A stretch of DNA of 61,092 bases, the filler included, from Dugesia japonica (taxonomy: Eukaryota): the NCBI GenBank assembly GCA_001938525.1. It is 4 parts of 4 records of this genome, joined end to end, with 100 filler letters (N's around TTAATTAATTAA, not from the genome) between each part and the next. Parts side by side here need not be neighbours in the genome. Positions count along the whole stretch, not along the records: positions 1 to 20,707 come from MQRL01557940.1; 3 more parts are not named here. The stretch is one strand, 5' to 3'. Below are positions 1 to 61,092 of the stretch, piece after piece; position 1 is the first letter of the stretch; every line of letters starts with the position of its first letter. A program made the position numbers and the translations under genes. The notes below the pieces were generated by a model. The model did no database searches, was not told where the DNA came from, and was given only the letters and a program-made list of their open reading frames with translations.

Positions 1-13434: not shown

Positions 13435-13817
13435 TTAGAGCAGATCCAATGCTCCCGGATCTAGCCACTGGTCAGGGGACGTTACTACAAAATTGAATGC
13501 AGCGATATCATCATCTTCGTCCCACTGCATATTATTAGGGTTGCCAATCTGCTTTGACAAGTCCGCAATATATTGTTTTAGGAATTCAATTTTTCGCTGT
13601 AGTAATTGCTTATTCTCAGCTTCCAAGGCCTTTGTCTGGATGGCAAGGTCATTTTGCTTCTTTACTATAGCGTCCAATCTTTTAAGTAGCTTATCTCGTT
13701 GGTCTAAATGTCGTAAGAGGGCCTCGTTGGTTTTTCGTTTCAGGTGCCTCTCTACCAGCAGACGGCGCAGTATACGGTGACATCTACGGAGATTGTTTGG
13801 GAATCGGATACGAGTCA
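13435..13817 (-). CDS. Element ORF D, 127 aa: Arg-rich N-terminus, coiled coil, acidic/aromatic C-terminus; start codon inferred to be completed by splicing (A|TG)
   Basis: Preceded by gctaatttgttttag|TG and followed by AATAAA. Ungapped same-length homologue at 46829-47211. Confidence 0.8.
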
Positions 13818-13950
13818 CTAAAACAAATTAGCATTAATTTAGTAAAATTTTCTCAATGGAAAAGAATATACAATTACTGAAAATAACAAAAGAAAATTCA
13901 AGAGACAGTTCAAGCTATAAAATTTATTAACAAAAGAGGTGGTCTCCCAG

Positions 13951-14309
13951 TTAACTCTTAGGGGTTTGGGTGCTTTTCTCCACCATTAGAGGTTCTAGGG
14001 GCATAGATGTCTTCAACTTCAGAACATCACTTACCAGTTTATTCTCTCGGTCTTGGTAGGACCGGATCATCTCGACCAAAGACTCTACCTGGCCCTTCCA
14101 TACCCTCTCTTGTGCATGGGAGGCCTCAACTTCCTTCCTAAAAGCCACGCATTTTTTTCGATAGCGGCTTACTTTGCTATTGGCGTTAGCTGTATCCGCC
14201 TCCCACTTACGCTTGGCCAGACGATACAGATCCCATGCCATTTCGTGGTCCTCGCTGTCGTCGCGCATCTTTTTCGTAGGAACCGGATTGCGATTTAAAG
14301 ATGAGTGCA
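13951..14309 (-). CDS. Element ORF C, 119 aa coiled-coil protein with C-terminal KSTQT (LC8-type motif); start codon inferred to be completed by splicing
   Basis: Preceded by acttttag|TG, with AATAAA shortly after the stop. Ungapped same-length homologue at 47337-47695. Confidence 0.8.
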
Positions 14310-14608
14310 CTAAAAGTTATATATTAAATTGGAGTAAGATTTAGAATTTTATGCATCCAGAGCAAAATATATATGTATAACTTTTCCTTTTAATTAGTTT
14401 AGTGAAATATCTAAATTTGGTCCGCTTTTATAAAAGAAGAGCTATAAAATTTTAATTACGATTCATGTTACAAGGAAAAATAATGGACAAACATGTGTTC
14501 TAAATTGAAAAATTTATAAAACACACTGACAGTTTAGTTAGTCAAGGAGTGGGGTCTGTGTTTTCTAAAGCGCCACCACTGGCCCGATTCCGCAGATCCC
14601 ATAGGGTA

Positions 14609-14935
14609 TTACCAAGATCTAGTGCCTCGCGGAAGGTGGTTGATTGACACAGGCAATAAGGACGGCCCATCTTGCCATCTGCTAGTAGTTTGGTCACTTA
14701 TTGAGTCATTTGTGATAATCCGGTGTAGTACTTCTTGAGTGCGGTCGGGGCCAGACCATTTATAGTAGGCTTGGCGCTCTGCAGCGGCCCATTCCCTTTC
14801 GTTTTCCTCCTCTTCCCGATTCAAGTTAGAATAATCTGCCAGAATACCCGCGTTCCGGTCATGCGGGTTCTTATACCTCTTAAAAATGGTACGCCCCATG
14901 CAGCAGTCCCATAACAATTCCCATTTATATTCCAT
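14609..14935 (-). CDS. Element ORF B, 108 aa (MEYKW...), unknown function
   Basis: Acceptor ttacag| just upstream (exon starts 14952). Homologous to 47935-48243 (IFxRxxNPHxRxAGIL, ERQxYxxWxGPxRT). Confidence 0.75.
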   Translation of the reverse strand: MEYKWELLWDCCMGRTIFKRYKNPHDRNAGILADYSNLNREEEENEREWAAAERQAYYKWSGPDRTQEVLHRIITNDSISDQTTSRWQDGPSLLPVSINHLPRGTRSW

Positions 14936-15108
14936 AGTAATGGGTTTATTTCCTGTAACAATAACTAATGAAGAGAGATGCATTTATGTAAGTAAATAAT
15001 TTATATTCAACGAAAATAAGTTAAAATACAACACGAATTTTGAGTTAAACAAAATTGCAATACACCATCATTTTAAATGCTCAGTCCTTGTGTATTGAGA
15101 GGAGGTAG

Positions 15109-15291
15109 TTATTCTTCATCGAGATCCACCTTAAGTTCTAGGGGGAACATCTCAACGAAACACTGAAGATCAGTTTCGTCAGGATAATCCACGACCCCGT
15201 GCGAAAGAATATGCATTAATAATTGTCTATTTCGTGCTTTACCCCTTTCAAATTGAATTAGGGTGAGCATCTCGGTTAACTGATCGGCCAT
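15109..15291 (-). CDS. Element ORF A, 60 aa, with PDETDLxCFVEMFP motif
   Basis: Acceptor ttttatag| at 15305. Homologous to 48375-48581. Confidence 0.75.
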   Translation of the reverse strand: MADQLTEMLTLIQFERGKARNRQLLMHILSHGVVDYPDETDLQCFVEMFPLELKVDLDEE

Positions 15292-16731
15292 GATTCCGGT
15301 TTACCTATAAAACAAAATAAAATATTTGCTTCATTTTATCCATGGAACTTGGGAAAGGAAAACGGTGGGCAATCCTCATAAACATGTGCCTGAAATTGAA
15401 TTCTCTAGATTATTTCATTTAGTTATTTTGCAGAACTACGACATCTGTTTAACTGATGCCTTTCTATTTAACAAAAGATATATGTAGGCGGATCGGAATC
15501 TGCGAGAATGCTGCATTATTCCATTTAATTCTTTAAATCAAAATTTGAATTAATTCATATCGGGCCTAGAATAATCAAGGTCATTTAAATAGGGCAAACA
15601 CTGGAAATTTATCATTATTTGTAAAATAAGATGCATATTTTTTATTTCAAAATCGGAATTATTTGTGTTGTTATTAGTGATAACCCAAGGTCGACTAGCT
15701 GAGAGCTAAATTTATATCTCGCTCTATTCTCACTCATGAAGTCAGAATGTTGTAGGTGTGTTCGGTACACAGAACAATCTAGTTATCGTGAACGTGTGTA
15801 TGATCACTGTCAGACTTATGTGGAATGAGATTACACGCTAACTAAGTTGGATGTATTGATTTGATTGAATAATATAACGAGTGTCCCTGTAAGTTATATA
15901 CAATTGTTGCTGCTATGTTAGATTGGTTGGCACTAGGCTGAATGATAATCATAACATCATCGTGAATACTCAGTGCAGATATGTGGTAGAACCTCTACCA
16001 GTTAACATTTGCAACAAATTTTATGATAAGAAAAATGAGAGATATATAATAAACTATTCCTTGACTCGTGACAGTTCTATGCATATCAGACAAAATGAAG
16101 ATAATAGCAGCTGGTAGTTAAATGAAATGATTAAAGTGCTCTCACGCACACCCAGCTCATATACAATAGCAGGCATATTTTGTCTGGTATATTATCTACA
16201 TTTGTTAATTGTATGGCTATGAGAAATTTTCTAATAGTATGCACTGAGAAATTTCAATGAGATTCTAGTGGTTATTCTTTTGGAATTTACTTTATGTCTG
16301 ATATTTCCGTGGATGTGTGTATTTTTACTTCAGAAAGAGTGAGTTATATTATTTAAAATACATTTTATATCTGATTTTTATCTTAATTTCTTATCATACA
16401 ATTTGACATTACTAAAGACAGTCAAGGCATCAAATCAACTGGTCATATAATTCAAATGTGGTTTTCTACTAAATTTAGCAATATACGAAATGATGACTCG
16501 ATTTTACGATGTTCTGCTTTATTTTGATAAAAACATGCTTCATACTTAACAATCATTTTAACTTTAAGCGAGTACAAAAAAAATATGCAGGATTTAATTG
16601 TTGTCATTGACTAATTGTAACTGAAACAAAAAAAATCATTTCAAACTTTACGAATTAAATTTTATTAAGATAACATCATCATAATTATAGTAAATTCTAC
16701 TATTAATCACTCAAGAAAATTAAAATTTTAC

Positions 16732-17055
16732 TTTGTATTAAAGGAGTTCTGCAATCGTAGATATCGAAAATTTGTCACTGTCAATGGTTATGTAACTTCT
16801 TTTCTTTATCTTAGGCTGGAACTAATTTTTTCGGTTTGATAATTCTATAGCGATCTTTTTCAATAACAAGGAATCAATTGAATCTTCTAAATGAATTTGT
16901 GTAAATATGAAAAACCTTTCGTTTTCAGCTAGATACCTGATGCAATAAGACTGGTTATCGTGAGATATATGATTTCGTTTCCTCAAAACTTGAATTTTCT
17001 TACAATATGTCGCTAGTTTAGCAGAGTTCAAAAAATGGTGATTATTTTTTATATA
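16732..17055 (-). other. Putative non-coding leader exon of the element, ending TACAAA|GTAAAA
   Basis: Lies directly downstream of the TATA box. The same TACAAA|GTAA donor is in copy 2 (49751) and an A|GTAAC donor in copy 3 (51230). The start position is inferred. Confidence 0.5.
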
Positions 17056-17078
17056 TCTGTTGTTAAAGTTAGGGGTCC

Positions 17079-17280
17079 TTTTATAAGATTTGTCTTACAC
17101 CCCAACTAGGCCCAGATTTGCTGATATTTTTAGATCAGCTTTTTTTTGCTTTCATTGGTTCTGTTGCTGATCTTCTAAAATTTTCTATGGTTTTNGGTGC
17201 TGCTATTGGCAGCTATTTTTATCAGACCACCTGATTTTTTGGTCTTTGTTTTATTTTTAATTTCAGGTAGCTGATTGGTT
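17079..17280 (-). promoter_or_regulatory. Pol II promoter of the element: 3 CCAAT boxes, GGGGTG box, TATAAAA
   Basis: Minus-strand CCAAT at 17274-78, 17205-09 and 17154-58; GGGGTG at ~17100; TATAAAAGG at 17085-17077. Conserved in copy 2 (TATAAAA 50006-50000). Confidence 0.7.
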
Positions 17281-18844
17281 CGATCTTCGAAACCCTGTAG
17301 TACCTTTCCGGATGATAGTATTTTTTTCTTTTTTGTAATCTCCATTGCACCAGATTGTTCTTCCTTCATTTTTTCTTACCCCGACTCTTTCCGACTTCTT
17401 GAGGCAAAGTTATCCGGATAAAATAGATTTTCCGTTAATTTTGTTTCTTTTTTATTTTAAAATTAATTAATTTTTTTTGTTAATTAATTATTTTTCATTC
17501 TACCTTTTCTTGGTGTTTCTTATTAATTTATTAATTTTTCTTAATTCTTACCCGTAAGTAGCTTTCATTTTACTTGGTTCCTCATTTTCATTTTTGATTT
17601 TACTTCGTTTCCTTCCCATATTGATTTCGAACTTTATTTTTCGGTGATCATTATTATCTGTTAATTTTTTAGTTCATTTTCCTTTAGCGGGTGTTTCACC
17701 CCAACAAAATATAAAAATAATAAAACTATTATATTATATTTTATCTTAAATACTGGGATTTCTATACTTACTATTGTAACTTATTTATTATATATAAGTA
17801 AGAGATACTAGTGCATTGGAACAGTACACATTCAATAAAACCCTATTCACTGACGTAACTTACTACTGAGATAACCTGAAATTGGATGTTTTAATCAATT
17901 ATATAATGGCATCATCAGAAATTTCATTCTCCAATTAATTTTCTTATGTAATTTTAAAAGTATTTCTCAAATTTAAGGCGGTAAAATTTCATGTTTTTAG
18001 ATGGTTAAATTTTTTTCTGTTTTTAGTTGTCAAAAATTTTTCACAGCTGAAGCACCAATATTTTTAAGGCTTTTCTACGATATTATTTTCTAAGCTTTTT
18101 AATTGGCAAAAAAATTTTGAGATTTTTCAATGTAATTCTAGTGTAAAAGTTTTTGTTTAAAAAATATGAAAATTTTTTAAATCAGATTTTTACAGGAATT
18201 TGGGTGAACAACCCAAATGTCATCCTTACATGAAATAATCATGTCTATTAGATAAAGAATTTTCCGATGGTTATAGTTAACAATCGTTATACTTTATCCT
18301 TCTTGAAATAAATGAGGTCTTAAGGTGAAAAATTCAAATTTCAGATTTTAGCGCACAAAGCTCTGTGCCGATAAAGCGTATGGACTCATATTTGGTTTTA
18401 TTTAAATCAGGAGGAAAAATTAACTGTATACAATCGGGAAAAAAGCTTCCTAACGAAGACATTAACCTGTCCTCCGGATTTTGGGACTTCTTCGAAAAAA
18501 TGATGCATGTCAAAATTTATAAAAATTGACACCATTCTATAAAGACATTTACGGTAAGAAAAACATCGGCTAATATCGTCAAACCTTATAGATAAAATTT
18601 TACATAGAAAAACATGTACTTACTTTGAGTCTCATCTGAGGAACTAATGAATTTTAGAAAAAGTAAATCAAATTTTTAACAGCAAACAAACTATTTGGTT
18701 ACAGGGTACAAACTATGAGATGTCTATACACACTCTTGGCTGTAAAAATTACTCTTCGTCTTAGTATAATTAATGAAATCAGTATATTGTTTGCATTCTA
18801 AGTAAAATTATTTTCAAACATTGTTTCAATAACAGTTTTGATTG

Positions 18845-19060
18845 AATTCCAGACAACCATTACATTACCTCCTCCGACATTTACAGTCCGACGGAGCAAA
18901 TACATTAAGGTCCGTTCATAATTGAATATTTATCGATCAGCTTGTGTAGTTTTAACTAGACTAAGCTCGATTACAGTATGTGCATCTCTGGCAGCAATGC
19001 TTAAAACCGTTCACATCTGGTCTTAAATATACATTGCTACAACTTTATAATCTTCATAAG
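18845..19060 (-). pseudogene. Tc1-like transposase remnant
   Basis: Minus strand gives GGGNVMV(VW) preceded by a frameshifted FN..GP segment, resembling the Tc1 DEKKFNLDGPD...GGGSVMVW region. Confidence 0.4.
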
Positions 19061-19630
19061 ATAAAAACAGTTAGTCGTCAACGGCAATATTTGGTTAGAC
19101 TCAGATCCACAAAACGGTAAAAAAATTCAAAGTCAACTGTTATTAAATAAATCTTTAAATTAAATCATTACAGAAAATCATTACTTATTATTAATCACAA
19201 AGGAAATGATTATTACTGCAGCTGAGGTAACTAGATTGAAAAAAATTAACTAACTGTTATTGGTGTAGGAAATCATTTAAAAACCCTGTACGAGATCATG
19301 ACCACTTCACCAGAAAATACATAGCGACATCATGTTCAAAATATGTCTTAAGTAAATTCGATAAGATTTACCTGTCGTATTTCATAATCTTAAAGATTAT
19401 AACTAACATCATATTCTCGAAATGTAGACTTGATAAATTTCCGTCTTGGAAAATTTCTTGCATCCCTAAAACAAGCGAGTTTAATTGCACTCATTTCAAA
19501 AACAACCATAAAATTTAAAGATAGTTGCCAGTTTATTAATTATGGAATCAAAATGCTGTCATAACAATAAAAACCACTCCGTTTACAATAAAGTCAAAGG
19601 GTTACATCAAATAAGTTAAATGCAAAAATA

Positions 19631-19800
19631 ATGAAATAATCTATTATTGGCATATAACTATATCTTCCGATTTCAATATTGATTTATCATGAAATAATCT
19701 ATTATTGGCATATAATTATATCTTCAAATTTTAATATTGATTTATCATGAAATAATCTATTATTGGCGTATAATTATATCTTCCAATTTCAATATTGATT
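19631..19800. repeat. Tandem repeat, ~59-bp unit x3
   Basis: atgaaataatctattattggc.tataa.tatatcttc.aatttcaatattgattt repeated three times. Confidence 0.9.
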
Positions 19801-20751
19801 GACGTTCGTTTTGTTAAATGAAAGTTGGATTAATTTTTGGTTTTAATTTGATAATGGGATAACGTGATTAATAATTTATTCAATTTTTAATTTTCTATTG
19901 AATTTTTATTGGATAATTTATTTTAATTATTATAAATTAATATATTAATCAATATATTGATAATATAAAGTGCAATTACCATAAATAACTAAATAAATGA
20001 CTTTTTTACGGGGAAAAATTAATGAATTAATAGAACAATAAGCTTAATTATGAGAAAGAATCTGAATAATTTATTGATACAAAACCTACTTTATTCAAAT
20101 AAAATCAATAAGGAACAATCATCATATGATGTAGAGAAATCAACTTTTCCAAACTTTTCAACAAATGAGAATTAAGAGTGGCAATTTCTTCTTTGATAAC
20201 CTGGAAAAGTGAAAAAAAANNNNNNNNNNNNNNNNNNNNNNNNNNNNNNNNNNNNATTTTTATGGTTCTCTTCACAAACCTCCAACTGATCTACGAGGAG
20301 GAAATATCTCTCATTTATAATATAGAGAATTTGGTATTCATTTCTATATAATTCTTCAAATAACGATTGTAATTCATTGGATATTGATGATGCTATAAGG
20401 CTGTTCTTCCTAGAATAATCAATCGAATAATCAGGGGATTTTCCACAACAACTCGTATATTACTTNNNNNNNNNNNNNNNNNNNNNNNNNNNNNNNNNNN
20501 NNNNNNNNNNNNNNNNNNNNNNNNNNNNNNNNNNNNNNNNNNNNNNNNNNNNNNNNNNNNNNNNNTAGGTTATGTAACTATCGAGAATCTTCAATGGTGC
20601 ATCGGATTTGAACAATTTGTACAGCTGAATAACATATTTTACAACAACATTATACGAAATGGGGTAAATGAATAAATTGCACAACATCGAAACATTATAT
20701 GAAAAAANNNNNNNNNNNNNNNNNNNNNNNNNNNNNNNNNNNNNNNNNNNN

Positions 20752-20763
20752 TTAATTAATTAA
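20752..20763. other. Artificial scaffold linker TTAATTAATTAA inside N-run (also 32846-32857 and 51498-51509)
   Basis: Identical six-frame-stop 12-mer embedded in N-runs three times. Confidence 0.95.
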
Positions 20764-22719
20764 NNNNNNNNNNNNNNNNNNNNNNNNNNNNNNNNNNNNN
20801 NNNNNNNACTACCAGTTTACCAGTTCATTTCAATTAACTAAAATAAGACTTTTGATTCAATAATTTATTTCAAATACAAATAATTCTTCTTTGAAATTCT
20901 TGCTTTTTGAACGCTTCATTCAAAACTTGCCTTTCTCTCTTTATGTTTTCAAAATAATAATAAATTTAAACAAATTATTTTAAAACATTTTATTAAATTA
21001 TTAAAATTATATAAAATACAAATTTATTTAAAAATAAAACAATTCCAATTTATTAATAATTTTCCAAATTTTCAATTAAATTTTTTATCTAAATTATAGA
21101 AACTTCCAATTATAAATTTGAATAGAAAGTTTTACATTACGTATTTATATCTAAAATTCATTTATGAAATTTTAAAAATTTAGACTACTAATTTCAAAGT
21201 TAATATTTAAAATTTCAATTTCATAATTTGCAATTTTACATTTAAAAACAATTAAAAATTAACACTTTTTAAAATACTTAATAGTATCCATCATGAGAAA
21301 TACATTGCAACAGAATTATAAAAAAATTAAGAAACCTAAAATCAAGTAAAATAATTTAAATTGTATTATAAATACTATTTCTCAATTGATTCCACAAGTG
21401 ATCAGTCATTTCCACTACAATTGTAATCAATTGAAATGACCGATTATTTTATATATTTTATTTTACACCAAATTGTACAAAAAAATAAGAATTTTAAACT
21501 TTGTTTCATACTTCAGTTAATTTAATTAAATGATTTAACGTTTCTGTATTTATAGGTGGATAAAAGTAACATTGGTCAGCAAATAAAGCGTTGCATTAAT
21601 AAAATTATTATTTATTGTAAGATCAATGAGAAAAGTGAAAATGAACTCAAAACACTGCTTTAAAAGATCTTTCTGTAAATTTTAATGTATTTATTACAGA
21701 TATTAAGAAATTCTAAACATATTATTTTAATTTTTTAATAAATTTCTCTATTTGGTAGTTTCTTGAATCGCTAATAGAAAATCTGCATCATTTTGATTTG
21801 TTTTAACTTCTACACTTAATTCGTTATTCCACAAATCCCAAGCAGCCATTCTTTGCCTGAGACCTTTATTGAACCATATTAATATGATGAGTAACATACA
21901 ATCCAAAATATTCCTTGACGAATTAAATATTACCAATATTTTAAAAATCAGTTTATTCGGTTGTGCTGCACGATTTAATATCATCAAACAATACGATAGA
22001 AAATTCCAAACACTTATAATTAGAAAAATCCTCATAGAAGGCTTGCAGCGTATGAGTTCCCTGTTTGAAACTTCTTTCCGTTCTCCTAAATTAAATAGAA
22101 GAATAAATTTGTTTTCGAATTAAATTTGTAAATTTAATATAGTTAAATAGCAGTAAAAATTTATTATTACTTATCATTTGAAAAATTATGAAATTACTCT
22201 GCTTATCAATTTCCAACTGATTGATGAGATTCGAGCTAATTTCCTCTCATCAGTAAAAGTCAGGATACCGAATCTATTTTGAAATAAACAAAAATCACTA
22301 ACGAAATGTGACTATCAATTTAGCTGTTTTTAATGCAATTTTAATTATAAAAGAATATCAAAACAAATTCTATCCTTTGACAATTATTATTACCAATATT
22401 ATTAGTACAGTAAATTCTCTAAAACTCGCTAAAAAACGTAAATCTAAAAGACTTTGGGAGGTTAGAAAAAATGGTGAGTTAAAGAATTTATAATTATTCA
22501 CGATATTAAAATACATTTTCCAGTTCTTGAAATATGTATATATAAGATTTTTTTAACCAATATTTTCATAAGTCTTTGTACAATTCCATAAAATTGTATC
22601 GTAAAAATAGATCAATATCTAAATATTAGGATGTATAAATATATAAAAGAGCAACGAAATATGTACTAATAGAAATATGAACATCATTTAAATACGAATT
22701 TTAATAATTTTTTATAAAC

Positions 22720-24110
22720 CAGTCATTCAGTGTTCCAGATCTTTTCTTTTTCAAGGCCTTACTAACCAATCAATTTCATTTATCGCGTCCAGATCATAGT
22801 TTTCGGAATCTTTAAAATAATCTTTTAAGGTGTTAAACGCCAAATATAGATTCTGTTACGTAATTTTCTGAGTTTCAAAAATTTTCATTTGATCTTCATA
22901 AATAATACTATCTATCTCTGTAAATATTATACTTAGCTCTGGTTTCAACAAATCTTGGCCTTCTCCAAAGTTTTCATAAATTATAATATCATTCAAATAA
23001 TATCGACATTCAAGAAATTCATTTTCATCCATAGAATCGTTTAATTTAGCTTTAAAAATAAAATCATCAAAGGATTGAGTTCTACTATCTCCTATTTCAA
23101 TAATATTGTTGTTTTCATATTTCCAACCCGCATGTTTAAAGCAACTTTTGATTGAAAATTAAGATACATCTTCCTAAGCCTTTATAAGAAAAAAGATTGC
23201 ATCTTTTAGGGTTAATTTTTAATAACACAAAAATGTATCCAAACCAGATTTTCAATAATGTGTTCATTTCTTCTCGTTGAAAAGAGCTTTAAAAGTTTTA
23301 ATAATTCTTTGATCTAGTGGTTATAATCTGGCCGTAAGATTTGGGGGTAAATAAATGAATTTTATTATCTTTAAATCAATTGTTATTTTATGAGCAGGAC
23401 AATTATCAACTACGAGCACAATTTTTGTGATTTATTTTCCTACTTCATATCCCATTCAAGAAACCAAGAATTAGATATTTGAAAAGTCATCCCCAACTTT
23501 CCTGAATAGTCGTAATTTAAAAGTTCTACAACATTAAATCTGTTAAAACATCGGGTTTTCTTAAACTTTCCTATCATCAGTAGCTTGATCCTTTTGATCC
23601 CGACTATATTCACACAGAATAAAATAGAATACCAATCTCTTAGCAATTTAAACACGCTACGAAATTTTTTACATACAGATATAGGTGGTATAAATTTAAA
23701 GAAAACACTAGTTTCATCTGCATTTTATACGTTCTCAACACCATCTTGTATTATCTTGTGTAAATCGACTATAAAATCTTCAACGTTTTCTCTTTCCATA
23801 TTAAAAGATTCACCATGTAACTTTCTCAACTTTAACCCATTTTTCTTTGGTTTAAATGAGTCTAACCATCCAGTAGATACATTAAAGTATAATATTTGTT
23901 CTTCTTGTGCAAAGAAAAGCGCTTTCTGTTTTATTATATTATCATTAATTATTCAACCAGACGATTCTATTTGTTTATCCATTTCTTTACCTTATCATCA
24001 ATAGTTACGTATTTAATATTTTTTAAATCCTTTTTAATTTTCCTTTACCGTCATTCAACATCTCTAATATCAAATTTCTTTTTCTTCTTATGTCGTTTAT
24101 AGCTCTTGGT
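22720..24110 (-). pseudogene. Tigger/pogo (CENP-B HTH + DDE_1) transposase pseudogene
   Basis: Minus-strand motifs STGWLDSFK, LHGES, VYNADET, VDNCPAH and LPPNLTARL*PLDQRIIKTFK, with several stops. Confidence 0.85.
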
Positions 24111-25629
24111 GAAATCGGTGTTTTTAATTTGCCTGAAAAAAATTATTGATTTCGATGTTATTATCAATATACCTAATTATTTCAACTTTTCTTGAAGCGA
24201 AACCGACGTGCAATTTCGTTTTTTATATTTATAATAATATAAAAATTTTTATATTATATTTAAATATTGCATTTTATTTTGATAAAAACAAACTTACATC
24301 GATTTTATTAAATACAAATGGATACCAACATCAATTTTTTTGTAACTCGCCAAATTATATATTAAATATTTTTAAAATAAAATACGGGGTGTTATACAAA
24401 ATGACGAATTATGGGGAATGGCGAGTTATAAAGGATTTAATGTTTTATTATTTCAACAAATACATGTATCATCAGAAAATTAAAGCATCATATTATAGGG
24501 AAAACATTAGGAACATGATACATTAAAAACTGAAAAAATATTATTATTAAAGAAATTTAAAATCAATTTATTTCACAACCTAAACAATTAATTAATAAAC
24601 AGTCAACAAAAGAAAATTCATTTAAAAATGATTTCTTTTAATGGATACAGGTTATAAGACTCCCTATGATACATCCAGTAATTTAAACTTAGCGATGGAC
24701 TTGAACATTGCAAAAATACACACCACTCAAGGAGGAAATCCAGAAAAACTTACCCAAATGGAAAGTTCTCCTTGATTGGATCTCAATCGGGTGTCTGGGA
24801 TCGTGGTGCATAGAAAATGAGCCTGTACTCAAATAGATTGGGTTCCGCGCTACCACAATCAGAAAATTCGCTCTTGTCTCGATCACAAAGTGCATCGCTT
24901 GGTCGACCAATCTTTGGAGATTACACAAGGGACAAGCTGACAATCTGAAGATTGTAGAGATCAAAGACTCCAGACCCAAAATGTCTGACGTGGATGAAAC
25001 TTTTTAGGGTTCCAATTAAATCCCGCCATTTTGTTGCGCCATCTTCTTTTTCTTCTCTTTTTGTTTATTAAATATACATCTTCAAGCTGGCCAAACCGGG
25101 ACATGATTAAGTCAGGGTTGGATTTTCTAACCTGAAATATGCTTTTGTATATCGCAGCGTATCAATATGTGTAGTTAAAAAAAAGATCACAGATTTTTAC
25201 CTGTAAATAGTTAGGTTGAAAATTAGAAAAATTCTAATAAAAAGAATTTGAGAATTCAATTAAATTAAAATGATTAAAGAAAAAGAAATTTTGAGAATTA
25301 AATTACAATTATAAATTCAATTTATTTAATCTAATTAAAATAAATGATATTTATATAATCTAATTTTACATTTAATAATTCAAATTAAATATCTTTATCA
25401 TCATTACTGATAATAACAATGTATCAAATAATTTTATTTTCGACGACGAATCTACTAGTGCAAGAAATACTAATAGTCATAATGATAATTTAGCAAATAA
25501 TGTTTTGTTCGACATAGAGTTTATCACTAAGTGATAATATTATCATAATAAACGATAATTATCGTAAAAACCCAAAAATCAAAAGCTTTGAATCTAGCGG
25601 TGATATAGATATTAATTTCAAACTTGGCG

Positions 25630-26760
25630 ATACAGCTACTTAGTCTATTCCTCTTAAATCTTTTTTTTCGAGATAGCATCCTTTTGAAAAATTTATTGGT
25701 AACAGTTAATCTAAATATTATATATCCACGGAATTAAGAAAATCGTTCTTTCACAAAAAATATATTTTATCGTAAATCAAGTAATGAAGTTTTATTTAGA
25801 ACATGGCTCTTTTATTCAATAAAATCAGATAGAGTATTCTGCATTTGTTGCAAATTGTTATGCATTTCTATGTCATTGTTAGGATATGAAGGATGTCACA
25901 ATTAGAAACATATTCATAGTTATTTTTAAATTCTTCTGAACTCAAAAAAAGCATTTTTAAATTATTTTGAAGTTCTTCAGCGATCGAAATTTGGAAAAAA
26001 ATATGGAGTTGTAATTTGTCATTCTAAAAGAACGAAATAACTGAAAGGTAGTTTTTGAGAGACTGTATAACATAATTTTATATTTAACTCGACATAATCA
26101 ATCATTTAAAAGCTCGTACAATAAACTTTTTTCTCCAAACAAAGGTTTGAGGAAGTATCGAATTATTAAGTAAATATGATGTGACTATGCATGAACACGT
26201 TTGTCGCCTTCTTTTTTTTATAAGGAAACTAATACCTCTTATTGTAGTAATTGAATTCAGGGTGAAACTTTATTATTAATGTCATCTGCAGTTAAGAATA
26301 CTATTTTTAACTGCGTCAAAAAATCCAAATCTTTCAGCGTTATTTTAAACTGTACACCTGATATCAGTCATAAAGAGCAATTATCATTTACAATCTGTTA
26401 CGTAAATATCAATGACCGCAATAGTAAACGTAAAATTTTATCAACTATCAAAATTAGAAAAATCGGTAGGAGAATCAATTTACGAAATTTTCAAGACCAT
26501 ATTAAAAACAGTAATTTAAATTTAGAAAATTATTGAGTTCAAGGTTATGAAAATAGTTCAAATATGAAGGGGAACAACAAAGTAGTTCAAAAACGGATTC
26601 GAATTGAAAATTCACGAGTTTTTTGTTCCTTGTGATTTATATTCTTTGAATTTAGTTATCTGTCATTCAGAGTCAGTATCTTTTTTCGCAACCATAAATA
26701 AACCTTATATATTATTTTAGTCTCAACAGGAAGACGGAAAAGATCATTAGATAACTTATT
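25630..26760 (+). pseudogene. hAT transposase (ZMYM1/DUF4371-type) pseudogene
   Basis: RTWLFYSIKSDRVFCICCKL (TTF-type zinc finger), FSVILNCTPDISHKEQLS, QGYENSSNMKG. Frameshifted. Confidence 0.8.
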
Positions 26761-26779
26761 ATTAGATAAAAACCGTTGA

Positions 26780-28761
26780 AAAAGACATTCTAACAGTTCA
26801 TGCTATTGCTGAAATATTGCTGGTGCTGTTGCTAGTTCAAAAGGCATATGATTGAAATAAAACTGATCATATTTGGTACTAAAAGCTGTAACAGCTCCAC
26901 TTGATAGAACGCGTGATCCAAATCTATTGTTGAAAAATATTTGGAATCTACCCAACAGTCATATAACATCTGCATAGCTGGTATAGAAAATGTAAACTTC
27001 TCGGTGATTGCTTTTATTCGCCTGAAATCAACACCAGTTCAAATCGATTTATCTTTTCACCAATCACCACAAAAAGAGAATTACATGGGCTTTTGAATTT
27101 GAAAACAATGCCAACAATTACGAAATGTGACAACCAATTCACCAACCTTTGACTCAAGATGTATGTGTTGTCTTCTTAGGTGTTGTAAAATAGGTATGCT
27201 TGTCACTTTGATATAATGTTGAATTATAGTTGTATGCCCAATGTCAAAAGTCGATGTCATAAAAATATTGCAAAATTTACCAAATAAATTATGTAATCGC
27301 ATACTTGGTTGACCTTTTAAAAATGATGTTTTAGAATTTCTTCTATCAATGTCTGATATTTTCATGTTCAAATCAACNGAATCAATATTGTAAACTGCGC
27401 ACAATTTGACTCCAAAACACTTCATCAAATCCACACCGCCAATAAAATTTGGTTGCAGTTTTTTCAACAATCATTTCTGCTTATTATTATTTAAATTATT
27501 ATTAAATTGTTTAGGACCTCCGACTTTCTCCATGTTTTTTCATTCACTACTGTTACTGATGCTCCCTTCTGATCTACACATCTTTATCAAACTACATTGC
27601 CTATCATTTGCAGTCTCTAACATCTCAACATCTTTTTCATTCCGATTTTGAAATTCTTTATTGAATCAACCCAACAGACGAAATATATGCAATGGGAGCT
27701 GTCTGATTTTTTTACTTCTTCAAATTTATCTTGCGAACAATTTATTTGATTTATACCTTCTGATTCCTCGTAAATAAATATCCCTGATCTTCTTGATGGC
27801 CTCCAGAAGTAAGCATGATCGAAAAAATAAGCACGTTTACCGCAAATCAAACATTTGTTCTTTAATGGACAGTGCTTCTCAGATAGTCTTCTCCACCACA
27901 ACAGAAACATTGACTAAATCGAAGAAATTCATCTTTAGGTGGTGAAAGACCTATACACTAATTTTATATTCGTCTAGCTATGTTTTCATAGAATACATTT
28001 GGGCATCTTTTCTTCTTGAATTAGGATAGTTATGGGTTTCTATTTCGTTTATTTCATTTCGTTTTCTAAAATCATCATTTTGTGGTCGTTTGATAATTGA
28101 TGAGGATTCAATAATGGGTCACTGTTACATTCAACCATAATCAGAATTACTTTGTGCTTTTTGTCTATGCTCTCCTCCATTGTGATGACGTTTTGTAACA
28201 TAACTGCATTTCATTCTCCATTAGCTTCAGTTCTCTATTTTCATAACGTTTAGTCAAACTGCTAATATTTCCTATTGGCATATTTGGTGATGAGAGCTTC
28301 TTTAAGTCCGACATTTCTTGCGCATTTAGAAAGAAAATCACTGACAACTTCTTCTTTGAACAATCCAGAACACACTAGTTGGACTCAAATTTTGTAGGCA
28401 GCCAATCTCTCATCATGATTTTGTTTTACCTCTGAAAATTCCATGAGTAAATATGTGATGGATTTCTTTATCACAAAGGTTTCTGTAAACCACTCTCTTA
28501 TTTCTTCTTTTGTTGTGATTTCTGATTTAAAAGTTTTCCACAAAGTTGCAGCCTCTTTAGACAAAAGCAAATCAAGGTTCCAGATAAGTATAACTTCTTG
28601 ATTGTTAGCCATTCTTTGAAATTCTTTATCCACCTTTCGATTTCATCAAAGTCTCTGCCGTATAAGCGTCAAATTTGAAAAATTAATTAATTCTTAGCTT
28701 TCTTTGGTAAAACTTAGACTGATTGCAAGTTATGACATTAATATTTTCGTCGAAGTCGCCA
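26780..28761 (-). mobile_element. Decayed Ty3/Gypsy retrotransposon (PBS-like site, gag with zinc knuckles, RT fragment)
   Basis: TGGCGACTTCGACG at 28761-28748; gag-like ORF 28385-28633; Cys knuckles ~27820-27910; RT motif MPFELATAP ~26820-26850. Confidence 0.8.
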
Positions 28762-29085
28762 GTAAAACCATTCTTAATATTTGATTCACACCTTAAATAA
28801 TCACGCTGAAACCAAAATTCATTTAATAAAACAAAACAAAATTATGTATTACATTACTGTTACAAAATATTATTTAACTGAAATTTTATAGACAACTAAT
28901 CAGAATACAATAAATTATTATCAGGTTAGATTTATGCTATTATAAACTCATTAAACCTTTAAGATTTATATTAAATGCGCCCAATCAGATTTCAAGAAAT
29001 TATTATTATGTCATTATTTTTTTTGTATTTTAAATCTTATTCAGCTTTATTTAGTATAGTTATGAACAATATTAACATTAAATAG

Positions 29086-29988
29086 TTAAAAATAAATAAT
29101 ATTACCCAATATATCATACTCCATTCTATAATGATTTCTTAAATTGTTTTCTGATTCAATTACGCGTAATTTCGATGCTATTCTGAGATATATTGGAATA
29201 ATTACAACAAGTTTAAGCCACGTAACTGTCACATAAACGTAATAAATTCTCGAACTGATAATATCACATTGGCACTGAAAAAAGCTGTGACCTTTTGTAC
29301 CGATATCAAGTATTAGAGCAACAATTGCAACTAATAATGGCATTATAAAGCAAAAATGTTTTAAAGACGATTTAATTACTCGCAACTGAGTTTCTTGATA
29401 AAAAATGATTGAATAAACGTGAATAAATAGTGACAACATAGATGAATGATAAAACAAATCCAAGAACAATGGTAGAAATGTGAAAAGCATGCACCATTCA
29501 TAAGTTGCACGACTAGAATTTATGAAACACATAGCAATCAATATAAATAAGTGTGATGATTTTGCTTTTAACAGCCAGACAACAAATCTCCAATTGAAAT
29601 CCTTGACAATTTCTGGATATTCTGATATATAATAAATTCCGGTTTGATAAATCAATAATATAAATGGATTGATAAGTAACATAAATGTTCTTTCTATTGT
29701 TATACGATAATAGAATTCTTTTGAATAGCAATCATCATAAACTTTACTGTCATTATAATTCCAACTTCCATTATTACAAATCGGTTTGATATAAGTGACA
29801 AAAAACGGGCATAATATTTCTTTATTTTCATTCATTTGATGTGGTGATAAACAAATTTGATAAGCCCATTTATTAGCACAGGTCAAATTTACAAACTTTG
29901 AACATTTCTTCTTTTCAGTTTTAAAAAACGTTGAAAATTTAGATTTCATGTGTTCCAATGAATTATCAGAAGGAGTTAGATAATACAT
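29086..29988 (-). CDS. 300-aa protein with Cys-rich N-terminal region and several predicted TM helices (divergent receptor-like)
   Basis: Uninterrupted 903-bp ORF with about five to six hydrophobic segments. No family recognised. Confidence 0.6.
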   Translation of the reverse strand: MYYLTPSDNSLEHMKSKFSTFFKTEKKKCSKFVNLTCANKWAYQICLSPHQMNENKEILCPFFVTYIKPICNNGSWNYNDSKVYDDCYSKEFYYRITIERTFMLLINPFILLIYQTGIYYISEYPEIVKDFNWRFVVWLLKAKSSHLFILIAMCFINSSRATYEWCMLFTFLPLFLDLFYHSSMLSLFIHVYSIIFYQETQLRVIKSSLKHFCFIMPLLVAIVALILDIGTKGHSFFQCQCDIISSRIYYVYVTVTWLKLVVIIPIYLRIASKLRVIESENNLRNHYRMEYDILGNIIYF

Positions 29989-31389
29989 AATATAAATAAA
30001 TTGTATTTGTGTTTATAAGAAAATATAAATATACATTTTATGAACATATTGGTTTTAAAATTTAAAAATCGATTGGAAATTTATAGTAATTTTTAGTTGA
30101 AGTATATTATTTTCTTTTAATTAAATAAAATAATAACCAAATAATAAATACAAAAATTTGAAAATTTTTATTAAAGTATTTAATTATCAGTTTCAGCTAT
30201 TTCGATTTAAATAATTAACTAAATTTTTACATTTTAATATTAAATTTACACTGGATTCCATCATTTTGGATATCATTACANNNNNNNNNNNNNNNNNNNN
30301 NNNNNNNNNNNNNNNNNNNNNNNNNNNNNNNNNNNNNNNNNNNNNNNNNNNNNNNNNNNNNNNNNNNNNNCTACTGATATTCGTTTGACACACACTCGCA
30401 TTTGATTTCATAATACAGAGAAGATAAAAAGTTTCAAGCGATGATCTATTACATACAAAAATTTTAATAAGTTTATCCAAACACAAGTTCATACAAAAGT
30501 AATTCCATTAAGCCCTATAAATTAATTTCATAAAGTAAAGCATAATTTTAATTGTTTAATACAACTGAGTTAAAGACATACAAAATGCATACAGCACGAT
30601 TGCAAGTAAAATAAAATAACGAACCAATACATTCTATAAACCCGATACAACACCAATTAAGCCAATAAACCTGATATAACGATAAGCCCTAATAAACTCA
30701 ATGAAAAAAATGATGCCTTATACACCTAACAAACAAAATTAAACAATATGAACTCAATAGATGAGGTGTATTGGAATACAGTAGTAATACATGTCAACAT
30801 GAAACGAACCCCCGTCGGTAAATTTTTTTTGTCGGAGGATTTTTTTATCGATTTTTTTCGTTTTTTATTTTTTTCCAGGTCACGAGTAACACCATCGAAT
30901 AAATAACTAAAAAGTAAGATAGGAATGTGTAATGAACTTGTATCATAAAATAATTCCTTCCCCATTAAAAACGCATTCAAAATATTTATTTTTTGATTAC
31001 ATAAATTTTGCAGTTTTCTGATTCTTCTGTGCTCAATTTCCATCCTATAAAAACAAATTTGGCATCATTAGACGCACAATAAGGAGCCGCGTAATGCCAT
31101 GTCGGGTACGTCCTTAAAAAGCTATCAAAGATAAGTATTTGTCAAATGAGCGGAATGAACCATATACAATATATTTTTCAATCTTTCACTTTATCCAATA
31201 TGGTCGTTTTTGAAGATTTTTCCCACTCAATGACAAAAACCTTTAAATTTCAATCAAAATTTTCAAAGAAATTAAATAAATGAGGCCCGTGAGAAATGGT
31301 GAAAAAATGAAAAAATATACCGCAAGGTTTATTCCGCCCATTCGACAACTACTGCACAACTAAATAAATAAAACAAAATAATATTAAAA

Positions 31390-32570
31390 TGAGTAGATAG
31401 ATAGTGCAGCACGGGAACAGTACCCCTCCCGCCGCCGACTGTTCTTAACAATTTGACTGTTTTGGTGTTTTTGACAAGTAGGTTTTTAATTGGACGTTAC
31501 GAATAAATGAAAAAATATTCGAATTTTGGTTGGAACGGTCGAATATTTGCTCGGGAAGGTCGAATATCGAAATTTTGTTTTTTTAAATTTTTCGGTCAAA
31601 TTTTATTGTATAGTTTTGAATTTGATATTGATGGTCATAGAATTAAAAACTAAACATCTTTTGTATAGGGTTTGCTATATAAATGTTTTTAGTTTCCAAG
31701 ATAAAGGTAGTGCAGCACGGGAACACTTTGACTTGTTTTTTAAATTTCTCGACCAATATTTGTTATATGGTCATGAAAATGATGGCATTTAATTCAAATT
31801 AAAATTCCAAACATATTTTCTATAGTTTTAGTTCAAAAGTCAGAAAATTCACAGGAGCCATGTCGCACTGAGGATGAAAAATTAATTTTTCGAGAAATAC
31901 TTATGATAATCAAACAAATTTGATATTACTGAACTCAGAATTAAACGCTGAACATTTTCTACATAAAGTTTGCTATATAAATATTTTTAATTTACAAGAT
32001 AAAGGTAGTGCAGCACGGGAACACTTTGACTTGTTTTTTACATTTCTCGATCAAAACGTATAGTATTGATTCACAAATAGTACTATTCGATTAAGAATAA
32101 AATTCTAAACATATTTTGTATAGGGTTTGTTGTGTAAATATGTTTGTTTCAAAAGATAGAAAAATACCGGGTACCATGCTCCACCTTGAATAAAAGAAAT
32201 TATTTACTCTAGAAATATTTATGATAAGCAAACAAATTTAGTATCGTTGAACTCAGAATAAAAAACTGAACATAATTTGTATAGGCTTTACAGTATAAAA
32301 ATCCTTCATTCAAGAAATAATATATAAAATTAATTATAAATTATAATTATATTCAAAATAATAATAAATTTCAAATGATTTACCGATTTAACTCATAATT
32401 AAAATTTGAACATATTTCATATAAGGTTTGCTGTATGAAAATTCTTCGTACAAGAAATAATATATAATTATATAATTAATTATAAATTATAATTATAATT
32501 CAAATAATTATAATAATTTAAAAAATATTTTTAGACCATTAAACTCAGAATAAAAATCTATACATGTATA
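31390..32570. repeat. Dispersed repeat with ~150/300-bp internal tandem subrepeats
   Basis: aagataaaggtagtgcagcacgggaacactttgacttg at ~31698 and ~31996; recurrent gaactcagaat..aaa..ctgaacat. The left end matches the reverse of 2650-2695. Confidence 0.7.
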
Positions 32571-32739
32571 TAATTTTACTTTTCACAAAACATGCTTGGT
32601 TCTCTCAGAAAGACCTGTGGCAGAAAATGTGGTATTACTATGCACTGTGTGCGTGCTGTGTTATTTAAACTGTACTGTGGCTGTGGCTGTGGTATTTCTA
32701 TATACTCTCGGTGTGTGTGCTGTGTTACAATAATAATAA

Positions 32740-32742
<3 letters not shown>

Positions 32743-32801
<59 letters not shown>
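32743..32801. repeat. (AAT)n microsatellite at scaffold end
   Basis: Pure ataataata run abutting the gap. Confidence 0.95.
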
Positions 32802-35800
32802 NNNNNNNNNNNNNNNNNNNNNNNNNNNNNNNNNNNNNNNNNNNNTTAATTAATTAANNNNNNNNNNNNNNNNNNNNNNNNNNNNNNNNNNNNNNNNNNN
32901 NCCTGCCAGATATGCAGCTATTTTAATACTTTGTTTTATAATCACTAATTATTTAATATTTTATTATTCACGATTTCTACAATATATATTACCCAAGTAT
33001 ATTACCAAGAATTTTGTTGGTAACAAAAATAAACTATAATTTACGTCTCTCTTTTCTAATTTGGGTCTCCTTTTTCTAAATTTTGATACTTTATGATAAA
33101 ATTGCTTCACAAAAGTGCTGATAATACGAGTTGCCAGAATTTTAAAATTTTAAACTATATGAAATTGTATTTCAAATAAAAATTGAAAAATTGTGTTTGT
33201 TTTCTTTCGTATCTCCCAGTTTTATCACCACTAGAGAACAGGAAAATGCTGCTGGTTAGCAAGCCAATCAGAACGGCATATTCTCATTTTACCTCTGCTG
33301 ATTGAATGAAAGTTCACGATTACCCTGTGCGTAACTCTTCCTCTTCTTATGTTACCATTTTATCGCACACTAACTTTTTGTACTGACTTTTACTTTGTTG
33401 GTCACCTCGTGTGACCTCTGACTAATTTTGGTTTTCGCTATGTGAAGTCTTTGTCTGGATTAGGGTGAGTAACTTGTTTGTTACTAATTTTATTCTGTAT
33501 TTCACCCTAATCAGACAGTTACTGAACCAGAATGGCGAAGTTAATTAAAACAATAATACTATTAAACGATAATTACAGTTATTTATAATAACCAAAACGG
33601 GTCATAGAGACTCTTTTAATTCAATATTATATTATTTTAAATTATTTTTATTATTTAATTCATCATTTTCTCTTCATATATTAAATTTTTATTTTCATGT
33701 CCCCAAATTAGGGTCATTTACGCCCAATTTTCATTTTTCTCTATATTTTATAATAATCTCATAATCATTATAATAATAATAATTACATAATAATAATGAT
33801 AATAATTATAACAATAATCAAAATTCTGATCCAACACTAATTTTTTCTTAACTTTCTACTCATTTCTCGTGTTTATTCTTCAGTGGTCTGGAAAGTTTTT
33901 ATAACTTTTTATTACTCAAAATTTGGCGTTCATTTCGGTTCCATAGACACCTTAATTTTTCAAATTGGATCAGAATTACAAACACTGGTACACTTTTACA
34001 TAAATTGTATAATGAATGTTAATTAAAAATATAATAACAATAAGTAAAAAAAATATGATAAAAATAGAAAACTTAAGATTTCGACATGAAAACAAAGTAA
34101 ATCAATACTATTCATTTAGGCAATGTATAGATAGATCTTAATTATCAATCGAATGGTATAAAAAATTGCGCTGTAAAACATTTCTAAAATATTTTTTTAA
34201 TCAGTTTTTGTGAAATAATAATAAGAGTATTAAATGTCTTGATTTTGAAAATATTACACTAATGTGTGTCATCCAATTACATATCCATTGATACCAAGTT
34301 TGTCTCGATTGGACTATAAATAGACGAACTGAAACACCTTTTTCACAAAGTCACGATAACCGATCAGGTGTTGCCTTGTGCTCCTACCCTTTATATAGAG
34401 AACAAAGCACTTTACACCAAACATTCTTTATCCAATGTATAGATAGAATGTTGGTCCTACTTTGTTATCAACGGTTTTGATTCGAAACAGTGGAAATCAA
34501 TAACTGTATCGTACCGCTGAGTGCTAAAAGTGGTTTTTGTGAATATCGATTTGTGCATTTGGCACATTTAAATTAAAATAGCAACAAAATGAGCAAGTGC
34601 ACATTCCGCTTGCATAGATACCAAATTTGATCCGATCAGAAAAATTGCATCCTTTTTTTAAAAATTTATAAAATATTTACTGATACAATTTTTAAAATTT
34701 TTCCGCCAAAAAATTTTAAAACTTTTTTCCATCACTAAAACATATATAAATATTTGCACCACATAGTATCTGTTAGTGAAGGGATGGGTGTTTTAGTTTA
34801 GCAAAAGAAAGAAATAATTGAAGTAAAAACCGGATTAGGGAATTAAAACTTGTTAAATAACCGGCAAAATCTAGAATTACAGCAGGAAACAACTCAGAAA
34901 TAAAAAATCCAAAGAAGAAAAGAAGTAATAAAAGCTATTAGCAGGATAAAGAAAATAATAAATAACAATCAAGCAAGTAGTTCATTAAGCAAAAATAAGG
35001 AATTCATGTTGAATTAATAATTGAAGAAAGAAAAAATAAAATAAATGAAATAATTAGTGAAAGAAAACGACGAAATTAAATTAATTCTAGATCAGAAAAG
35101 AAAAGGAAACATTTAATTAACAATTAAGAAGAAAAGAAAATAAATTATTTATTTAATAAAATAAATCAGACAAATTAAAATGATTTATTTTAAAAAAGAA
35201 AATTAAATTTATTTGAAAATATAGGAAAATGAAGACTTTCGATTGGATATAAATTAGCAAGTAAGAAAATTATAATCAATAAAAAATCCGAGATTTCGAA
35301 AATCCAAGCTAAAAACTCATAGTAAGACTAAGAATTAAGATACAAGGGTCTGAAGAAATCCAGTAATATTGGAATTCAAAAATCTCAACCAATAAGAAAA
35401 GCCAGGTGACAAAATTAGAATAAATTAACCAATAGAAACGCGAAAAATGAAATTCAATCAATGAAATGGACCAGGGTGTATCAGGAAACCAGTATAAATA
35501 CTGATGAAATTTTTCAATAAAAGGTTCCATAATAAATACTGAAATCAAACTCTGAACAGAAAATCTAGGAAATTACAAACGGTATATATTTCTCTATTTG
35601 ATTTTGTGCAACGGTTTCCGACTGGAATAAACTATGGGAAATTATGGAGGGCCCCTGGAGTCATTAATAACTACCGAGGAGATGTCTATCCAAGTGCTGT
35701 GATTGCTCCAGGATCAGAATGCATACCATGTTAGTTCTATTGCTTATCGTAATTTTTAAATTAATTTATAACAAGTGAAAGCTTACAATTATAATATATC

Positions 35801-36716
35801 TTTCATTTGATAAATTCTTTTGTTTTTATAACAATAAATTTGATCATAGACTCTTATACAGTATTAATTATTAAACCGAAAGTATCAAATAAATTAACTA
35901 AGTTAAACCTTCATATCTACTCTCAATACGTTCAAATAAGATCGTTACCCATTGGTAAGGATGCCCCGTGGCAGAAGATAAGGATATCTTCTTTCAAATA
36001 AGTAATAATAGGTAGGTTACTGTCAATGATGATTAACACTAACCACGACCCTAATAACGTCTTTCTAGCGGACAGCAGTAGTAATTAGGAACTGGAGTTT
36101 GGTTGTTAATAAGTGGGGTAAAGTTATTCTTCCCCCACTAAGCCTAGACTTTTTAATAGGCAATGATTTAACTCCTTATTGATAATAATAATAATGACAA
36201 GTGACTAGGGCGGAGATCGATAATGATTAAAGAAATATTTTAGTAAAGATAAAACCTGTATTGTCACTACCATAAATTCCCTCAATAATATCTCCAACAA
36301 TGACTTTCACTAACTTGTAAAGTTGAAAGGAAATAGCAAGACTCTACAGCCGATAAAGTCACCAAGGCCAACAATACATTATAAATGAAAGCGCGAATCA
36401 CGGAAGATGAACCCGAACAAAAGGAATGTGAGTCTTTACTCGAACTATAGGTTATGAGTAAACGGCTCCATTCCTGAAGATCTGGATTTTCAGGGACACC
36501 ATATTAAATACTTTGTGGGGTTTTATTAAGCTCAAACGACCCTAGACTTAATTATAAAAAATCAATCCACCTATGTAAAACCACAACATTACAATTAAAA
36601 TTCAATGAAAAGTGATTTTACTCAGATTTATTTAAAATTTGTCTTAATGTCAAAGTTTGTAATAGGAATGGAAGGTTATAACAAAATATTGAACACAATT
36701 TGTTTTACCAAACTCC

Positions 36717-38760
36717 TTAATAGCTTCGATTTCGTATACCTTTCACGCTCACAATATGTATCAGAAATTTAATTTCTTGTTTTAGAAATTCACACTTCTC
36801 AGGATTAACTCTTAACCCCGCACCCATTATCCGTTTCAATACTTCCTCTACTACAATGTAATGACTCGCCTCATCCTTTGAAAAAACTAATAATATTGCT
36901 CCCTTCAGATTATTTATCACTTTCTCCTGGAATGTACTAGGCGCTGCTGCTATTCCAAATGGCATCTTGGTAAAACAGTATTGCTTGTGATTTATCGAAA
37001 ATGCGGTTTTCTCTTGAGAATCTTTTTCTAGTTCTGCATTATCCAAGTCAATCGAGCTAAAATATCTATTTCCGTGGAACTGTCCAACTTCTCATCTATA
37101 TTTGGCATAGGAAATGCTTGTCTTTCAGTTATCGTATTTAATCTTCTAAAATTCAAACACAGTCTAATATCCTTTTTCTTTCTTCCAGATACATACTAAC
37201 GGCGCATTCTAAGCTGAATTACATTTCCAAATAATTCCATTCTCCACCAAGTTCCGAATCGTCTCTTCAACATGGTTTTTTAGTTGTAATGGAATTCTAT
37301 ATGGTTTCTTTTTGATTGGCTCTCCATTTGTCACAATTTTATGTTTAGCCAAATGAGTACAACCCACATCCTATTTGGAAGCCATAAAAACATTTACTCT
37401 CCTCTTGCAAATCTCTTGTGCTTTACTTCCATTTACAATACCTGCCGTTTTTTCACTCTTTCCCGTTTATCTACTTCTGCAGCTTCCATACCCAATCTTG
37501 TTTCAATGTTTTCTAACAATTCTCTCCTGTTAATTTCTCTATTTGCATTACTTTCTCTCTTAAGTTGAAACCCAAAAATGTGTTGAAAATTTATTCCTCC
37601 AATAACATTTAAATACACACTTTCCACCAATATAAATTCAACTTCTGCTCTTTTCTCTCTCAGCTGAACTTTCAATCGTATATTCCCTTTAGTATTTAGG
37701 CCACTACCATTAGCACAATGTAACTTTTATCCTGTAGCTTCCACTTTTACTTCAAGCGATTTCTCTAAGCATGACTCGTTAATCATATTAATACAAGCTC
37801 CTGTATCAAAAAGATAGTCCATTACAACTCCACCAATAATTATTGTTAAACTTGGTCTGCCCTGCATTTTATCGAAACTTATTTTTACCTGTTGACCTCC
37901 TGACAATACTTCCACCCACTCCTCAACATTATCCACATGAAACTTCTCTTTCTTTAGAAAACTATATATTTTCTCATAGATTTTCTCTCTATTTTTCCAT
38001 TTCTCTACTCTATGAGGACCTTCCTTGATTGAATTTTCTAATAAATGACTCTAACCACTTCCTCCTTTATTGAAGCTTTCCAATTTGGGTACAGTATCTC
38101 TGATCCATATTCAAGAAGGAAACCTTCTCGTTGATTTCCTTCTTCTTGTGTTTCACTGCATTAAAATAATCATACCAACTTCTCTGTTCCTTTTTTCTAT
38201 TTTTTTCTATCTTCCATTTTGCTTTTTCCTCCATATTATCGGCACCCTGATGCTCTGTGACCGGTCCTACCACATTGAAAACATCTCTCTTTCTTACACT
38301 CTCTTCTCATGTGTCCCATTTCTCCGCATCCAAAACATTTCTTTGTGAGCAATCTCTACTTAGTTGATCTCGTCGTGTGCATGTCCAACATTCTCACTTT
38401 TGGTTCCGTTTTCTGTGTACTCACTACTTTTGCGTAGCTACGTATCATGTTAATTTGCTCCCTTTTCTTCTCTACTCGATCTACTAGAACTAGTGTTTCC
38501 TTAATTTCCCCCGGAGTATGTAACTTCCGCAATACTACCTATTCTTCTACTTTTCAGTTTTCAGACATCCATAACAGCACCTTAGCAACTAACCTCTCCT
38601 TTGTGAAATCTTTATTCTTAAATATTCTGTTCAACATAGATTCTACCGTCTTGATATATACGTCTATTTTGATATTATACCTCTCGGTAATGGAGTTGGT
38701 GCTTACCACTGCCACCATGTGAGACATAGATACCTCAGAATTTCCTAAATTTTCATTTAA
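36717..38760 (-). mobile_element. Decayed Ty3/Gypsy gag-pol (protease, RT)
   Basis: Protease YLFDTGA (37727-37936); RT EKTAFS...MPFGIAAAPSTFQ...LRVNPEKCEF (36717-37046). YxDD region missing; many frameshifts. Confidence 0.85.
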
Positions 38761-38961
38761 CATAATAAAGAAAATTATTTATAAAAGATTTATTAAGTTC
38801 AATTAAATGTACAAGGTTTCAAAAATATAATAAATTTAATAAGATTTAATACGATTACAAAGAAATTACAATAATTAGCAATTAAAAAAAATTACAAGAT
38901 TATAAATTCTTACTATCAATCTTCAATTCTTAATTCCACTAAAAATTACAACTCAAAATAA

Positions 38962-38977
38962 CCAATCGGTAGTAGCA

Positions 38978-39008
<31 letters not shown>

Positions 39009-39246
39009 ATCAGCGCAAGCTAGTGACTTGTGCTTACTAGGAATTCCTCGTTCATGTGAAATAATTACAATTCACAATCCATGTTACTACAGTGTTTTAC
39101 AAGATTGTCGAACTATTTCTAGTAAGGTATACTCGTTGGAACTGCCATTGTAGCGCGCGTGCGGTCCCGGACATCTAAGGGAATCACAGGCCTGTTATTG
39201 CTCTTTGTCATTTAGCTAGACGCTATTTATTCTTCTAAGAAGTGAT
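38962..39246 (-). rRNA. 18S rRNA gene fragment (3' region), isolated pseudogenic copy
   Basis: acgggcggtgtgtacaaagggcagggacgtaatc and ggacatctaagggaatcacaggcctgttattgc are reverse complements of conserved eukaryotic SSU segments. Flanks are not rRNA. Confidence 0.92.
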
Positions 39247-40630
39247 TATTTACGAGTTAAAATAAATACACTAAATAACCACTGTATTTATATCCTTTTG
39301 GAAAATTAAAACAACAAAAATTTTCACTTATTATTATTTTCACAATTATTATTTACAAATTTACTTTTATTATTAACCATTATATCAAGCATAAAATAAT
39401 CATACATAACTACACCATAACAAAAATTATTTTCTAGCAACTCAATATCATACATACATTTACAAGCATACCATTAATGCTCAAATCAAATCTTACATAT
39501 TTTAATGAATTGCTCCGACAACTTCCTTCATTGATAGAGCTTCGGCTTTTGGTAATTGATCTGTCATAGTTCTGTTATCATCTGTCATCAAATTATCTGA
39601 ATGTTTTACGTACACAGCAACCGTGAATTTAGTATCTTTTCATATCCCGAATTTCATAGCATTGTTGTTTGAAGTATTGATCTGTTAAACTGGAAACATT
39701 TTACATTCGGAAAATTAGCTCTAGTATGTCATTCTTCTTTGACTGCCTAAAACCATTTAGATCTTTGTCAAAAATTATTTTCCATTCTCTTAAATCTTCT
39801 TCCATTTAAATGATTTATGGGTACATCGGTTTCTATTATTTTCCACTAAATTATTCTTTTTAAATGTAACTGGACTATTTTGCTGAAAACCATCAAATTT
39901 AGCAGTTGTTGCATAATGCTTTTAATTGATGCAACATTGGTTTCTAGCGTTTTGCAACAGAAAAGTGATATAATTCTATAGATAGTCGACCTATTGTTAC
40001 ATGTTTACTTGAGATAAAATTAGTTTTATTAAATATGGTAAGTTATGTCCGATTATGTGAAACGATAGATTTTGTGATAACGTAACGCAGCTAACTTTAT
40101 GATGATGTTACACTAACTTTTCTGCATCTTCACGAATTGATAGCTATTCACAGCATTTGTAGAAATAAATGCTTTGGTACTGATAAAATCTTGCCTTTTC
40201 CATTATAATCTAGTGTTTTGAAGTAGAAAATCAAGAAAAAGAAAAACAAATCTTGACTACAAACATTAAGCTATTATATAACATGATTTTAATTATGTAT
40301 TTTTTGAGTGTGAAATTCACGAATTTAACCGAAATCGACGGAAAATAAATTTACAATTGGTGGAGTATTTATAACATGATTTGAATGTAATAAACAATGA
40401 AAGAAAAAGAATTTATGATGCCGTAAAGAATTTCTTCTTGATTGTTTTAAAATTTTATGCTAAATTATAGCTTTTCTCACACTCCAATTTCTAATTTTCT
40501 TTTTAACATATCAAATACAGTTAAATACAATTAGTCAAAATGGAATTAATTAAAAACATTTCTAGTGTATTAGAAAATTTGTTTAACTAAATAATATTTT
40601 AAATTTTATTTACTTTATATTTCATTATTT

Positions 40631-41070
40631 ATGCTTGTAAGGTTAATAAGTTTTTAAAATATTTGACTAGTTTTTAGCCTAAGTATATTGTGCAAATTAT
40701 TCTGGGAATTTCCAGAGTATTTGGACGAGCAATCGGTAAAGCTGTGAAAGAAGAATATATAGCAAGTCAACAAGCTTCAAAAGGAAGAAATAACAACTCT
40801 AAAACTGCTGAAAGTATTTACACTGATTTATCCTCGAGTATTTCATTGGAAGAAGCAAAATTAATATTAAACATTAAAGATTTATATAACATTGAAGACA
40901 TTAATCAAAAGTATACGTTACTATTTGAAAACAATGATAAATCTAAAGGTGGTAGCCTGTATTTACAATCAAAAGTTAGTAAATTATACATATTAATTAA
41001 ATTATATTAATGTTAGGTTTATCGGGCCAAAGAACGTATTGACCAAGAAATAATGAACATTAACAAATAA
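40631..41070 (+). CDS. PAM16: Mitochondrial import motor subunit PAM16/TIM16 (Magmas); exons 40631-40636, 40678-40974, 41017-41070
   Basis: Spliced product [25 protein letters not shown]...[12 protein letters not shown]...[23 protein letters not shown]; GT-AG introns of 41 and 42 nt. The first micro-exon is inferred. Confidence 0.93.
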
Positions 41071-41129
41071 ATAGTCAAAACATTAATTTTCAGTTAATAA
41101 ATGTATATTAGTTAATTTTTGAGTTTAAT

Positions 41130-42610
41130 TTATTTCATTGGATCTGCTAATGACCTTCTCCTTTCTTCATTTTGAATCGATTGCGTAATTAATCGTATGG
41201 CGTATTCTACGTTTTGACATAATCCAATAACAGTAACAATTCGATTCGTTGTATTCGGTGCATAGACTCCTTTCTTGGACACTTTAATGTCAGTGGATGT
41301 GTGGCCTTTTAATTCTGAAATCGATGATCCTCTTTTACCCAATATATGGCCTACTATTGTCTCGGGTATCTACAAAAAAAGTTAATTAAAAATTGCATTG
41401 TTAATTATAATTAAATTGAATGATTGAATTAAAAATTGATCTCTAAAGCATGTCCGATGAAGGATGATGAGGACAATTAACTCACCGCTAACTCAATCTG
41501 CATGCTTTTGAGAGGTCCATTTCATTATTTTTTTATTAACATGAAATCACCATCTACTTCCTTTATTTACTACAAAAATTTTCCTTTTCATAACCATAAT
41601 AAATAGAACATTCACCTCAATTGACCTTTCTATTTTATCCATTTTATTAGAAATATTTCCTGAAATATAATTAATGTTCCTGGAAATTTAAGATCTGTTA
41701 GCTTACTGTATGTTTGATCACATTCATTCATAAAAGTATTATTTGGATCAATATTGTGTAAAAGTGATTTTGAAATCGACACAGGTGCATAATTTTCTGG
41801 TGCAACTGAATTTCCCCATACAGATTGTTGATACAAACTTTGAGAATTAGTAGATACGTAATTTAGCATAGAAAGACTATTAAATGCACAATCTTGAGAT
41901 ATTGCATTTACAATTTTTTTAATTGCAATTAACAATTGAGTTAAATTTCCTGTAATAACAACACATCTTTCCGATACTAAACTCCCTTCGACTTTCTGAG
42001 ATAACTGTATATGAACTCCACTCTCTTCTTTTATTTCTTGTACATACTTTCCATTTTTACCGATAATAACACCAGCAGCTGCATTAGAAACCAATAACTT
42101 AATCTAATAAATTTTAACACGCAATCAAATTTTCATATTTTACTTGAGGACGCTTATTTAATTGTGATGAATTATTTATCTGATCATAAGTATTAATTAT
42201 TTTGTCAACGACAAACCCAGTAAAATTAATTACGGATTCAGAAGTTCCAGAAACTAAACATATTCTTTCATTAGTACCTTAACAAAATTATAAAAATTTG
42301 TGACGTCTTAAATATTACCTGGATAAAACTCTCCAACTTTAGATATTTTAGCAACTGCTCCACTATTCTGCTGAGCATTAATGATGTCTTCTCCCTTTTT
42401 CCCCAATATCGCACCTACTGAAACATTAGGAATTAACATCTTAAGAATAACATTGCCTGGGATTATTTAATAATATCTATATTTCATTTTTCATAAGTTA
42501 CTATGATATTTTTTATTTAATACAATATCATCATTTTCTAAGGGGCGTTTCCTACAGCTTTTAATAATAACAGGATCAGTTTGAACAGATGAATCAATTT
42601 TTTCAGCCAT
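41130..42610 (-). CDS. Nova: Nova/pasilla-family triple-KH splicing regulator; exons 42610-42502, 42456-42319, 42277-42144, 42103-?, ..., 41369-41130
   Basis: KH1 LKMLIPNVSVGAILGKKG...FYPGTNERICLVSG; KH2 AAGVIIGKNG...QLSQK...ERCVVITG; KH3 VGHILGKRG...VSKKGVYAPNTTNRIVTVIG. Introns 40-45 nt. Linker exons unresolved. Confidence 0.92.
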
Positions 42611-43199
42611 TACAATTTGAACTTTAAAACAACTAGAATAAATAATTTACTTTAAATGTATTCAAGTTTAAAAATTTAACTTATAAATTTACTTGATTTT
42701 TATTTGAATTAAAAACATTACAACATTTTATTAAAATGACGTTTTGATTTGAGAATATTTTGAACTTAACGTAACTGTTGAGTTATAATGAATTAATCTG
42801 ATTTTATTTATGCTTAAACTAAAAATACTTTAAGACTAGAATACTTAAATACTAAATTTTAAATTTTGGGTTACTAAATATTTCTTTATAAAAAATATTG
42901 TTTGGTTAATTGCTTTGTTCTACACGCATATTAATTACGTAAGAGGATGAGTGGCCTGAATGTTTGACATTATGCGTAGTGATAAATATACGATCGTATC
43001 GGTAGTATTTGGATGTCTGGCTCGATACTTTACAAATAAACTTTACAAGTTTTAAAAAAATTAATAAACCGGTCAATTAGATTGATCCCATTACATGCAT
43101 TGAAGTTGTATTGTTTTAAACTTTAAGGAATAGTCTATGAATTTAAAACCTGCTTACTTAAATAACAGTAAAAATATTTATTTTTAACTGTTTATTAAG

Positions 43200-43935
43200 T
43201 AATTAAATTTAATTTTAAGTTCATAAACAATTCAATTCATTAAAACCCAGTAAAAACCTAATGATAACATTTTAGCATTTAGATAATGAGATTGGACAAT
43301 TTATTAACTATTTTCAATGCATCGTAAATTCATTTTGAAATTTTGTCTACTAAATTGGGTGTCTAAAGATGAAGTTTTATTTTCTCTTGTTCATTGAGAT
43401 ATTTTTTCGAAATCGTCTTCAGATTCAACGGTGTCGGATGAAGATGATGATAATTCAAGTATTAATTGATCAAAGCTGTATGCTGTCATCTCGTTTCCCA
43501 CTCGAAGGTCTTTCATACGAACAGTTAATTCAAACAGAACGTTCTTAGCTCTATTTATTTGTTCTTCCGTCAATATGGATCGAACCATGGGGTCAACATA
43601 GCTCCCAGCCAATGGAAAATCATTGCCCAGTAAATGTTTTTCTCTGCATATCATGGCGTTTTTTATTACATCAACAATAATATTACTTTAAATTTTTGAC
43701 AAACGAAAAATAATATTCTTCAATTGCTTAAAAATATCTATAGATAACGGGTCTAGCTTTTCGACTTTCGACATAAAAAAGAAAAAAAAACACCCTACAA
43801 ATTTAATATTTATACGCTATACACATTTATTATTACGTGATTAAAATTTCACAATTAAAATTTTTTTAAAAATGCATTTTTTAGAAAAAAAAGTCGGAGT
43901 CGTTCATTTTTCACGACTACGACTCCACAGCCCTA
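43200..43935 (-). pseudogene. hAT transposon remnant with terminal sequence TAGGGCTGTGGAGTCG
   Basis: End motif gactccacagcccta with gagtcg/cgact subterminal repeats. Minus ORF 43391-43654 (LAGSYVDPM...acidic/Ser linker) resembles hAT C-terminal halves. Confidence 0.6.
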
Positions 43936-44219
43936 CAATTAACATTCTTTGAGTCAGTAAATGGGGACCATCAATATCTTATGTACGCAATAAACCCCAG
44001 ATTTTGAAACCGTTCCCCCCTGTTGCACTGCGTACATTTTTAGAATCACTCTTCTATGTGTACATATGGGCGGCGGCCTTTTCGCATTGTAAAAATATAA
44101 AATATTATTAGTTATAGAAATTCGAAATAACGTTGTTCGAATAATACGAATTAATGCTATATTTATATTAATAAATATTCTAAGCACTTAGTTATTCTTC
44201 AAGTATAATAGAGGACAAA

Positions 44220-45130
44220 AATATGGGGGAAAAACTATTAATGCGGTGACACGGTAACAGCATCAACGGAAAGCAATTTAAGATGCGTTACCAAAAGAAG
44301 CGCAAGAATTTATAAATTTTAACGTCAGAAAATATGATGGAAAAGATGCAGAAGAAGCTTCAAAATGGTTTAAGGATATTGAGGAATCGACAATCGTTAA
44401 TAATTTTAATTTATTGGATATCTTTTATTTATTATTGTCAGATGAAGCAGGAATTCTTTGGAAAGATTTTAAAAAGATTGAGATCACAACGGAGGAAGCA
44501 AAAAGGTGGTTTACAGACACATTTAAGATAAAAAATGGTTTTCAGAACTGATTTTAGAATTAGCAAGGATAAAACAAGAGACTGAAGAAAGATTCGCAAC
44601 ATTCAAAATCAGAGTAAAAAATCTGATAGATAATGTCATGAATTCAGGACTAAGTAAAGATGAAATAATTAATGACGTACTCCCAAAGGTGAAAAATACA
44701 AAGTTGAAAGAAATATTGACGACGCATTTTGATATCAAGATCACGGAAATGAGATCTCTAGCGAAGATTTACGAGAACAAGGAATATTATCAATGAATCA
44801 CCGAAGAGGAAGATATCTGTAAGATACAAAAAAAGATGACTTATGCAAACGTAGTGAAACCATACATAAATAGATTTGCAGAGTATAGACAGAAAATGCG
44901 TGCAAACAATTTGCCGGTAAAAATAATATATGAGAAGAACACCCAACCAGTGATGATGGAAATAAGAACACAGGTGATGAGGCCAAAACCAACAGTATCG
45001 TTGAAATATTTGGCAAGATGTTATTTTAATAGACAGAGAGGATTTCCAGAACCTCGTGAAGAGAAACTCCAAAAGGGACAATGTCATTGCTGCCGAGATC
45101 TTCTTCTGGTTGAAATGCAACATTGAGATC
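44220..45130 (+). pseudogene. Gypsy gag remnant
   Basis: Reading KYDGKDAEEASKWFKDIEE...LWKDFK...WFTDTF...IKQETEERFATFK is homologous to the gag at 28385-28680. Degenerate Cys knuckles near 45020-45120. Confidence 0.7.
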
Positions 45131-46596
45131 TAACATGAGATTTCAAACCTGCTTTATTTTTGAATATCTTTTTACATAGATTATTCGGAAGAACAAGAGT
45201 TTAAATTTCTTAATGAACTTGATTATCTTGATTCATTTTATAAATATAAAATTTGGTCATATTTATTTACCTACTTTATAGGATGTGATTTTAATTTTAA
45301 TTTTGATTTTTTAAACTTTGATTTTTAATTTTTGTCGCCTACAGTAGACACTTTTTTAAATTTTTATTTTTTATTTAAAGCTCAAACACTTATTCTCATT
45401 TTTTTGGCAATAAAATAATCTTTTAAATATGGATTTTTAAAAACAAGATCTTGATATTTAGCATCTAAACAAATCTTTTGAGATTAATTTACTAACGTTG
45501 AATCAAAGCAGTTAGCACAATTAATATTTATTGTACGAGTATGATTCGAGACCGTTGGCTCCACGATAGTGCACATGATAAATGATACCACTACAACAGA
45601 GTTTGATACCAGTGGAACAGAAATTAAGCAGTGGTAACATAGGAAAAAAGAGGGTTATTATTATCAGCGGAACAAAGTTTGATACTAGTAGAACAAAGTT
45701 GAAAATACAAAAAACAAAGGCTTTGTGCGGTTGAGTTGTAGTTTGAGTTGTAATTATCAATTCACATTTAGTAAAGCTAAAAATGTTTGATCATACTCGT
45801 ACCAATCATTATTACTCTGGTTTTGTTAATTTTTGGTTATTTTTATGTTTTGATTTTATTTCTTAGAAAAATGGAAGAGTTTATTAAAGATATGATACAA
45901 GATCTAGAGTTTATGAATGATATAAATAAAGATTATATTAAACTTATGAGCTGTACAACAAAAGAGCAAAATATGGTTTTAAAAGAAGTTTATCCAAAGT
46001 TTAGATTATTTAAAGAAGCTATGAATTTAGCTGGAAATACAATATATGATTTATCGATTGAAAATGAAAAATTAAAAGAAAAAATATAATATTGAATTAA
46101 AATTTTACTTTTTTGTTATTATTTTTAATGAATATAATAAAATTTTTAAATAATAAAGTGGTTTCTAATAATAACACACAAAATAATTTTTATAAACTCT
46201 TAAAAAATTATAATTTTATGGAAAATTCTGTTTCAAGTTTTTATAAACAAAATAATGTAAATGATAAAATAGTAATAAAATATTTAAAAGAATTTAATAT
46301 TCCTTATAATGAAAAAAAATATGTTAAAATTTCAAAAAGAAATGTTAATGGACAATATAAATCTTTAATAAAACGATTTGAGTTAACACAAATGAAAAGC
46401 GAAAATGAAAAATTGAAAGAAAAATTTGAACAAATAAAAAATATAATATTCAAATAAAATTTTTGTTATTATTTTATAAATATATAAAATAGTATTATGA
46501 TATTATAGTGTAATGGTATTAAATTATTAGTGTAATGGTAATATGGAATTATAGTTTAGTATTATGGATTGATAGTGTGGTATAATAGTATGGTAT

Positions 46597-46782
46597 TGTT
46601 GGGTTTCCACCTGAGTTACGTATCAAAAATTGGTTGGCTGGGGAAAAACAGCCTTCAGGGGACCCTTTGAAGAATTTAACCTAAAGTCCCTGGTTTAGGT
46701 ATTCAGTGTAGAGTGGTTGACCTCCTTCTTCATGGGAGGTGCACACTCGTACACCTTTAATTTGGGTTCATGATTTTCCCTT
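46597..46782 (-). ncRNA. Conserved structured RNA element (copy 2)
   Basis: Minus-strand hairpins GTGTA.GAGTG/CACTCTACAC, ACCTCC/GGAGGT, CCTAAA/TTTAGG and GGCTG/CAGCC. Confidence 0.65.
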
Positions 46783-46828
46783 AAATAACTCAAACAAAAC
46801 ATCGTTTAAAGTATCTATTATTAACACA

Positions 46829-47211
46829 TTATAATTCATCCAAAGCGCCAGGGTCGAGCCACTGGGCTGGGTCAGTTAACAAAAAGTTGAAAGAAACTGT
46901 ATCGTCGTTGTCATTCCATTGCATCCAAGTGGGGTTGCCAAGTTGGCGAGAGAGGTCAGAAATATATTGCTTTAAGAAGTCAATTTTCCTTTGCAGGGAT
47001 TGTTTAATTTCCTCCTCGAGGTCATTTGTTTGGATTGCTAGCTCACTTTGCTTTTTAACTATCATATTAAGTTTCTTTATCAGTTTATCTCGTTGAGTGA
47101 GATGCTTTAGGAGTGCCCTGTCTGTTTTCCGTTTAAGGTGCTTTTCTACTAAGAGTCGGCGCATTATTCTGTGACAACGTCGAATACTATTCGGGAAGAT
47201 AATGTGAGGCA
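46829..47211 (-). CDS. Element ORF D copy 2, 127 aa from spliced A|TG
   Basis: tttctttcag|TGCCTCAC acceptor; ungapped alignment to 13435-13817. Confidence 0.8.
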
Positions 47212-47336
47212 CTGAAAGAAAATTATTAATGATATTCATTTTTCATTTATGAGAAAACTAAATGTAAAGACGGAAACAATTCAGACGAAATTAAACACAA
47301 ATAAAAAAATATATTAAATTGCAGTAAAACACGGGT

Positions 47337-47695
47337 TTACGGACGAGAGGTCTGGACCCCTTTATTCATCATCAGCGGTGTTAAGGGCATGGCTTTCCTC
47401 AAGTTTATAACATCATCCACCAGTTTATTCTCTCGGTCTTGATTGGACCGGATAATATCGGTAAGGGACTCTAACTGTGCCTTCCAAACTCGTTCTTGTT
47501 GATGTGACGCCTCGGCTTCCGCTTTGAAGGCCANGCATTCCCTTTTGTAATGCTGAACTTTGGCAGCTGCGTTTGCTACATCCACCTCCCAGCGCCGTTT
47601 AGCCAACTTATATAGGTCCCAAGTGATCTCGGTGTCGTCACTAGAAGCCCTTACTTTCTTGGTCGGGGCCGCAACACGATTCAGTGAGGAGTGCA
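47337..47695 (-). CDS. Element ORF C copy 2, 119 aa from spliced A|TG, C-terminal KGVQT
   Basis: tttcttctag|TGCACTCC acceptor; ungapped alignment to 13951-14309. Confidence 0.8.
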
Positions 47696-47934
47696 CTAGA
47701 AGAAACGCAATTTATCAAACATGATATAAAGATTTGGTGAATAAAATCAATCACTTACATCAATTGCTACTCGGTGGACATTTTATCCATCGTTAAGGTT
47801 AATTTTAATAAAAGATAAATTTACATGACAAAAAGATTTGGTTAAAAATCCGGAACAAATATATATTTTATTGTAAGACACCAAAAAAAAAATCACTAAT
47901 GAGTAGGGGCTGAATCAGCCACGGGTGCTGTATT

Positions 47935-48243
47935 CTAGGAATCTTCGCTACTCGAGGGTTCTCTTACACCCCATAATAAATTGTTAATATAGGCCTGCAC
48001 CGCTGGAGGTGGGGCGGAAGGTTGATACTGGAATGACGTGGCAAGGGTTCGGCCAGGCCCCGTCCAGCTCTGATAACTTTGTCGCTCACCAAAGTCTTGG
48101 ATCCTGGCGACCATGGCCTCTACCGGAGGTAAGTTAGACCGATTGGATAAAATACCGGCATCCCGACGATGAGGGTTTCTATGTCGTCGGAAAATGATGC
48201 GACGAGTCCTGCGGTCAATCATTCTTTCCCATATTGATTCCAT
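47935..48243 (-). CDS. Element ORF B copy 2, 102 aa
   Basis: tgtttcag|AATG acceptor; AATAAA downstream (~47870); homologous to 14609-14935. Confidence 0.75.
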   Translation of the reverse strand: MESIWERMIDRRTRRIIFRRHRNPHRRDAGILSNRSNLPPVEAMVARIQDFGERQSYQSWTGPGRTLATSFQYQPSAPPPAVQAYINNLLWGVREPSSSEDS

Positions 48244-48374
48244 TCTGAAACATAAAATTTAATTTATCATAACAGACCAGTACATTAATTAGTAAACTGA
48301 ACAGACAAAAATAAGAAGTAAAGATTTAAATTGGACATTTAATCAGGCATAACAAATTTCCTATTTCAATGAAA

Positions 48375-48581
48375 TTAGTTGTACTCTCGCAGAGACCCTG
48401 CTTCTTCATCTATATCTATTTTCGCAGTCGATGGAAACATCTCGACGAAGCAAATCAAATCGGTTTCGTCAGGATGCCTAATTAGACTGGGAGCTATGAG
48501 ATGCCCGATTAATTGCCTTTTGCGTGATCGTTCGCGCTCTCGTTGAATGAATTGAAGAGTCAATAGGAGTATATTCGACAT
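48375..48581 (-). CDS. Element ORF A copy 2, 68 aa (MSNIL...)
   Basis: gtttcag|ATACCCCATG acceptor at 48589; shares PDETDLxCFVEMFP and KxDxDEE with copy 1. Confidence 0.75.
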   Translation of the reverse strand: MSNILLLTLQFIQRERERSRKRQLIGHLIAPSLIRHPDETDLICFVEMFPSTAKIDIDEEAGSLREYN

Positions 48582-50411
48582 GGGGTATCTGAAACTGATG
48601 CACAATTATTATACCATTTGCAAAAAAAATTAGTTATTCCACAGGTTTTTATTGTTTACCTGTAAAAGCAACACTCGAAATTTTACTATAATTGCGTATG
48701 ACAAGAACTAATTCACTTCTGAGAGTGCTCGAGAACCTGAACATAATAGTCAAGGTAAGTAGTAGGGTTAGTTGCAAATAGCACTATTTCCTTTTCCTTA
48801 TAAATTGGGTAAGATTTGCGTCCACAGGAATCGGTTAATAATGCTAGTCAGTAGTTTCAGTGGTGACGATATGAATTTTAATATCCTTAATAGTGAATGT
48901 TTAACCATCAATTATTACACTAGTAATACACCCATTTATTATTATTTTAATAATTGTACGGAGGTTATGATATCCATATATGATTATATATCCTTATTAT
49001 AATGTTATTTTAATATTATTAACTGTTGTTAGTTATAATTAGAATCTTATTTATTCTTATCCCCCTGATTTTAGTTGTTAAAAACCATTATAAATATTCG
49101 GTCATATAATGTATTTTTAATTATGATTGAATTTGGGCGTTACCGGTAACTTAGCACCACGAAGGTCACAGCAGGTTTGCAGTAATAGCCCCCAATACAC
49201 GCTGGCGTGTAGAAAAGAAAATAATATCTGTAGGTGTGCAGACTAATTTTATTTCATATCGACTAATTTAACATCATCACTATAGAAGTAATTTTCTTGT
49301 TACCTCATTTACATACTACGGCAACTTAATTCACTATCGATGTTAGTTGGTCATTGTATACACGGAAAATTGCATAACTAACATGCTGGTATTCCGTTGA
49401 TATTATCTTTAACAAATCGACTCAATTTTGTGCAGAGCAAGCAAGTGAGCGTACGATTAATCAGTTGACTTTATCCACCAAAATATTTTTATTGTTAACA
49501 ATAGTAATATAAAAATAATNNNNNNNNNNNNNNNNNNNNNNNNNNNNNNNNNNNNNNNNNNNNNNNNNNNNNNNNNNNNNNNNNNNNNNNNNNNNNNNNN
49601 NNNNNNNNNNNNNNNNNNNNNNNNNNNNNNNNNNNNNNNNNNNNNNNNNNNNNNNNNNNNNNNNNNNNNNNNNNNNNNNNNNNNNNNNNNNNNNNNNTTC
49701 TGCTGTTACGAAAAATTGAAGCTAATTTATGATCAAAATAATAGAATTACTTTGTAGCTTGGCAGCAAATTGATCTATGCGAGATAACTAATCACGTCTT
49801 TTTCCAATAAATTATAATGGTGGTAGAATAACTGTTCTCGGATAATCGTCGACTTCGCAGTTTTTATTGTAGTTAAATTTTCAGTTGTTTGTGGTTTGCA
49901 GTTGATTTTTTGTAGTTGTAGTTGAAGTTAAAGTTGTAGTTGTAATTGTAGTTGTAGTTGTTTTTAAATTTGTGTGTTTTCTGCTAATTCCATGATTCCT
50001 TTTATACAATTTTTCTTAGCACCCCAACTTTTTTCATAATCGCTGGTTATTTTTAATTTGATTTTACTGATTTTGATTGGTTCTACTGCCAATCTTCTGA
50101 AATTTTTTTCAGAGTTTTAGAGTTCCAATTGGCGGCTATTTTTAAATCATCAGGTGAGACTTAGTGCTTTGTTTTATTTTTAAATTTCAGAATGCTATTG
50201 GACCAATCTTAGAATCTTCGTGGGGGTCCTCTAGATGGTGGTACCAGTTTCTTGTGTCAAAATTCCGATGACCTGATCCAAATCCTTCCCGAATTTTCTT
50301 CTGCCCAGCTCCTGTGTCTTTTGGTTGTAAAGTTATTCGTATAAAACGAATTTTTTGCTAATTTTGGTTTATTTTATTTCTGAATTAATTAATATTTTTT
50401 CTTTTTACAAT

Positions 50412-51453
50412 TGTTGGGGTGAAACACTCAGCGGAATGAGAAATAAAATCAAAGGGGGTCATAAATCATTCATTATCAAAACAAAAATAATATTATGGGA
50501 AGGAAAATGGAAAATCAAACAAGAAGAATCAGGATCATATTAATAAACAAAAATGGAAAGATTCAGACGATTAAACTAAGTTGGATTAATTATAATAATC
50601 GAAGGATTTAATAAAATTAAGAAAGAAAACGATTAACAGAAAAAGAAATAATTACAAAAAAATGTCAATTAATTTAAACGAAAAAAATTAATTAAATTTG
50701 GGCAGAAATTCTAATTATGCTGGTAACTTCGCTCCTGGTAAACCTATGAGGGAGGCTCAAGAAAATCCTTGCAGAGTTTCGGCTAACGCATCGGAATTTG
50801 GGTATACCAAAGCTCTAACATCATTCGGAGAACTTCTGCAGAGGTTTGAAGCTTGAGCCAATGACGAACCTGAAATTATAATTAAAACAAAGACACAATT
50901 NNNNNNNNNNNNNNNNNNNNNNNNNNNNNNNNNNNNNNNNNNNNNNNNNNNNNNNNNNNNNNNNNNNNNNNNNNNNNNNNNNNNNNNNNNNNNNNNNNNN
51001 NNNNNNNNNNNNNNNNNNNNNNNNNNNNNNNNNNNNNNNNNNNNNNNNNNNNTAAAAGAACCCCTGAATTTAGCAGAAAATCATCAACAAAATTTTTGAT
51101 ACTTAGAGTGTGAATACTTTCAGCACATTTATCGCAGAATTATTATCGAGAAAAGAAACCAAAACCACGTATCACTCTTAATTAATTATCGTCTATCCCG
51201 AGGAATTCAATTTCACCAGAGCACCAGCGAGTAACTTACGATTAATTTTGTTTCAATTAATTCTGTTTCGAAAGAAGAAGAAATCACCACCGAAGAACTC
51301 TGTTTTTTGCCCAAATAATACATCTAGCGATAGCCAGACCCGATGCGAAAACCGTAACAGGAATTCACCAGTTAATATGAAAAAAGTAAATTGTTATTTT
51401 GATTATGTTAAAAGTTGTATTAAGAAGAAATTTTGAATATTATTTAAATAAAT
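50412..51453 (+). mobile_element. Novel element copy 3 (promoter end only), inverted and apparently nested in copy 2
   Basis: Begins TGTTGGGGTGAAACAC, identical to the reverse of the copy 1 right end. Shares acctgaaatta.aa.taaaacaaagac; (TA)TAAAAGAACCCCT follows the gap at 51053. Runs off the scaffold end. Confidence 0.75.

Positions 51454-61092: not shown

Follow-up and report, generated by a model that had tools for sequence, protein, structure and literature searches.

The window analyzed here is a stretch of 61,092 nt from the flatworm Dugesia japonica (assembly GCA_001938525.1), made of four parts of four records joined end to end, and its GC content is about 27%. It holds three copies of a dispersed, multi-copy repeat family, positioned as follows.

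13186..17706, minus strand: copy 1, complete mobile unit of 4,521 bp, bounded by TGTTGGGGT...ACCCCAACA
17707..17710, minus strand: target-site duplication ATTT, 5′ side of copy 1
13182..13185, minus strand: target-site duplication ATTT, 3′ side of copy 1
13186..13370, minus strand: conserved non-coding 3′ end of copy 1
46597..50403, minus strand: copy 2, a diverged subfamily; its first ~225 nt are absent from the window, and it has one N gap
50412..51454, plus strand: copy 3, partial, 5′ part only; interrupted by N gaps, with no ORFs in the window

Copy 1 runs, on the minus strand, from a 621-bp upstream region through a TATA box (TATAAAAGG), an ATG-free leader, a donor and a 1.4-kb spacer to four small ORFs, A, B, C and D, and the 3′ end, and copy 2 keeps this gene order. 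AT-rich spacers of 133-299 nt separate the four ORFs of copy 1, and GC content is 26-31% in spacers versus 42-49% in ORFs. Copies 2 and 3 meet head-to-head at 50403-50412. The repeat family is clearly abundant in the genome: 4756 contigs of run X7 match copy 1, and summed depth over ORF D in that run was 2,300-3,400, compared with 5-9 for near-identical single pieces, a sum that is not to be taken as copy number. Elsewhere in the window lie host exons on opposite strands, one of Pam16 (40678-41010, plus strand), whose closest named relatives are from cestodes and trematodes, and one of a KH-domain gene (41630-42103, minus strand). An intron-free frame of 379 codons starting MGNSLT (6905-8044, plus strand) had no Pfam match above cut-off, and other repeats comprise a tandem-like block at 31619-32565 and the dispersed pairs 796-1299/18226-18697 and 1312-1486/10743-10917.

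The termini of copy 1, TGTTGGGGT...ACCCCAACA, form a perfect inverted repeat of 9 bp with TG...CA ends, and the 4-bp target duplication is readable for this copy only; copies 2 and 3 each lack one end. Copy 1 thus has the TG...CA ends with an inverted repeat, the duplication of 4-6 bp, the internal promoter and the multi-copy family by which a solo LTR is recognized, and since these ends, the short inverted repeat, the 4-bp duplication and the internal promoter fit a Gypsy-type solo LTR, the 4.5-kb unit is likely a solo LTR from a large retrotransposon of the Gypsy type in this flatworm. Ginger-like TIR DNA transposons have long terminal inverted repeats of 40-270 bp plus a transposase gene. 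That class was ruled out, as the inverted repeat measures just 9 bp and ORFs A-D have no transposase match. No internal gag-pol region tied to the unit was found in the window; decayed pol fragments of Gypsy type (RT, RNase H, protease) lie on the minus strand at 36717-38050 and 54691-56996. An Rfam search returned no match for the conserved 3′ end of the unit, and the tRNA search found none. The LTRs of Burro elements are multi-kb. Burro / GYPSM1 have been described as giant Gypsy-like LTR retrotransposons of planarians, very abundant and carrying accessory ORFs (PMC6431247), and the unit resembles them in its flatworm host, its abundance, its TG...CA structure of several kb and its accessory ORFs, but that description, in the section on these elements, mentions neither genes nor splicing within the LTR. 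Compared by description only, Burro is the likely family of the unit.

Upstream of the ORFs, the following promoter, leader and donor features were annotated, with the leader start set from the position of the TATA box.

17077..17085, minus strand: TATA box TATAAAAGG of copy 1, 621 bp from the unit 5′ end
16732..17055, minus strand: predicted non-coding leader exon of copy 1, ~324 nt, ending TACAAA
16726..16731, minus strand: predicted donor GTAAAA of copy 1
49751..49975, minus strand: predicted leader of copy 2, ~225 nt, ending TACAAA, then GTAATT

The TATA box is conserved between copy 1 (17085) and copy 2 (50006), and the version in copy 3 is cut by N at 51053. A second TATA-like word around 17056 was rejected as a promoter because it is not conserved. 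Neither leader contains an ATG, a state reached in 6 of 2000 shuffles for copy 1 and in 127 of 2000 for copy 2. The candidate donor TACAAA/GTAA (slashes mark predicted splice boundaries) has its last A at 16732 in copy 1 and at 49751 in copy 2, and the 10-mer TACAAAGTAA is the longest word common to the two leader zones, which otherwise align poorly. A donor-like 10-mer was shared in 8 of 2000 shuffles, compared with 657 of 2000 for a shared 10-mer of any kind. A third TACAAAGTAA lies at 51762-51771 (plus strand), past the N gaps after copy 3, in no clear context, and may be there by chance. Copy 3 provides a third A-ending candidate donor, in which an ATG-free leader has its last A at 51230 and GTAACT follows from 51231. 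The GCGA/GTAAC donor given for this copy in the first-pass annotation is present, with the correction that copy 3 is partial and lies on the plus strand. A rival donor-like word, GTAAGA at 17003, occurs in copy 1 only, upstream of 16732, and an exon ending there would end in T.

The four ORFs were placed as follows.

15109..15291, minus strand: ORF A, copy 1, 60 aa, own ATG
48375..48581, minus strand: ORF A, copy 2, 68 aa
14609..14935, minus strand: ORF B, copy 1, 108 aa, own ATG
47935..48243, minus strand: ORF B, copy 2, 102 aa, ATG one base after tttcag
13951..14309, minus strand: ORF C, copy 1, 119 codons counting a predicted splice-built ATG, starting ttttag/TGCAC
13435..13817, minus strand: ORF D, copy 1, 127 codons counting a predicted splice-built ATG, starting ttttag/TGACT
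47337..47695, minus strand: ORF C, copy 2, starting ttctag/TGCAC
46829..47211, minus strand: ORF D, copy 2, starting tttcag/TGCCT

All seven putative splice sites named in the first-pass annotation, the four acceptors and the donors at 16732, 49751 and 51230, were found in place. As it had also claimed, ORFs C and D of both copies (4 of 4 cases) lack a conserved start ATG and begin at a pyrimidine-tract AG/TG, and their lengths are equal in both copies (119 codons for C and 127 for D), with an alignment that is ungapped from TG onward at 61% identity for ORF C and 69% for ORF D. Around the AG of the C and D acceptors, 25-26 of 60 positions are identical before it and 35-39 of 60 after it. The first ATG common to both copies is codon 103 of ORF C and codon 97 of ORF D, and conservation begins at codon 1-2. 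In copy 2, ORF D has an in-frame ATG at 47239, nine codons upstream in the presumed intron, which is absent from copy 1. An AATAAA stands 15 nt after the ORF D stop in copy 1.

A comparison of copies 1 and 2 gave pS of 0.83, 0.69 and 0.75 for ORFs D, C and B against dN of 0.22, 0.31 and 0.48, respectively, a pattern absent in shifted frames; the first 66 aa of ORF B are 47% identical between these copies. The four ORFs are under purifying selection, and their synonymous sites are saturated. AlphaFold2 predicted one long helix for each of ORFs C (residues 18-102) and D (residues 8-91), the latter with an acidic tail. C and D are predicted to be long coiled coils and most likely serve the element as accessory, partner-binding proteins, not as enzymes. 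Homolog searches were negative throughout: none was found for ORFs C and D in 5.8 billion proteins, and a profile of ORF D against 1.84 billion proteins yielded no accepted homolog, its lone match, a repeat-rich protein of 2917 aa, being rejected as chance. Exact matching in a collection of 15 billion proteins gave 0 of 12 for these ORFs, viral and metagenome contigs contained no homolog, and the Atlas had none for ORF D. Pfam gave nothing for ORFs A-D except coiled-coil matches below cut-off, and a viral fold search had 0 matches at E 0.001, with no Env match for C and D.

The shared TG opening of ORFs C and D is uncommon in the window. TG comes next after 12 of 288 acceptor-like sites, and among 59 stop-to-stop frames of at least 80 codons only 3 have a YYYYAG/TG start before any ATG within 15 codons, all 3 being ORF C or D; the ATG at 47239 excludes ORF D of copy 2 from this count. 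Four-fold sites agree between the copies at 16 of 64 positions, which is chance level, with G in both at 3 of 64, and 59 of 822 codons end in TG. With two copies compared, the post hoc chance that two unrelated ORFs both open on TG and both keep the G at saturated sites is thus about 0.07 x 0.07 x 0.27 x 0.27 = 4e-4. A fixed third-position G is needed by Met, not by Leu or Val. On these comparative grounds we consider it probable that the ATG of ORFs C and D is built by splicing, from the last A of the leader and the TG of the acceptor exon. The first-pass annotation had placed an A at -3 of this start, which is wrong, as splicing would yield TACAA-ATG with C at -3 in copies 1 and 2 and G in copy 3. 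The start context of such a splice-built ATG would be weak (C at -3), which counts against it. Another ttctcag/TG, in intron 1 of copy 1 at 16243 (minus strand), was read by eye to open a frame of ~37 codons and had no counterpart seen in copy 2.

The same acceptors would look real whatever exon joins them, and C and D might instead be alternative terminal exons that a phase-1 splice attaches to a coding exon further upstream; XTG would then encode an internal residue (Leu, Val or Met). ORF A of copy 1 does have a phase-1 donor, GGG/GTAAAG at 15242, and the N gap takes part of intron 1 in copy 2. We nevertheless regard such a join as unlikely: ORFs A and B have no phase-1 donor common to both copies, the leaders have no ATG, and an internal codon would not be expected to keep a third-position G where sites are saturated (3 of 64). 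A splice-built start could also take its A from some other donor or exon of the full-length element rather than from TACAAA/GT, as the differing donor context in copy 3 (GCGA/GT), the poor alignment of the leaders, and joints in runs X2 and X3 that start upstream of the expected start site would allow. This is unlikely in our judgment, with TACAAA/GTAA conserved between saturated copies (the 8 of 2000 shuffles above) and forming, in copy 2, the first GTAA after the TATA box.

Translation from unspliced RNA, with C and D starting at a genomic GTG or at internal ATGs, has in its favor that the in-frame genomic codon at the start is GTG in 4 of 4 cases, that contigs run across the acceptors, and that small ORFs of the MDG1 group are reported to be made from unspliced RNA (PMC11952523). 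It is nonetheless quite improbable, given that a T-rich tract with YAG precedes the GTG, that the ATGs of the upstream ORFs A and B would catch scanning ribosomes, and that conservation extends from codon 1-2, far ahead of the first shared ATG in either ORF. SL trans-splicing, offered by the first-pass annotation as the alternative to a cis leader, found no support. Free-living flatworms do trans-splice, but in the same source the flatworm leader is shown to end in AUG, for parasitic flatworms (PMC12582326). Such a terminal AUG would be out of frame with these exons and yield only 1, 5, 16 and 5 residues, which makes this alternative unlikely; with a cis donor present as well, we rate it as very improbable. 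The planarian spliced leader, too, ends in AUG. For a splice-built start from a cis leader, the kept TG, the A-ending donor and the ATG-free leaders lend comparative support to the cis-splicing of the first-pass annotation, the junction itself still being a predicted one.

Neither the solo-LTR-like setting of the genes nor the next feature figures in the first-pass annotation. Ahead of ORF A, both copies carry a site that combines an acceptor with a donor word.

15299..15306, minus strand: acceptor AG/GTAAAC, ratchet-like, copy 1, 13 nt before the ORF A ATG
48654..48661, minus strand: acceptor AG/GTAAAC, copy 2, 78 nt before the ORF A ATG

The sequence AGGTAAAC occurs twice in all over the two strands of the window, at 15306 and 48661, each time behind a pyrimidine tract and ahead of ORF A, and AG/GTAA is found at 2 of 288 acceptor-like sites, both of them before ORF A. 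In both copies AG/GTAAAC presents a YAG/GTRAG-like word at an acceptor, as in recursive splice sites. For such ratchet points the pattern (y)nncag/gtaagt has been described in very long introns (PMC2773006). The likeness to that pattern is an acceptor directly followed by a donor word, here tag/GTAAAC and cag/GTAAAC; the spans here, by contrast, are 1.1-2.9 kb, and AG/GTAAAC would probably also serve ORF A as its acceptor. A ratchet function would be our reading of two copies, noticed post hoc.

RNA evidence was sought in several runs. No RNA dataset is listed as containing copy 1, and no reads or contigs were found to join 16732 to 14309 or 13817 in runs that barely cover the element or are guessed to be RNA. 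In the raw RNA runs X9, X12 and X8, of which 25%, 25% and 6% were examined, 65, 9 and 3 reads align, all as partial fits and none 99% alike; they gave no joints, and these runs barely touch the element. Most of these reads come from a diverged relative and lie at the far 3′ end (13228-13266), with 53, 7 and 3 reads at 13265, and since they are oligo-dT or cDNA reads from three studies, some subfamily is transcribed. In a comparison including X9, X12, X8 and X7, 0 of 9 joints fell at predicted places, as did 0 of 15 in the four contig runs X1-X4, which are only guessed to be RNA. Among the 30 contigs listed, with 980 further pieces unlisted, unspliced sequence runs across the D acceptor in 4 and across the C acceptor in 1, with at least 31 letters on each side; such contigs may represent DNA, pre-mRNA or a C message that reads on into D. 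In favor of the model, one X2 contig links position 17061, on the promoter side, to position 13792 in ORF D and lacks any ORF C piece in the middle. It also takes in DNA from before the expected start and is listed without its middle letters, so that a shorter genomic variant may be its source. In X1-X4 the contig depth falls ahead of the C acceptor. This was rejected as a sign of splicing, because depth in the DNA-like run X7, in which all 30 bins are covered, falls about 12-fold there too.

Taken as a mechanism, one promoter would make a leader with no ATG, and cis-splicing would attach this leader to one of the four small genes. ORFs A and B would supply their own ATG, and for ORFs C and D the last A of the leader would complete the start codon (A/TG). 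Since a scanning ribosome takes the first ATG, each splice choice would give one protein, and neither C nor D would be translated if the RNA stayed unspliced or if an acceptor further upstream were used. Splicing to AG/GTAAAC before ORF A would rebuild a donor, TACAAA/GTAAAC, with the leader A still last, so that the leader could pass stepwise to C or D. We infer as likely the identity of the unit as an LTR, transcription from the TATA box, the use of the donor and the joins.

A start codon completed by splicing is known from the springer subclade of Drosophila errantiviruses, in which the env start is described as AU/G (bioRxiv 10.1101/2023.08.03.551782). Both cases concern a Gypsy-type element whose start codon is completed from a non-coding upstream piece. 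In springer the split is AU/G, one gene (env) is served, the site is in the internal region and the junction was mapped by experiment, whereas here the split is A/UG, two acceptors share one leader, the setting is a terminal-repeat-like unit and the junction is predicted. The products here, predicted helices of 119-127 aa, are unrelated to Env, which sets them outside the springer type; the proposed mechanism resembles that of the springer env start without belonging to the same system. The MDG1-group sORF1 and sORF2 of Drosophila are likewise small accessory ORFs; they lie close to the 5′ end, evolve under selection and have alternative polyadenylation between them, yet they have their own start codons, unspliced transcripts and a position upstream of gag, outside the LTR (PMC11952523). 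No match at family level between them and ORFs A-D turned up. We found no report of such a cassette in the literature; supplements of primary papers may describe these repeats.

We tentatively propose, as a possibility that we hold to be less than probable, that the LTR of a giant element is a four-gene unit run by a splicing ratchet, and that solo repeats, in their thousands, could go on producing selected regulatory coiled-coil proteins even where the remainder of the element is absent. ORFs A-D are four small genes of no known family. Splice-built starts of this kind would give an animal genome a compact means, much as in viruses, of expressing several genes from a single promoter, the choice of splice deciding what is translated. 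As gene callers need an ATG, genes with splice-built starts are missed, and a regeneration model group would have hidden coding capacity in an abundant class of repeats, should its solo repeats still be producing proteins.
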